In this document: in pieces, positions 1 through 64,000 of the stretch
How positions within the stretch are numbered: the stretch's first letter is position 1
How the letters are laid out: every line of letters starts with the position of its first letter
Made by a program: the position numbers and the translations under genes
The notes under the pieces: generated by a model
What the model saw: only the letters and a program-made list of their open reading frames with translations
The model's database searches: none
Told to the model about the DNA's origin: nothing
Origin: Candidatus Coprovivens sp.
GTDB lineage: Bacteria; Bacillota_I; Bacilli_A; RF39; UBA660
Length of the DNA: 64,000 nt
Direction of reading: 5' to 3'
Assembly: GCA_051892935.1 (NCBI GenBank)
Contig: JBJFGS010000038.1
Span: 32,001-96,000 of the forward strand

Positions 1-88
1 CGAAGATGACTTTAATTACAACGAGTCATATAGTATTTTTTAAAAAGAACAGCAATGTTCTTTTTTTATAGAAAAAAAGTATTATATT

Positions 89-853
89 CTAAAACATAAT
101 ACTTAAAAATGAATTAATTGGTTCCATAAATATAAATACCAAATATAAACCAACTATTAAAAATGGTCCAAAAGGAATCTCTTTCTGTTTATTAGATAAG
201 GAAAAATAAACAGCATATGGAAAAGCTAAAAATGAACCAACTACTAAAGATACTATACTTAGTCTAATTCCAAGTACAAATCCAAAAAACATTGAAAGCT
301 TAATATCCCCTCCCCCTAATGATTCTTGTTTAAACATCTTATTCCCTATAAATCTAATACACAACATAAAAATAAATATTAAAATACCACTACACAATGA
401 AATCAAAAAAGTTTGAAAATCAAAAAAATAAAATTTAAAAAATAAGACCAATAAACTAAAAACAAATAAAGGACCATCAGATATAATAAGATATTTAAAA
501 TCACTAACAAAAATAATAATAGCTAAAAGAGTTAACACTATCATTATAATCATTTCATAACTAAAACCATACATCATAAATGAAAACGAAAATAATAATC
601 CACATAATAATTCTAAAAAAGGATACCATAAAGATAATTCTTTATTGCAATATTTACATTCACCTTTACTTAAAAAGAAAGAAAAAATAGGAATTAATTC
701 ATACCATTTATATTTTGAATTACAATTATCACAAATATTTAAAACCTCTTTTTCCTTTAAAGGACCCTTTAACCCAACAATAACTGCAAGTTCTCCAAAA
801 AATACACCTAAAAAAAATAAACCAATAATAATGTATATATCTACAATCATCAT
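89..853 (-). CDS. Prepilin peptidase (A24 family, ComC/PilD-like)
   Basis: CxxC...CxxC zinc motif (CDNC, CKYC), WYELIPIFSF, catalytic GGGDIKL, C-terminal IPFGPFL, multiple TM segments. Confidence 0.9.
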   Translation of the reverse strand: MMIVDIYIIIGLFFLGVFFGELAVIVGLKGPLKEKEVLNICDNCNSKYKWYELIPIFSFFLSKGECKYCNKELSLWYPFLELLCGLLFSFSFMMYGFSYEMIIMIVLTLLAIIIFVSDFKYLIISDGPLFVFSLLVLFFKFYFFDFQTFLISLCSGILIFIFMLCIRFIGNKMFKQESLGGGDIKLSMFFGFVLGIRLSIVSLVVGSFLAFPYAVYFSLSNKQKEIPFGPFLIVGLYLVFIFMEPINSFLSIMF

Positions 854-931
854 ATCACCTAACTTATACCCCTATTACAATAAAATTATACCATAATAAG
901 TTAAATTTGTAATTATGAAACATATAATATA

Positions 932-1189
932 GTGGTGATAATTATGAATAATAATCTATCAATAACAAAAATAATTACTACATTATCAAAAACACTTAAC
1001 ATTGCTAACCAAATGGTTCCATTATACAAACAAGTTAAACCTTTAATTATAAAATCAAATGAGATACTAGCCAATGCTAATAGTTTTAAAAAGAAAATTA
1101 ATTCCCAATATACGCCTCAAAAAAATAAAACAAATACTCAACAACAAAGTAATAATATAACTAATAACCTTCCTACTTTTTTCCAATAA
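932..1189 (+). CDS. Small protein, possibly YqfQ/VrrA-like
   Basis: KTLNIANQMVPLYKQVKPL resembles the YqfQ core from memory; position near trmK as in Bacillus; probable start ATG 944 after a GGTGAT RBS. Confidence 0.45.
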   Translation: MVIIMNNNLSITKIITTLSKTLNIANQMVPLYKQVKPLIIKSNEILANANSFKKKINSQYTPQKNKTNTQQQSNNITNNLPTFFQ

Positions 1190-1193
1190 AAAA

Positions 1194-1847
1194 CTATTTC
1201 TTAATTTTTGAAATAGCTTTTTTTAAATCTATTATTTTAAATAAACATATAAATTTAGCTTTAAAACTTGTCAAAGGAATATTATTAAAAACTTTTTTCA
1301 TTGAATCTAATAAATACTTATTATATAAATCATTATTTAACAAACCATACTTAATTACTTCAATATCATTCTTCATATCATCTTTTACAAAACAACAAGT
1401 AATATACCATTTTGCTTTATCAAATGTATATACTTCATCTTTTAAGTAATAACCCTTATTATTTAACTCACTTCTCAAAAGTTCATGATCGTTATTAGAT
1501 TGAATTATTAATTTCTTAACATTCTTCAATCTACTAGCATCACCCAATATATGTAAAATAGTATTAGTACCCATTCCAGAAATAACCAAAGTATTAATTC
1601 CTTTTAAATCTACATCTTTAATTCCATCACTTAAAACAGTTTCAATATCTAAATTTCTTTTTTTTATATTATTAATTGCGCTATTTAAAGCGTTCTGATT
1701 GATATCACTTGCAATAACCTTACTAACCAATTTATTTTCTACTAAGTAAATACTTAATAAACCATGATCACATCCAACATCAACAATTCTATCTTCTTTA
1801 GAAACAAATTCAACTATCGCTTTTAATCTATTACTTATCTTAGTCAC
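1194..1847 (-). CDS. trmK: tRNA (adenine22-N1)-methyltransferase
   Basis: [14 protein letters not shown] and IIQSN motifs; directly downstream of rpoD. Confidence 0.92.
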
Positions 1848-2940
1848 TTAAAAAATCTTTTAATTTTTTAGCTCTAGAAGGATGTCTAAGTTTTCTTAAA
1901 GCTTTAGCTTCTATTTGTCTAATTCTTTCTCTTGTTACATTGAATTTTTTTCCAACTTCTTCAAGTGTATGACTAGTACCATCAACTAAACCAAATCTTA
2001 ATTCCAATACTTCTTGTTCTCTTTCTTGAAGTGTCATTAAGACATTTTTTATTTCTTCTTTCAATATTTCATTAGTTGCATATTCTTCAGGACTCATACT
2101 TCTTTCATCTTTAATAAAGTCACCTAAATGTGAATCATCTTCTTCTCCAATTGGTGTATCCAAAGAAACAGGATCTTGACTAATTTTCATTACTTCTCTT
2201 ACTTTTTCGACAGTAATGCCCATCTTTTCAGCAAGTTCTTCTTCACTAGGTTCTCTATTTAATTCCAAAGTCATTTGTCGTTGTACTCTAGCCATTTTAT
2301 TAATTGTTTCAACCATATGTACAGGAACACGAATAGTTCTAGCTTGATCAGCTAATGCACGAGTAATAGCTTGTCTAATCCACCAAGTAGCATAAGTTGA
2401 AAATTTATATCCTTTACCATAATCGAATTTTTCAACTGCCTTCATTAGACCAATATTACCTTCTTGGATTAAATCCAAAAATAATAAACCTCTTCCAACA
2501 TATCTTTTAGCAATAGACACAACTAAACGTAAATTAGATTCAGCTAAAATATTTTTAGCATCTTCATCACCATTAGCAATTCTTACAGAAAGTTCTAATT
2601 CTTCTTCAGTACTAAGAAGACTAATACGACCAATTTCTTTTAAATACATTCTAACAGGATCATTTATATTAATATCCTTAGTGATTTCCTCATCAGATAA
2701 TACTAAGTTTTCTTCTTCCTGAGAATCCATTTTCGGTCCATCTGCACCACCAGCATCCTCAGCAACTACATCAATACCATTTTCCATTAACGAATTATAT
2801 AAATCATCCAAAGAATCATTATCAATATCTAAACCTTTCAAAGCTTCAGCTAATTGTTCAAAAGTTAAAATACTATTATTCTTTTTACCTAATTCAATTA
2901 ACTCTTTTTTTCTTTCTTCAAAACTCTTTATTTCAACCAT
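1840..2940 (-). CDS. rpoD: RNA polymerase primary sigma factor SigA/RpoD
   Basis: [63 protein letters not shown]. Confidence 0.99.
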
Positions 2941-2942
2941 AC

Positions 2943-4694
2943 CTACACATCCTCTTTTTTTAGCTCTGCTATTTGCATAGCTATTTTCATTTTTTTATCT
3001 ACATCAAGCTCATTTTTCATTAGTACTTTAAGTCGTTTAATTTCATTTTTTATCATTACTTTTGAAACAGCTTCTATATATTCATCCATAGCTTCTATTG
3101 TTACATCATCATTTGCAGAATCATTAACAATTTCCATTACCTTTTCTTTAATATCATCTTTATCGATTATATATGTAATGAAATCCGCCACAGTTATTGC
3201 TCCATTTATTTCACAAAAATATACAATTTCATTTGCAATTTCTCTATAAATAGGTTCACTAAAGAAACCAAGTTTTTTTTGATACAACCTTATATATTGT
3301 TCCCCATTCATCATAAAATACAATATTTTTTCAGAACCAATCATATAAGCATCCTTATGAACCTTCTCTTTAATTTTAGGTTCAATATTATGTTTTACTT
3401 CAATTGGAGAAAACTCTAACATCTTATTCTTAAGAACATCCAAAGATAAATCATAATCTTTAGATAATTTATTTAAAGTAATCTCTCTTAATATCAAATC
3501 ATTATTATTAGCCAAATTTTTTAATACATCATTAATATATGATGATAAATCTTCAACATTATTTAAATCTTTGTTTTGTTTAAGATAATTCATCTTAAAT
3601 TCAAAAAATGATAAAGGCTTATTTACATTTTCTAAAAATGCATCACTACCATTAGCTAAAATATATTCATCAGGATCTTTTTGGCCACTTAATCTAATAA
3701 CATATGTTTCAACATCATTCTTTATTAGTTCCTCACCATTATTTACAGTAGCTATTAATCCTGCATTATCATTATCTAAACACAATATTACTTTAACTCT
3801 TAATTTTTTTAATAAATTAATTTGCTCTTGTGTCATTGCCGTTCCTTGAAGAGCAACAACATTTTTTAACCCCGAAGTAGCTATTCTAATAGCATCCATA
3901 AATCCTTCAACAACTATAATTTGCTTTTCTCTTTTAGCAACATCTTTAGCATTATGATAATTATATAATGTTTCACCTTTTTTAAAAATTTTTGATTCCC
4001 TACTATTCATATATTTAGAAACATCTTTTTCACCACGATATATTCTTGCACTAAATCCTACTATATTTCCATCTTTATCCCATAATGGAAAAGTAATTCT
4101 TCTACTAAACATATCATAGTTTTTACCATTAACATTATTAACTAAACCAATATCTATTAATTTATTAATATCATAATTCTTTTTAGTTAATAATGTCATT
4201 AAAGAATCATTACTATCAATACTTAAGCCAATGCCAAACTCTTTTATGACATCTTCATCCATACCACGATTCTTTAAATAAGATAATGCCTCTTTCCCAA
4301 CATCAGTTCTTAAATTATTTTGAAAAAACTTTTGAGCTAATTTCATTATTTCAAATTCTTCCTTATGAAGATTTGAAGTATTACTTTTCAAAGTAGATTG
4401 TGATAATTCCATTCCACATTTACTAGCAACTATTGAAACAGCTTCAATAAAAGAAACATTTTCATATTCAGAAACAAAAGTAAAAACATTACCTGTTGCA
4501 CCACAGGAAAAACACTTATAAATTTGTTTTTCAGAAGATAAGCTCATACTAGGAGAATGATCATCATGAAAAGGACAAACACAAAAATAGTTTTTACCTC
4601 TTTGAGTCAAAGGAATATAACTACCGATAATAGAGATGATATCTGCTTTTGCTCTAATAGCATTAATTTCGTCATTACTAACTAAGGCCATCAA
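2943..4694 (-). CDS. dnaG: DNA primase
   Basis: CHC2 zinc finger [10 protein letters not shown]...CFSC, TOPRIM EGFMD and DNDNAG, KDPDE. Confidence 0.98.
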
Positions 4695-4878
4695 AAATCA
4701 CCCCCTCACTTATAATTATTATAGGTAATATATTTATTTCCTTTTTTTATTTGCATATTTTTACAAAAAAACCTCAAATACCACAATATTTTATCACATT
4801 TTCGCCTTTTTCGAGTAAAAAATTCAAAATGATTAACCAAATAAAAAAGGAAATCACTATTTCCTTTTTTACAGCAAA

Positions 4879-5445
4879 TTATAAACCAAAACCAGTTCCT
4901 TGATTTAAATCTTCTTCAAATTTATGACTAACCATACTACTAATATAGCATCCTAAATATGTATAAGAATTTTTAAATGATTCCAACTCATAATATTTAC
5001 TATATTGTTCTTTTGCAATTCTACCTAATGCTCTAATACTCTCAGTATCACTAGATATTTCAGCTTTTTCTATCAGACCAACAGTTCTCATATAATTATT
5101 TTGAACTACAGAAGCTTCACTAGTCAAAGAAACACTTTTTAGCAACAAATAATTATATAATTCTTCCTTTTGTTCTAAAGGTAAATGATGAATTTTAGAA
5201 TAAATTTCAGAAATCATTATATTAGTCTTTTCTAATAAAGTTGTATAGACATTACTTAAATCATGTTTATTATTATTTTCATCTAAACTAGATATAGACT
5301 CATCATCTAAACCTAAATCTTTATAATTACATGTTACAGAAGTAGAATATAAGAATTCAGGTAAATTATGTAATTTAGCATTAAGTCTTCTAACAATATA
5401 AATCAATTTTACATATTCATCTATATAATTGTAAATTTCTTGCAT
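4879..5445 (-). CDS. Hypothetical protein
   Basis: 188-aa ORF with AAGGGG RBS and a downstream hairpin; no motif recognised. Confidence 0.6.
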   Translation of the reverse strand: MQEIYNYIDEYVKLIYIVRRLNAKLHNLPEFLYSTSVTCNYKDLGLDDESISSLDENNNKHDLSNVYTTLLEKTNIMISEIYSKIHHLPLEQKEELYNYLLLKSVSLTSEASVVQNNYMRTVGLIEKAEISSDTESIRALGRIAKEQYSKYYELESFKNSYTYLGCYISSMVSHKFEEDLNQGTGFGL

Positions 5446-5473
5446 ATAATACTTCCCCTTTACAAGATATGTA

Positions 5474-6928
5474 TTATAACAAATTTTTTAAGAAAATCAA
5501 ATATTGCTCAAATATTCTTCTAATTATTAATATAAAAGAATTATCAATCTTAGTATCAGGTGCAAAAAATTCCTCACTATCATCACTAACAATTTCTTCT
5601 TCAATAAAATGATCATATAGAATATTATAGTGTTCTGTATCTCCATCATCTATTCTTTCTTCATAAGAATCAGAAAAAGTATAACAATCCAACCCCTCCA
5701 CCTGCTCTACTACATATTTGCCATAACCTAAAGTTATATAGCCATAACCGCTTTCATTTGTTTTAATATAACCAGCAATATTATTATCTCTATCATATAA
5801 AACAAATAAAGCATTAGCTTCATAAACACAATCATCATATTTACAAGAATATTTAACTAACTGAATATCATTTTTAATTAGTTTATTATATAAAATAATA
5901 TTAACATTTTTATTACTATCATCTATTAATACATTATATACATTTATATCCGGTACATATCCTATACCTACACTAATCTGTTTAATTTGATATTCTCCAT
6001 ACTCTAAAGATTCTGTTTTATAAACTAAAGGTTCATTTCCTGTACATACAGAATCAATTACTTCATTATCTTTATTAATAGTATAACAAGTATTACTAAA
6101 ATCACTTTCAATAGTATAAACACTATCATCATTCCTTATATCTAAAGTAATATCCCCTTTATTAACAAAAACATCTATCATAAGTTCTTTATTAACAACA
6201 TTACCGGGTTTAATAACATCCTGACTATTACTACTATCATATATAGTAACTTTATTATCATAATAATTACTTATTTTTTTAAATATCAATTTCCCATTAT
6301 CTAAAGCATTCTTAATCACTAAATTATTATTACTATCATAAGAATAATCAAAATCACTACTTACTATTTCATAATTCTTATTTAAGCCATCAATCACAAG
6401 ATTTTTATTATAATCAAGAATGTAATCTTTAACAAAATTAGGAACTATATCATGATTATTAACATCATTCAATATTTTCTGTTGTTCAACAATATATTTA
6501 TCAATTTTAGTTCCATTTAATGTCTTCGTAAAATATATATTGCCACCAATCTCTTTCCAAACTAAATACTGTGTTATAACATACCATTTACTATCAGTTC
6601 TTTCCCTATAACCATAACCATAATAAATAATTAATGATATTCTACGTTTTTGATTATCACTTAAATTTTTATATTCATAGATATCCTCATACAATTTATA
6701 ACTCTTACCATTTTCAAAACTAACAAATGGTTCCAAACAATACACTATATTCCCTTTATCATCTTTTATATATTGCATTGTCATATAATAAGTTTTACCA
6801 TTTATTTCTTTATTAATATATTCACCACTAATATAACTCCCCTCATAAAATGTATTTGCTTTAACAACACCAATTATCATAAAAAACATTCCTATAACAA
6901 ACATCAAACTTTTTAATATCTTTTTCAT
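5474..6928 (-). CDS. Surface protein with thioester (TED/TQXA) domain and SpaA/prealbumin-like repeats
   Basis: Signal peptide from MKKILK (ATG 6928), YCLEP and TQYLVW motifs, L.YG.Y...Q....GY repeats, APDT near the C-terminus. Confidence 0.7.
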   Translation of the reverse strand: MKKILKSLMFVIGMFFMIIGVVKANTFYEGSYISGEYINKEINGKTYYMTMQYIKDDKGNIVYCLEPFVSFENGKSYKLYEDIYEYKNLSDNQKRRISLIIYYGYGYRERTDSKWYVITQYLVWKEIGGNIYFTKTLNGTKIDKYIVEQQKILNDVNNHDIVPNFVKDYILDYNKNLVIDGLNKNYEIVSSDFDYSYDSNNNLVIKNALDNGKLIFKKISNYYDNKVTIYDSSNSQDVIKPGNVVNKELMIDVFVNKGDITLDIRNDDSVYTIESDFSNTCYTINKDNEVIDSVCTGNEPLVYKTESLEYGEYQIKQISVGIGYVPDINVYNVLIDDSNKNVNIILYNKLIKNDIQLVKYSCKYDDCVYEANALFVLYDRDNNIAGYIKTNESGYGYITLGYGKYVVEQVEGLDCYTFSDSYEERIDDGDTEHYNILYDHFIEEEIVSDDSEEFFAPDTKIDNSFILIIRRIFEQYLIFLKNLL

Positions 6929-7057
6929 TCCAAAACACTCCTTCATTAATTTTAATAAAAATATACTGAAAACACATACCACCCTTCACCCTATATTTAC
7001 TACATAAACAATCACATTTCCTTTTTTTATAAAAAAAATAAGTTGCTACCAACTTAT

Positions 7058-8140
7058 TTAATCTATAAAAACTCTTGGAACCCTATCTCCTATACAAGAT
7101 AAAATCTCATAATTAATAGTATCACACCAATTAGCTATTTCCTCCAATGTTATATTAACATTATCAAATATAAAGACTTCATCACCTACATTAACTTCAT
7201 TTAAATTACTAACATCTACCATAAACGAATCCATACAAACACTACCAACTATCTTACACTTTAAACCATTTATTAAAACATAACCTTTATTACTTAATGA
7301 TCTTCTTATTCCATCTGCATATCCAATACCAATAGTAGCAATTTTCATTTTCTTATCAGAAATATAACTTCTACCATAACTAATACTTGTTCCACTATCT
7401 ATCTCCTTTAAATAAGATATCTTACTTTTTAAAATAGCAATAGGTTTCAAATTAATCTTATCTAAAGTAGAATTACTCGAAGGATATCCATACATAATAA
7501 TTCCAGCTCTTACCATATTACATATATCAACCTTATAGTTTAATAAACCATTACTAGCACTACAATGTACATATTTAATAGTCTTTATCCTATCTTTAAT
7601 CTTAATAACACCATTATTAAATAATTCAATTTGTTTCATAGTATAATCATAATCATAATCAGCCGAAGAAAAATGTGTATACACTCCTTCCACTTCTATA
7701 TTATTAAAATCTTCTAAATCATTTATAAAAATATCCAAATCATTATAAGTTACACCAGTTCTATTCATACCTGTTTCTAACTCAATATGAACTCTAACTT
7801 TCTTATTACAATTATTTAATTTTTTTAAAAAATCAGTATTTGAAACTCCAACTACCAAATCATATCTAATAATATTATCTATATCTTCTATATATGGTTG
7901 ATTTAAAATAAATATATTTCCCATATATCCTATATCTCTTAAATTAATTCCTTCACTTACACAAGCAACAGCCACATAATTAAAATCTCTAATTAACTCT
8001 AAGCACTTATTTACATAAGTTCCATATCCATTAGCTTTAATAACAGGCATTATTTCTTTATCAGATACATATTTTTTTATTTGTTCTATATTATATTTAA
8101 AATTACTTTTACTTATTTCCATATAAGTTTGTCTATTCAT
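7058..8140 (-). CDS. alr: Alanine racemase
   Basis: PVIKANGYG (PLP lysine), ETGMNRTG, YTHFSSAD, GYADG, GSVCMD; start refined to ATG 8140 after GGTGAT. Confidence 0.96.
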   Translation of the reverse strand: MNRQTYMEISKSNFKYNIEQIKKYVSDKEIMPVIKANGYGTYVNKCLELIRDFNYVAVACVSEGINLRDIGYMGNIFILNQPYIEDIDNIIRYDLVVGVSNTDFLKKLNNCNKKVRVHIELETGMNRTGVTYNDLDIFINDLEDFNNIEVEGVYTHFSSADYDYDYTMKQIELFNNGVIKIKDRIKTIKYVHCSASNGLLNYKVDICNMVRAGIIMYGYPSSNSTLDKINLKPIAILKSKISYLKEIDSGTSISYGRSYISDKKMKIATIGIGYADGIRRSLSNKGYVLINGLKCKIVGSVCMDSFMVDVSNLNEVNVGDEVFIFDNVNITLEEIANWCDTINYEILSCIGDRVPRVFID

Positions 8141-8175
8141 AATATCACCCATATAACTAATTATATTCATAAATA

Positions 8176-8210
8176 ATAAAAAGTGAGTAATTTTAAATAC
8201 TCACTTTACT
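8176..8210. repeat. 35-bp direct repeat copy 1 (terminator hairpin)
   Basis: ataaaaagtgagtaattttaaatactcactttact, identical to 10221-10255; contains the inverted repeat aaagtgagta/tactcacttt followed by a T-tract on the minus strand. Confidence 0.9.
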
Positions 8211-8215
8211 CTTAG

Positions 8216-10156
8216 TTAACTTAACCATTTCAATTTATCTTTAAACATCCTTCTAAAAATTAAAATCAAAGATATAACACTTAAACCTAATATAATAATA
8301 ACATCAAATGTATTTGGATTATCAGGTATCTTAATAAAAGTAGCTTCAATCAAAACATCAGATGAAGGCATTGTAAAATGGTAATCAGTAAAAAACAATA
8401 TATTCCCATTTACATCCGTTACTTTAACTTTTTCAAGAATATATCCCTCTTTAGGAGTAACAATAAATTCAATTTCTTGACCACTAAATTCAGAACTTTT
8501 AGATACTTGTACCTCTCCATTACCATCTGTTTTAGTATAAATATAAAAAGGAAAATCATAATATAAAATCTGTTTACCTAATAAATCTTCATCACTACTA
8601 TAATCACCAATTCCAGTAGGACAATAAAAATTAAAATTTTCGATTAAAACAATAACTATAGCTTCATCTTTAACAAAAAGTATATTAGGTGACATATGAA
8701 TACTACTTACATCACCTGAAAAATCTCTTATAATATTACCTTTCTTATCAAAAATTTTAATATAAGAACCTTTTTGCGTATTCCAAGAAACTATCAAATA
8801 ATCACTTAAGTATTCTTGTATTTTAGCAGAATACATTTTAGTGAAACAAGGATAATTATCTGCATAATCTGGATATAACGACTTATCATCAACATCCCAA
8901 TCACTAAGATCCTTCATTGATAAAACATTATAATCCTTATCTAAGAAAAACAAAACAGACTTCTTTTCATATCTATTATTGATATCACGCGAAAGATATG
9001 CAACTACAAAGTATTTTCCACTATCATCTTTATAATAATCAAAGTCAGAATATAAATTAGTACCATCATCTAAATAATCATTAATAGAACTACTAATCAT
9101 ATAACTATCACTCATATTAGAATTAGAATTATTAATAGGAACAGCTTCTAAAGAAGTAACAGTCACTAAAGATAAATCATCAGAAACCTTTGAATATCTA
9201 TTATACAAAGCATCTCCATCATAAACATAAATATTTCCATTATTTAAATAAAATTCATAATGATAATCAGCTGGAGCATATTGTTTAAGAGCTTTTTTTG
9301 AATTAGAAATCGAATTTTCTTTAACTACTTTCAAATCTAAATTTAATAAATATAAATGTATAGTATAATAATTAAAACCATAATCGCTACTATTAGAATC
9401 CGTAGTTTTAGGTACATAACTTATTGAAGAAACATATATTTTATCGTTTAAAATATAATATTTAAACTTATACTGATTAATACCAGATTCCTTAAGATCA
9501 ATCGAAGCAATCAATTTTTTATTTTTATCATATTTATAAAAATAATTATCATAATGTACTAAAAAACTACCATCTGACAATGATGTAACTGGTTTAAAAG
9601 TATAATTATAATCAATATAAAGTTCATTTCCATAATAATCACCTACAACAAAAACATCATTCTTTTTCTCTACAGAAAATCCTCCAAAAAGACTAAAATC
9701 ATCCTTATTTAATAACTCTAAATTTGCATCAAATCTTTCAAAATAGATATTTATATTAGGTTTTGAAAGATTAGAAGAAAAAACTAAAAGTGAATCATCA
9801 TTTACAAAAAAATACTCAATTGTTCCAGTAACATATACAGAATTAACTTCTTTTAATTCTTCATTAATAAGTAATAGTTTATTGCTAAACACTAATATCA
9901 ATTCATCATCATCTAACTGAACAACCGAAAAATATTCCTTATAATCCATACTTTCGCTTTTATTACCATCTTTATCATAAGAATATAAAACAGTATCATT
10001 TTTAAAAAATATTTTATTATTAGTCAAATACGAATCAGATACATTCGGAATACTCTCTCTTATGCTCCATTTTAATTCTAATTTATCAATATTAGAAGCA
10101 TTAACAAAAAATGGAATCAATAATAAAACCAAAAATAAAAAAACATTCTTTTTCAT
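8216..10156 (-). CDS. Secreted/surface-anchored protein (beta-rich; C-terminal InlB-B-like repeat, NPNT motif and TM)
   Basis: N-terminal signal peptide, VTPKEGY...FTMPSSDVLIEATF repeat unit, PDNPNTFD followed by a hydrophobic helix and a basic tail. Confidence 0.7.
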   Translation of the reverse strand: MKKNVFLFLVLLLIPFFVNASNIDKLELKWSIRESIPNVSDSYLTNNKIFFKNDTVLYSYDKDGNKSESMDYKEYFSVVQLDDDELILVFSNKLLLINEELKEVNSVYVTGTIEYFFVNDDSLLVFSSNLSKPNINIYFERFDANLELLNKDDFSLFGGFSVEKKNDVFVVGDYYGNELYIDYNYTFKPVTSLSDGSFLVHYDNYFYKYDKNKKLIASIDLKESGINQYKFKYYILNDKIYVSSISYVPKTTDSNSSDYGFNYYTIHLYLLNLDLKVVKENSISNSKKALKQYAPADYHYEFYLNNGNIYVYDGDALYNRYSKVSDDLSLVTVTSLEAVPINNSNSNMSDSYMISSSINDYLDDGTNLYSDFDYYKDDSGKYFVVAYLSRDINNRYEKKSVLFFLDKDYNVLSMKDLSDWDVDDKSLYPDYADNYPCFTKMYSAKIQEYLSDYLIVSWNTQKGSYIKIFDKKGNIIRDFSGDVSSIHMSPNILFVKDEAIVIVLIENFNFYCPTGIGDYSSDEDLLGKQILYYDFPFYIYTKTDGNGEVQVSKSSEFSGQEIEFIVTPKEGYILEKVKVTDVNGNILFFTDYHFTMPSSDVLIEATFIKIPDNPNTFDVIIILGLSVISLILIFRRMFKDKLKWLS

Positions 10157-10220
10157 AATTACACGACCTTAATACACTACACTATTCATAAAAATTATAA
10201 CACATATAAAATAACAAAAT

Positions 10221-10255
10221 ATAAAAAGTGAGTAATTTTAAATACTCACTTTACT
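10221..10255. repeat. 35-bp direct repeat copy 2 (terminator hairpin)
   Basis: Exact copy of 8176-8210. Confidence 0.9.
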
Positions 10256-10279
10256 ATTTCTTAACTAATATTTTAAAAA

Positions 10280-10921
10280 TTAAACTACATATAAATAAAT
10301 CATAAAAAAGTGTAATATACTAGCACCAACTACAAAGAAATGAAATATAGAATGCATATATTTTTTCCTACGACCAATTGCATATAATATTGCTCCGATA
10401 GAATATACAATACCTCCACCAATTAATAAACACAATCCATTAATTGGGCAAGCATCAATCAATGGTTTAATAATAATTAAAGCTGCCCATCCTAACAATA
10501 AATTACAAGCTAAACAAACCTTATTATATTTATCAATATCTATACAATTTAAAACAACTGCTAAAATAGTGACAGCCCATACTATTCCAAATACTGTCCA
10601 TCCAAGACCACCACCAAGTAAAGACAAACAAATTGGTGTATAAGTACCAGCAACCATTAATAAAACATTACAATGATCCATAACTCTTAATACCTTTTTA
10701 CCTTTTAATTTAGGACTTAAAGAATGATAAATACAAGAAATAATATACAAAACAATCATTATAGAAGCATAAATAACTCCTGTAACAATTCCAATAGCAC
10801 TATTAGCTTTTATAATAAGTAAAACCAATGCCGCAATTGCCAAACCTGCTCCTACGCCATGACTAATGGCATTAACAATTTCTTCACCTAAAGTATATTT
10901 AGGTATACTAACTTTCCCCAT
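10280..10921 (-). CDS. Hemolysin III / PAQR family membrane protein
   Basis: EEIVNAISHG, SCIYH, DH...AGTYTP, HSIFHFFV; about 7 TM. Confidence 0.92.
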   Translation of the reverse strand: MGKVSIPKYTLGEEIVNAISHGVGAGLAIAALVLLIIKANSAIGIVTGVIYASIMIVLYIISCIYHSLSPKLKGKKVLRVMDHCNVLLMVAGTYTPICLSLLGGGLGWTVFGIVWAVTILAVVLNCIDIDKYNKVCLACNLLLGWAALIIIKPLIDACPINGLCLLIGGGIVYSIGAILYAIGRRKKYMHSIFHFFVVGASILHFFMIYLYVV

Positions 10922-10983
10922 AATATCACCTACAAACAATTATACACTAAAAATAATATGCAACTAATTAAATTTTATTAAAA

Positions 10984-11337
10984 CTAATTATTATTCTTTA
11001 TCGTACCTTGATGAAACAACAACTTACACTCATCACCAGTATCAACCCATATACTAGTCCTTAATGTTTCAAAAGCTTCACCTTCAATAGAAATATAATG
11101 AATTAAATAATACATATCTGAAAGTCGCTTAACTGTTAAATCTTTAATTTCAATATTTCTATTTTCAGAGCCAAACAAAGAGTCTACAATTTCTTTCTTA
11201 TAATAAATTAAACCACTTTTACCATATTCCATATAATCATCATGAAATATTCTATCTAAATATTCCCGATCATTCAAATACTCCTTTTTAAATAAGCTTT
11301 TCTCTAATTCATAAAACATAAATTCAAACTCATCCAT
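10984..11337 (-). CDS. DUF4440 / NTF2-like protein
   Basis: DDYMEYGKSG, RTSIW and LLFHQGT motifs. Confidence 0.8.
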   Translation of the reverse strand: MDEFEFMFYELEKSLFKKEYLNDREYLDRIFHDDYMEYGKSGLIYYKKEIVDSLFGSENRNIEIKDLTVKRLSDMYYLIHYISIEGEAFETLRTSIWVDTGDECKLLFHQGTIKNNN

Positions 11338-11405
11338 AAAATCACCTTACAAATATATTATACAATAATTAACTTAAACAAAAAAGAAATACAACATTTG
11401 TACTT

Positions 11406-11927
11406 CTATTTACTTAAACTAAGTTCTTCATCTGCATTTACTAAAACTACTTTTCCAAAATGACTATAATCATAATGATCAAAAGATTCATTATATATAG
11501 GACTAACAACTACCATTTCATTATTTATGTACCATACATCCATTCCATAAGTTTGAGTTGTTCCAATTTTAGTTCCTAAAGAAGTAAAATTTTCGATATC
11601 TAATATTTCATAGCCTTCAGGAACAGAAATAGATAATCTCTCTATATCTGTTGAATTTTTATTATCAAAATTATAACGAATCATAAAAACATGTTCACCA
11701 GGAGCAAATTCCTTACTTCCAGGTGCTACTTCATAACTATCAATATTATCAATATCAGACTTTTCAATTTTAGATGAATTATCTTTTAAATATTTTTCAC
11801 CATCAGTAATAACAATCATATCAGGATTCCCTGAAACATAAGCTTGGGTCTTTTCTCCACAACCACTAAGTAGCCCAACAGACACCGCAAGTGCCATAGT
11901 TAAACTTACTATTCTCTTTTTTTCCAT
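11406..11927 (-). CDS. Lipoprotein of unknown function
   Basis: Lipobox LSGC; shares the PEGYE domain with its neighbour. Confidence 0.7.
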   Translation of the reverse strand: MEKKRIVSLTMALAVSVGLLSGCGEKTQAYVSGNPDMIVITDGEKYLKDNSSKIEKSDIDNIDSYEVAPGSKEFAPGEHVFMIRYNFDNKNSTDIERLSISVPEGYEILDIENFTSLGTKIGTTQTYGMDVWYINNEMVVVSPIYNESFDHYDYSHFGKVVLVNADEELSLSK

Positions 11928-11945
11928 AATATCCCCCTATAATAA

Positions 11946-12446
11946 TTAATGTTTATTAGAATATTCACAATAAGTATTAGAAATAATACTTCCTGGATTA
12001 CTATATCTAATTTCATCAGTTTCACTATCTTTTTCACCTTTTACTAAAACAAAAGATGAATTATAAAAAATTACTTTTATCAAACCATTATAATTATCTA
12101 AATCTTCAAGAGAATAACCATTCTCATCAACAGGTTCTAAAGCTTCATACCCTTCCGGTAATGAATTTATATAACTTATATACATATCCTTCTCTAAAGG
12201 AAATTTAAACATTCTAAAATATATATGAGTATTAGGTTCAAATACTTTTACTAAAGAAGTATCATCATTTTTTTGTAATTTATTATTATTTAATAACGAT
12301 AATAGCGAAATAGAAGAAGTAATTTTTAAATCATCTTTAAATTCTTTAAAAGACAAAAAAAATTCATCTCTCAAATCATTAAATAATATAGACAAATATG
12401 TAAAAGAATTCCTAATATTAGAACTAATATATTCTTTTAAAACCAC
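11946..12446 (-). CDS. Hypothetical protein, paralog of 11406-11927 without a signal peptide
   Basis: Shared K.F.P..H...PEGYE.L...N...V.V...YS..G pattern. Confidence 0.6.
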   Translation of the reverse strand: MVLKEYISSNIRNSFTYLSILFNDLRDEFFLSFKEFKDDLKITSSISLLSLLNNNKLQKNDDTSLVKVFEPNTHIYFRMFKFPLEKDMYISYINSLPEGYEALEPVDENGYSLEDLDNYNGLIKVIFYNSSFVLVKGEKDSETDEIRYSNPGSIISNTYCEYSNKH

Positions 12447-12521
12447 TTTAATTCACCTCGCTAATGCCTAGAATTATACCACATTACGCAAGAAAAAGCC
12501 AATTTACATAAAAAAGGAGTA

Positions 12522-14279
12522 TTATTCTAATACTCCCTTAATTCTTCTAACACCTGCGGAACTAGCTTCTTCCTTCTTAATTTTAAAATGCCCCAATTCA
12601 CTAGTATTTTTAACATGTGGCCCACCACATAATTCTTTTGAAATAACACCATATTTATCATTACCAATTGAATAAACCGTAACTACATCAGGATACTTTT
12701 CAATAAACATACATTCAGCACCAGACTTAACAGCAACATCTTTTGGCATTTCTTCTACATTTACATCTAAACCAGCACTTATCCATTCATTTACCAAGTT
12801 TTCAGCAGCACTTTTTTCCTCATCAGTTAATTTATGATCACAACTAAAATCAAATCTCATTCTCTCAGAAGTTATATTAGAACCTTTTTGATGAACATCA
12901 GAACCAACCACTACCTTTAAAGCTGCGTTAAGTAAATGTGTACAAGTATGATACTTAGTTTCAACTTCTCCATCACCAGCTAATCCACCTTTAAATTTAC
13001 CAGCAGAAGCCGTTCTACTCTTTTCTTGATGTTCTTTAAACTTAAGAGCAAAACCTTCAGAATCGACTTTTAATCCTTGTTCTGATGCTAATTCTTCAGT
13101 AAGTTCTAAAGGAAAACCAAATGTATCAAATAATCTAAATGCTGTTGCTCCATCTAAATCTTCACCATTACGAGTTACCTTTTCAAATTCTCTCAAACCC
13201 TTTTCTAAAGTTCTATTAAATTTTATTTTCTCACTTCTAAGTACTTCTAAAACAATATCATAATTATCAACTAATTCCTTATAATAACTCTTATATTTAT
13301 CTAATATTAATTTAGCTATTTCTTGTTCCCAATCACCATTAATATCAATATTTAAAGTCTTAGCATGTCTAATAGCTCTTCTAATTAGTCTTCTCAAAAT
13401 ATATCCTTGATCAGTATTACTAGGTTTAATTGAAGCTGGATCAGCACTTATAAAAACAGCAGTTCTTAAATGATCAGCAATTATTCTCATACTCTTTTTA
13501 TTATCTTCATACTTAACACCAGATATTTTAGAAATAAGTTCGATAACATCTTTCCAGATAGAAGATTCATAATTATCATTAACTCCTTCTAATATAGCAG
13601 TAGTTCTTTCAACACCCATACCAGTATCAACATTCTTCTTAGGTAATTCTGTTATACTGCCATCTTTACCTTTATTAAACTGCATAAAAACATTATTCCA
13701 GATTTCCACCCATCTATCATCTTCAGGATCAAAAATACTAGGTACCTCATCATCACTTCTAAAATAAAATATTTCCGTATCAGGTCCACAAGGTCCAGTT
13801 TCTCCAGCTATCCAGAAATTATCATCTACCGTACGAGCAATTCTTTCTTCAGGAATACCTAAACTTAACCATTTATCATGACTTACTTGATCAAATGGAA
13901 TTAACTCATTACCAGCAAAAACAGTAACAGCTAACTTTTCTATAGGTATATTTAAATACTTAGTTAAAAATTCAAAACTCCATTCAATACTCTCATCTTT
14001 AAAGTAATCACCAAGACTCCAATTGCCTAACATTTCAAAGAACGTATGATGTGTTGTATCTCCTACTTCATCTAAGTCATTAGTTCTAATACATTTTTGA
14101 TAATCACATAATCTTGTTCCATAAGGATGCTTTTGCCCCATTAAATATGGTATTAATGGCATCATTCCAGCAGTATTAAATAATACAGATGGATCATTTT
14201 CAGGTACTACAGGAGCACTAGGTATTTGTTTATGTTCTTTACTAACAAAAAAATTAATATATAAATCTTTTAAATTCAT
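12522..14279 (-). CDS. alaS: Alanine--tRNA ligase (short form lacking C-Ala)
   Basis: LFNTAGM, HHTFFEMLGNWS, GPCGP, EIWNNVFMQ, DTGMG; editing motifs HTCTH and ELCGGPHV; ends at GVRRIK. Confidence 0.97.
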   Translation of the reverse strand: MNLKDLYINFFVSKEHKQIPSAPVVPENDPSVLFNTAGMMPLIPYLMGQKHPYGTRLCDYQKCIRTNDLDEVGDTTHHTFFEMLGNWSLGDYFKDESIEWSFEFLTKYLNIPIEKLAVTVFAGNELIPFDQVSHDKWLSLGIPEERIARTVDDNFWIAGETGPCGPDTEIFYFRSDDEVPSIFDPEDDRWVEIWNNVFMQFNKGKDGSITELPKKNVDTGMGVERTTAILEGVNDNYESSIWKDVIELISKISGVKYEDNKKSMRIIADHLRTAVFISADPASIKPSNTDQGYILRRLIRRAIRHAKTLNIDINGDWEQEIAKLILDKYKSYYKELVDNYDIVLEVLRSEKIKFNRTLEKGLREFEKVTRNGEDLDGATAFRLFDTFGFPLELTEELASEQGLKVDSEGFALKFKEHQEKSRTASAGKFKGGLAGDGEVETKYHTCTHLLNAALKVVVGSDVHQKGSNITSERMRFDFSCDHKLTDEEKSAAENLVNEWISAGLDVNVEEMPKDVAVKSGAECMFIEKYPDVVTVYSIGNDKYGVISKELCGGPHVKNTSELGHFKIKKEEASSAGVRRIKGVLE

Positions 14280-14280
14280 T

Positions 14281-14799
14281 CTACTTCATTCCTTCCAATA
14301 TCTCTTTTACTTTTATTTCCAAATTAGAATCAAAATCATTCATAATAATATAATCAAAATTATTATAAGAATCTAATTCAGTTTCAGTATGATGCATTTT
14401 TTCACTATAAGTTAAATCTCTAATACTTTTATTACAATTAACTCTAATAGTAATTGTTTCATAATCAATTAATTTCTTAAAATACTCAATTTCATTTATT
14501 AATCTAACATCACTAATTACAACATTAGAAATTCCTTCACTTTCATAAACCTTTATATCTTCTAATAAACGATTAGTTAAAAAATTCTCATCAATCGCTC
14601 GTAACTTATCCCCCATATTTTGTAGATATTCTCTAGGTTTTGTAATATCTCTTCCATCCCAATTAGTTAATTCTAACGTAAATAATTTTATATATTTACT
14701 AAAAGAAGTAATAACAGTATTATCAAGATTATTCTTTATAATATCAGCGACTTCATTTTTACCACATCCAGCTTTACCAGCAACTAAAAATATCTTCAT
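14281..14799 (-). CDS. P-loop nucleotide-monophosphate-kinase-like protein (dNMP kinase-like)
   Basis: GKAGCGK P-loop, RExLQ, ISDVRLINE, HxxETELD; start refined to ATG 14799 after AAGGAG. Confidence 0.65.
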   Translation of the reverse strand: MKIFLVAGKAGCGKNEVADIIKNNLDNTVITSFSKYIKLFTLELTNWDGRDITKPREYLQNMGDKLRAIDENFLTNRLLEDIKVYESEGISNVVISDVRLINEIEYFKKLIDYETITIRVNCNKSIRDLTYSEKMHHTETELDSYNNFDYIIMNDFDSNLEIKVKEILEGMK

Positions 14800-14816
14800 A
14801 AGAACACTCCTTAAAT

Positions 14817-15000
14817 AAAAAACCACATTACTTGCCAAGGAGCAAATAATGCGGTACCATCCTTTATTTTACTTAATTCATATAACGGTTTAATCCGGTT
14901 AATCTCAGATAGGTAGCTATTTCCTTTTTCTTTTTCTTAGTTCCCACCAACCACTAAGTCTCTATAAAATTTCCAAAGTACTTTGCCTTCTTCATAGATT
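14817..15000 (-). promoter_or_regulatory. T-box riboswitch (Ala specifier GCU) upstream of the kinase-alaS operon
   Basis: Stem I AGAGA...GGTGGGAA motif, specifier loop GAAATA-GCT-ACC (14915-14917), T-box AAGGATGGTACCGC (14851-14864), terminator with U-tract (14817-14856); promoter TTTACA-17-TATAAT at 15050-15022. Confidence 0.9.
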
Positions 15001-15070
15001 AATAACAAAATCAATAACTAGATTATATATGAATATTTTAAATTTGTAAAGTTTAAATTATTTTTTTAAT

Positions 15071-17923
15071 TTAAATATGTACACCTTTCTTAGCAGAAAG
15101 AGCATAACTTGAAAGTCGCTGTTCATTTTTTAATTTTATAGCAGAACGCACAACACCGGATAAATAAGTATAATTTAAAGAATCAAAAGAATGCTTTAAT
15201 ATTTGTATTGCACTCTCTAAATCATCCATATCAAAAAAGTATTTTTCACCAAAACAACTATCACTAAACCATCCTTGTTCTGTTAGTTCTCTGCAAGCCT
15301 TAATAACATTAGGAGAGACAGAGTAACTATTATTAGCATCCAACACTTTCATAGGAACTCTTGCATTTGCAGATGTTTTAATATGGAATTCAAAGTTAGA
15401 ATCAATACCTTTGCTCATTTTTGTTTCATTATAAGTGTCATAGAATTCTAAAATAGCATTATTCATCGAAGGTATTATAACATTAGGAAGATGTAACATA
15501 TGAACACTATGAGTAAATTCCAAATACTTATCTAACATATATAAAACTGCACAATTGGAATTACTATCATACCTAATATCTATAAGATAACCGTATTTTT
15601 CATAAAACTGACTAGCTTCTTCTTTAGTTACTCTTAAAGAATCACTATTATCATTGTTTTCCGTTCTCATCTTCTTCAAGTCTTCATAGAATTTTATAAT
15701 AATATTTTTAATAAATTCTTCTTTATAATCAAAATCATTTACACATTCGATTGCCAAATCAAAATATAATGAATAAAATTCAGAATCACTAACAAATTTA
15801 TCTAAAAAAGAATCAATAAATGAAGAATTAAAATCTCCATTTTTTACATTACCTAAATATTGTATCAAAGCACTTCTTTTATCAGTAACAGAAGAATCAC
15901 ATAATATAGTTCTTACTTTCTTAATAACAGAAGACAATTTACTTCCATACAACAGATTATTAGGAATCAAACAATTATCTTTTATATCAGATAAAAGCCT
16001 ATCTGTTACCTTCTTCAATTCATTAAATTTAAAAGTAAAATTTTTCGCAAACAGATTAGAATAATGATCAACTACTCTTAAATAATTATATATTGTATAA
16101 TCACTTACATCATGAGCCATATTATTTTCCAAATATGCAAAATATATTAAAGTATGTATTCTATCCCTTTTCCAATTGAAAACTTTGTTTTTATATAAAT
16201 CTTTCATTGCATAACTACCATCACTATTTGGAAGTGTATAATAATTATTTTTATAAAAATCATCAAGATTAATTCTAGAATGATATCGTAAAGCCATAAT
16301 ATCAAATAATTTAATAATATCTTTTTCACTCATACTATCTGAACTAAAATCAAAGTCTTCTAATTTAAAAGATAAACACGTTTCAATAGAACCATAAAAA
16401 CCATACTCTTTCATTTCTTCAAATCGATAAAAAGAATCACCAATTTCATCATTAATACCAGAATCCTCTATATTAAAATAATTAATTATCTGAGGATTTA
16501 TTTTTAATAAATCTATAAAAGATTCACAAAACCTATTATTACTTTTACGTAAGTTTTTTAAAATGAAATCATATATATCTTCAAAAGAACAATTTAAATC
16601 TTTTAAAGATTTAAAATAATTTTCACAAAGTAAAAAGTAAACAGCAAAATTATTACTATTAATATCAGGAAATGACATTAAAGAAGCATCGCCTTTATAA
16701 CAAAGAGAACCATAATCATTAATATAATAATCGGAAAATATTTCTTTTACTTTTAAAATGGCATCATCATAAGAAATCTTACCATCTATTTCATCTTTCT
16801 TTATTTGAGCAATAGCTTTCATAGTATTAAGAGTATAAATAGAGCCACCTCTACCAATTCTAAATAAACTATTACTATTCTTATCAAGATAATAATATAA
16901 ATAAAGTTTTGAACCTAATTCATCGGCAATAATATTAGATAAATCGCAAAAATCAGCAATCTTATAGGATAAAAAACCTGAAAAATCAATATAAGAATCT
17001 AAACTCATAACAATCTCATCAAACAATGATAGATTTTCATCCTTCATAAAATAATCAAAAATATTAAAATTTGATGAAAATAAATTTTTACTAATACTAT
17101 CCAATCTATTAAATATTTCTTTAAAAGAACCAAAAATAGATTTATAGGATCTTAATTTTTCAATTTTATGTTTCAAATCAGTATAAAATATCCCTATATT
17201 ATTTAAAGGTGCATATCGTTCTTTAAAAAAAGCAATATCTTCAGACAATTTAAAAGAATAAAAAGGAAAAGCGCCATCAACTAAAGGTATTTGACACATC
17301 TCACATATACTTAAATTATTAATAATACTTGGAATACGATTTAAAATCAACTTATCAAAACAGTAATTAGAAATATTATATCCAATATCGTAATGTGTTG
17401 GTAAAAGTGTATAAAATAATCTAGGGATATCACTATTATGAGCAATATCATTAATTATACTACTAAAATCATCAATGCTTCCATAAGCTTCATAAACATC
17501 TTCACTAGGAACAGAATCAACAATCAAAGAATGTTCTACTTCAAGTGTATCAAGAGAAACATGAGTAAGAGAAAAATCTCTATAAGAAAATAAATTATAT
17601 AAAAGTTTTACATCATCAATTATATTAATAGTACCATTAGTTCGTTTTTTTAAATCAATTAAATACTCAAAATTCTTATAAATACAATCAAAATTTCCTT
17701 CAAAAACAGCTTTAACAAAAAAAAATCTAAAATTTTTATCATAAAAATAGTTTTTTTTATCTAAATCCAATATCAGTCTTGAAAGATTATAATAATTAGA
17801 AAGAATAATATATAGATTTTCATTTTTCTTTTGAGAATAATCTGGTAATTCAAAATCTCTACTTACAATATTATACAAAGATTCTAAAAAACTATCATCA
17901 AATATATTTTGTATACTACCCAT
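15071..17923 (-). CDS. Large hypothetical protein (950 aa)
   Basis: Long ORF rich in D/F/Y/S; no recognisable domain. Confidence 0.65.
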   Translation of the reverse strand: MGSIQNIFDDSFLESLYNIVSRDFELPDYSQKKNENLYIILSNYYNLSRLILDLDKKNYFYDKNFRFFFVKAVFEGNFDCIYKNFEYLIDLKKRTNGTINIIDDVKLLYNLFSYRDFSLTHVSLDTLEVEHSLIVDSVPSEDVYEAYGSIDDFSSIINDIAHNSDIPRLFYTLLPTHYDIGYNISNYCFDKLILNRIPSIINNLSICEMCQIPLVDGAFPFYSFKLSEDIAFFKERYAPLNNIGIFYTDLKHKIEKLRSYKSIFGSFKEIFNRLDSISKNLFSSNFNIFDYFMKDENLSLFDEIVMSLDSYIDFSGFLSYKIADFCDLSNIIADELGSKLYLYYYLDKNSNSLFRIGRGGSIYTLNTMKAIAQIKKDEIDGKISYDDAILKVKEIFSDYYINDYGSLCYKGDASLMSFPDINSNNFAVYFLLCENYFKSLKDLNCSFEDIYDFILKNLRKSNNRFCESFIDLLKINPQIINYFNIEDSGINDEIGDSFYRFEEMKEYGFYGSIETCLSFKLEDFDFSSDSMSEKDIIKLFDIMALRYHSRINLDDFYKNNYYTLPNSDGSYAMKDLYKNKVFNWKRDRIHTLIYFAYLENNMAHDVSDYTIYNYLRVVDHYSNLFAKNFTFKFNELKKVTDRLLSDIKDNCLIPNNLLYGSKLSSVIKKVRTILCDSSVTDKRSALIQYLGNVKNGDFNSSFIDSFLDKFVSDSEFYSLYFDLAIECVNDFDYKEEFIKNIIIKFYEDLKKMRTENNDNSDSLRVTKEEASQFYEKYGYLIDIRYDSNSNCAVLYMLDKYLEFTHSVHMLHLPNVIIPSMNNAILEFYDTYNETKMSKGIDSNFEFHIKTSANARVPMKVLDANNSYSVSPNVIKACRELTEQGWFSDSCFGEKYFFDMDDLESAIQILKHSFDSLNYTYLSGVVRSAIKLKNEQRLSSYALSAKKGVHI

Positions 17924-17980
17924 ATCCTACCACTATCCTACATTTATTATAACAAAAAAAAGAAATGTTTTAAACATTTC

Positions 17981-18580
17981 TTATATATTAGGTGCTTTAG
18001 GTTTAAAGTATAATTGGATTCCTTCATCTTCAGGAATTGAATAAACAAGTCCCATTAATTTTTTCTCATTAAGTTCTTTCTTCAACTCTTCTTTTCTTCC
18101 TTTATTTCCAAATATTTTCTTTAATTCTTTAGCAAATTTAATTGGACTATTATATAAAGCAATAGCACAAACATAAACAAAAGCAGTTAAATAATCATCA
18201 GTAGATATTTCAAAAGTCATTAAACCCAACCAAAACATTGTAAGATAAACTAAACACTTACGATTTCTAAAAAAAACTTCAAACAATTTTTTAAAAAATA
18301 ATTTAAATTTACTCATTTTTAATATTTCAGCTTCTGATAAATCTCTTATTTCCATAACTTTTTGATATGTTTTTATACTATCATCTGGAGACTTCATCTT
18401 AACTTGTTTATCAGTTATAACACTATAATTGTCATCGATATCCAATTCTCCACTAAAACTTAAACCTGTTTCCTCGATAGGCAACATCATAGTTAAAATT
18501 TCAAATTCAAAAACTGAATCACAATAAAAGTTTCTATTTTCACTTTCTTCTTCAAGTCCAAATTCAACATCTTCAGCCAT
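17981..18580 (-). CDS. Hypothetical membrane protein (2 TM)
   Basis: Start refined to MAEDV after GGGGAG; two hydrophobic segments. Confidence 0.6.
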   Translation of the reverse strand: MAEDVEFGLEEESENRNFYCDSVFEFEILTMMLPIEETGLSFSGELDIDDNYSVITDKQVKMKSPDDSIKTYQKVMEIRDLSEAEILKMSKFKLFFKKLFEVFFRNRKCLVYLTMFWLGLMTFEISTDDYLTAFVYVCAIALYNSPIKFAKELKKIFGNKGRKEELKKELNEKKLMGLVYSIPEDEGIQLYFKPKAPNI

Positions 18581-18739
18581 AATAAAACTCCCCTTTTTTC
18601 GTAGTGTTATTATATAAAAAACTTTTAAAAAAAGCAAATTCTCTATAACAACTTTAATTCTTTGCTAAATCTTGTCTCTATTAACATATTTATTATTTCA
18701 TCTTCTAAAATACATTATATACAAAACAAAAAAATACCA

Positions 18740-19054
18740 CTATTGTGATATCTTACCCAATACCGGACCATCACCAATTGAAGCTTGTTCTTTCATCACT
18801 TCTTGATAGCAATTCATTCCATAATGATTTAATTCATCTAACTTTTCATAATCAGTAATAACACGTAAAATTCCTTCTAGCCCAGTAGTAATACCATATA
18901 AAGCTTTAAATTCCGCAACATTAATATACTTTGCCATACAATTATTTAAATAATAATTCAAAGAAATTCTTCTGCCTTCAGTTAAATCACAATATCTTTC
19001 AAACATCATCATAACATAATCATATAAATTCATTTGATCTATTAGTTCTTCCAT
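18740..19054 (-). CDS. Hypothetical protein
   Basis: 104-aa ORF with AAGGGGG RBS. Confidence 0.55.
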   Translation of the reverse strand: MEELIDQMNLYDYVMMMFERYCDLTEGRRISLNYYLNNCMAKYINVAEFKALYGITTGLEGILRVITDYEKLDELNHYGMNCYQEVMKEQASIGDGPVLGKISQ

Positions 19055-19100
19055 TTATTTCTTCCCCCTTAATAAAGACAGGAATTTCATTGTACAATTT

Positions 19101-20138
19101 TTAATATTTAAAGTCAAGTATATCTTTTTTACATTTCTTAATCACTTTATTAAAGTTATCTATTAATACTTTTAAGATTGCAAGTACTGGAGTTGCAAAA
19201 ATCATTCCAAAAATACCAAACAATCTTCCAAACACTAATAATCCTACTATAACAATTACTGGACTTATCTTAATACTCTTACTCATTATAATAGGTTGCA
19301 AAACATAATTTTCAACACATTGAACAGCTACACAAGATATTATAGTTAAAATACCTAAAAACTTACTTTCAGTTAAACCAACTAATACAGCTGTAATCCC
19401 ACCTATATAAGGACCAATATAAGGAATTAAATCTGTAACACCACATATCATTCCTAGTAAAAAAGGCGAATCAATACCAATAATCAAAAATGATATACTA
19501 TCTAATAAAAAAACAAAGCTTGCAATTAATATAGTACCATTAACACATCTTCTAACATTATCACTAACTTCTCTTGATAAATTAATAAAAACACACTTAT
19601 ATTTCATAGGAATTATTCTGTACACATAACATATTATTTTTTCATAATCCATACTAATATAAAGTCCTAATATCAAACCCATTACAATAACACCAACATA
19701 CTTAAATACACTACCAACAAAAGTAATTAATAAATTAGGAACCTTATTAACAATAAAAGAAATACCTTTATCTAAAAACTCTCTAAATCCCAATACTTCA
19801 ACTTTTTCTTCAATAGTATTAAAAAATTTAGGTAACATTTCAATAATTTCAAATACTTCTTTATACAATAAAGGAACAACAAAATAAACAAACAATCCAA
19901 ATAAAACAACAATTATCAAAAATAATAATACACAAATAATATTTCTGTTAATTTTCTTACTAAATTTATTAACTAATGGATTAATCATCCAAGCATATAT
20001 GAATCCTATAAATAAAGGAATAAATACATTAAAAATAATAACTACATACTTAAAAATATTTAGATATTTAAATAAAAATACTATTAAAATAGACGAAATA
20101 AGTATTAACACTAATTCTTTCAATTTATCTATTCTCAT
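19101..20138 (-). CDS. AI-2E family transporter (YrrI-like)
   Basis: LIPYIGPYIG, Q.VENYVLQPIIM, G.LFGIFGMIFATP; located between recD2 and alaS as in Bacillus. Confidence 0.9.
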   Translation of the reverse strand: MRIDKLKELVLILISSILIVFLFKYLNIFKYVVIIFNVFIPLFIGFIYAWMINPLVNKFSKKINRNIICVLLFLIIVVLFGLFVYFVVPLLYKEVFEIIEMLPKFFNTIEEKVEVLGFREFLDKGISFIVNKVPNLLITFVGSVFKYVGVIVMGLILGLYISMDYEKIICYVYRIIPMKYKCVFINLSREVSDNVRRCVNGTILIASFVFLLDSISFLIIGIDSPFLLGMICGVTDLIPYIGPYIGGITAVLVGLTESKFLGILTIISCVAVQCVENYVLQPIIMSKSIKISPVIVIVGLLVFGRLFGIFGMIFATPVLAILKVLIDNFNKVIKKCKKDILDFKY

Positions 20139-20172
20139 ATATCACCTATATAAAAAAGGACCAAATAAGGTC

Positions 20173-20310
20173 CTACATTTCTTCAATAATACAATATGTA
20201 TCATTTTTCATTTTATTCTTAATACAACTAACTACAATACCAAGAGCCATTGACATAACAGAAGCCGATACTAGTATCATCATCTCTTTTTTACTTATTT
20301 TTTTCATCAT
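20173..20310 (-). CDS. 45-aa small membrane peptide missing from the ORF track
   Basis: GAGGTGAT RBS; MMKKISKKEMMILVSASVMSMALGIVVSCIKNKMKNDTYCIIEEM*; followed by the hairpin aggacc/ggtcct. Confidence 0.65.
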   Translation of the reverse strand: MMKKISKKEMMILVSASVMSMALGIVVSCIKNKMKNDTYCIIEEM

Positions 20311-20328
20311 AATCACCTCTATTAGGTA

Positions 20329-22533
20329 TTATGCATCATTTTCTACAAATTTATTCAGTATTTGTTCTCTTAAATTAGTCTTTCTATTATTAGAATAATC
20401 ATTATTAACAGCCATAACAAAGCTTTCTTCTTCCCCAATAATTATTAAACTCTTTTTAGCTCTAGAAACTCCTGTATAAATAAGTTTATTATAAAGCATC
20501 TTATAATAAGCTTTACTAATAGGCATTATTACATGAGCAAACTCAGATCCCTGACTCTTATGTATCGTAATAGCATAAGCATGCTTAATATTAATTAAAT
20601 CTTCTCTAGTATATTGAACTTCATTACCATCAAAATCAATCGTAAAAACATCCTTATTCTTACTTCCTATCATAGTTCCTATACTACTAATATAGCCTAT
20701 GTCACCATTAAATATATTATTATCAGGATCATTTACTAATTGTAAAACTTTATCTCCAACTCTATAAGTTAAATCACCAACCTTAGTTTCCTTTTTATCA
20801 GGATGTTTAGGATTAAATATTTCTTGTAATAAAATATTTAAATTATCAATACCATTTTCTCCTTTATACATCGGAGCTAATACTTGAATATCTTCTTCAG
20901 TAAGACCTTTTTCCTTACTCATTACACATATTCTTCTAATCATTTCTTTAATAGTCAAACCACTTGCATGTAAAAAATTATAATCATCAGTTTGTTTCAT
21001 AAACTCATTACTTAAATTATGTTCTTTAATCTCCTTAGCAAGTATTGGTATATATGAATTATCACTTTGACGATAAATCTGTTCTAAAGTAGTATGTGTA
21101 AACATATCAGAATCAATCAAATCATTTAATATTAAACCAGGTCCCACACTAGGCAATTGATTACTATCTCCAACCAAAACTAATGTAATATTATGACCTA
21201 TACCTTGTAATAAAGATGCAAATAAATAAGTATCAATCATACTAGTTTCATCTACAATAATAAGTTTATGATAATTCTTATTATATTCATTTATTTGAAA
21301 TTCATTTTTCTCTTTATTCCATTTTAAATATCTATGAATAGTCATTGCTGGCAATCCAGTAGAATCACTCATCTTTTTAGCAGCCCTACCAGTCGGTGCA
21401 AGTAACGCAATATCATTAATAATTTCCTTATAATTTAAATTATGAATTCTAACATACAGCTTAACTATACTATTTATAATAGTTGTTTTCCCAGTCCCAG
21501 GTCCACCTGTAATAATACTTATTCTGTTAGTTAAAGCATTTTTAATAGCTTTCTTTTGATCGGCATTATATCGAACATCATACTCTAGTTGAACTGCCGC
21601 AATTAAATCATCAAAATTATTAACTCTTGTTTTACTATGCCTACTAATCATTTCCAAATTATCAGCAATAATTTCCTCATAATCATAATAATCTTTTAAA
21701 AAATATTTCTTTTTTTTGACAACAATATCTTTATTCTTCTTTAACTTATCTAGATATTCATCAAACTCATCTTCTTCTATAAATATCTTAAATTCATTTC
21801 TAATAGTACTAAATATTTCTTCTTTATCTAAATATGTATCTCCATTTTTAAATCCAACTCTTTTAAACGTTTCAATTATACAAGCAAGTACCCTTTCTTC
21901 ACATTCTGCATCTTTCATACTTAAAAATACTTTATCTAATTTAGTAAAATCTATAATATCTATAAGTTTATATATATCATTTTTTACAATTTCTAAACTA
22001 CTTTCTCCCCATTTATTTAAAATAGCTAAAGCTTCATTAATTGTAAAACTCAACTTCTTAAGTTCGACTATTATTTGATCAGTACTTTGATATTTAACAA
22101 TCGAATTATATATTCTTTTAGCTTTAACTTCACTTATTCCAGGTACTAACATCAAATTTTCATAATTATCTTTTATTAAAGTTAAAGCATCTTCGCCTAA
22201 CGTTTCAACTATAGCAATAGCTGTTTTCTCTCCACATCCTTTTACTAAAGAACTAGATAAAAAATCTATTATAGCATCTTTTCCTTTAGGTTCTTCTCTT
22301 TCATAACTAGATACTTGAAATTGACTACCATATCTTTCATTATATACATATTTACCAATCAACTTATAATAATCTTCGTTATTTAAATCAGCAAAATATC
22401 CCGTAAAAGTAATCGTTTTATTAATATACTCCTCCATTTCGGAAGAAGCCTCTTTAACTCTAAATAGCCCTACTTTATATCCATTATCTGATTCAAAAAT
22501 CATTTGTTTAAATTTTCCTCTAATGTAATCCAT
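20329..22533 (-). CDS. recD2: ATP-dependent RecD-like DNA helicase
   Basis: GGPGTGKTT, LAPTGRAAK, VDETSM, GDSNQLPSVGPG, AYAITIHKSQGSE, YTGVSRAK. Confidence 0.96.
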   Translation of the reverse strand: MDYIRGKFKQMIFESDNGYKVGLFRVKEASSEMEEYINKTITFTGYFADLNNEDYYKLIGKYVYNERYGSQFQVSSYEREEPKGKDAIIDFLSSSLVKGCGEKTAIAIVETLGEDALTLIKDNYENLMLVPGISEVKAKRIYNSIVKYQSTDQIIVELKKLSFTINEALAILNKWGESSLEIVKNDIYKLIDIIDFTKLDKVFLSMKDAECEERVLACIIETFKRVGFKNGDTYLDKEEIFSTIRNEFKIFIEEDEFDEYLDKLKKNKDIVVKKKKYFLKDYYDYEEIIADNLEMISRHSKTRVNNFDDLIAAVQLEYDVRYNADQKKAIKNALTNRISIITGGPGTGKTTIINSIVKLYVRIHNLNYKEIINDIALLAPTGRAAKKMSDSTGLPAMTIHRYLKWNKEKNEFQINEYNKNYHKLIIVDETSMIDTYLFASLLQGIGHNITLVLVGDSNQLPSVGPGLILNDLIDSDMFTHTTLEQIYRQSDNSYIPILAKEIKEHNLSNEFMKQTDDYNFLHASGLTIKEMIRRICVMSKEKGLTEEDIQVLAPMYKGENGIDNLNILLQEIFNPKHPDKKETKVGDLTYRVGDKVLQLVNDPDNNIFNGDIGYISSIGTMIGSKNKDVFTIDFDGNEVQYTREDLINIKHAYAITIHKSQGSEFAHVIMPISKAYYKMLYNKLIYTGVSRAKKSLIIIGEEESFVMAVNNDYSNNRKTNLREQILNKFVENDA

Positions 22534-22609
22534 GTAAGTATCACCTTATTAAATTTTATCACGTAGAAACAAAAAAAGCGAATATATTTTCGCTTTTTAC
22601 AAAAATGAC

Positions 22610-22843
22610 TTACAACTTATCATGATGTTTTTGATTAAATAACAACAAAGCCTTATCAAATTCATTATCACTATCTAGTCCAATTAAAAGTTCTGAATTA
22701 ATTTTATTATTAACTTTTCTAATACAAAAATCTTCTTCATCAGAAACATTAGTTAAATAAACATATGTATTATAATCACAATCAATTTCATCTAATACCA
22801 TATATTCTAAACCATCTTCTAATGTAATACACTTCATTTCCAT
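22610..22843 (-). CDS. Small acidic protein (DUF1292-like)
   Basis: EYMVLDEI...YVYL...DNEFDK pattern. Confidence 0.5.
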   Translation of the reverse strand: MEMKCITLEDGLEYMVLDEIDCDYNTYVYLTNVSDEEDFCIRKVNNKINSELLIGLDSDNEFDKALLLFNQKHHDKL

Positions 22844-22852
22844 AAAATCACC

Positions 22853-23761
22853 CTATATTCCACCTATAGATTTATCCTCTCTAAATTCATTAACATTATT
22901 TAAAGATTCCATATATTCTTCCATAATTGAACAAAATTTGCCAGAATCAATGACTAATTTCCCATCTTTCTCTTTACAAGCACCTTTAGAATTACAATAA
23001 TCTAAAAAAGAAGCAAAATCAGTAATTCCCCTAATATTAAATTGTCTAAACAAAGACTCCATACAATCTATTCTACTTTCTTGATTCCATCCAACATTTT
23101 TATAAGTTCCATAAACAAAAGAATCAAAGTCCATAGTATCTTCATCATATAATCTGGCAATATCTCCATAATCATACCAATAACCACTATTATCATTGGT
23201 TCTATGAGTCTCAGAACTAACGGCTTTATAACCAGCACTAAAAGAATCATTAATATATTCAGGATTTAAAATACTATGCATCGATGACATACTAGCAGCA
23301 AGAACAACAATAAAAGCTCCAACTGCAACTACTTCTTTAAAATTCTTTTTTACAGCATTAAGAAGCTCTTTCATACCTTTCTTAAAAGGTTGTTCTCTCT
23401 TACGAGCCTCCTCCAATGATCTATTAACACTTTTAGCTCGTGCCCTTTCAGCCCTTTTTTTAGCAAGCATATTACGAACTTCCATAATATTATCTTCGTA
23501 TACCAAAAAATCAGAGCATTTTCCATTACTTTTCCAACGAATCTCACCAAGTAATATATTATTTGGACCTAAAAAAACATATCCAGCATCATAATTTGGA
23601 TTAACTATTGGATTAAATTCTATACATGAAATATATTTAGTACTACAAGTACACTGACGAGCCAAAATATTTACTATATCTTGGTAGTTTTTACTACTCC
23701 ACATATTCATTTGTTTAACTATAATATCAGAAATATATGTAGTATTACTCATTATTACCAC
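22853..23761 (-). CDS. Hypothetical single-TM protein
   Basis: N-terminal domain, basic helix, TM, then an extracellular domain. Confidence 0.6.
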   Translation of the reverse strand: MVIMSNTTYISDIIVKQMNMWSSKNYQDIVNILARQCTCSTKYISCIEFNPIVNPNYDAGYVFLGPNNILLGEIRWKSNGKCSDFLVYEDNIMEVRNMLAKKRAERARAKSVNRSLEEARKREQPFKKGMKELLNAVKKNFKEVVAVGAFIVVLAASMSSMHSILNPEYINDSFSAGYKAVSSETHRTNDNSGYWYDYGDIARLYDEDTMDFDSFVYGTYKNVGWNQESRIDCMESLFRQFNIRGITDFASFLDYCNSKGACKEKDGKLVIDSGKFCSIMEEYMESLNNVNEFREDKSIGGI

Positions 23762-23824
23762 TCCCTATTATAAATATACTACAATAAAATAAGATAGTCA
23801 AAAAAATAAGTGAATATAATTCAC

Positions 23825-24835
23825 TTATTTCCCTTTTACATTTTCATTAATAAAATCATCTAAATGTTCTTCACTAACATATGTTTCTCCATTAATAATT
23901 CTAGCATCCAATGGCAAATTACTAATAGAATAATCATTACCAGGAACATCAACAGCCTTAACATAAACAGTATATTTAATATCTCCACCCGGTAATAATA
24001 TATTACCATTATTATCGTAAGATTCACCAAATAAACCGCTAGAAACTACTCTATTACCATTTTGATCATATACAACAGCATCAGCATATGGAGAATCATC
24101 AAATGTCGTAAATCTAAAATAACTATCTTCTAAAGCTTCATCAAATAAATAACAATCATTTCTAAACTCATTATGATAAGTATCTTTCAAATTACCATTT
24201 ACTGAAGATGGTAATCCAGACTCAACTTGATCAATATATCCATAATACTGAATCATAGCATCATTATAAAAATTATTTTTTAAATAATTAGCCGAATCCA
24301 AAATAGAATCATGATTAGCAATAGATGCTTCTTTCATAACTCGACCAATTGCATATCTAGCCCAAGAAGATAATACTAAATCATTAGCACTAACTATTGT
24401 ATTAGCATGTTCATTAACATATGATGTTGAAGAATCAACTGCTGAAGTTTTAATAACAAATGTTGATGCTAAAGCAAGTAATAAAGACCCACCAACAACA
24501 AAAGCACAAACTCTCCTTTTTTGTAGTTTAAACTTTTTACGACGTGGTGCTCTGTTCTTTTCTTCTTGTTCTCTTTTTAAAATGCTTTCTTTAGCTCCTT
24601 CATGATAATTAAAATTTCTATATTTACCTTGTTGATGCATAAAAGTTAAATCACCAATAGAAATACCATATTTTCCCTTAAATATATATCCATGTTCATT
24701 TTCTTCAATACGAATAACTTCAATTCCCATTGCTCTTTTTATATTTTCAGAAATTCTATTTAAAGATTCAGAAGTTAATTTATAACGATTAGTATAAACA
24801 AAATTTATATCACTATCACTCATAATTATCACCAT
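23825..24835 (-). CDS. Hypothetical single-TM protein
   Basis: Same architecture as 22853-23761. Confidence 0.6.
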   Translation of the reverse strand: MVIIMSDSDINFVYTNRYKLTSESLNRISENIKRAMGIEVIRIEENEHGYIFKGKYGISIGDLTFMHQQGKYRNFNYHEGAKESILKREQEEKNRAPRRKKFKLQKRRVCAFVVGGSLLLALASTFVIKTSAVDSSTSYVNEHANTIVSANDLVLSSWARYAIGRVMKEASIANHDSILDSANYLKNNFYNDAMIQYYGYIDQVESGLPSSVNGNLKDTYHNEFRNDCYLFDEALEDSYFRFTTFDDSPYADAVVYDQNGNRVVSSGLFGESYDNNGNILLPGGDIKYTVYVKAVDVPGNDYSISNLPLDARIINGETYVSEEHLDDFINENVKGK

Positions 24836-24906
24836 TACAGTAATAAAACTGTCCTTACTATAAAATTATATAATAAAAAATATCTATTTTCAACAAAAGA
24901 AGAAAA

Positions 24907-26202
24907 TTAATTTTCTTCTTTTATCGCCTCAACATATTCAGTAAAAGCCTCCTTAATAAGAACATCATAGCAAACATTACTTTCTAATATATTATCTACA
25001 ACAACTTTTAAGAAATTTTGAGTATGACCAATAGATTTACCATTAACTATTTCTTCTATTAATACACTAACTTTTTTACCAACAAATTTTTTATTATAAG
25101 AAAGTTGTAAATCTTCATCTATTTCTATTAATTTACGAGCTCTATTTTTCTTAATTTCATTAGATATATGACCACTCATCATAGCAGCTTTTGTCCCTTC
25201 TCTTTTAGAGTAAGGGAATACATGAATCTTACTAAAACCAACTTCCTTACAATATGAAACACATTCCCTAAATTCTTCTTCTGTTTCTGTTGGGAAACCT
25301 ACTATAACATCAGTAGTTAAATTTATTTCAGGACGAGCAGCTCTTAATTTATTAATTTTATCTAAATATTCCTCTTTTGTATATTTTCTATTCATAATTT
25401 TAAGTATTCTTTCACTACCAGATTGAAGCGAAACATGTAAGTGAGCACATAATTTATTATTGTTAGCCATTTCTTTAATAAACTTATCATCTATTTCAGT
25501 AATCTCAATACTTGATATTCTAATTCTTTCTAATCCATCAATTTTAGATACTTCTCTTATCAAATCTGTTAAATCATATTTACCAGTTTCTTTACCATAA
25601 GCACCAGTATTAATACCAGTAAAAACAATTTCTTTATGACCTTTATTAACTAAAGAAATAACTTCGCTTACAACTTCATCAAAATCTTTACTTCTAATAC
25701 TTCCCCTAACATAAGGAATAATACAATAAGAACAATAATTATTACAACCATCCTGAATTTTAACATAAGCTCTTGTTAAATCATTAAATTCTCTAACACT
25801 CATTTCTTCAAATGGCAAACGTCTACTATCATAGAACTTAATATATTTTTCTTTACTATTAACATAATCTTCAATCAAACTTACTATTAAAGACTTTTCT
25901 TTATTTCCAATTAGAATATCAATATCCAAATCATTTAACTCTTCACGATGATTTTCCGCAGTACAACCACATACCATCAATATACAATCACTATTATCTC
26001 TTCTGACATTTCTAATCATTTTTTTACATTTATTATCAGCTGTATTAGTAACACTACATGTATTAACTATAACAATATCACTACTTTTATAATCATCATT
26101 ATATACATAATGATTTCTAAGTAATTGTTCTTTCATATATTCCGATTCATAAGAATTAACTTTACATCCAAAAGTTAAAATAGTAAATTTCATATACATC
26201 AC
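24907..26202 (-). CDS. mtaB: tRNA ms2t6A37 methylthiotransferase
   Basis: GCKVNSYES, NTCSVT, radical SAM CNNYCSYC, HVFPYSKREGT, TRAM domain. Confidence 0.95.
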   Translation of the reverse strand: MMYMKFTILTFGCKVNSYESEYMKEQLLRNHYVYNDDYKSSDIVIVNTCSVTNTADNKCKKMIRNVRRDNSDCILMVCGCTAENHREELNDLDIDILIGNKEKSLIVSLIEDYVNSKEKYIKFYDSRRLPFEEMSVREFNDLTRAYVKIQDGCNNYCSYCIIPYVRGSIRSKDFDEVVSEVISLVNKGHKEIVFTGINTGAYGKETGKYDLTDLIREVSKIDGLERIRISSIEITEIDDKFIKEMANNNKLCAHLHVSLQSGSERILKIMNRKYTKEEYLDKINKLRAARPEINLTTDVIVGFPTETEEEFRECVSYCKEVGFSKIHVFPYSKREGTKAAMMSGHISNEIKKNRARKLIEIDEDLQLSYNKKFVGKKVSVLIEEIVNGKSIGHTQNFLKVVVDNILESNVCYDVLIKEAFTEYVEAIKEEN

Positions 26203-26254
26203 CTAATGCTAAATTATATCACAAAAAAAAGTAATCACAAAGATTACTTATAAA

Positions 26255-26878
26255 TTATTTAATTAAAGTACTTAATAATGACTTTAATGACTTCAAAAAA
26301 TACTCTTCATGTGCATAAACTTCATTAGAGCTATTACTATCTTTACTTACTAAATTAATTTTTTCGTTAATTCCTTCAAAGTTGTTATCAACTTTAAATG
26401 ATCCATCATCTACCACTTTATTAGTTTTTAAACCATCACTATGTTTAATTAATTCGTCATAACTAATAATAGCTTTTTCTTCCTGTTCAGCTTCAAAAGG
26501 TGTCATTTCTATTTTTCGTTCCCTAGGTAAAGTTTCCAACTGCTTAGTAATATCTTGTAATTCATCAGCTTCAGAAACAGCTTTAAAAGATTGAGTCAAT
26601 TCTAAATAATCAGGAATTTTTAAATCAGTAATAGGAACTATTTTTGGCTTTTCGCTTGTTAAATTCTCAACTTCTTTTATCATAGAAGAATTATCAACCT
26701 TAGAAGAACATTCTTCAAAAGATTTTCTTTCCTTTAATTGGCGAGACATTTCTTTATTTTGTGTATAAATTAGAAACACAAGTATTACAGATATAATAGT
26801 TAACAACAACATTAATAAAGCAAATATTATATCTGAACTAGATAATTCATCAATAAAATTAACTAAATACATAAACAA
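26255..26878 (-). CDS. Hypothetical protein with N-terminal TM
   Basis: Hydrophobic anchor and FEAEQEEKAIISYDEL motif. Confidence 0.6.
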   Translation of the reverse strand: MFMYLVNFIDELSSSDIIFALLMLLLTIISVILVFLIYTQNKEMSRQLKERKSFEECSSKVDNSSMIKEVENLTSEKPKIVPITDLKIPDYLELTQSFKAVSEADELQDITKQLETLPRERKIEMTPFEAEQEEKAIISYDELIKHSDGLKTNKVVDDGSFKVDNNFEGINEKINLVSKDSNSSNEVYAHEEYFLKSLKSLLSTLIK

Positions 26879-26965
26879 TGTCTCCCTTCTACTCTACCAC
26901 TATATAATAACATTATTTTACGAATTAATAAATATAGTAAATAAATTTTTAAAAATAATTTTACA

Positions 26966-28270
26966 TTAAGAAACTATTATATAAGGATTATTCTTAGTAC
27001 CATTTCCCTTTATATTAGCATCAACACTTATGTTAATCACTGGTCTTATATAAGAAGGAGTCGCAATAAGTATTCCTTCTCCAATAGCACCATTAGACAT
27101 AACATTCATCATAGCAATACTATTATCTGCATTTATAAAATAACTATTAGTAGTTAAATAATTTCCCGGTATATTTTTATTATATAAATAATAACTAGTA
27201 TTTGGTCTATTACCAGAAGCACCTGCAAAAACAACCTCATCAACAGATAATAGCCCAACCTTCCCTCTATAAACATTGCCAGAACAATATAAGTCAGGAG
27301 ATTCATCATAAAAAACTCTTTCATAAGCAGAAGAATACGAAATATTATTAACATTTAAAGTAAACAAAGTATCAGAACAAAAATCTCCATCAACTATATA
27401 TTTACTATAAGTTCCAAGACTTGACTTTAACCAATTTTCTAAATTTGTTCTAACACTCGAATTACCAAACAAAACTAAGGAATTAACTTTAGAACTATCA
27501 TCTAATGAATTAGTATTATAAGCAAAAGTATCGTTAATAACTCCATCTAATACCAATCTAACAGTACTATCACCATTAATTCTAACAACCCTAAACAACA
27601 GCTCTCCAATCTTAACATAATTATTATCTACATTTCCTCTAAAATAATAAGTAGTTCCCTTATTATCAATTGTACTTAATAATCCTTCATTTGAAGTAGC
27701 AATTTCAGCACCAATTCTTGTTTGCGCAACATTAATATTATTATTAAGTAAAACTAAATCAGAAAAAGTCTCTGTCACCATAGATTCATTATCTACTTTC
27801 AATAAACCCTGAAATTTAACTTTTTTATCTCCACCAACTACTATCGTATATCTAATAGTTTCATTTCCCTCTATACAAAATAAATTAATAAGTTTATTAC
27901 TAGTAACATCTTCTTCAATAGTATTCAAAACCTTATCTGAAGAATCCTTTATTTTGACTGAGATATCATCTATATTAGCTTTCTCAAAATATACAGAATA
28001 ATAAACCTTAGTAGAAGAATTATTAGTAATACTTAAAACATAACTATGTTCTTTAGAATCGTTAAATTTAATTTCTTGGCCATCAGTATAATTAATAGTT
28101 AAATCACCTTCATTTAAGATAATAGCAACAGTACCATTAACTTTTTCTTCAAACTCAATATTACTTAATACAATAGCCAAAACAGTAACAACAGCAAAAA
28201 AGCTTAATAATAAAACTAAAATTAATCTATACTTATTATTTCCTTCTAGTAATTTAGTCATAAATGTCAC
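26966..28270 (-). CDS. Membrane-anchored extracellular protein (DUF6273-like C-terminal domain)
   Basis: YYFRG...NNYV...FRVVRING, VGLLSVDE, IRPVINI, GNGTKNNPY. Confidence 0.6.
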   Translation of the reverse strand: MTFMTKLLEGNNKYRLILVLLLSFFAVVTVLAIVLSNIEFEEKVNGTVAIILNEGDLTINYTDGQEIKFNDSKEHSYVLSITNNSSTKVYYSVYFEKANIDDISVKIKDSSDKVLNTIEEDVTSNKLINLFCIEGNETIRYTIVVGGDKKVKFQGLLKVDNESMVTETFSDLVLLNNNINVAQTRIGAEIATSNEGLLSTIDNKGTTYYFRGNVDNNYVKIGELLFRVVRINGDSTVRLVLDGVINDTFAYNTNSLDDSSKVNSLVLFGNSSVRTNLENWLKSSLGTYSKYIVDGDFCSDTLFTLNVNNISYSSAYERVFYDESPDLYCSGNVYRGKVGLLSVDEVVFAGASGNRPNTSYYLYNKNIPGNYLTTNSYFINADNSIAMMNVMSNGAIGEGILIATPSYIRPVINISVDANIKGNGTKNNPYIIVS

Positions 28271-28339
28271 CCATTCTTCTAATAAAATTATATCAAATAT
28301 TAATAATTCTTCAATTAAAAAAAGCTTTTTTAAAGCTTT

Positions 28340-29479
28340 TTATAAATATTTATTATAATTTTTAAATTGACTTCCAACCTCTAAATCTGTTTTAGATAAC
28401 TCTTTAAATAATTCCTTTTGTTTTCTATCCAATTTATTTGGAATTATTACATCAAGAACAACATACATATCTCCCTTTTTACTAGATGTTGGATCTTTTA
28501 TTCCTTTACCACGAAGTCTTAATTGATCACCAGGTTGACTTCCTGCATCGATATCCAAAACAACAACCCCAGTCAATGTAGGGACTTCTTTTTTACAACC
28601 TAATACAGCTTCTGTTATTGTAATTGGAACATCAATATATATATCATTATCTTTTCTTTCAAATAAAGGGTGATCCTTTACAGTAAATTCTATATAAATA
28701 TCACCATTAGGACCTCCATTATAACCAGCGGCACCTTTTCCACTTATACGTAATTGATGACCTGTATCCACTCCTTCTGGAACTGTAATTTCTATATCTT
28801 TATTCTTTACAACATGACCAGAGCCACCACATTCTCTACACACATTTCTAAATGTTTTACCTTTACCATTACATTCAGGACAAGTTGATTCTGATTGAAA
28901 TACTCCAAAAGGTGTTCTTTGTTGGGTTACAACTCTTCCTCTACCGCCACAAGTAGAACATGTTTCTTCCCCAGAGCCACCTTTTCCACCACATTTAGAA
29001 CATTCACTATCTAAATCAATATTTATAGTTTTTTTACAACCAAAAACAGCTTCTTCAAAAGTTAATTTAACATTAACTAATGTATCTCTACCTTTAGTAG
29101 GTCTATTTCTAGAAGATGATCTACGACCACTTCCTCCAAACATTCCACCACCAAAAATATCATCAAAGATACTTGATAAATCAATGTCATCAGCAGAAAA
29201 GCCTCCAAAACCTCCAAAGCCACTTCCACCAAAACCACCTTGAGCAGCACCTTGAGTAAAAGCTTCATGTCCAAATTGATCATATTGTTTACGTTTTTCT
29301 GCATCACCTAATACTGCATAAGCTTCACCAATTTCTTTAAACTTTTCTTCTGCACCAGGCTCCTTATTAATATCAGGGTGATATTGTTTAGCTAATTTTC
29401 TAAAAGCACTCTTAATTGTTTTTTCATCAGCATTTTTATCAACGCCTAACACATCATAATAATTTCTACTGCTAGCCAT
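28340..29479 (-). CDS. dnaJ: Chaperone DnaJ
   Basis: J domain with HPD, G/F-rich linker, four CxxCxGxG repeats. Confidence 0.98.
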
Positions 29480-31286
29480 TTATTTTCACCTCTTCTTGAG
29501 AATCTATTCTATAATATTCATCTATTAATTCATTAAAATAATCAATAGCGTTCTGATATACTTCTGGACTTTCCAAATCAACTCCTAATACTTTAAAAGC
29601 ATCAATTGCCCATTTATCTGAACCCAATTTCATAAATTCATAATAATTATTAAGCATCTCTTTATCTCCAGAAAGTATCTTTCTTGCCACACTAGTAGCA
29701 ACACTTACACAAATAGCATAACTATATAAATAAAAATTCATATAATAATGACTTCTAGTAACCCATGAATTACAAGCATAATTATCACATTTAACAGAAG
29801 GACCATAATATTTTTTTAAAGAACTCTTACTCTTCTTATCAAGAAAATCTTTAGTAACCATTCCACCATTTTTTAGCTCTTTATACATCTCTTGCTCAAT
29901 TTTACCTTCTCTTACCGCATCAAACAAATTATTAGCAATAACACTTAACATATTTGATATACCTGCTAGTTTCTCTTCTTTATCTTTTCCGTTCTGAGCT
30001 AAATAAGAAGACAACAAACATTCATTAGTTAAAGAAACAACTTCTGCTACAATACTACCAACAAAACGATATTGTTTAGGATTATTTTCCGCAATAAATT
30101 GATGATGTACATTATGACCAGACTCATGAGCAATAGTAGAAACAGAATCTAAACTATAATTATAACTCATAAGTATTCTAGAATCTTGTAATACAGTAGA
30201 AAAAGAATATCCACCACTACATTTACCTTTATACTGACAATAATCAATATATCTATTGTTAATTATTTTATCATACTTTTTTAAATACTCATCGCCTAAA
30301 GGTGACAAAGCATTTCTAACTAATTGTTGGGCCTCAGGTATAGAATATTCTCTATTAGATTTAATCATTTCTAAAGATAAATCATATCTATGTAAAACAT
30401 CTAATCCCAACACATTCTTTTTTAACTCATAATATCTATGCAAAGAATCTAAATTACTTTCAGTTGTCTTAACCAATGTTTTAAATACTTTATCACTCAT
30501 ATTAATACTAAACAATTTACTATCCCAAGCACTTTTAAAATGTCTAATTTTAGCTATTGTTTCATTCATACTAACATAACTATTCAAATACATTGCATTA
30601 CTATCACTATATTGAGCTAGCTTTTTATTAAATAATTTATAAACTTTCTTTCTAACATTAACATCCTTATTTCTCATTAAAGAACGATAATTATTTACAG
30701 CTATTGTAACTACTTCTCCGTTATCTAACTTTACTTTTCCATAATCATGTTGATTATTTAATAAATTAGATGACATATCATCAAAATGATTCATAGAATT
30801 AACTAACTCTGTAACTATTCTTTCTTCATTAGAAGTAAGTATATGTTCTTTTTCTCTATAAGTTTTATCTAAATCATCCCTATATTCATTCAATTTAGGA
30901 TTATCAATAAATAATTTTTCATACTCATTTTTCTCAAGTTTCAATAATTCAGGAGCAAAAAAACTAGTATTCCCCATAATAATAGCTTCTAAATTTTCGG
31001 CTTTACTTTTTCTTACTAAACTTTCTGATACACCTAATTCTTGATCATTTACCAAATGAGCATATACATATAAATCTTCCCATAAAGCTATAGTTTCAAT
31101 TTGTTTATTCATAAACTCATATAGTTTATCAGCATCTTTAGTACATCCAACATATTCTTTTAATTCTAAAGCCAATTCTGATACTTTATTGTAACACTCT
31201 TCCCATTCATCATCATTTTTAAAAAACGGAGTCAAATCCCATTTAAATTCTTCAGGAACTTCACTTCTATTATTATACTTTTGCAT
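29472..31286 (-). CDS. pepF: Oligoendopeptidase F (M3B)
   Basis: WDL near the N-terminus, [13 protein letters not shown] zinc motif, [17 protein letters not shown]; start refined to ATG 31286 after GGAGG. Confidence 0.9.
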
Positions 31287-31307
31287 AAGATTCCTCCATA
31301 TATTGGC

Positions 31308-31334
31308 CAAAAGTTCTAGTCACCTAGAACTTTT
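31308..31334 (-). terminator. Hairpin after dnaK
   Basis: aaaagttctag-tcac-ctagaactttt inverted repeat. Confidence 0.6.
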
Positions 31335-31352
31335 ATACCATAATATTTAATT

Positions 31353-33182
<1,830 letters not shown>

Positions 33183-33199
33183 TCATCTCTTTCTAATTT

Positions 33200-33841
33200 T
33201 TATTTGCTTACTTTTACCATAGCATGTCTAATTACTTTACCTTTATAAGTATAACCTTTTTGTAATACATCTACTACAATATTAGATTCCATATCAGGAA
33301 CCTCTTCTACCATAACAGCTTCCATCGTATTTGGATCAAAAGGTTTATTAAGAATATCCATTGCTACTACTTCATAACTTTGTAAAGTACTATTTAAATT
33401 ACCATAAATCATTTTAAATCCACTCAAGAACTTACTTAATTCATCTTCTAAATTTGTATCATCCATAGTAATAGCTCTTTCAAAGTTATCAATAACTGGA
33501 AGTAATCTTTTTATCAAATCTTCACCTTCATATTTTAAAAGATTTGTTTTTTCTTCTTCCATTCTTCTTCTCATATTTTGCATTTCTGCATTAACTCTTA
33601 AATATTTATCCTTTAAGAGAGCATTTTCTTCTTGTAGTTTTTTCTTTTCTGAATCTTCTTTTTTCTTAAAGAAAGACTTTTTTTCATCTTTAGCCTCAGT
33701 AGTTTTATTATCCACTACATCATCAGCATTACTTTCTTCAACTTTCTTAGAAGACTCAACATTTTCTGAAACTACTTCATCTTTTACTTCAGTAGTTTCT
33801 TCTTTAACTTCTTCTACTGGAGTATTTTTATTATTTTCCAT
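33200..33841 (-). CDS. grpE: Nucleotide exchange factor GrpE
   Basis: AEMQNMRRR, LLPVIDNFERA, FDP, QKGY...VIRHAMVKV. Confidence 0.97.
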   Translation of the reverse strand: MENNKNTPVEEVKEETTEVKDEVVSENVESSKKVEESNADDVVDNKTTEAKDEKKSFFKKKEDSEKKKLQEENALLKDKYLRVNAEMQNMRRRMEEEKTNLLKYEGEDLIKRLLPVIDNFERAITMDDTNLEDELSKFLSGFKMIYGNLNSTLQSYEVVAMDILNKPFDPNTMEAVMVEEVPDMESNIVVDVLQKGYTYKGKVIRHAMVKVSK

Positions 33842-33900
33842 AGTTCATCTCTTTTCTATAATTAAAGAATTTATAGTAAACCAAAAATTGCTTACATAAA

Positions 33901-34899
33901 CTATTTGTCTTTATTTTTTAATTCTTCATTAATGTATTCTAGCAAACCAATTACTCTATCATATTCCATACGTTTAGGACCGACGATTGCAATTGTGCCC
34001 TCTTCGCCATTAATCTTATACTTACTTTTTATTATGGTAACATTTGGATCAAATTCATTCTCTTTTCCAATATAAACATTAATACCATCGCCAGTTTCTT
34101 CGATTTTTCTAACCAAAGATTCATCCTCTAATTTATTAACTATCTTCTTTATCTCATCTATATTATCATATTCAGGTTGTTTTAAAATATTAGTTTTTCC
34201 ACTAAAGAAGACATTAGAACTATTTTTTGTAAAATCATTAAAAGCATCATAGAAGATTTCATAAACAGTTTCATATTGTTTAATTGTCTTACTAATAATT
34301 GGCTTTATATCAAACTCAAGTCTTTGACTAACTTCATCAATTGGCGTTCCAACCAACATCTTATTAATAATTTCACAAGTTTTAACAAGTTCTTCCATAT
34401 AAATAGTTTCAGGAATATTAAACTTCTTATTTTCTACAATACCTTTGTTAGTACAAACCAAGGCGATTACTTGATTATTATCAAGTGGAATAATATTTAC
34501 TTGTCTTAATGTATTATCTGCAGAATGAGTACCTAATACTACACTAGTATAATTCGTCATATCAGCAATAATCTCCATACACTTAGCAATTGCATCACTT
34601 ACTTGCAATTGTTGGTTATGAAATATTGTTTGTAATTTCAACATTTCTTCACCATTAAGTTCTTTTGGTTTCATTAAATTTTCAACATAATATTTGTATC
34701 CTTTTTCTGAAGGAATACGACCACTCGATACATGATTTTTTTCGACATAACCCAGTTTCTCTAAAGTAGCCATTTCATTTCTAATAGTTGCAGAAGATAA
34801 TTTAAACTTCTTACACAATGCTTGACTACCTACTGGTTTGACATTTTTAATATAAGACTCTACTATCTCTTTAAGTAGTTCTTTTTGTCTATTATCCAT
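33901..34899 (-). CDS. hrcA: Heat-inducible transcription repressor HrcA
   Basis: PVGS, SSATIRNEM, SSGRIPSEKGY, GPKRMEY. Confidence 0.97.
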   Translation of the reverse strand: MDNRQKELLKEIVESYIKNVKPVGSQALCKKFKLSSATIRNEMATLEKLGYVEKNHVSSGRIPSEKGYKYYVENLMKPKELNGEEMLKLQTIFHNQQLQVSDAIAKCMEIIADMTNYTSVVLGTHSADNTLRQVNIIPLDNNQVIALVCTNKGIVENKKFNIPETIYMEELVKTCEIINKMLVGTPIDEVSQRLEFDIKPIISKTIKQYETVYEIFYDAFNDFTKNSSNVFFSGKTNILKQPEYDNIDEIKKIVNKLEDESLVRKIEETGDGINVYIGKENEFDPNVTIIKSKYKINGEEGTIAIVGPKRMEYDRVIGLLEYINEELKNKDK

Positions 34900-34912
34900 A
34901 TCGTCACCACCA

Positions 34913-34939
34913 TTAGCACTCTTTCTTTTTTAGTGCTAA
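34913..34939. promoter_or_regulatory. CIRCE operator
   Basis: TTAGCACTC-N9-TAGTGCTAA, one mismatch to consensus, immediately upstream of hrcA. Confidence 0.92.
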
Positions 34940-34943
34940 TAAT

Positions 34944-34971
34944 ATTATAACAATAAATTAGCAGATGTCAA
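34944..34971 (-). promoter_or_regulatory. SigA promoter of the hrcA operon
   Basis: TTGACA (34971-34966), 16-bp spacer, TATAAT (34949-34944). Confidence 0.8.
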
Positions 34972-35043
34972 TACCACTCTGCTAATTTTATTAATTTTTT
35001 ACTAACTTTCAAATATGTTTGATATAATTAATTAAAGAAAGAT

Positions 35044-36048
35044 GTGATAACATTGGCACAAAAAAGAAAGAAAAAGAAAAAATATCGTTTACGATATGAA
35101 TTTAAAAAATTTCTTGTATATTTTATCTTTTTTCTAGGTATGGGAATATACACTATTAAAGAATCTATTAAACTATATGAAGAATTTGAATATCAAAAAA
35201 CATATGAATATAAAATAGAACAAATAGGATACTCTAAAGAAGAAACAACAAAACTAATTGAAATTCTTTCAGAAGAAAAACTAAACTTCATTCTCGATAA
35301 TGAATACAATGAAATATATTATAACATCGTTACTCAAAAATATTATTTAGAAAAAAACTTTGATAAATACATCGAATACAAAACATATCATGAAGATACA
35401 TCATATGAAGACACTATCGCCATTGTTAATGTCCATGCCAATGTCGGTTGGTACAATGAAACATACCCTACCAATATAGAAGATAATTATCTTATACTAG
35501 TAAACAAATTTTACTACTTACCAGAAAACTATGAAAGAGATGATATTGAATCAATCAGCCTACAATACTCATACGATAATAATAAAGCAGCTTCTATTGT
35601 AATAGAAAACTTTAAAATAATGAAACAAGACATTGAAAATGAATTAGGAGTCCATTTAATGGTCAATTCATCATATCGTCCATACAAAGACCAAGAAGAA
35701 ATATATAACGAATACAAAAAGAAAAGTTTAAAATATGCTGATTCATATGCGGCAAGACCAGGGCACTCCGAACACCAAACAGGTTTATCAATCGATTTAA
35801 CATCCTTAGAACATCCATATATAAATAACTCTGAAAACTCATTTGATAAATCAGAAGAATACGAATGGTTAAAAAATAATTGCCACAAATATGGTTTTAT
35901 ATTAAGATATCCCGAAGGAAAAGACTATCTAACTGGATACAATACTGAAAGCTGGCATTTCAGATACGTAGGAGAAAAAGTTGCTACCCAAATATTTCAA
36001 GAAGGAATAACATTCGATGAATACTATGCTTATTATATAGAAAAATAA
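35044..36048 (+). CDS. D-Ala-D-Ala carboxypeptidase, M15B (VanY-like), membrane anchored
   Basis: LVNK, SSYRPY..Q, ARPGHSEHQTGLSID, YGFILRYP, ESWHFRYVG. Confidence 0.92.
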   Translation: MITLAQKRKKKKKYRLRYEFKKFLVYFIFFLGMGIYTIKESIKLYEEFEYQKTYEYKIEQIGYSKEETTKLIEILSEEKLNFILDNEYNEIYYNIVTQKYYLEKNFDKYIEYKTYHEDTSYEDTIAIVNVHANVGWYNETYPTNIEDNYLILVNKFYYLPENYERDDIESISLQYSYDNNKAASIVIENFKIMKQDIENELGVHLMVNSSYRPYKDQEEIYNEYKKKSLKYADSYAARPGHSEHQTGLSIDLTSLEHPYINNSENSFDKSEEYEWLKNNCHKYGFILRYPEGKDYLTGYNTESWHFRYVGEKVATQIFQEGITFDEYYAYYIEK

Positions 36049-36079
36049 AAGAACTATAACAGCTCTTTTATTTTTTTCT

Positions 36080-38404
36080 TTACTCTACATCTATATCTTC
36101 TTCAACTTCAGATACATTAATATCATTATATTTACTACCATCCCATAGTGAAACTATAAAATCATCACCATTCTTCTTAATAGTAAATGCCGGATTATCA
36201 GTACCATAATAACTATAATTACCAACAGTAACAACCTTTTTACTTAATACATTTCCTTCATAATCATAAATAGTTAATTCCTTACTACTATTTACTCCAG
36301 CAAAATAATTATCATACAATTCTACATAACTATAGCTATCACTAATAGCTTTATCTCCATTCTTATCATATACATAGTACTTACCATTATCCAATATTTT
36401 AAAATACGTTTTATTAGAATTATAACCTCTTACTTTATTAGTAAAACCAACAGATTCACTACCATGATACAATACTCGCCAATGACTAGAGGTATCTAAC
36501 GCTAAATAATAGTCACCCAGTTTTTCTATTGAATTATACTCAAAAGAATGAAGTTTACTTACACTCGAACCATCAAAAGATATAACACCATACTTACCAG
36601 ACTTTGTTTGAACAATAGCTTCTAAATTTCCATTATAATGTGTAACCTTATTATCATTATTAGGACTCATAGTATTAACTTTCAAATAAGTTACTTCTGT
36701 ATTCTTGTCAACCAAATTATATAAATTTATAGTATTATTTCCATCTTTAATAAACACATATTGATTATTGATAATAGGTATTCTACTCTTTCTTTTTAAA
36801 TCAAGAGCAGATATCATATCATTATCTTCCATAATCGTATCAACAGCTACAAAACAAGAAGTATATTCATCATCACTCTTAGTTATACTATTTTCATTAT
36901 TACAACTATAAACTCCTATTAACTCTTTCTTAGAAGAATCACTATAAAAATATAACTTTTTATCAAAATAATTAACATAATCATATTTATTATTAGCTAA
37001 AGCTTCAACTATACTTAAATGATAATAAGTTGACTCATCACCTTTTGAAGGATAAACTACCACTTCAATATTATCACTTTTTATATTAAGTTCAAAACTT
37101 ACTTTAGTACTAGTTAATTGATCATTTTCATCATAAACATAAGTTTTTACATAATTACTATTATATAACTTAATACCACTTTCTGTATATTTAGTACCAT
37201 TAACATCCTTAATAAATAATTTCTTACTATCAATTAAAACAACATACTTATTAAGTATCGTAATAAATTCAAAACCAGTATCAACTAAATTTCCTTTATA
37301 ATCATAAACACTATAATCATCACCAACTAAAGTTACTACATAATTATCATTATAATTCTTAATTTTTAATTTAGAATCATAATAACTACTTAACACTTTA
37401 TTACTCTTGCTAATAACAGCATAACCTTTTTTACTTTTAGCAATAAGATTATTTTCTCCCTCAATCATTCCCAAATAAGAATATTGTGGCTTAATTACTT
37501 CCTTAATATCACCACTAATTTGAATCAAGCCATACTGTTCATCTTTATTCTTAACAATAACATAATTATCATTATATGCTTTAACATCTAAATATCTAGC
37601 AATCTCCTTATTTTCTTTTATAGAATATAAAACTATCTCATTACTATTTTCATCTTTATTATCAAAAACAAAAACATAATTTTCATCATAAATAGGTAAT
37701 CTTTGACTCTTCGAACTTCCATCTGCAGCTTCTAATTTTACTATATCAAAGTCATCTCTATTTAAATTAGTATCAACATAACAAAGCTTATCATCCTTAT
37801 TAGTACATTCATAACTACCTAATTCAGAATCATCATCTTTAAGAAAATAAAGTTTCCCATCCTTATAATAAAAATTATCCACTACTACAGGAATTTCTTC
37901 TTCCACTACATTATTACCATCATCAACAGGTTTTTCTTCTTTACTAGTTAACATTAATATTAAAAATACTATTAATGCAATCAATAATAATAATCCAACA
38001 ATAACACCAACAATAATAAGATTCTTTTTCTTCTTAGGTAATTGCCTCCATTTAACAATCAATTTACCAGTCAAACCATCATCCTCAGTTATTTCATCAT
38101 CTTCGTCATCTACTTTTGAACTTTTTTTATTTAATTCCTTACTATCTTTAGGAACTTCAGCACCTTCTACATTTTCTTGTGATAATAATTCCTCTGCTAA
38201 TGCAATATTTTTTTCAGCTAGTGCTTCTTCAGCGATTTCTTCTTGTTCTTTAGCTTCTTCTTCTATTAATATATCTTCGTATTTTTCACTTCTAGTAACT
38301 TCTTGATTGACTTTATCATATCTATTTGAACGACTATCAGCTAAATCACTCAATATTTTAATTGGCTTAGTAGTTTCCAAATCTTTTTTATTCATATCAT
38401 TCAC
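36080..38404 (-). CDS. Membrane-anchored protein with an acidic cytoplasmic N-terminus and beta-repeat (WG-like) ectodomain
   Basis: Single TM near aa 130-152; repeated K/QYG(L/V)I and Y.VYD..G units. Confidence 0.6.
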   Translation of the reverse strand: MNDMNKKDLETTKPIKILSDLADSRSNRYDKVNQEVTRSEKYEDILIEEEAKEQEEIAEEALAEKNIALAEELLSQENVEGAEVPKDSKELNKKSSKVDDEDDEITEDDGLTGKLIVKWRQLPKKKKNLIIVGVIVGLLLLIALIVFLILMLTSKEEKPVDDGNNVVEEEIPVVVDNFYYKDGKLYFLKDDDSELGSYECTNKDDKLCYVDTNLNRDDFDIVKLEAADGSSKSQRLPIYDENYVFVFDNKDENSNEIVLYSIKENKEIARYLDVKAYNDNYVIVKNKDEQYGLIQISGDIKEVIKPQYSYLGMIEGENNLIAKSKKGYAVISKSNKVLSSYYDSKLKIKNYNDNYVVTLVGDDYSVYDYKGNLVDTGFEFITILNKYVVLIDSKKLFIKDVNGTKYTESGIKLYNSNYVKTYVYDENDQLTSTKVSFELNIKSDNIEVVVYPSKGDESTYYHLSIVEALANNKYDYVNYFDKKLYFYSDSSKKELIGVYSCNNENSITKSDDEYTSCFVAVDTIMEDNDMISALDLKRKSRIPIINNQYVFIKDGNNTINLYNLVDKNTEVTYLKVNTMSPNNDNKVTHYNGNLEAIVQTKSGKYGVISFDGSSVSKLHSFEYNSIEKLGDYYLALDTSSHWRVLYHGSESVGFTNKVRGYNSNKTYFKILDNGKYYVYDKNGDKAISDSYSYVELYDNYFAGVNSSKELTIYDYEGNVLSKKVVTVGNYSYYGTDNPAFTIKKNGDDFIVSLWDGSKYNDINVSEVEEDIDVE

Positions 38405-38499
38405 CTTTCTAGATTAACTAAATTATATCATACTTTTATATATACAAATAAAAAAAGATAATTTATTATTATCTTTCAATTAATTACTTCTTCACCTAT

Positions 38500-39582
38500 C
38501 TATAATATCTTAATCAATATCTCATTCATCACATAAATATAATCAGGATTTATATAAATATATTCTCCATCAACAATTAACTCTTTTTCTTTAAGTAAAG
38601 AAGATAAATCAAATACTTCTTGCATATTAACTTCGTACTTCTTATAAAATTCTCTTAAATTAATACCTTTCATCTTTCTAAAACCTAACATAAGTTCATT
38701 ATACATTTTATCATCTTTACTCAGTATCTCTTCACTCTTTAAATACTCTCCCTTAAAATACTTTGTAATACTTCTTGTATTTTCATATCTAACTCCATGA
38801 ATATACCCAGAAGCACCTAACCCAAATCCATAGTATTCTTCATTATTCCAATAAGTTAAATTATGTTTACTCATTTTACCTTCTTTAGCAAAATTAGATA
38901 CTTCATAATGTTCATAACCATTATCATCTAATACATTACATATTTCTTCATACATTGAAGCATCTAACTCTTCCGGAATAGGAATAACCCCAGCATTTCC
39001 AACTTTAGTATTATCTTCAACAATCAAAGAATAAGTACTTATGTGATCAGGATTTAATTTTAAAATTAAATCCAAGTCTTTCTTTAAATCTTTTAAACTT
39101 TCACCAGGTATTCCATACATCAAATCTAAATTAATATTATTAAATCCATACAAACGTGCTAATTTAATTACTTCTTGAGCTTGTGTAAAAGTATGATTTC
39201 TTTCCATAAATTCGAGCTTATCCTGATTAAAAGATTCTACTCCTATACTTAACCTATTAACCCCATTTGATTTTAATATATCAAGTAATTCTTCATTAAT
39301 ATCATTTAAATTACACTCAAACGAAAATTCATAATCAGAAGCTAATTTAAACTTACTAATAATTTCAAACAAATACTTTAAATCTTTGGTACTTAAAGAA
39401 GAAGGTGTACCTCCCCCAATATAAATAGTTTTAATCTCTTCATCCATATACTTATCTTGAATTTCAAGCAACAAAGCATTTAAATATTGTGTAACCCAAG
39501 GACCATGTAACAATACCTTACAAAAATCACAATAACTACAAATACTTTTACAAAAAGGAATATGTATATAAACACTCTCCAT
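38500..39582 (-). CDS. hemW: Radical SAM heme chaperone HemW (HemN-like)
   Basis: YIHIPFCKSICSYCDF, GGGTPS, YEVSNFA, HNLTYW. Confidence 0.93.
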   Translation of the reverse strand: MESVYIHIPFCKSICSYCDFCKVLLHGPWVTQYLNALLLEIQDKYMDEEIKTIYIGGGTPSSLSTKDLKYLFEIISKFKLASDYEFSFECNLNDINEELLDILKSNGVNRLSIGVESFNQDKLEFMERNHTFTQAQEVIKLARLYGFNNINLDLMYGIPGESLKDLKKDLDLILKLNPDHISTYSLIVEDNTKVGNAGVIPIPEELDASMYEEICNVLDDNGYEHYEVSNFAKEGKMSKHNLTYWNNEEYYGFGLGASGYIHGVRYENTRSITKYFKGEYLKSEEILSKDDKMYNELMLGFRKMKGINLREFYKKYEVNMQEVFDLSSLLKEKELIVDGEYIYINPDYIYVMNEILIKIL

Positions 39583-39635
39583 ATAATCACTACCTTACAA
39601 ATCTAATTATATCAATATTAAATATCAAAATATAC

Positions 39636-41171
39636 TTAATTGACTTCAACTATACAATCAATATTTATTCCATTTTTCAAAACAATATCTTTTAATTTAT
39701 TTTCAATATCAACTCTTAATTCATCAGTATATCCCTTATTAGCTTCTATACACTCCTTATAATAATAAATCTTTTTCTTATCATATTCATCTTTTTTAAT
39801 TAAATATTCATCACAATAATAATAAAATAGCTCCATTGTAGCCATCAAAACACCATTAGAACTAGCTAATTCTAAATAATTAATATATTTATTTAAATCT
39901 CTATTAATAGTGTCATAACCATTTTTATAAAAATAAATAGCTAAATTATAATAAGCATAATAACATACAACACGGCAATTACTATCTAAAGATCTATTAT
40001 AATAATAATATGCTTTTTTCATATCCCTATTAATTACTCTATAGTATTCTCCCATTTTATTACAAGCCCAGCTTTCTCCTAAATCAGCAGACATCTTATA
40101 ATAATCATAAGCTTCCTTTAATAAACCCTGTTCTTCTTTTATTTTCCCCATATTATTCATTGCATAAGCATAATTATTATCTAAAGCAATTTTATAATAC
40201 TCTATAGCTTTATCAATATTTTTTTCTAATGGATAAATTCCTTCATAATACATATTTCCAATTAAATTAGAAGCCGCAACATTGCCTAATTGAAAAGACT
40301 TTTCTAAATATTTATAGCCTTTCTCTAATTCTTCTTTACTACCACTTCCTAATAACTTTCTAATATACATATTTCCAATCATATAATTAGCACTTGCATG
40401 ATCTAAAGAAGCAGCTCTATCTAAATAAGAAAAAGCAACACTATATCTAGGATATCCCGCAAAAAAGCCGTAATACTCATTACTACCAATTTCAAAATTA
40501 GCATAAGCATTTCCTTTATCAGCTAATTTCTTCATAGAATAATCATAATTGATACCTTCTCTTAATTTCAAAGATAAATATTCTTGTAAATCAATAGAAC
40601 TAATACTAGTATCATTCAAAACATTTTCAAATACTTCTACTTTCAATTCATCTTCATAAACAGGCTGTTTCTTATATAAAACAATAAATAACAATTCCTC
40701 AACTAAACACTCATATATACTATTATTATTAATTAATATATATAATTTATTAGAAAACTCCTTTAATATTTGTTTATCATTTTTCGCTAAATTATATAAC
40801 TTACTAGCAATACTTTTAGCACTATCATTATTATTAATAAAATTTATCTTATCATTAATAGAAGTATATACAATACCATCCACTATACTAAGTAATCCTA
40901 TTATGTTACCTGCAAACTCTAAATCATTTTTATTATATCGTTTTTCTTTGTTTAAAAATATTTGTTTATATTCAGAACCTATACTCCTACAACCAACACA
41001 ATAATTATTAACTGTAGTATCATTAATACTCTCTAAATCAAACAAAATACAAAATAATTCACTTTGTAAAGCAGAAGTTTTATTCTTAGAACTATCTTTA
41101 ATAATTCTAAATAAATTCCCTAAACTTAAATGTTCATCATTATTATTCATCTTTATATAATTTTTCTTCAT
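39636..41171 (-). CDS. Sel1-like repeat protein with a possible N-terminal XRE-like HTH
   Basis: Repeats such as ASNLIGNMYYEG...KAIEYY and ACNKMGEYY; N-terminal QSEL...TTVNNY..G.R. Confidence 0.7.
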   Translation of the reverse strand: MKKNYIKMNNNDEHLSLGNLFRIIKDSSKNKTSALQSELFCILFDLESINDTTVNNYCVGCRSIGSEYKQIFLNKEKRYNKNDLEFAGNIIGLLSIVDGIVYTSINDKINFINNNDSAKSIASKLYNLAKNDKQILKEFSNKLYILINNNSIYECLVEELLFIVLYKKQPVYEDELKVEVFENVLNDTSISSIDLQEYLSLKLREGINYDYSMKKLADKGNAYANFEIGSNEYYGFFAGYPRYSVAFSYLDRAASLDHASANYMIGNMYIRKLLGSGSKEELEKGYKYLEKSFQLGNVAASNLIGNMYYEGIYPLEKNIDKAIEYYKIALDNNYAYAMNNMGKIKEEQGLLKEAYDYYKMSADLGESWACNKMGEYYRVINRDMKKAYYYYNRSLDSNCRVVCYYAYYNLAIYFYKNGYDTINRDLNKYINYLELASSNGVLMATMELFYYYCDEYLIKKDEYDKKKIYYYKECIEANKGYTDELRVDIENKLKDIVLKNGINIDCIVEVN

Positions 41172-41291
41172 AAAATCACCACTTAATAATATTATATGTG
41201 GATTATACTCATATGTAAATCAACAAGTGTGGATTATTGTCGCTTTATATTTACACAAATTAAGAATAATATTTTATTAAGGAGGCAGACT

Positions 41292-42572
41292 ATGAAAAAA
41301 ATTTGGTCTAATTATAAACAGACAATAATCCTTCTAATAGCTCTAATAATAGGAGCCATAGTTGGATTAGTATATGGCGAAAAAACCGCTATATTAAGTC
41401 CATTCGGTGACTTATTTATGAACTTAATGTTCGTAATCATTGTTCCATTAATATTCTTGACAATAACAACATCAATTGCCAAAATAAAACAACCTAAAAG
41501 ATTAGGTAAAGTAATAACTACTATATTTGGAGTATTTATAATAACTACTCTAGTATCAGTAATTATTGGATTAGTAACTACCTTTACTTTTGAATTAGTA
41601 AATACCGAAGATTCAAAAGCAATAGTAGAAACACTATCTACAAGTGAAGAAGCAGAAAAAGTAGAACTAAATATATTAGAAAGAACAGTCCAAGCAATTA
41701 GTACCGGTGACTTCGTAAACATCCTTTCGAAAGATAACATAATTCCACTAGTAATCATTTCTATTCTAGTTGGATTAGCAATATCAAAAATTGGAACCGA
41801 AGCTGAACCAGTATTAAAAGTATTAGAATCAGCTAACAAAGTTGTTCTAAAATTAGTAGATTTTATCTTCTTATATGCTCCAATTGGATTAGGATGCTAC
41901 TTTGCATCATTAATAGGAACATTTGGAGCTAGTATTGCAACAGGATATCTAAAAACATTTATAATATATACTATTGTAGCGATATTATTCTACTTCATTA
42001 TTTATACACTATATGCATTTATTGCTGCTGGAAAAGATGGAGTTAAGACTTTTTGGAAAAATGTACTACCTGCAACAGCAACATCAATCTCAACATGTTC
42101 ATCAGCAGCATCAATACCAGTAAATATAAAATGTACTAAAGCAATTGGAGTATCTGATGATATAGCAGAAACAACTATACCATTAGGAACAAGTTTTCAT
42201 AAAGATGGATCAGTTATAGGTTCAGTATTTAAAATAATGTTCTTAGTATATCTATTCGGTGCAGATGTTACATCTATTAGCGGTATTGCCAAAGTAATTG
42301 GAGTTGCTCTAATAGCTAACTTATTAGTAACGGCTGTTCCTGTAGGTGGCGGAACAATATCAGAAATGATGATTATTACAATGATGGGCTTCCCTGCTGG
42401 AGCACTTCCTATATTAACAATAATCGCAACAATAATAGATCCACCCGCTACAATGTTAAATGTTGTAGGAGATACATCATCTTCTATGCTAGTATCAAGA
42501 ATAGTTGATGGTAAAAATTGGCTAAAAGAAAAAACAAAATTAAAAGGAACAAAAAAAACAAAAGAAGCTTAA
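41292..42572 (+). CDS. Dicarboxylate/amino acid:cation symporter (DAACS)
   Basis: STCSSAASIP, PLG...HKDG, TMLNVVGD motifs; start refined to ATG 41292 after AAGGAGG. Confidence 0.92.
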   Translation: MKKIWSNYKQTIILLIALIIGAIVGLVYGEKTAILSPFGDLFMNLMFVIIVPLIFLTITTSIAKIKQPKRLGKVITTIFGVFIITTLVSVIIGLVTTFTFELVNTEDSKAIVETLSTSEEAEKVELNILERTVQAISTGDFVNILSKDNIIPLVIISILVGLAISKIGTEAEPVLKVLESANKVVLKLVDFIFLYAPIGLGCYFASLIGTFGASIATGYLKTFIIYTIVAILFYFIIYTLYAFIAAGKDGVKTFWKNVLPATATSISTCSSAASIPVNIKCTKAIGVSDDIAETTIPLGTSFHKDGSVIGSVFKIMFLVYLFGADVTSISGIAKVIGVALIANLLVTAVPVGGGTISEMMIITMMGFPAGALPILTIIATIIDPPATMLNVVGDTSSSMLVSRIVDGKNWLKEKTKLKGTKKTKEA

Positions 42573-42584
42573 AAAAGCTTCTTT

Positions 42585-43361
42585 TTAATTTATCTTATAA
42601 CTAACTAAAACATAATTATCATTTTTCAAAACAAACTTATAAGTATACTCAACCAAACTATCCTTATATAAAGAAAATTTATTTACATCTACCATACTAG
42701 CTTTAAACAATTCATTCCTATAATTAAAAGCATCTCCATACGTTGCATAATACTTCTTTTCTCTTCCCGAAGTATCTCCTAATACCTCAGAAAAAATTTT
42801 ATTAACAACAATAGTATATATACCATCACTTTCATATCCAGAAACAAAATTATTATAAACTTCCGTTCGAAGTCCCCCACTTCCGTGACCTAAATGTTTA
42901 TCATTATTAGTATAAATTCCAGTATCTATATTATAAATCATTATATCTGAACCACTACCATCTTGAATATTATAATGTGTGTCACAAATTAAATTTTCAG
43001 GTTCCAAACTAAAATCAAAATAACTAAATGCTACCTTCTCAAGTTCATCAAATGATAATTTACCAGAAACAGTATTTCCATCTAAAGCTAAAATCTCATA
43101 AGAAAGTCTTAAGATTTCTTGATTAGTCAAATCCCTAATAACAATATCTTTATTATAGTAATCCATATATTTTATTTTTTCTATAATGCTAAGTAAATAG
43201 TCCTTTTCATTTAAAGTTAATTCTCTAGTACTAACATCATTATCGCTTATTTTTTTATCTTCTCCATCGCATCCAACTATAAATAAAAGAGAAAAAAAGA
43301 TAAGAATACCCAAAACAACCTTTTTCTTCACATCTTCACCTCTATCATTATCATTATACAT
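42585..43361 (-). CDS. Lipoprotein of unknown function
   Basis: KKKVVLG...IVGC lipobox. Confidence 0.7.
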   Translation of the reverse strand: MYNDNDRGEDVKKKVVLGILIFFSLLFIVGCDGEDKKISDNDVSTRELTLNEKDYLLSIIEKIKYMDYYNKDIVIRDLTNQEILRLSYEILALDGNTVSGKLSFDELEKVAFSYFDFSLEPENLICDTHYNIQDGSGSDIMIYNIDTGIYTNNDKHLGHGSGGLRTEVYNNFVSGYESDGIYTIVVNKIFSEVLGDTSGREKKYYATYGDAFNYRNELFKASMVDVNKFSLYKDSLVEYTYKFVLKNDNYVLVSYKIN

Positions 43362-43417
43362 TATTTAAAATAAAAACAAAAGAACTAGAATAAAGTGAAC
43401 CCTAATTCTTCTAGTTC

Positions 43418-43942
43418 TTATTTTATTCTATTATTTTCTTTTCTTAAGACTTTTACAAATCTCGCTATTTCAACATCAACTTCATCAGTAACAAATTCTT
43501 CTGTTTCAAATTGAACATTATCTGAAATAACCAAGCATTTATCAATTACATTTTTATTCAATAATAAATAAGTTTTACCATCAATTCCCTTAATATTACC
43601 ACTAATACCATTATATGAAATAACCTTATTTTCATTTATATATATCTTTATAGATTCTAAAGCTTGTTGAACTTCTTCTAAAGCTTTTTCTTTATTATTA
43701 GAATTATTCATTATATACTTTTTAATCTTACCATCACAGCAAACAGCAACATACCAATCTTCTCCTACTTTATCAATATATTTTATTCTAATTTCCTTAG
43801 GAAAAAAGCTTAAACATCTCGCTATATAGTATCCATCTTTAATTTCTTCAAGTATTGATATAGATTTTTCTAGAGAAATATTATCAACATTTTTAGCCAA
43901 AATTCTACAATTTTATCATGAAGTTTTTTCTTTATCATCCAT
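43418..43942 (-). CDS. Hypothetical protein whose 5' end appears disrupted
   Basis: ORF 43418-43900; an RBS-preceded in-frame ATG at 43942 is separated from it by TGA TAA. Confidence 0.45.
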
Positions 43943-44018
43943 AGAACCACCTATTATCTTACTATAAATAAATTATACAATTTTTTTTAATAAAAAAAAG
44001 AAATAAAAATATTTCCTT

Positions 44019-45101
44019 TTATTTAGCATTCACATAAGTTCTAAGTAAACTATAAATAATAGACACAACAGGAACCCCTAATAACATACCAAATACACCA
44101 CCAACAGAACCACCTATCATAACTGCTACTAAAACCCAAATGCTAGGTAAACCAATTTTTCCTCCAACTACTTTAGGATAAATTAAATTACCTTCTATTT
44201 GCTGTAATATCAAAAAGAACACAACGAATATTAGAGCTTTAAAAGGACTGATCATAAATATTAAAAATGCCCCAATAATACATCCAATAAATGCTCCAAA
44301 AATTGGAATTAACGCTGTAAACCCAACCATAACTCCTATAGTAGCTGCATACGGTAACCTTAACAAAAGCATACCTAATACACATAACAATCCCAATATG
44401 CAAGCTTCTAGCCCTTGTACCTTAACAAAATTAAAAAATGTTACATTAGAAAGCCTAACTATTTCCAAAGTTTTTTCATAAACCTTCTTACTACAAACTT
44501 TATTCAATAATTTTTTTAATTGCCTACATAAATTTTCTTTGTCAATTAAAACATAAATAGCAAATACTAAACCGACAAAGAAATTACATATAACAGTGAC
44601 AACAGAATTTACAAAACCAAATGAAATATTTATCAACAATTCTGAATTATCTTTGACTAAATTAGATATTTCTTCCATAAATCTATTATCTTCTAAATCA
44701 ATAATAGCAAGTTGTTCTTCAGAAAGACCAATCTTCTCACCTAATCTAACCACATTTTCTTGATATTCTGGAATATTATCTACAAATATCATACCCGCAT
44801 TTTTTAATTGCGGAATCAAAATAAACAATAAAATTATAATAAAGCCAAACACAGCCACCAAAGATAAAACAACACTAATAGGTCTTTTTCCTTTTTTTAC
44901 TTTCACTAATAACTTTTCTTCTATTTCTTTCATAATTACATTAAGTATAAAAGCAATAATAGCACCGATAATAAAAGGAAGTAATATTTTACCAAGTAAA
45001 CTTAAAAAACCTATAACCCATTGGTAATTCATAAGTAAAACAAATAAAACAACAGCATAAGTTATAAGAACTATTTTATTTTTAAATTCATCATTTCTCA
45101 T
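44019..45101 (-). CDS. AI-2E family transporter
   Basis: ALIPIFGAFIG, LQQIEGNLIYPKVVG, GMLLGVP. Confidence 0.92.
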   Translation of the reverse strand: MRNDEFKNKIVLITYAVVLFVLLMNYQWVIGFLSLLGKILLPFIIGAIIAFILNVIMKEIEEKLLVKVKKGKRPISVVLSLVAVFGFIIILLFILIPQLKNAGMIFVDNIPEYQENVVRLGEKIGLSEEQLAIIDLEDNRFMEEISNLVKDNSELLINISFGFVNSVVTVICNFFVGLVFAIYVLIDKENLCRQLKKLLNKVCSKKVYEKTLEIVRLSNVTFFNFVKVQGLEACILGLLCVLGMLLLRLPYAATIGVMVGFTALIPIFGAFIGCIIGAFLIFMISPFKALIFVVFFLILQQIEGNLIYPKVVGGKIGLPSIWVLVAVMIGGSVGGVFGMLLGVPVVSIIYSLLRTYVNAK

Positions 45102-45130
45102 ATATCCATCTCCTAAATAATTATATCATA

Positions 45131-45817
45131 TTAATTAGATATATTTAAAATATTATCCAAAAACTTCTTTATACATTTAATTTTCAAAATAAAATAAAAA
45201 ATCATACTCCCTAGAATATTTAAAATATAGTCATCAACATCAAAAGAACCAATTAAAGCTAGAAACTGTATCATTTCAATAATCAATATTATTATACTAA
45301 CACTAATAAAATAATTGTACCATTTTTCATCAGTAGACTTAAAAATTCTAGGTAAGAATAAAGCAAAAGGACAAAAAGCTAACACATTACCAAAAATATT
45401 GTAAATAAAATCACCAACAGCTAAATTACCATTTCTCAAAGCTAGCAAATAATTATTTATCGTAGAAAAAGGAATAATATTAAAAGAACTCTTAAAATAT
45501 TCTTCAAAATAATTCAAATTAATTAAATATATAGATACACCTTCCCTACCAAAATATTTATCAAATAAAGTTAAATTAAGCAACATAATAATATACAATA
45601 CAAACCAAATAAGAAAATTTAATTTATAAATTTTTTTATAATTAATAAATTTACTTCCAATATACGTAAAAATAACTATAAAAAGCAAAACAACAACTCT
45701 AATAATTGGTGAAGTTAAACTTAAAACCGAAAATTCAAAAATAAAATAAATAACAAGTAACACCAAAGAAATAACATAACTAATAATTCCTAGTATTATA
45801 TTTGTTCTATTCTTCAT
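45131..45817 (-). CDS. VanZ-like family membrane protein
   Basis: NIIPFSTI, NIFGNVLAFCPF, IEMIQ...GSFDVDDYILNILG. Confidence 0.88.
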   Translation of the reverse strand: MKNRTNIILGIISYVISLVLLVIYFIFEFSVLSLTSPIIRVVVLLFIVIFTYIGSKFINYKKIYKLNFLIWFVLYIIMLLNLTLFDKYFGREGVSIYLINLNYFEEYFKSSFNIIPFSTINNYLLALRNGNLAVGDFIYNIFGNVLAFCPFALFLPRIFKSTDEKWYNYFISVSIIILIIEMIQFLALIGSFDVDDYILNILGSMIFYFILKIKCIKKFLDNILNISN

Positions 45818-45871
45818 AATATCACCATATTCTCTAAACATTATATCAAACAACAATAGTTATTAAAACAT

Positions 45872-45908
45872 AAAAAAAGCACAAAGGCTGTCACCAAAGT
45901 GCTTTTTT
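45872..45908 (-). terminator. Intrinsic terminator of the ncRNA
   Basis: aaaaaagcac...gtgcttttttt stem followed by U7. Confidence 0.8.
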
Positions 45909-46362
45909 GTGAAGACCACACTATCTCGACTAAGCTGACAGGCTATGCGATAATAGCGCTCATTGAATTAAAAAACTAATCTCCACTGTACGTACTACTT
46001 AATAGCTCAATGATTAAATCGTAGAAGTTTTAAATATGATATATCTTGAAAGAATACCACTAAGTGAACATAAGTAACAAATAGTTAACTCAAACAAGAT
46101 ATATCAAAACTACTAACAAATCAAAACTGCCGAACACATTCCAAATTTCTTATTCTAAGCGCATCATACAAAGATATCTTTCAATCATTGTATTAGCAAT
46201 AATCCTATTGATCATTTTATTCAAATAACCAATAGAACTAAATAGAAAAGAAAAATTAAATATATTCACAGTAGCTCACTTACCAGCGTACTAATAAGTA
46301 AACTCCTAAACAATAAAGATAAGAAGTTGCCATATTTAGCTTCCACACTTTACTATTAAGTA
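45872..46362 (-). ncRNA. Candidate large structured ncRNA (~490 nt), family unassigned
   Basis: ORF-free; bounded by a consensus promoter and a terminator; multiple long helices containing G-U pairs; 5' end pairs with 45996-46005. Confidence 0.8.
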
Positions 46363-46367
46363 ACTTT

Positions 46368-46396
46368 ATTATATAACTAATAATATTATATGTCAA
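46368..46396 (-). promoter_or_regulatory. Perfect SigA promoter driving the ncRNA
   Basis: TTGACA (46396-46391), 17 bp, TATAAT (46373-46368). Confidence 0.88.
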
Positions 46397-46403
46397 TTAC
46401 TTT

Positions 46404-46715
46404 TTAAAGTTTTTCTATTTCTTCCTCTCTTATTCTTTTCAATCTTTCTTTTACTAATAATATCAATTCAGTACTTGCATTAACTTTAGGTAAAACTATC
46501 AAACTATCTTGTAATTTAGTTTTCAATTCTCTATCACACATAACCCTATTAGCTTCCTCTTTATAATTAAAGTTTTTTATCGAATTTTGTTTTACAAAAC
46601 TTCTTATATATTCTTCTATATCCTTTAAAACATACTCTTTTAAATCGTATTCATCCATTTCACTTATTCCATAATAAGCTCCTACTAAATACCTAAAAGT
46701 ATCATCTAAAACCAT
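46404..46715 (-). CDS. Hypothetical protein (103 aa)
   Basis: ORF with ATG and a GGATGTGAT RBS-like sequence; no motif recognised. Confidence 0.65.
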   Translation of the reverse strand: MVLDDTFRYLVGAYYGISEMDEYDLKEYVLKDIEEYIRSFVKQNSIKNFNYKEEANRVMCDRELKTKLQDSLIVLPKVNASTELILLVKERLKRIREEEIEKL

Positions 46716-46800
46716 TTAAATCACATCCAATATTATGATTATAACACATTAATATTTTTTTAATAAATATCTCTCCAAAAAACATGATATACTATTACTG

Positions 46801-47808
46801 GTGATAATAATGATAATAAGAATAATAGTTTTAATAATTCTTGTTGGTATAAACGGAATACTATCCGCTAGCGAAATAGCTTATATATCTTTAGACAAAT
46901 ATAGTATTTCTAGAAAAAAAGATAAAAAATCAAAAAAAATTACAAACATGTTAGAAAATGAAAATAAGTTTTTATCAACCATTCAAATAGGTATTACATT
47001 TGCTGGATTTCTCGCTTCAGCATTTGCGGCAGATTCATTTACAGATTTATTAATAGATTATGGTTTCTTTTTAATAAATGATGCTTTTACAGAAAACTTC
47101 TTAATGATAATTATAACATTAATACTATCATATTTTACGTTAATTTTCGGTGAACTCGTACCTAAAAAAATTGGTTTAGCTTATCCATATAAACTAGCAA
47201 CGATAACTATAGATTTTATTAGTGCTATTTCCATAATTGCAAATCCACTAATAATACTGCTAACAAAATCAACAGAAATAATATGCAAATTATTAAAAAT
47301 AAAAGAAAGAGATGATTCTCTAACAGAAAATGATATAAAAAAAATGATTATTACAGGAAGTCGTGAAGGTATTCTTGAAGAAAAAGAGAAAGAATATATT
47401 CTAAATATATTTAAGTTTAACGATAAAACAGCCAACAAAATAATGACACCAAAAAATCAAGTAGTAACTTTAGATACAAATGATACAATGCAAGAACTAA
47501 TAAGAAAAATAAAATCTTCAAATTATACAAGATTTCCAGTCTTAAATAACAATAAAGTAATTGGTTTTATAAACATCAAAGATTTCATTTATTTACATCA
47601 AACTCAAAAAAAAGTTTCGTTAAATGAATTAATAAGACCAGTACTAAAATTCAATAAAAATGAAAAAATTGATGATATATTTCGAATCATGCAAGAAAAA
47701 CACGAAACTTTTTCAATTATATTAGATAAGAATGAATTTATAGGAATCCTTACAATGGAAGATGCAATTGAAGAAATTGTAGGTAATATTGAAGATGAAT
47801 ACAATTAA
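46801..47808 (+). CDS. CNNM/DUF21 + CBS-pair protein (HlyC/CorB family)
   Basis: SASEIA, FLSTIQIGIT, FGELVPKKIG, IMTP, YTRFPV, GILTMEDAIEEIVGNIEDEY. Confidence 0.92.
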   Translation: MIIMIIRIIVLIILVGINGILSASEIAYISLDKYSISRKKDKKSKKITNMLENENKFLSTIQIGITFAGFLASAFAADSFTDLLIDYGFFLINDAFTENFLMIIITLILSYFTLIFGELVPKKIGLAYPYKLATITIDFISAISIIANPLIILLTKSTEIICKLLKIKERDDSLTENDIKKMIITGSREGILEEKEKEYILNIFKFNDKTANKIMTPKNQVVTLDTNDTMQELIRKIKSSNYTRFPVLNNNKVIGFINIKDFIYLHQTQKKVSLNELIRPVLKFNKNEKIDDIFRIMQEKHETFSIILDKNEFIGILTMEDAIEEIVGNIEDEYN

Positions 47809-47830
47809 AAAGACTTTATCCAAAGTCTTT

Positions 47831-48916
47831 TTAACTTATAACAATATCATCATTTTTATTAGCTATATGAAATTCGACATTATACTTTACAAAATCATTA
47901 AGTAATTTCTTAGTACTATCATCTAATCCATCAAGATTTTTTAACAAAGATAAAAACACTTTAATTCTAGTTATATCCAACAAACTATTTACTCCCGCTT
48001 TTCTAAAGCATTTAAAAACATCTTTTACTAGTTTTTCTCTCTCAACATCATCATGTTGTTCTAACCACATAACAATACTTTTATCTAAATTCTTAGATAT
48101 TCTACTTAATGGTTCATCTACAAAACTGCTATCATTAATAGCCCATGTAAATACAGAATGAGCTAAAATATCTTTTCTAATACTCTTTATCGATCTAATA
48201 TTATCAGGATGTCTTAACAATAAACCAAATAAAGAATAATTAGGAACAATATAATGTAATTTATTCTTAATACTATTAAATCCTCTAGATTTTATTTCAT
48301 TATATCTAAATCCTGGACCATCAAGATTATAAACACCTTTTATTTTTAATTTAACATACCATCGAGAAAAAGCAGCTGCAGTCATTGCTAAATGACCACC
48401 TTTTGAATGACCTACTACAATAACACTCTTATCAAATAAACTTACATTTTCATTAATATAAGATATTGCATCTTTATCAGCAGGTACAGGAAATTTATAA
48501 ATCATTGCAAAATCTTCTTCCCAACCAACTAGATTATTATCTGTTCCTTCAAATGCTATAACTTTTTCACCTGTTGGTAGTTTAAAAGTTAAAGCAGAAA
48601 ATTGTTTATCAAAAGTAACATCATAAACATAATTAGAAAGAGAAATATTACGGTATCTTATTTTATCTTTTATAATTCGTACTAATTTAATAACATCCTT
48701 TTGAACAAGACCATTTTTAATAAATTTTTTTAAATCATTTTTAGCCAAAAATAGTTCTAATGCACTTCCAAGAGGTAATACAATATTCCCATCCTTAAAA
48801 ACCAAAGTCAAATCAACATAAGCAATAGCAGATAAAACAGCAGCATCAACTTCATTAAATTTCTCTTCAAAAAAAGTTAAATCACCATTTTTCTTTACAT
48901 AATCAATTAATGTCAT
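47831..48916 (-). CDS. DUF2974 (Mbeg1-like) alpha/beta hydrolase
   Basis: FNEVD, QFSA, AFEGTD...GWEEDF, GHSKGG, DGPGF. Confidence 0.88.
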   Translation of the reverse strand: MTLIDYVKKNGDLTFFEEKFNEVDAAVLSAIAYVDLTLVFKDGNIVLPLGSALELFLAKNDLKKFIKNGLVQKDVIKLVRIIKDKIRYRNISLSNYVYDVTFDKQFSALTFKLPTGEKVIAFEGTDNNLVGWEEDFAMIYKFPVPADKDAISYINENVSLFDKSVIVVGHSKGGHLAMTAAAFSRWYVKLKIKGVYNLDGPGFRYNEIKSRGFNSIKNKLHYIVPNYSLFGLLLRHPDNIRSIKSIRKDILAHSVFTWAINDSSFVDEPLSRISKNLDKSIVMWLEQHDDVEREKLVKDVFKCFRKAGVNSLLDITRIKVFLSLLKNLDGLDDSTKKLLNDFVKYNVEFHIANKNDDIVIS

Positions 48917-48980
48917 ATAATCACCACTATTTAATTATATCAAACAAAAAAGATTAGTTCACTAATCTTTTAATTTTATC

Positions 48981-49538
48981 TTAATAAACAAAATTTATTA
49001 AATAATATCTAACAATAAATTCATCTCTATATACAGAATACTTTACATGATAAAGATTTTCGATTTCACCATTATCAACTTCTTTTTTATAATCACTCAT
49101 TATTTTTAAAGCTTCTTCTGGTGCAACCCATAAAACTTTACCAAATTCATCTAATTCTTGATTACAATAATCTATTTTACCTTTTTCTAAGACTCTACCT
49201 ACAAAAACATAAGTCTTCTGTATAATATCATCTTGTCCCATATGTTCCTCAATTACACCTAATTCTCTAATAACTTCAACATCACAGCCAAATTTCCTTT
49301 TTATTTCTCTTAAAAAAGCAATTTCTGGTTTATCTCCTTCTGCAATTGCCCCACCAGGCAAACTATAATCATTCTCAACCCTCTTATTAAATAAGGCAAC
49401 TGAACCACTCTTATCAATTATAATACCTTTTACTATTTTTCTTAACTTAGTATCTTTACTTTCTAATACATCAATTCCAAAATCAGAATCTCTAAATACC
49501 TTAATAACATCATTCTCCAAGACAATCAACTCCTTCAA
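48981..49538 (-). CDS. NUDIX hydrolase (degenerate box)
   Basis: LPGGAIAEGDKPEIAFLREIKRKFG. Confidence 0.7.
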   Translation of the reverse strand: MKELIVLENDVIKVFRDSDFGIDVLESKDTKLRKIVKGIIIDKSGSVALFNKRVENDYSLPGGAIAEGDKPEIAFLREIKRKFGCDVEVIRELGVIEEHMGQDDIIQKTYVFVGRVLEKGKIDYCNQELDEFGKVLWVAPEEALKIMSDYKKEVDNGEIENLYHVKYSVYRDEFIVRYYLINFVY

Positions 49539-49657
49539 TGTTTATATATTAAATTTCAAATTACTATAAGTCAAAGACTAATTTTTGATACCATACATAA
49601 ATACCTTTTATAACATATATAATATCATATAAAAGAAAAAACCACAAAAAACAAGAC

Positions 49658-50131
49658 TTAATTTAAGTCTTGTACTTCATCTAAGTTATATCCTAACTTT
49701 TCTAACTCTAAAATTGCTATATTTGACAACATACTTTTATTTAATTTAGAAATCTCATAAAAATCTGCTCCTAATGAATCATCATTAACTTCATCAACAT
49801 TAACATCATTCTTAATTTCATTTTTATAATCAAATACCTTATAAAAAATTCCTGTATGATGAACTTTAACTAAAACATCTTCTTTAAACTGCCACTCAAA
49901 AGATACAGAATCAGCATCAAACAAATCATAAGAAATAACATCTATTCCAACTTCTTCTTTAAGCTCCCTAACTAAAGCTTCATTAGGCCTTTCACAAAAT
50001 TCTATTGTTCCACCAGGTAAATCAAGTTTACCATCATATGGACCACCGAACTTTTTAATTAATAAGATTTTATCGTTATCTAAAACCAAACCATAAGCTC
50101 CCAATTGTTTATATTCTTTCATAATAAACAC
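49658..50131 (-). CDS. NUDIX hydrolase
   Basis: GPYDGKLDLPGGTIEFCERPNEALVRELKEEVG. Confidence 0.9.
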   Translation of the reverse strand: MFIMKEYKQLGAYGLVLDNDKILLIKKFGGPYDGKLDLPGGTIEFCERPNEALVRELKEEVGIDVISYDLFDADSVSFEWQFKEDVLVKVHHTGIFYKVFDYKNEIKNDVNVDEVNDDSLGADFYEISKLNKSMLSNIAILELEKLGYNLDEVQDLN

Positions 50132-50174
50132 TCTCTTTCTAACTTATTGTAACATAAAATATCATTAATTATCT

Positions 50175-51137
50175 TTATTTTGTTAATTCTTTCATTCTAA
50201 CATCAAGATTTTTATACATCCAATCAAATCTTCCATATTGTTTCAACTTACAATCAACAATCATTTTTAAAATAACATACATTCTATATATTTCAATTCT
50301 AATTTTTTCATCATAAGAAAGTGTTTTACCATAACCATCCAAAAAATATTCACTAGTAATACCATCTATTGTATGAAAATAAAATGTTAATATCTCATCG
50401 CAAAAATATACATCAGCAAAATCAACAATACCTGTTACTTTACCATTTTTTACTAAAACATTACCATCCCATATATCTGTATGTGTCAAAGAAACACCCT
50501 CTATATTATTTAAAGATTCTTTCTTAGAATGAATAATACCAAGTATAGTTGAATAAACTTCATCACTTAAGTCTACTCCATATGTTATAGCATCATTTAG
50601 TAATAGTTGAAACATATTTAAAACAAATTCATAATTATCTTTAAATTTCTTATTTGGCTGACTTGGAAAGAAAAAATTATCTCCTTTTATATTAGTAATT
50701 TTTTTACTTAAAACACCTAATTCATGCTCAATATTAGAAATTTCCTCTTTACTTAATACCCCTTTTTCTTTTTCTTCCAAATAATTTCTTCCATCAACAT
50801 ATGACATAAAGATATATGAAGAATCACATATTAAATGAGTATCATCATAAGCTAATAATCTTGGTGCAGGGAAATTCATTTTCTCCATTTTTTCTAACAT
50901 TTTTGCTTCCCACCAAAATATTCCCCTATCAGCTGAAATCATTTTCGTTTCATCTACTGGCGAAATCTTTAAAACGATTTTTTCATCACCATTTTCCAAT
51001 AAATAAACTGCATTTTTTAATCCACCACTTAGCTTTTTTATCATTAAATTAGTTGAATCTTTTTTAAAATGAAATTCATACATTTCTTTTATCTTAGATA
51101 GACTTTGATAATTCTTTGAAGAACCTTCTTTACTCAT
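50175..51137 (-). CDS. APH/choline-kinase family phosphotransferase
   Basis: LSGGLKNAVY, VLKI, HTDIWDGNVLV, GIVDF. Confidence 0.88.
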   Translation of the reverse strand: MSKEGSSKNYQSLSKIKEMYEFHFKKDSTNLMIKKLSGGLKNAVYLLENGDEKIVLKISPVDETKMISADRGIFWWEAKMLEKMEKMNFPAPRLLAYDDTHLICDSSYIFMSYVDGRNYLEEKEKGVLSKEEISNIEHELGVLSKKITNIKGDNFFFPSQPNKKFKDNYEFVLNMFQLLLNDAITYGVDLSDEVYSTILGIIHSKKESLNNIEGVSLTHTDIWDGNVLVKNGKVTGIVDFADVYFCDEILTFYFHTIDGITSEYFLDGYGKTLSYDEKIRIEIYRMYVILKMIVDCKLKQYGRFDWMYKNLDVRMKELTK

Positions 51138-53082
51138 TACTACTACCTCTATATTCTTTTACATATTTCTTACATATATCTTCAGTAAATTCATGTTCAT
51201 CATCATCTACTGTTAAATGAAATATATTATCATATGCATAATCTCTTATTTTAGTCTTAAATGTTTTTCTAATTAAAGTCTTTAATTTAGCAATTTCTTC
51301 AAACATAAATCCCTTAGTTTTATTAAAATATATATAATTAGATACCCTTACTATCATATTTAATATCATTATAGTATTAGAATCATATTTATCTATCAAA
51401 GAACCTGCCTTAAGAACTGGAATACCCTCAAACTCATGATTATATAAATATATTTCATTTATAAAACTTCTATATTGTTCTCCTAAATCAACAGAATACA
51501 CATCTGTTACTTTGGCATATTCCTTAATAACCGACAACGCCTCTTCCATCAATTCTTGATTCAAAGAATTCCACAATATTCCAACACATGGAATATCAAT
51601 AGAAGGCATTGCACCTTTATCAAGGACATTAGCATCTAAAAGCTCATTAATAATTTCCAATACCTCACTTAATTTTCTAAACTTCCCAACATCTTTTGCA
51701 TGTAATAACAAATTAATAATATCATTAACTACAGATTGTATTTCTTCCTTATACTCATCTTGTTCTAATACCCCATTTTTATAATCTCTCATAAAATTTC
51801 TAAGTATATGAACCAAACTATTATAAAGAATTCTTTCAGCAGCATCTCTATATTCTTCTCCTCTAGATAAAACCTCATTATAAGCTTGATACCCCCAATC
51901 CTTAAGTGTAAATAATCTTTCTGATATTTTATCACTAGTTAATGAAGAAGATTTTCTCTTAACATAATGATAAAAAGGTTGAGGAACTAAAGCAAATTTT
52001 TTACCAGCCATACAAAGCCTATATATATAGTCTGCATCTTCTTTAAAACATCCTTTATCAAATTGCATATCTAAAATAGATGATTTACGATATATTTTAT
52101 CCCATGCTGGAATAAGTATAGTTGCATCAGAATAAGCGTTTATCAAATCAAGTTGTCCAGAAACAATTGTAACTCCTTTTTGTTCACAAGTAACATCCTT
52201 TACAGAACCATTCTTCATATGAATAAAAAAGCTACATTCACAAACATCTGCATTAGATTTTTGTATATTTTTAAGCAATGTTTCAATCATCGAATTTTCA
52301 ATATAATCATCAGAATCTATAAAACAAATATATTCTCCTGACGACTGCTCAATTCCAACATTTCTTGCTGCTGCTAAACCTTTATTATTTTGATTAATAA
52401 CTCTTATTCTTTTATCTTGCCTAGCAATTAATTCACACATTCTTTTTGATTCATCTGTTGATCCATCATTAATTATTAGTATTTCAATATTTTGATAAGT
52501 TTGATTTTTAATACTATTAATACATCTAGATAAATACTCTAATGTATTAAAAACAGGTATTACAACAGTCACTTTATCTTTTCCAAAAATATTATAATCT
52601 ATAAACTCTGTTAAATCTTTCTCCCAATCACTTGCTAAATCAATTGTAAAATGATAATTAGAAGAAAGATAAATACCATCCATACTATTAGCACGATGTT
52701 TAATCATCAAACCAATATCATCATCAGTATTAGAAACAACATCTCCGGTAACTTTTAAAACCACATCAACATTATCAAACATATATGTATCTTCAAGTAA
52801 CGAATAATCTATAACAACAGTTTCATCTTCAGCTATTTTAGATAATCTCTTTTTTAATTTAGCTTCTAATTCATTTTTAACTTCAATAAGTAACGTTGGA
52901 TCTTTTTTCCAATCGCCACTATTAATTTTCTTCATATATTTATGTTTCTTTATAATTTCCTTAAACATACTATCTACATCAATATAAGAAAAAGAATAAT
53001 TATTTTCAAAAAATGTAGATAGTTTTTGTTTGCCAAGTTCACTATTACCAGTAATTCCAATCTTCATAAACATTTCCCCCAA
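51130..53082 (-). CDS. Multidomain protein: CoaE-like P-loop domain + GT2 glycosyltransferase + NDK-like C-terminal domain
   Basis: KIGITG...GK...YIDVD; VVIPVFN, INDGSTD, NKGLAAARN, FIDSDD; C-terminal IRK...DNIFHLTVD. Confidence 0.8.
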   Translation of the reverse strand: MGEMFMKIGITGNSELGKQKLSTFFENNYSFSYIDVDSMFKEIIKKHKYMKKINSGDWKKDPTLLIEVKNELEAKLKKRLSKIAEDETVVIDYSLLEDTYMFDNVDVVLKVTGDVVSNTDDDIGLMIKHRANSMDGIYLSSNYHFTIDLASDWEKDLTEFIDYNIFGKDKVTVVIPVFNTLEYLSRCINSIKNQTYQNIEILIINDGSTDESKRMCELIARQDKRIRVINQNNKGLAAARNVGIEQSSGEYICFIDSDDYIENSMIETLLKNIQKSNADVCECSFFIHMKNGSVKDVTCEQKGVTIVSGQLDLINAYSDATILIPAWDKIYRKSSILDMQFDKGCFKEDADYIYRLCMAGKKFALVPQPFYHYVKRKSSSLTSDKISERLFTLKDWGYQAYNEVLSRGEEYRDAAERILYNSLVHILRNFMRDYKNGVLEQDEYKEEIQSVVNDIINLLLHAKDVGKFRKLSEVLEIINELLDANVLDKGAMPSIDIPCVGILWNSLNQELMEEALSVIKEYAKVTDVYSVDLGEQYRSFINEIYLYNHEFEGIPVLKAGSLIDKYDSNTIMILNMIVRVSNYIYFNKTKGFMFEEIAKLKTLIRKTFKTKIRDYAYDNIFHLTVDDDEHEFTEDICKKYVKEYRGSSNE

Positions 53083-53100
53083 AGATTAATTAATATTTTT

Positions 53101-54003
53101 TTAAAAATCATTACTTTTACTTGTTGTCATAAATTCAATAAATTTCTTTAAAGCAGTTGTTAAAAAATCATCTACATAAACAGCACAAACATCAACAACT
53201 GGAAGAGAATCATCAAATGTTACCATTTCAAATTCATCTTTATCTAATTGCATTTCAATAACATTTTTTACAAAATAACCAACACCAACACCACGTCTAA
53301 CCATCTCAATCATCATTTCAGTTGTCCAGCTTTCAAATACAGGATATAACTGAATATTCATAGATTCCATAAATTCATTTAACTTACCTCGTATTGAAGA
53401 AGTAGCACTTGGTAATACTAGTGGAAATTGTTTTAAATCATCAAATTTATCAAGTTTAATATCTGAAAAATACTTTTTACTATAAGCAAAGCAATTATGT
53501 AATTTAGACAAAGTAATTTTCTTAACATTTTTTTTCGTAGTTATAATAGGTAAAGTACCAATTATCAAATCAATTTTTCTTGTTTCCAACATCTCTACCA
53601 TATCAGTAGTAGGCTTACATATTATTTCAAATCTTATACCAGGATACAACTTCCTAAAATCAGCAATAAAAGAAGCCAAATAAAAGACTCCAATTTGTGA
53701 TGGTGTTCCAATTTTAATACACCCTATATTAAGACTATTTAAATTTCTAATATGTTCTTCTCCAGATTTCATAATATTAAATGCTGTCGAAACATAAGAA
53801 TATAACTCTTTAGCTTCCATTGTTGGTTCTATACCTTTAGAATTTCTATAAAATAAAGTATACCCCAACTGATTTTCTAATTCCTTCAAACTATAACTAA
53901 TTGCTGGTTGTGACACATAAAGTAAACTAGCAGTTTTAGAAATACTTTTTTGTTCATATAAGTATAAAAATATTTTGTATAAATTATAATCTGTATTATC
54001 CAC
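53101..54003 (-). CDS. LysR family transcriptional regulator
   Basis: SISKTASLLYVSQPAISYSLKELENQLGYTLFYR. Confidence 0.95.
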   Translation of the reverse strand: MDNTDYNLYKIFLYLYEQKSISKTASLLYVSQPAISYSLKELENQLGYTLFYRNSKGIEPTMEAKELYSYVSTAFNIMKSGEEHIRNLNSLNIGCIKIGTPSQIGVFYLASFIADFRKLYPGIRFEIICKPTTDMVEMLETRKIDLIIGTLPIITTKKNVKKITLSKLHNCFAYSKKYFSDIKLDKFDDLKQFPLVLPSATSSIRGKLNEFMESMNIQLYPVFESWTTEMMIEMVRRGVGVGYFVKNVIEMQLDKDEFEMVTFDDSLPVVDVCAVYVDDFLTTALKKFIEFMTTSKSNDF

Positions 54004-54114
54004 GAATATCCCCCCATGCCGTGTATTATATTGTTTTTTTATTAATAAGTCAAATAATATAAGAGTATTTTATAACACTTTTATCAAAAAAACCAACAAT
54101 CAGTTGGTTTTAAC

Positions 54115-55263
54115 TTAAAACAAGTTTTTCTTTCTCTTTTCTAAGGTTGCATCCATATCTTCTTTAGCTTGTAACACATTAGGATTATCACTAACTAAAG
54201 ATGCATTTTCTAACATAATATTAAATCTTTCAATCATAATTTTTTCTAAACTATGATCCGAATCACTTCTATAATCATAATCATCTTCATAGTCTTCTAA
54301 ATTAATAGAATTATCTCTATGAACTCTCCAAGCTTCATTTAAGCAATAACTAATATTATAATTTCTTATTTTATTAACAGCTACTTCCCAATACTTTATC
54401 TTACCACTTTGAATATCTTTCATACATCTATCCAATATTATTTCAATAAATTCTTCAAACTGCTTATATTCCTCTTCAGATAAAGATAAATCATCTATTT
54501 GCATTCCGTTTTGTTTAAAGAATTCAATGTAATCATTTGGAAATGTTCTAAGAATCCATTTCTCAAATCTTTGAAAATCAGGTACCATTTTTCTTATTGC
54601 TTTAAATATTCTTAATCTCATCATATTAGCTAACATATAAGATTGCTCTTTTTCTTCTTGAGTTGAATTTTTACCATACTGGCTCAGTTGAGAAGAATAT
54701 GAAGGAATAAAAGCGTTCTTTACTAATCTATCTATCTCATCCAAAGAATTAACATCAACATTTTTTTCATCATAACCTAGTAAATCTATAATAGTAAAGC
54801 CTTCATTAACATCATAAAAGAAATTTTTATACTTTAACTCCAATCCCATATTATGCATCATCATTAAATCACTAACCCAGTTTTCATAATGAATATCCGG
54901 TGCTTCTAATAATTCTTTTTGTCTAGCTAAATGCCTAATAGGTTCTAATTTACCAATATCTGCATAATAAGAAAAGCATTTTCCAGGAGCTCTCTGTTGC
55001 AAAACATAACAAATATTATCATTACCTTCAACTACTCTTTTTATAGCTAGATGCTTTGGTGTTCTTACTCCTTTTTCGTTTAATCTATTTGCTGCTTCTG
55101 CTGTTTGTTCCTCGTTAGGTCTAGCAATACCATATTTAACAGGAATACTATATTTAACTAGTACAACATCTTCAAAATGATAAGCAGCACTCCCACCATC
55201 ACTAGTATTATTCATATTTCTAGATTGCTCAATATAATAATCAATGTTTTCCATCACTTGCAC
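54115..55263 (-). CDS. Protein-kinase-like-fold protein
   Basis: DGGSAAY, VLVK, YVLQQRAPG, H..GLE...KNFFYD...FTIIDL. Confidence 0.55.
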   Translation of the reverse strand: MQVMENIDYYIEQSRNMNNTSDGGSAAYHFEDVVLVKYSIPVKYGIARPNEEQTAEAANRLNEKGVRTPKHLAIKRVVEGNDNICYVLQQRAPGKCFSYYADIGKLEPIRHLARQKELLEAPDIHYENWVSDLMMMHNMGLELKYKNFFYDVNEGFTIIDLLGYDEKNVDVNSLDEIDRLVKNAFIPSYSSQLSQYGKNSTQEEKEQSYMLANMMRLRIFKAIRKMVPDFQRFEKWILRTFPNDYIEFFKQNGMQIDDLSLSEEEYKQFEEFIEIILDRCMKDIQSGKIKYWEVAVNKIRNYNISYCLNEAWRVHRDNSINLEDYEDDYDYRSDSDHSLEKIMIERFNIMLENASLVSDNPNVLQAKEDMDATLEKRKKNLF

Positions 55264-55633
55264 CTTCCTTATTATTTCTAATTATCCATTCCATTATCAA
55301 ATAAACAATATAATTAATCTCATTTTCAGTTAGTTCCCTACCCTTAGGAATCTTATGCCACTTTTCTAAACATCCTCTACAACACGTGGCAGTTGCATGC
55401 TGTGCAATAAATACTGGATGATTCTTCATTGGTGTTTGTGATCCATCATTAATAGGAAAAGCAGGAGCTAACTTAATTCTTATAAAATCATAAGCATGAT
55501 CCTTAATCTTTTCCATACCATTTTTACTAATATAATCTTTTTCCTTTTTTCTTAAATAAAAACTACTTCTAAATTTACTTTTACTTAAACTATCCAATTT
55601 AGCACATACAATTTTTTTAGCAGATTCATTCAT
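55241..55633 (-). CDS. DUF4186 family protein
   Basis: SKFRSSF, NDGSQTPM, HPVFIAQHATATCCRGCLEKWH. Confidence 0.9.
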   Translation of the reverse strand: MNESAKKIVCAKLDSLSKSKFRSSFYLRKKEKDYISKNGMEKIKDHAYDFIRIKLAPAFPINDGSQTPMKNHPVFIAQHATATCCRGCLEKWHKIPKGRELTENEINYIVYLIMEWIIRNNKEGASDGKH

Positions 55634-56039
55634 CTTTAACCCCTAAATCTTCAGAAAATCTAAGTAAATAACCATCTGGATCTTGTACTAAGAATTCTTT
55701 ATTCCCTAAATATTTATCATTCTGACGGTACCAATTTTCTTCTAACTCAATCATTATCTTATATCCATTATCAACTAACGAGTTATAAATATTATCTACA
55801 TTATCTACTTCAAGTTGAAAATTAATTCCTCTACCAAACGGATATTCTAACTTACCAGTCTCCCATTTATTAATATCTTTTAATTCACAAAACATAAATT
55901 GTATTTCTCCTAAAGACATAAATACAAATTTACTTTCATTTCTTTCATACTCAATCTTAAAACCACAAGTTTCATAAAATTTAATTGTCTTATCTAAATT
56001 AGTAACATCCAATTCGGGTATCGTCTTATTAAAATACAT
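55626..56039 (-). CDS. VOC/glyoxalase-bleomycin-resistance family protein
   Basis: PELDV, YPFGRGINFQ, EFLVQDPDGYLLRF. Confidence 0.9.
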   Translation of the reverse strand: MYFNKTIPELDVTNLDKTIKFYETCGFKIEYERNESKFVFMSLGEIQFMFCELKDINKWETGKLEYPFGRGINFQLEVDNVDNIYNSLVDNGYKIMIELEENWYRQNDKYLGNKEFLVQDPDGYLLRFSEDLGVKDE

Positions 56040-56040
56040 C

Positions 56041-56406
56041 TTATAATTCCTTTTTCCACAACCCATGTAAATTACAATAAGAATATATTACCATTCCCTC
56101 TTCATAATCAAAAACAGCTTCTGGTACTTCACCGGGTTTAAAATTATACTTAAGTACTGAATCATCATAAACAGCTTCAACCCATTCGATATAATGCTCA
56201 TCAGTCATAGGATGATCAACCTCTCCTATTTTTACATATACTACATCATCTTCTATATCAGTAAAAGGAACATGCTTTTCTAAAGAAGCATCAACAGTAT
56301 TAGGAACAAGTTCAATCATATCTTGACCACAACAAGTAATAATACCTTTATTATCTCTTACAACTTCAACTATATTTCCACATTTTTCACATTTTAAATA
56401 TTTCAT
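56041..56406 (-). CDS. dfx: Desulfoferrodoxin (superoxide reductase)
   Basis: CEKCGN...CCG, EKHVP, HPM..EHYIEW, YCNLHGLW. Confidence 0.95.
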   Translation of the reverse strand: MKYLKCEKCGNIVEVVRDNKGIITCCGQDMIELVPNTVDASLEKHVPFTDIEDDVVYVKIGEVDHPMTDEHYIEWVEAVYDDSVLKYNFKPGEVPEAVFDYEEGMVIYSYCNLHGLWKKEL

Positions 56407-56452
56407 AATTATTCCTCCTACAATTAATTTTACCACATATAAAAAGATACAA

Positions 56453-57355
56453 TTACTTTTTTGTATCCCTTTTTACAAAATCTTTCTTATTTATATCAAT
56501 TGGATTAACATGAATAACTGTTAAATATATTTCTGGAACTTTTTCTCCTATTTCTTTCTCTAAATGATTAGCAATTTCATGACTATCAAAAGTACTCAAA
56601 TTACCATCAACAAATATAGAAAAACTAACCTGAAATCTATATCCTACAGGAGTTGCATTAAAATGTTGAATTTTATATACCTCACTATGTTCATCAACTA
56701 TTTTCAAAACTTTATCTTTTGTTTCTTTGCTAATTGATTTATCCATTAACACATCATAACTCTCTTGAAAAATTTTAAAACCAGTATAAATAATCCATAA
56801 AGATATTCCAATACCAACAATTCCATCTAACAAATAAAAACCATACAAAGAAGCAAAAGCAGCAATCAAATTGAAAGCAGTTATAACAACATCATTTCGA
56901 TGGTCTTTACTATTAGCATCAACTAATAAATTATTATATTTTTTTCCAATACTATGTGTATATATAAATAAAATAAACTTAGTACCAATAGTAATCAAAC
57001 ATACTATAACTAACCAAATAGTAAAATGATAATCATTTGGATTAAGTATTGCTTTAAACGAATCAATTAATAAAGTTAAACCTAATATCATCATAGTAAT
57101 ACTTATTAACATTGAATAAATATACTCAGCTTTACCATGTCCCAAATTATGATCATCATCTGCTTCTTTAGAAGCAATTCTATTACCAACATAAGTCATA
57201 ATAGAATTCAAAATATCAGAAGCACTATTCATAGCATCAGCTATCATAGCTTGACTTTTTGAAATAATACCTACAATTATTTTAATAATAAATAAAAAAA
57301 TATTTCCTACCATTCCCCATATACTAGCTCTATTTGCCGCTTTAAATCTATCCAT
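56453..57355 (-). CDS. Cation diffusion facilitator (CDF) transporter
   Basis: S.AMIADA.NS.SD, HNLGHGKAE, DHRND, IHVNP. Confidence 0.93.
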   Translation of the reverse strand: MDRFKAANRASIWGMVGNIFLFIIKIIVGIISKSQAMIADAMNSASDILNSIMTYVGNRIASKEADDDHNLGHGKAEYIYSMLISITMMILGLTLLIDSFKAILNPNDYHFTIWLVIVCLITIGTKFILFIYTHSIGKKYNNLLVDANSKDHRNDVVITAFNLIAAFASLYGFYLLDGIVGIGISLWIIYTGFKIFQESYDVLMDKSISKETKDKVLKIVDEHSEVYKIQHFNATPVGYRFQVSFSIFVDGNLSTFDSHEIANHLEKEIGEKVPEIYLTVIHVNPIDINKKDFVKRDTKK

Positions 57356-57397
57356 AATATCACCTTAACATTTTTATGCCTATTAATTATATCACAT

Positions 57398-58126
57398 TTA
57401 TCCTAAAGTAACATCAAGAATCATCATCAATAAAAAACCTATTAAAAACCCCAATATATTTTTTTTATCCTCAGAATTAGATTCCGGAATCAATTCAATA
57501 ACAACTACATAAAACATAGCTCCCGCCGCTAATGCTAATAAATAAGGTAAAATAATACTAACAATATTAGTAAATATTAAAGTTACAATTGCTCCCACCA
57601 ACTCAAATAAAGCAGAAACGAAACCATATAAAAAGGCCTTGTTCTTACTATATCCCCTTTTATATAACGGAAAAGATACAATCGTTCCTTCTGGAAAATT
57701 TTGTATAGCAATACCGATTGATAAAGCATAAGCTCCAGCTAAAGAAAGACCACCAGCAATATAAGATGCAAAAGCAATTCCAACTGCCATTCCCTCAGGT
57801 ATATTATGCAAAGTAATTGCTAACATTAAATTATTGATTTTATCATCTTTTTTAATATCTCTTCTCTTTAATAAAATATCTATAAAATAAAATAGAAAAA
57901 TACCTAAAGTCATCCCAACCACAACTGGTATCCAGCATATTCCATTAGCCATTTCTAAAGAAGGAATAATTAAAGACCATACGGAAGCAGCTACCATAAC
58001 TCCAGCCGCAAATCCTAAAATTATATTCTCAAGTTTCTTATTTAAACTATTTTTTAAAAAATATACCATTACAGAACCTAACAAAGTTCCAATAAATGGT
58101 ATCAAAATACCAATTACTATTTTCAT
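57398..58126 (-). CDS. ZIP family metal transporter (ZupT/GufA-like)
   Basis: GFAAGVMVAAS, HNIPEGMAVG, QNFPEG, AAGAM...ELIPE. Confidence 0.93.
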   Translation of the reverse strand: MKIVIGILIPFIGTLLGSVMVYFLKNSLNKKLENIILGFAAGVMVAASVWSLIIPSLEMANGICWIPVVVGMTLGIFLFYFIDILLKRRDIKKDDKINNLMLAITLHNIPEGMAVGIAFASYIAGGLSLAGAYALSIGIAIQNFPEGTIVSFPLYKRGYSKNKAFLYGFVSALFELVGAIVTLIFTNIVSIILPYLLALAAGAMFYVVVIELIPESNSEDKKNILGFLIGFLLMMILDVTLG

Positions 58127-58184
58127 AAAAATCTCCTATCAATAATAGTCTATTCTTATTATAGTAAATGGAAACAATTAACTT

Positions 58185-60598
<2,414 letters not shown>

Positions 60599-60599
60599 T

Positions 60600-60986
60600 C
60601 TATATTTCTCTCCTATCCTTAGAATCACACAATCGACAATGATTATGAATAACAACATTTATAGAATAGTTATCTTTTAACTCACTAACTATAAAGTCAA
60701 AATCAGTCGATAATAAAGCTAATTGACATCCATACATCAAAGTAAAATCCTTTGTATTCCTTTCTTCACTTAATTCAACTATAGCATCAACTATCTGCTT
60801 AAGATATCGTCCTGTAGAAAAATCAGAAGAAGAAGGACATAAAAAAGCTAACCTTCCCTCTTTCATTAACTGAACCATTTGCGTACCTCTATGCCTTATA
60901 CAATTCAAAGCACCAACAAACAACAACTGTGAATTTGGTGATGATATTAATAAATCCCTAATATCAAATTTATTTTTTCTATTCAT
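60600..60986 (-). CDS. Stand-alone N-terminal domain of a nitrogenase component-1-like subunit
   Basis: FVGALNCIRH, SSDFSTG...IVDAI, MYGC...LSTDF, HCRLC; spacing like the Fe-S-binding first domain. Confidence 0.65.
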   Translation of the reverse strand: MNRKNKFDIRDLLISSPNSQLLFVGALNCIRHRGTQMVQLMKEGRLAFLCPSSSDFSTGRYLKQIVDAIVELSEERNTKDFTLMYGCQLALLSTDFDFIVSELKDNYSINVVIHNHCRLCDSKDRREI

Positions 60987-61002
60987 TATTATTCCCCTTT
61001 AC

Positions 61003-61053
61003 AAATATCTAACATTTGTTAGATATTTTAAAATAAAAAAAACAATTTGTCAA
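61003..61053 (-). promoter_or_regulatory. Promoter and palindromic operator of the nif-like operon
   Basis: TTGACA (61053-61048), 17 bp, TAAAAT (61030-61025); perfect 12-bp inverted repeat AAATATCTAACA-tt-TGTTAGATATTT at 61003-61028. Confidence 0.8.
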
Positions 61054-61081
61054 TAAAAAAAATATCATAAAAATGATATTT

Positions 61082-61666
61082 CTATTCATCAATTATATTA
61101 TTATCATCATCAAAAGAAATATTAATAACTTTACGACTAGCTAAAAAATCACACATATGAACAAACTTCTGTTCAGGAGTTTTAGGTAAAGGTAAAATAA
61201 CATCGCTATACTCAGATGTATTAAACCTTCCCATATGACTAGCTATTGCAGAACATAAAAAATCCAAATCATCATCAGTTAATTTTAACTCATTTCTATA
61301 TTTTCTAATAAACTCTCCTGCTACTAAAGGATGATCAAACAACGTATACTTACTTTCTATTTCACCTTTTTTTACACTATCATGTAATACTAAAGCCATA
61401 ATAATCAAGTCTTTTACTCTTTGAGGAAACTTATATATACCAAATAATTCATAAGCCATTCTAACTGCAGCTTTAGTATGTCTAACTAAACCACCATCAC
61501 CTTGAGCATATTTAGGATGATATTTACCAGTAGATGCTGCAGGTATTGTAAAAAAATAATCTGGAATTTTCTCTATCATTATCCTCAAAGAATCCCTTAT
61601 ATCTTCATCTTTTATATATACTAGCTCATTTTCAAAAACTTCCACTTTATTAATCATTTTTACCAC
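61082..61666 (-). CDS. HD-domain phosphohydrolase
   Basis: PAASTGKYHP, GGLVRHT, LHD, SHMG, CDFLASR. Confidence 0.88.
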   Translation of the reverse strand: MVKMINKVEVFENELVYIKDEDIRDSLRIMIEKIPDYFFTIPAASTGKYHPKYAQGDGGLVRHTKAAVRMAYELFGIYKFPQRVKDLIIMALVLHDSVKKGEIESKYTLFDHPLVAGEFIRKYRNELKLTDDDLDFLCSAIASHMGRFNTSEYSDVILPLPKTPEQKFVHMCDFLASRKVINISFDDDNNIIDE

Positions 61667-61674
61667 CGAAATAA

Positions 61675-62307
61675 TTATACCATATTTTTACCATTTCCAG
61701 TTTGTCTTTTATAAGTCATAGACATCTCACTCGGTTCAAACCCCTGTTTCTTATAATCATTAATAACTTGTAATATTTGTTCTAACATATCCCTAGAAAG
61801 ACAATACTTTCCTATATCTTCAGGAGGAACTATAAAACCATCTGTATAATTATCATTATCAAAATATTTAAAATCACTCAAATTCTTAAGATAATATTCA
61901 GTAGCTAAACATTCTAACACTTCATTACCCAAAACAACTAAATATAATTTATTATATATATAATAACCAAATTCAGCAATTAGTACTAACAAAGTAATTA
62001 TAATTTTCATAATAATGTGAATATCAAGATTATAAAGAAAAAACAATCCTACTATTCCACCAATAAAAGCACTATACTTTTTTACAAAAGTAAAAAAACT
62101 ATCTTTTGATAAGTCATCCATATAAGGTCCAATATTATCACTCGCATTTTCAATCATTCGATTACGATAAAAACCTAAATTATGCAATGAAAAAGGTTCA
62201 GTAGTAATAGAACCATCCGCCCTAGTTACTCTAATTTCTTTATCATCATAATCAATATCAGTAATAAAATATTGTTTATCATTTTCTTCCATTGTTAAAT
62301 CTATCAT
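61675..62307 (-). CDS. 2-TM membrane protein, tandem paralog 3
   Basis: MIDLT...RADG...FSLHN; two hydrophobic helices. Confidence 0.7.
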   Translation of the reverse strand: MIDLTMEENDKQYFITDIDYDDKEIRVTRADGSITTEPFSLHNLGFYRNRMIENASDNIGPYMDDLSKDSFFTFVKKYSAFIGGIVGLFFLYNLDIHIIMKIIITLLVLIAEFGYYIYNKLYLVVLGNEVLECLATEYYLKNLSDFKYFDNDNYTDGFIVPPEDIGKYCLSRDMLEQILQVINDYKKQGFEPSEMSMTYKRQTGNGKNMV

Positions 62308-62318
62308 ACAAACTCTCC

Positions 62319-62948
62319 TTACATAGACATAACTTTTCTTAAAACATTTTCAGTTATTTCTCTTTCTGAATTCTTTACATCATCGGTCATATATTCAGAA
62401 AGAAAATTTAATTCTTCAATTCCATATAATTGTTCAATACCAGATAAACTAAATAAATACCAATCCTCCTCTTGTCCCGATTTAGGATCAGTAATACTAA
62501 TTCTAAATTTATCTTTCATTTCTAAAAATCTATCAGCAATACGTATAACTTCAACATTAGTACGACTATAATTAATAATCTTACTATATGCTACTTGATA
62601 CAAAAAAGTATATATAGACAATAAACAAACAATAATACCTTGAATAATTTCAGGTAAAGGTAAATTAACAGTTAAAAAAACTCCTAAAATTGCAATTAAT
62701 GCTTCTATTAATTTACTTGCTTGAACTTTCCCTTGAAGTTTCAAATTATTTTTAACATATTCTTCTCTAAATTGTAAATATTGCTCTTCCATTTTATATA
62801 AGCTTTGATTAAAATTATGGATTGAAAAATCTTCCTCTACAATTCGTCCACTCGCATATTTTACAACATACTTACTATCTCTGTCTTTTAAATATAAATT
62901 TGTAATAAATTCATCTCTGTCTTTTTCATTTAAAGTTAAATCTATCAT
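62319..62948 (-). CDS. 2-TM membrane protein, tandem paralog 2
   Basis: MIDLT...YASGR...FSIHNF; DPKSGQEEDWYL. Confidence 0.7.
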   Translation of the reverse strand: MIDLTLNEKDRDEFITNLYLKDRDSKYVVKYASGRIVEEDFSIHNFNQSLYKMEEQYLQFREEYVKNNLKLQGKVQASKLIEALIAILGVFLTVNLPLPEIIQGIIVCLLSIYTFLYQVAYSKIINYSRTNVEVIRIADRFLEMKDKFRISITDPKSGQEEDWYLFSLSGIEQLYGIEELNFLSEYMTDDVKNSEREITENVLRKVMSM

Positions 62949-63580
62949 TTAACAAAACCACCTTCAACACATTTATTTAATTTCAATGTTATTTCTTCTG
63001 ATTTTTGCAATTTCACTTCATCAGTTAAATCAACTAAATAATTATTTAATTCATCTTCATCTTTAAAATTATCAATACTAGCCATATCAACTAAATACCA
63101 TTCATCTAAATCACCAGTATGTGGATTTATAACATCTACCTTAAACTGATCTTTATTTTCTAAATACAATTTAATTAATGCAATTTTTCTCTTAGCATCA
63201 ACATATAGTTTTCTAGACTTTAAATGTGGAACTAATCTAGTAACTAACATATAAATCGCATATCCTAAACACCAACCTCTAGCAAAATTTAAACCCTCAT
63301 CCAAAATAAATTTTAAATAAGCAACATCAGCAACCAACATCATTGCAAGCAAACCACTTCTTATTCCTCCATTAGGATAAATTTTTTCCAGATAATCTTT
63401 ACCATATAATTCAAATTGTTCTTCCATTCTATAAAGTTCAACTTGAAAATTATGAATACTAAAAGGATATGTCTCATTTCTCCCACTAGCAAAGAAAACT
63501 GTATAAGTACCATTATCATTCATAACAACATCTACTATATAAGAATCCTTATCATCCTGTTTTAATGTTAAATCAAACAT
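62945..63580 (-). CDS. 2-TM membrane protein, tandem paralog 1
   Basis: MFDLT...FASGR...FSIHNF; NPHTGDLDEWYL. Confidence 0.7.
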   Translation of the reverse strand: MFDLTLKQDDKDSYIVDVVMNDNGTYTVFFASGRNETYPFSIHNFQVELYRMEEQFELYGKDYLEKIYPNGGIRSGLLAMMLVADVAYLKFILDEGLNFARGWCLGYAIYMLVTRLVPHLKSRKLYVDAKRKIALIKLYLENKDQFKVDVINPHTGDLDEWYLVDMASIDNFKDEDELNNYLVDLTDEVKLQKSEEITLKLNKCVEGGFVK

Positions 63581-63651
63581 TCAAAACACCCCTTTAAAAT
63601 AGTAAAAATTATTTTACATTCAAAAAATAAAAAAAGCAAGAAATTTCTTCC

Positions 63652-64000
63652 TTACTTATCAGCTTTTAAAACAGCTAAGAATGCTTCTTGTGGTACTTCT
63701 ACTTTACCAACCATTTTCATTCTCTTCTTACCTTCTTTTTGTTTTTCAAGTAATTTCTTTTTACGTGAAATATCTCCACCATAACATTTAGCTAAAACAT
63801 TTTTTCTTAATGCAGCAATATTTTCTCTTGCAATAACTTTACTGCCAATACTAGCTTGAAGTGGCACTTGAAACATTTGTCTAGGAATAATAGTACGTAA
63901 GTTTTCAACAATCTTCTTACCTCTTTCATAAGCAAAATCCTTATGAACAATAACACTTAAAGCATCAACAGTATCTCCATTAATTAAAATATCCATTTTA
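63652..64000 (-). CDS. lepA: Elongation factor 4 (C-terminal part; gene runs off the window)
   Basis: [39 protein letters not shown]...VEVPQEAF. Confidence 0.97.

Follow-up and report, generated by a model that had tools for sequence, protein, structure and literature searches.

On the minus strand of the 64-kb window (the whole stretch of DNA analysed here), a stand-alone RNA gene of about 490 nt occupies positions 45872-46361. It lies in the longest interval free of ORFs of at least 100 aa (45857-46403, 547 nt), although this is not quite, as the preliminary description had it, the only long ORF-free stretch: two more, of 340 and 319 nt, are present, neither unusually structured (z -0.88 and -0.34). 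The promoter claimed at 46396-46368, TTGACA-17-TATAAT, is the sole 12/12 match among 18 promoter-like sites between 45000 and 47200 and the whole 1.81-Mb genome has 15 such perfect sites. From its position, and from a spacing to the -10 hexamer that holds in all copies, transcription would start at the A at 46361, the 7th base past this hexamer. At the other end, the hairpin and U-run of the proposed terminator are conserved and covary in 46 homologs; a simple scan nevertheless called no site at 45872-45902, because the stem carries an internal loop. In the order of transcription, the features are as follows:

46368-46396, minus strand: promoter TTGACA-17-TATAAT, 12/12 sigma-70 match
46353-46361, minus strand: 5' strand of helix P1, ACUUAAUAG, pairing with 45997-46005
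46340-46347, minus strand: 5' strand of helix P2, UGUGGAAG, paired by RNAalifold with CUUCUACG
46028-46339, minus strand: hypervariable helix-rich domain enclosed by P2, from a length survey and compensatory changes in its own clade
46020-46027, minus strand: 3' strand of P2, CUUCUACG, from RNAalifold and cognate duplexes
46007-46013, minus strand: 5' strand of helix Ha, UCAUUGA, pairing with 45960-45966
45997-46005, minus strand: 3' strand of P1, CUAUUAAGU, within the loop closed by Ha
45988-45995, minus strand: self-complementary stretch GUACGUAC, one base past P1, the proposed dimerisation site
45979-45986, minus strand: 5' strand of helix Hb, GUGGAGAU, pairing with 45909-45916 and crossing Ha
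45960-45966, minus strand: 3' strand of Ha, UCAAUGA, pairing with 46007-46013
45918-45959, minus strand: Hc/Hd stem-loop (the 3' hairpin domain of the preliminary description), 86% paired in 11 sequences
45909-45916, minus strand: 3' strand of Hb, GUCUUCAC, from 11-sequence covariation
45872-45902, minus strand: terminator GCAC..GG-UGACAG-CC..GUGC followed by U7, a conserved and covarying hairpin

The RNA gene is real and highly expressed. Metatranscriptome contigs, named beforehand as a check on transcription, cover just the RNA stretch: those from four RNA libraries (two studies) lie wholly inside 45894-46344, one of them at a depth of 444, and none of those found covers a flanking gene. The first ~17 and the last ~22 nt of the RNA fall outside this cover, and the contigs are uninformative on its ends. 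Strain variants at positions paired in the minimum free energy (MFE) fold kept the pair in 7 of 8 cases in RNA contig X2 and in 7 of 10 in X4. A coding RNA, and with it the conserved small ORF named beforehand as a refutation, was rejected: the 37 copies compared contain 65 ORFs of at least 20 aa, only two with an SD-like site, their positions are not kept, and seven copies have none.

The predicted fold of the minus-strand transcript is strongly stable, as claimed (MFE -144.2 kcal/mol, z -7.99, with none of 100 shuffled sequences as stable). In comparison, the opposite strand reached a z of only -2.82, and all 18 other family members tested had a sense z between -2.8 and -11.7, below that of their own antisense every time. 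The homologs, whose covariation was another check asked for beforehand, do covary. For the 3' domain in 11 close sequences, 94.2% of the pairing was kept and 24 of 41 pairs had changed on both sides, as opposed to 12.1 +/- 2.1 double-changed pairs in shuffles (0/500 reaching 24), while sliding the partners reduced pairing to 33-46%. The 46-sequence set was 75.0% paired versus 64.0% in shuffles (0/500). Because the copies are related, all such counts, including those for the palindrome below, overstate independence. Overall, covariation supports an architecture of P1, P2, a hypervariable domain, a pseudoknotted 3' core and kissing loops.

In P1, the predicted transcript pairs its nine 5'-terminal bases with a conserved 9-mer that lies some 130 nt before the 3' end. 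This closing helix (46353-46361 with 45997-46005) had been proposed from the single sequence, and it is real: each of its nine pairs forms in 45-49 of 49 copies, with compensatory double changes at 4/9 positions (ACUUGAUAG/CUAUCAAGU, AGUUAAUAG/CUAUUAACU, ACUUAGUAA/UUACUAAGU). Since its 3' strand lies inside the loop closed by Ha, the two helices form an H-type pseudoknot. Cognate P2 duplexes covary as well (GUAAAAAC/GUUUUUAC, GUACAGAG/CUUUGUGC, GUAGAC/GUCUAU), and a simple duplex search gave duplexes of differing sequence in ~20 copies; in ~15 of 37 copies, though, that search gave no convincing helix, so the claim of P2 is limited to the own clade and its relatives. The own clade also has a local 5' hairpin that rivals P1 plus P2 at near-equal predicted energy. 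P2 displaces the GUAG/CUAC extension formerly assigned to the 12-bp helix of the middle domain, as CUUCUAC (46020-46027) pairs with the 5' GUGGAAG (46340-46347) in the covarying helix.

The 3' domain, rightly singled out in the preliminary description, is the best-conserved portion of the RNA. In 46 sequences Ha is 90.1% paired, with changes on both sides at 7/7 pairs. Hb, which crosses it, has 94.3% of cells paired in the 11 close sequences and 7/8 pairs changed on both sides, but is only 53% paired on the wide 46-sequence MAFFT alignment, where the region is poorly aligned; the low values there for Hb and Hc together (53-62%) are attributed to misalignment. In Hc/Hd, double changes occur at 9 of 14 pairs (11 sequences), and its apical 6-nt loop, CUGUCA at 45936-45941, kisses the terminator loop UGACAG (45888-45893). 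The terminator stem is 83.7% paired in 46 sequences, with 4/4 pairs changed on both sides, and the kissing pairs reach 96.0%, with matched changes such as CUGACA/UGUCAG, CUAUCA/UGAUAG and UUGUCAA/UUGACAA. These comparisons show a conserved, doubly pseudoknotted core of ~190 nt (P1/Ha and Ha/Hb), locked by a 6-bp contact between an internal hairpin loop and the terminator hairpin loop. The long-range pairing formerly drawn between 46180-46190 and 46008-46018 does not survive: 46007-46013 pairs instead with 45960-45966 in Ha, 46180-46190 is an arm of a local hairpin, and the pairing is broken (by eye) in homolog L003. The pseudoknot built on it falls too; the supported ones are P1/Ha, Ha/Hb and the loop-loop contact with the terminator.

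The middle of the RNA behaves differently. Two hairpins (46276-46301 and 46203-46237) and the 12-bp helix (46095-46106 with 46037-46048), all previously proposed, are present in the MFE fold and kept in the two closest homologs, where 26 of 135 pairs show double changes; a further hairpin with the loop UUGAAAGAUA lies at about 46166-46195. Within the own clade, the helices of this domain are retained by compensatory changes, and across 37 copies its length varies from 92 to 400 nt. "Large ornate RNA" is thus apt as to strong structure but not as to its middle ~310 nt, a hypervariable insert with no conserved ornate fold. No motif common to the family was found in this domain in the 37 copies, and the sole enriched one, UGAAAG, occurs in 10/37, mostly in one clade; a protein sponge acting through a shared motif was therefore rejected. 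The variable domain might be a tolerated or paralog-specific elaboration, and the conserved core would be the working part, probably acting as a binding platform for a partner.

Family members are 263-598 nt long, and each of their genes comes with a strong promoter and a terminator of its own. The same layout, TTGAC-N17-19-TAnnnT followed by 5-7 nt to the first RNA base, occurs in every family copy, and this promoter and 5'-end pattern marked 43 copies in 24 of the 27 genomes of the genus, against three control matches. The genomes carrying the RNA have 1-6 copies each; eight of them have 2-6, one with five complete promoter-to-terminator units in tandem, and the gene in the window is the single copy of its genome. 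Outside the genus, the pattern matched 9 of 398 genomes versus 9 control matches, which is background, with three matches genuine on inspection; in a pattern scan of metagenomes, 13 of 80 returned loci held real members and the rest were mostly chance. Model R1, built from 11 close sequences, matched 2 of 151 family genomes and gave no match in 149 other genera; it was judged too narrow because the broader model R2 found more members. R2 extends the RNA to at least 14 further genera within the family, which comprises RF39-type gut Bacilli. Beyond that family, 137 genomes were sampled across 25 families of the same class, and none contained it.

Copies occur in unrelated gene contexts. The 103-aa protein encoded upstream in the window (P0001) has 479 close relatives (123 representatives at 50% identity) and matches no Pfam or NCBIfam family. 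As an obligate partner it was rejected, because few loci encoding a relative hold the RNA (6 of 49, with 40 of 49 lacking it).

One base past the 3' strand of P1, the RNA carries a short stretch that is unpaired in the MFE fold and is unusually often self-complementary. Watson-Crick palindromes of at least 8 nt were present at this site in 25 of 37 copies, compared to 9.0% of 11,628 control windows, and palindromes of at least 12 nt with G-U pairs allowed in 18 of 37, compared to 3.9%. At least 15 different palindromic sequences occur there, and 9 of 15 further metagenome members have one. That the stretch varies between copies yet stays self-complementary suggests homodimers, and we infer that it is a homodimerisation site. 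The palindrome (8-14 nt), directly following the P1 3' strand, would be single-stranded in the monomer and pair with its counterpart in another molecule. The resulting duplex could then stack between the helices of the two RNAs, in the order Ha-P1, palindrome, P1-Ha, to form one long helix and with it a symmetric homodimer. As paralogs mostly have different palindromes, each would prefer its own kind.

The RNA contigs, the covariation and the lack of any Rfam match bear out the core of the preliminary description, i.e. a stand-alone, structured, non-coding minus-strand RNA of unassigned family. Taken with the palindrome, they suggest that the RNA is an abundant, trans-acting and self-dimerising scaffold of a new class. 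Our main reading, to which we give a probability of roughly 0.6, is that it belongs to a new family of abundant stand-alone trans-acting structured RNAs, with a pseudoknotted core and a palindrome for homodimer formation, confined to the RF39-type lineage. An extension of it is more speculative and may well prove wrong: the members might form RNA-only assemblies, in which the palindrome serves as a private "sticky end" within a ~40-bp coaxial stack Ha-P1-palindrome-P1-Ha, and tandem paralogs would yield orthogonal, self-sorting particles in one cell. If true, such a modular RNA scaffold of self-sorting tandem paralogs has no described counterpart in bacteria.

It is unlikely, while still deserving serious consideration, that the family and fold are as described and the RNA is monomeric, with the palindrome forming a tiny hairpin stacked on P1 or a nuclease or protein site. 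Twelve of the 37 copies have only short palindromes, none reaching 8 nt in Watson-Crick pairs, and in one genome a palindrome is essentially missing from two of the five tandem copies. Moreover, four members carry an odd-centred inverted repeat (AUAUGC-U-GCAUAU), whose unpaired centre base fits a small hairpin, or equally a duplex with a central U-U. Against the hairpin, the commonest form, GUACGUAC, could yield just 2 bp, and the palindrome centres are themselves self-complementary (ACGU, CCGG, AAUU, GUAC, GCGC), more than a hairpin loop requires. A single protein site is at odds with the wide variation of the palindrome between copies, even in one genome.

Less probable still is a base-pairing regulatory RNA, in which the core would be a stability or chaperone scaffold and the variable domain would provide paralog-specific mRNA seeds. 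Its own promoter and terminator, the multiple diverging paralogs per genome and the variable domain without a common motif would suit this idea, and tandem sibling sRNAs exist in Firmicutes. The variable domain, however, is almost all paired in predicted folds and evolves through compensatory changes, with no single-stranded seeds kept, and a length of 263-598 nt with a doubly pseudoknotted core is unusual among sRNAs.

A long, riboswitch-like cis-acting leader, regulating downstream genes through the terminator, is very improbable. In most genomes of the genus the RNA does lie upstream of a VanZ and/or AI-2E family transporter gene on the same strand, and its terminator loop takes part in the tertiary fold, a trait of some riboswitch expression platforms. 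On the other hand, as many as five complete units, promoter and terminator included, stand in tandem, the genes preceding other copies are unrelated and those downstream vary. No alternative anti-terminator pairing was seen, and the RNA contigs, weak as they are on ends, stop inside the RNA, short of the downstream gene.

That the RNA is a very divergent member of OLE, ROOL, GOLLD, raiA or a housekeeping class is hardly credible. It shares with such RNAs the size class, the phylum and an uncultured host with a reduced genome, and variant OLE RNAs are known in hosts of this kind (PMC11332333). None of the 4227 covariance models of Rfam 15 (including GOLLD, raiA and HEARO) gave a gathering-level match over the window, and a permissive search of 45700-46600 with E up to 10 returned nothing relevant, only three chance-level hits (a CRISPR repeat, a snoRNA and a plant-virus pseudoknot; E 0.64-3.4), all far under their thresholds. 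ROOL (RF03087, gathering 99.1 bits) had no match in the window, in 45700-46600 at E<=10 or in the whole genome; the genome-wide negative is weak evidence because the same search gave no hit in control genomes either. OLE (RF01071, gathering 50 bits) did not match at the RNA locus, and the genome's own OLE RNA lies on another contig (G000:C5:3019-3507, 230.4 bits), whereby an OLE variant was rejected. RNase P of type B (265.3 bits, contig C14), tmRNA (133 bits, C24), small SRP RNA (50.9 bits, C27) and a 6S-like RNA (41.3 bits, C25, under the 46.4 cut-off) are likewise encoded elsewhere, so a divergent housekeeping RNA was rejected too; ARAGORN found no tRNA or tmRNA in the window. Of the two alternatives in the preliminary description, "a new class" is supported and "a compact divergent ROOL-like member" is not. 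No prior description of the RNA was found in the literature, although supplementary motif lists of surveys may contain the locus: the main text of PMC8040213, for instance, does not mention Tenericutes, RF39 or tandem, and its supplementary candidate lists may hold it.

Next to nothing recommends an mRNA encoding a small protein or a type I toxin, or an element of mobile or phage origin: some type I toxin mRNAs do share the helix that closes 5' on 3' end, the multiple copies and the tandem arrays, but no ORF is conserved here, BLAST against 50,697 phage and 72,556 plasmid records gave no match, 0/7 viral-contig pattern matches fitted the family model and no integrase or transposase was seen adjoining the examined copies (ORF listing and tblastn with seven window proteins), so that a phage, plasmid or viral origin was rejected.

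Large intricate bacterial RNAs of unknown function are rare, and OLE, ROOL, GOLLD and raiA each opened new biology or RNA architecture. In the family presented here the features are new in combination: a doubly pseudoknotted core tied to the terminator loop, a hypervariable 92-400-nt insert, diverging tandem paralogs and a palindrome that evolves freely yet keeps its self-complementarity. In gut metatranscriptomes the RNA ranks among the most abundant transcripts from its neighbourhood, and its hosts are RF39-type gut bacteria not yet cultivable. It may therefore have a bearing on the physiology of gut bacteria that are widespread yet obscure, even if its narrow distribution limits its general reach. 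The proposed self-recognition is directly testable with a transcript of 263-490 nt.

Among known systems, cobalamin-class riboswitches have a loop-loop contact to the expression platform, which the conserved kissing interaction with the 3'-end hairpin resembles. In contrast to riboswitches, the RNA here has no Rfam riboswitch match and no sign of an alternative fold freeing the terminator, and it is a self-contained gene with its own promoter, found in tandem and in varied contexts.

OLE (RF01071), an RNA found in Bacillota including the RF39 clade, is likewise large, ornate, highly structured and non-coding, and forms homodimers according to cryo-EM (PMC12286853). It is reported as single-copy, conserved along its length and widespread (PMC11332333), whereas the RNA here is hypervariable in its middle, can stand in tandem arrays of several copies and is very narrowly distributed. 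There is no match between the two in sequence or structure.

ROOL and GOLLD are also stand-alone large bacterial RNAs, and GOLLD has one variable and one conserved half. Both are reported to form RNA-only homo-oligomers (PMC12286853). The RNA here is likened to such homo-oligomeric RNAs by its sequence signature, namely a palindrome conserved as a palindrome; it is smaller than ROOL and GOLLD (263-598 nt), with another core and no phage association. Another parallel is the retroviral dimer initiation site, a palindrome in a hairpin loop that forms a kissing complex. Both have a short palindrome whose sequence varies between lineages and pairs like with like, the latter being proposed in our case. 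As opposed to the retroviral site, the palindrome here is a predicted single-stranded extension abutting the 5'-terminal helix, and its duplex would therefore stack coaxially between two P1 helices.

At 547 nt (45857-46403), the stretch that holds the locus is longer than any other part of the 64-kb window devoid of ORFs of at least 100 aa. The preliminary description, which called it the only long ORF-free stretch, was nearly right; two shorter ORF-poor gaps of 340 and 319 nt are also present. The minus-strand RNA of 491 nt has a predicted minimum free energy of -144.2 kcal/mol, compared to -102.7 ± 5.2 for dinucleotide shuffles (z -7.99; 0/100 shuffles equally stable), and the plus strand gave z -2.82. 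The 340- and 319-nt gaps did not fold with unusual stability (z -0.88 and -0.34, respectively); the latter, the third-longest ORF-poor gap (22534-22852, minus strand), resembles a short ORF with a clean terminator hairpin behind it, and its fold is no better than its shuffles. Of 18 promoter-like matches in 45000-47200, only the proposed promoter is perfect, and the whole 1.81-Mb genome contains 15 such sites, this one included. Since the spacing from the -10 hexamer to ACUUAAUAG is constant, transcription probably starts at the A at 46361. The intrinsic terminator was recognizable as a hairpin, although a simple terminator scan called no sites, missing it because a U-rich internal loop interrupts the stem. 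Features of the locus are as follows.

46801-47808, plus strand: gene with CNNM and CBS domains, two genes away from the RNA
46404-46715, minus strand: 103-aa protein, directly upstream of the RNA
46396-46368, minus strand: promoter TTGACA-17-TATAAT, 12/12 match
46353-46361 with 45997-46005, minus strand: helix P1, ACUUAAUAG with CUAUUAAGU, covarying
46340-46347 with 46020-46027, minus strand: helix P2, UGUGGAAG with CUUCUACG
46007-46013 with 45960-45966, minus strand: helix Ha, covarying
45988-45995, minus strand: palindrome GUACGUAC, self-complementary
45979-45986 with 45909-45916, minus strand: helix Hb, crossing Ha
45918-45959, minus strand: Hc/Hd, terminal loop CUGUCA
45872-45902, minus strand: terminator hairpin followed by seven U, predicted 3' end of the RNA

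The family architecture consists of a conserved pseudoknotted core, a kissing contact with the terminator loop and a hypervariable insert. Ha encloses the 3' strand of P1, forming an H-type pseudoknot with one base separating both helices, and was 90.1% paired in 46 sequences with both-side changes in 7/7 pairs. For Hb, 94.3% of cells were paired in 11 sequences, with both-side changes in 7/8 pairs; on the 46-row MAFFT alignment, Hb and Hc were 53-62% paired. The CUGUCA loop of Hc/Hd and the terminator loop UGACAG are complementary, and these kissing pairs were 96.0% paired (46 sequences) with matched changes such as CUGACA/UGUCAG, CUAUCA/UGAUAG and UUGUCAA/UUGACAA. Overall, the 11-sequence set was 94.2% paired, with double changes in 24/41 pairs against 12.1 ± 2.1 in shuffles (0/500), and the 46-sequence set, taken without three "type C" copies, was 75.0% paired against 64.0% (0/500); the slid controls (33-46% and 36-46%, respectively) flatter the structure somewhat because it was derived from the same sequences that were scored. 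In the "type C" copies (L127:1883-2237; L129:1149-1509, minus strand; L141:1893-2247) the terminator loop lacks UGACAG, and the partner of the CUGUCA loop is in a single-stranded segment: UGACAA between Hc and Hb is complementary to it, so the contact is made from another chain position.

The proposed pairing of the 5' end with the region around 46005-45996 corresponds to P1, whose nine base pairs are each present in 45-49 of the 49 copies, with compensatory double changes at four positions. The variant ACUUGAUAG/CUAUCAAGU occurs in at least three lineages, and others arose by compensatory change (AGUUAAUAG/CUAUUAACU, ACUUAGUAA/UUACUAAGU, CUUGAUAG/CUGUCAAG). P2 is formed in other copies by very unlike sequences (GUAAAAAC/GUUUUUAC, GUACAGAG/CUUUGUGC, GUAGAC/GUCUAU, UUAGAUAGU/ACUAUCUGU), and a simple duplex search did not find it in about 15 of 37 copies. 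The variable domain that it closes ranges from 92 to 400 nt and has no family-wide motif; the members are 263-598 nt long. In the window's RNA this domain contains the previously described hairpins 46276-46301 and 46203-46237 and the helix 46095-46106/46037-46048, together with a hairpin with the loop UUGAAAGAUA; these helices are conserved in the two nearest homologs, with compensatory changes in 26/135 pairs. Within 46306-46361 (minus strand), the 5' strands of P1 and P2 can alternatively pair locally with CUUUAUUGUUUAGG / CUUCUUAU. This local hairpin has nearly the same predicted energy as P1/P2 in the window's RNA and its nearest relatives, is absent in more distant copies, and could represent an intermediate of co-transcriptional folding or a switch.

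Searching 61 related genomes at the DNA level gave relatives spanning the full length with identities of 84% and 71%; in more distant ones, conservation is confined to the promoter plus the first ~25 nt and to the last ~155 nt. R1, a covariance model from 11 close 3'-domain sequences, matched in 19/27 genomes of the genus and in none of 149 other genera of the same family. The pattern TTGAC-N17-19-TAnnnT-N5-7-ACTTRATAG, combining promoter and 5' end, was present in 24/27 genus genomes (43 matches compared to 3 for the reversed control), with 2-6 copies in eight of them; outside the genus it recovered three genuine members at a match rate not above the control. The broader model R2 was built from 45 R1 matches, among which were a few duplicate rows and two spurious ones containing only the terminator. 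It found members in 12/151 genomes and 11/150 genera of the taxonomic family, two additional genera in a second sample, and none in 137 genomes of 25 other families of the class. Of the 80 loci that a pattern scan of metagenomes yielded, 13 hold 15 real members, including two tandem pairs; one metagenome record is titled human gut. One RNA-bearing locus is titled Candidatus Coprovivens sp., a genus placed in the order RF39 (PMC8035907); among the other titles are uncultured Bacilli, Tenericutes and Mycoplasmatota. The window's genome has a single copy, while another carries five complete tandem units (L054, G007:C37, minus strand). Every unit there begins with a perfect promoter and the 5' motif and closes with the 3' domain and a terminator, around a middle that differs from unit to unit. 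These copies have diverged; the terminators of copies 3 and 5 are almost identical, which suggests a recent local duplication. The RNA is, as the preliminary description had proposed, a stand-alone structured gene on the minus strand, and represents a real, lineage-restricted, multi-copy family matching no described one.

Logan contigs from four metatranscriptomic libraries of two studies matched the RNA at 90-99% identity (45894-46344, 45916-46340, 45956-46334 and 46000-46286). Three of the four lie wholly inside it, the X2 contig has 30 unlike letters past 46340, and none covers the flanking genes. One contig reached a depth of 444, whereby such contigs carry no strand, end or level information. 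DNA carry-over is a conceivable source, although DNA would cover the flanks as well. Strain differences at positions paired in the predicted fold kept the pair in 7/8 (X2) and 7/10 (X4) cases. By eye, a loose contig end in the X1 library resembles the linker of another family copy: this 128-nt contig (depth 68) matches the P1/Ha region (45984-46027) and continues into sequence like the G003b-type linker. As P1/Ha is thereby joined to the linker type of another species, the sample seems to contain more than one family member.

The usual gene order in the genus is a divergent CNNM/CBS gene, the 103-aa hypothetical protein, the RNA(s), a VanZ-like gene and an AI-2E family transporter. CNNM plus CBS is presumably the domain make-up of MpfA. 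The 103-aa protein is acidic, probably helical and without a Pfam or NCBIfam family; its family is narrow, with 123 representatives at 50% identity, all from uncultured gut Bacilli. It adjoins the RNA in this genus only, and in most other genera the protein is encoded without the RNA. The window has 22-30% GC and a strongly negative plus-strand GC skew (-0.18 to -0.61 per 2 kb), and most long ORFs in the examined 36-56 kb part are on the minus strand.

In most copies, the 3' strand of P1 is followed, after zero or one base, by a self-complementary stretch. Besides GUACGUAC, its forms include GUGUACAC, GUAUAUAC, UGUACGUACA, AUACCGGUAU, AUUCCGGAAU, AUAUACGUAUAU, AUGUAAUUACAU, GUAUGCGCAUAC, AUGUAUAUACAU, UAUGCGCAUA, AUUGUGCGCAAU, AUAACUAGUUAU, GGAUAUCC and UUGCAUGCAA. 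A Watson-Crick palindrome of at least 8 nt was present in 25/37 copies compared to 9.0% of 11,628 control 18-nt windows taken elsewhere in these RNAs and, with G-U allowed, it reached 12 nt in 18/37 copies compared to 3.9% of the control windows, the copies being related and thus not independent events. It was also found (at least 8 nt) in 9/15 further metagenome members and was almost lacking in two of the five tandem copies of one genome. Since the sequence varies freely, self-complementarity is kept with the centre included, and GUACGUAC cannot form a stable hairpin, we infer homodimerization, i.e., pairing between the palindromes of two molecules. The resulting duplex would stack between the P1 helices of both molecules, and the RNA would act in trans with the conserved core in a scaffold or binding role. 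Four members with an odd-centred repeat in place of the palindrome are consistent with a monomer in which this element plays another role, but the retained self-complementarity of the centre and the hairpin-incompetent GUACGUAC make this rather unlikely. A base-pairing regulator appears distinctly improbable. A cis-leader is very hard to reconcile with five self-contained promoter-to-terminator units in tandem and with other copies situated after unrelated genes. A toxin mRNA or mobile element can practically be dismissed, as the copies have no conserved ORF and searches of phage, plasmid and viral contigs gave no matches.

Membership in a known class, as a divergent representative, is just as barely credible. 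In agreement with the proposed unassigned status, cmscan with 4227 Rfam families gave no matches at gathering scores anywhere in the window, and a permissive scan of 45700-46600 gave just three chance-level ones (E 0.64-3.4). ARAGORN found neither tRNA nor tmRNA in the window. A ROOL search of the window's genome had no match, the control genomes being likewise silent, and no description of the RNA was found in the literature text covered. Moreover, the same genome (53 contigs, 92% complete) encodes elsewhere its own RNase P type B (265 bits), tmRNA (133 bits), small SRP RNA (50.9 bits) and a 6S-like RNA below the cut-off (41.3 bits), as well as a genuine OLE RNA of 489 nt (C5:3019-3507, locus L153; 230.4 bits). 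The latter falls slightly below the 235-bit floor that PMC11332333 gives for the short "variant 2" OLE form, typical of the RF39 clade. The same source reports that genomes with OLE RNA tend to lack MpfA; here the OLE RNA and the CNNM/CBS gene, a candidate MpfA, both occur in one genome. With OLE RNA also present, the organism therefore possesses two large structured RNAs.
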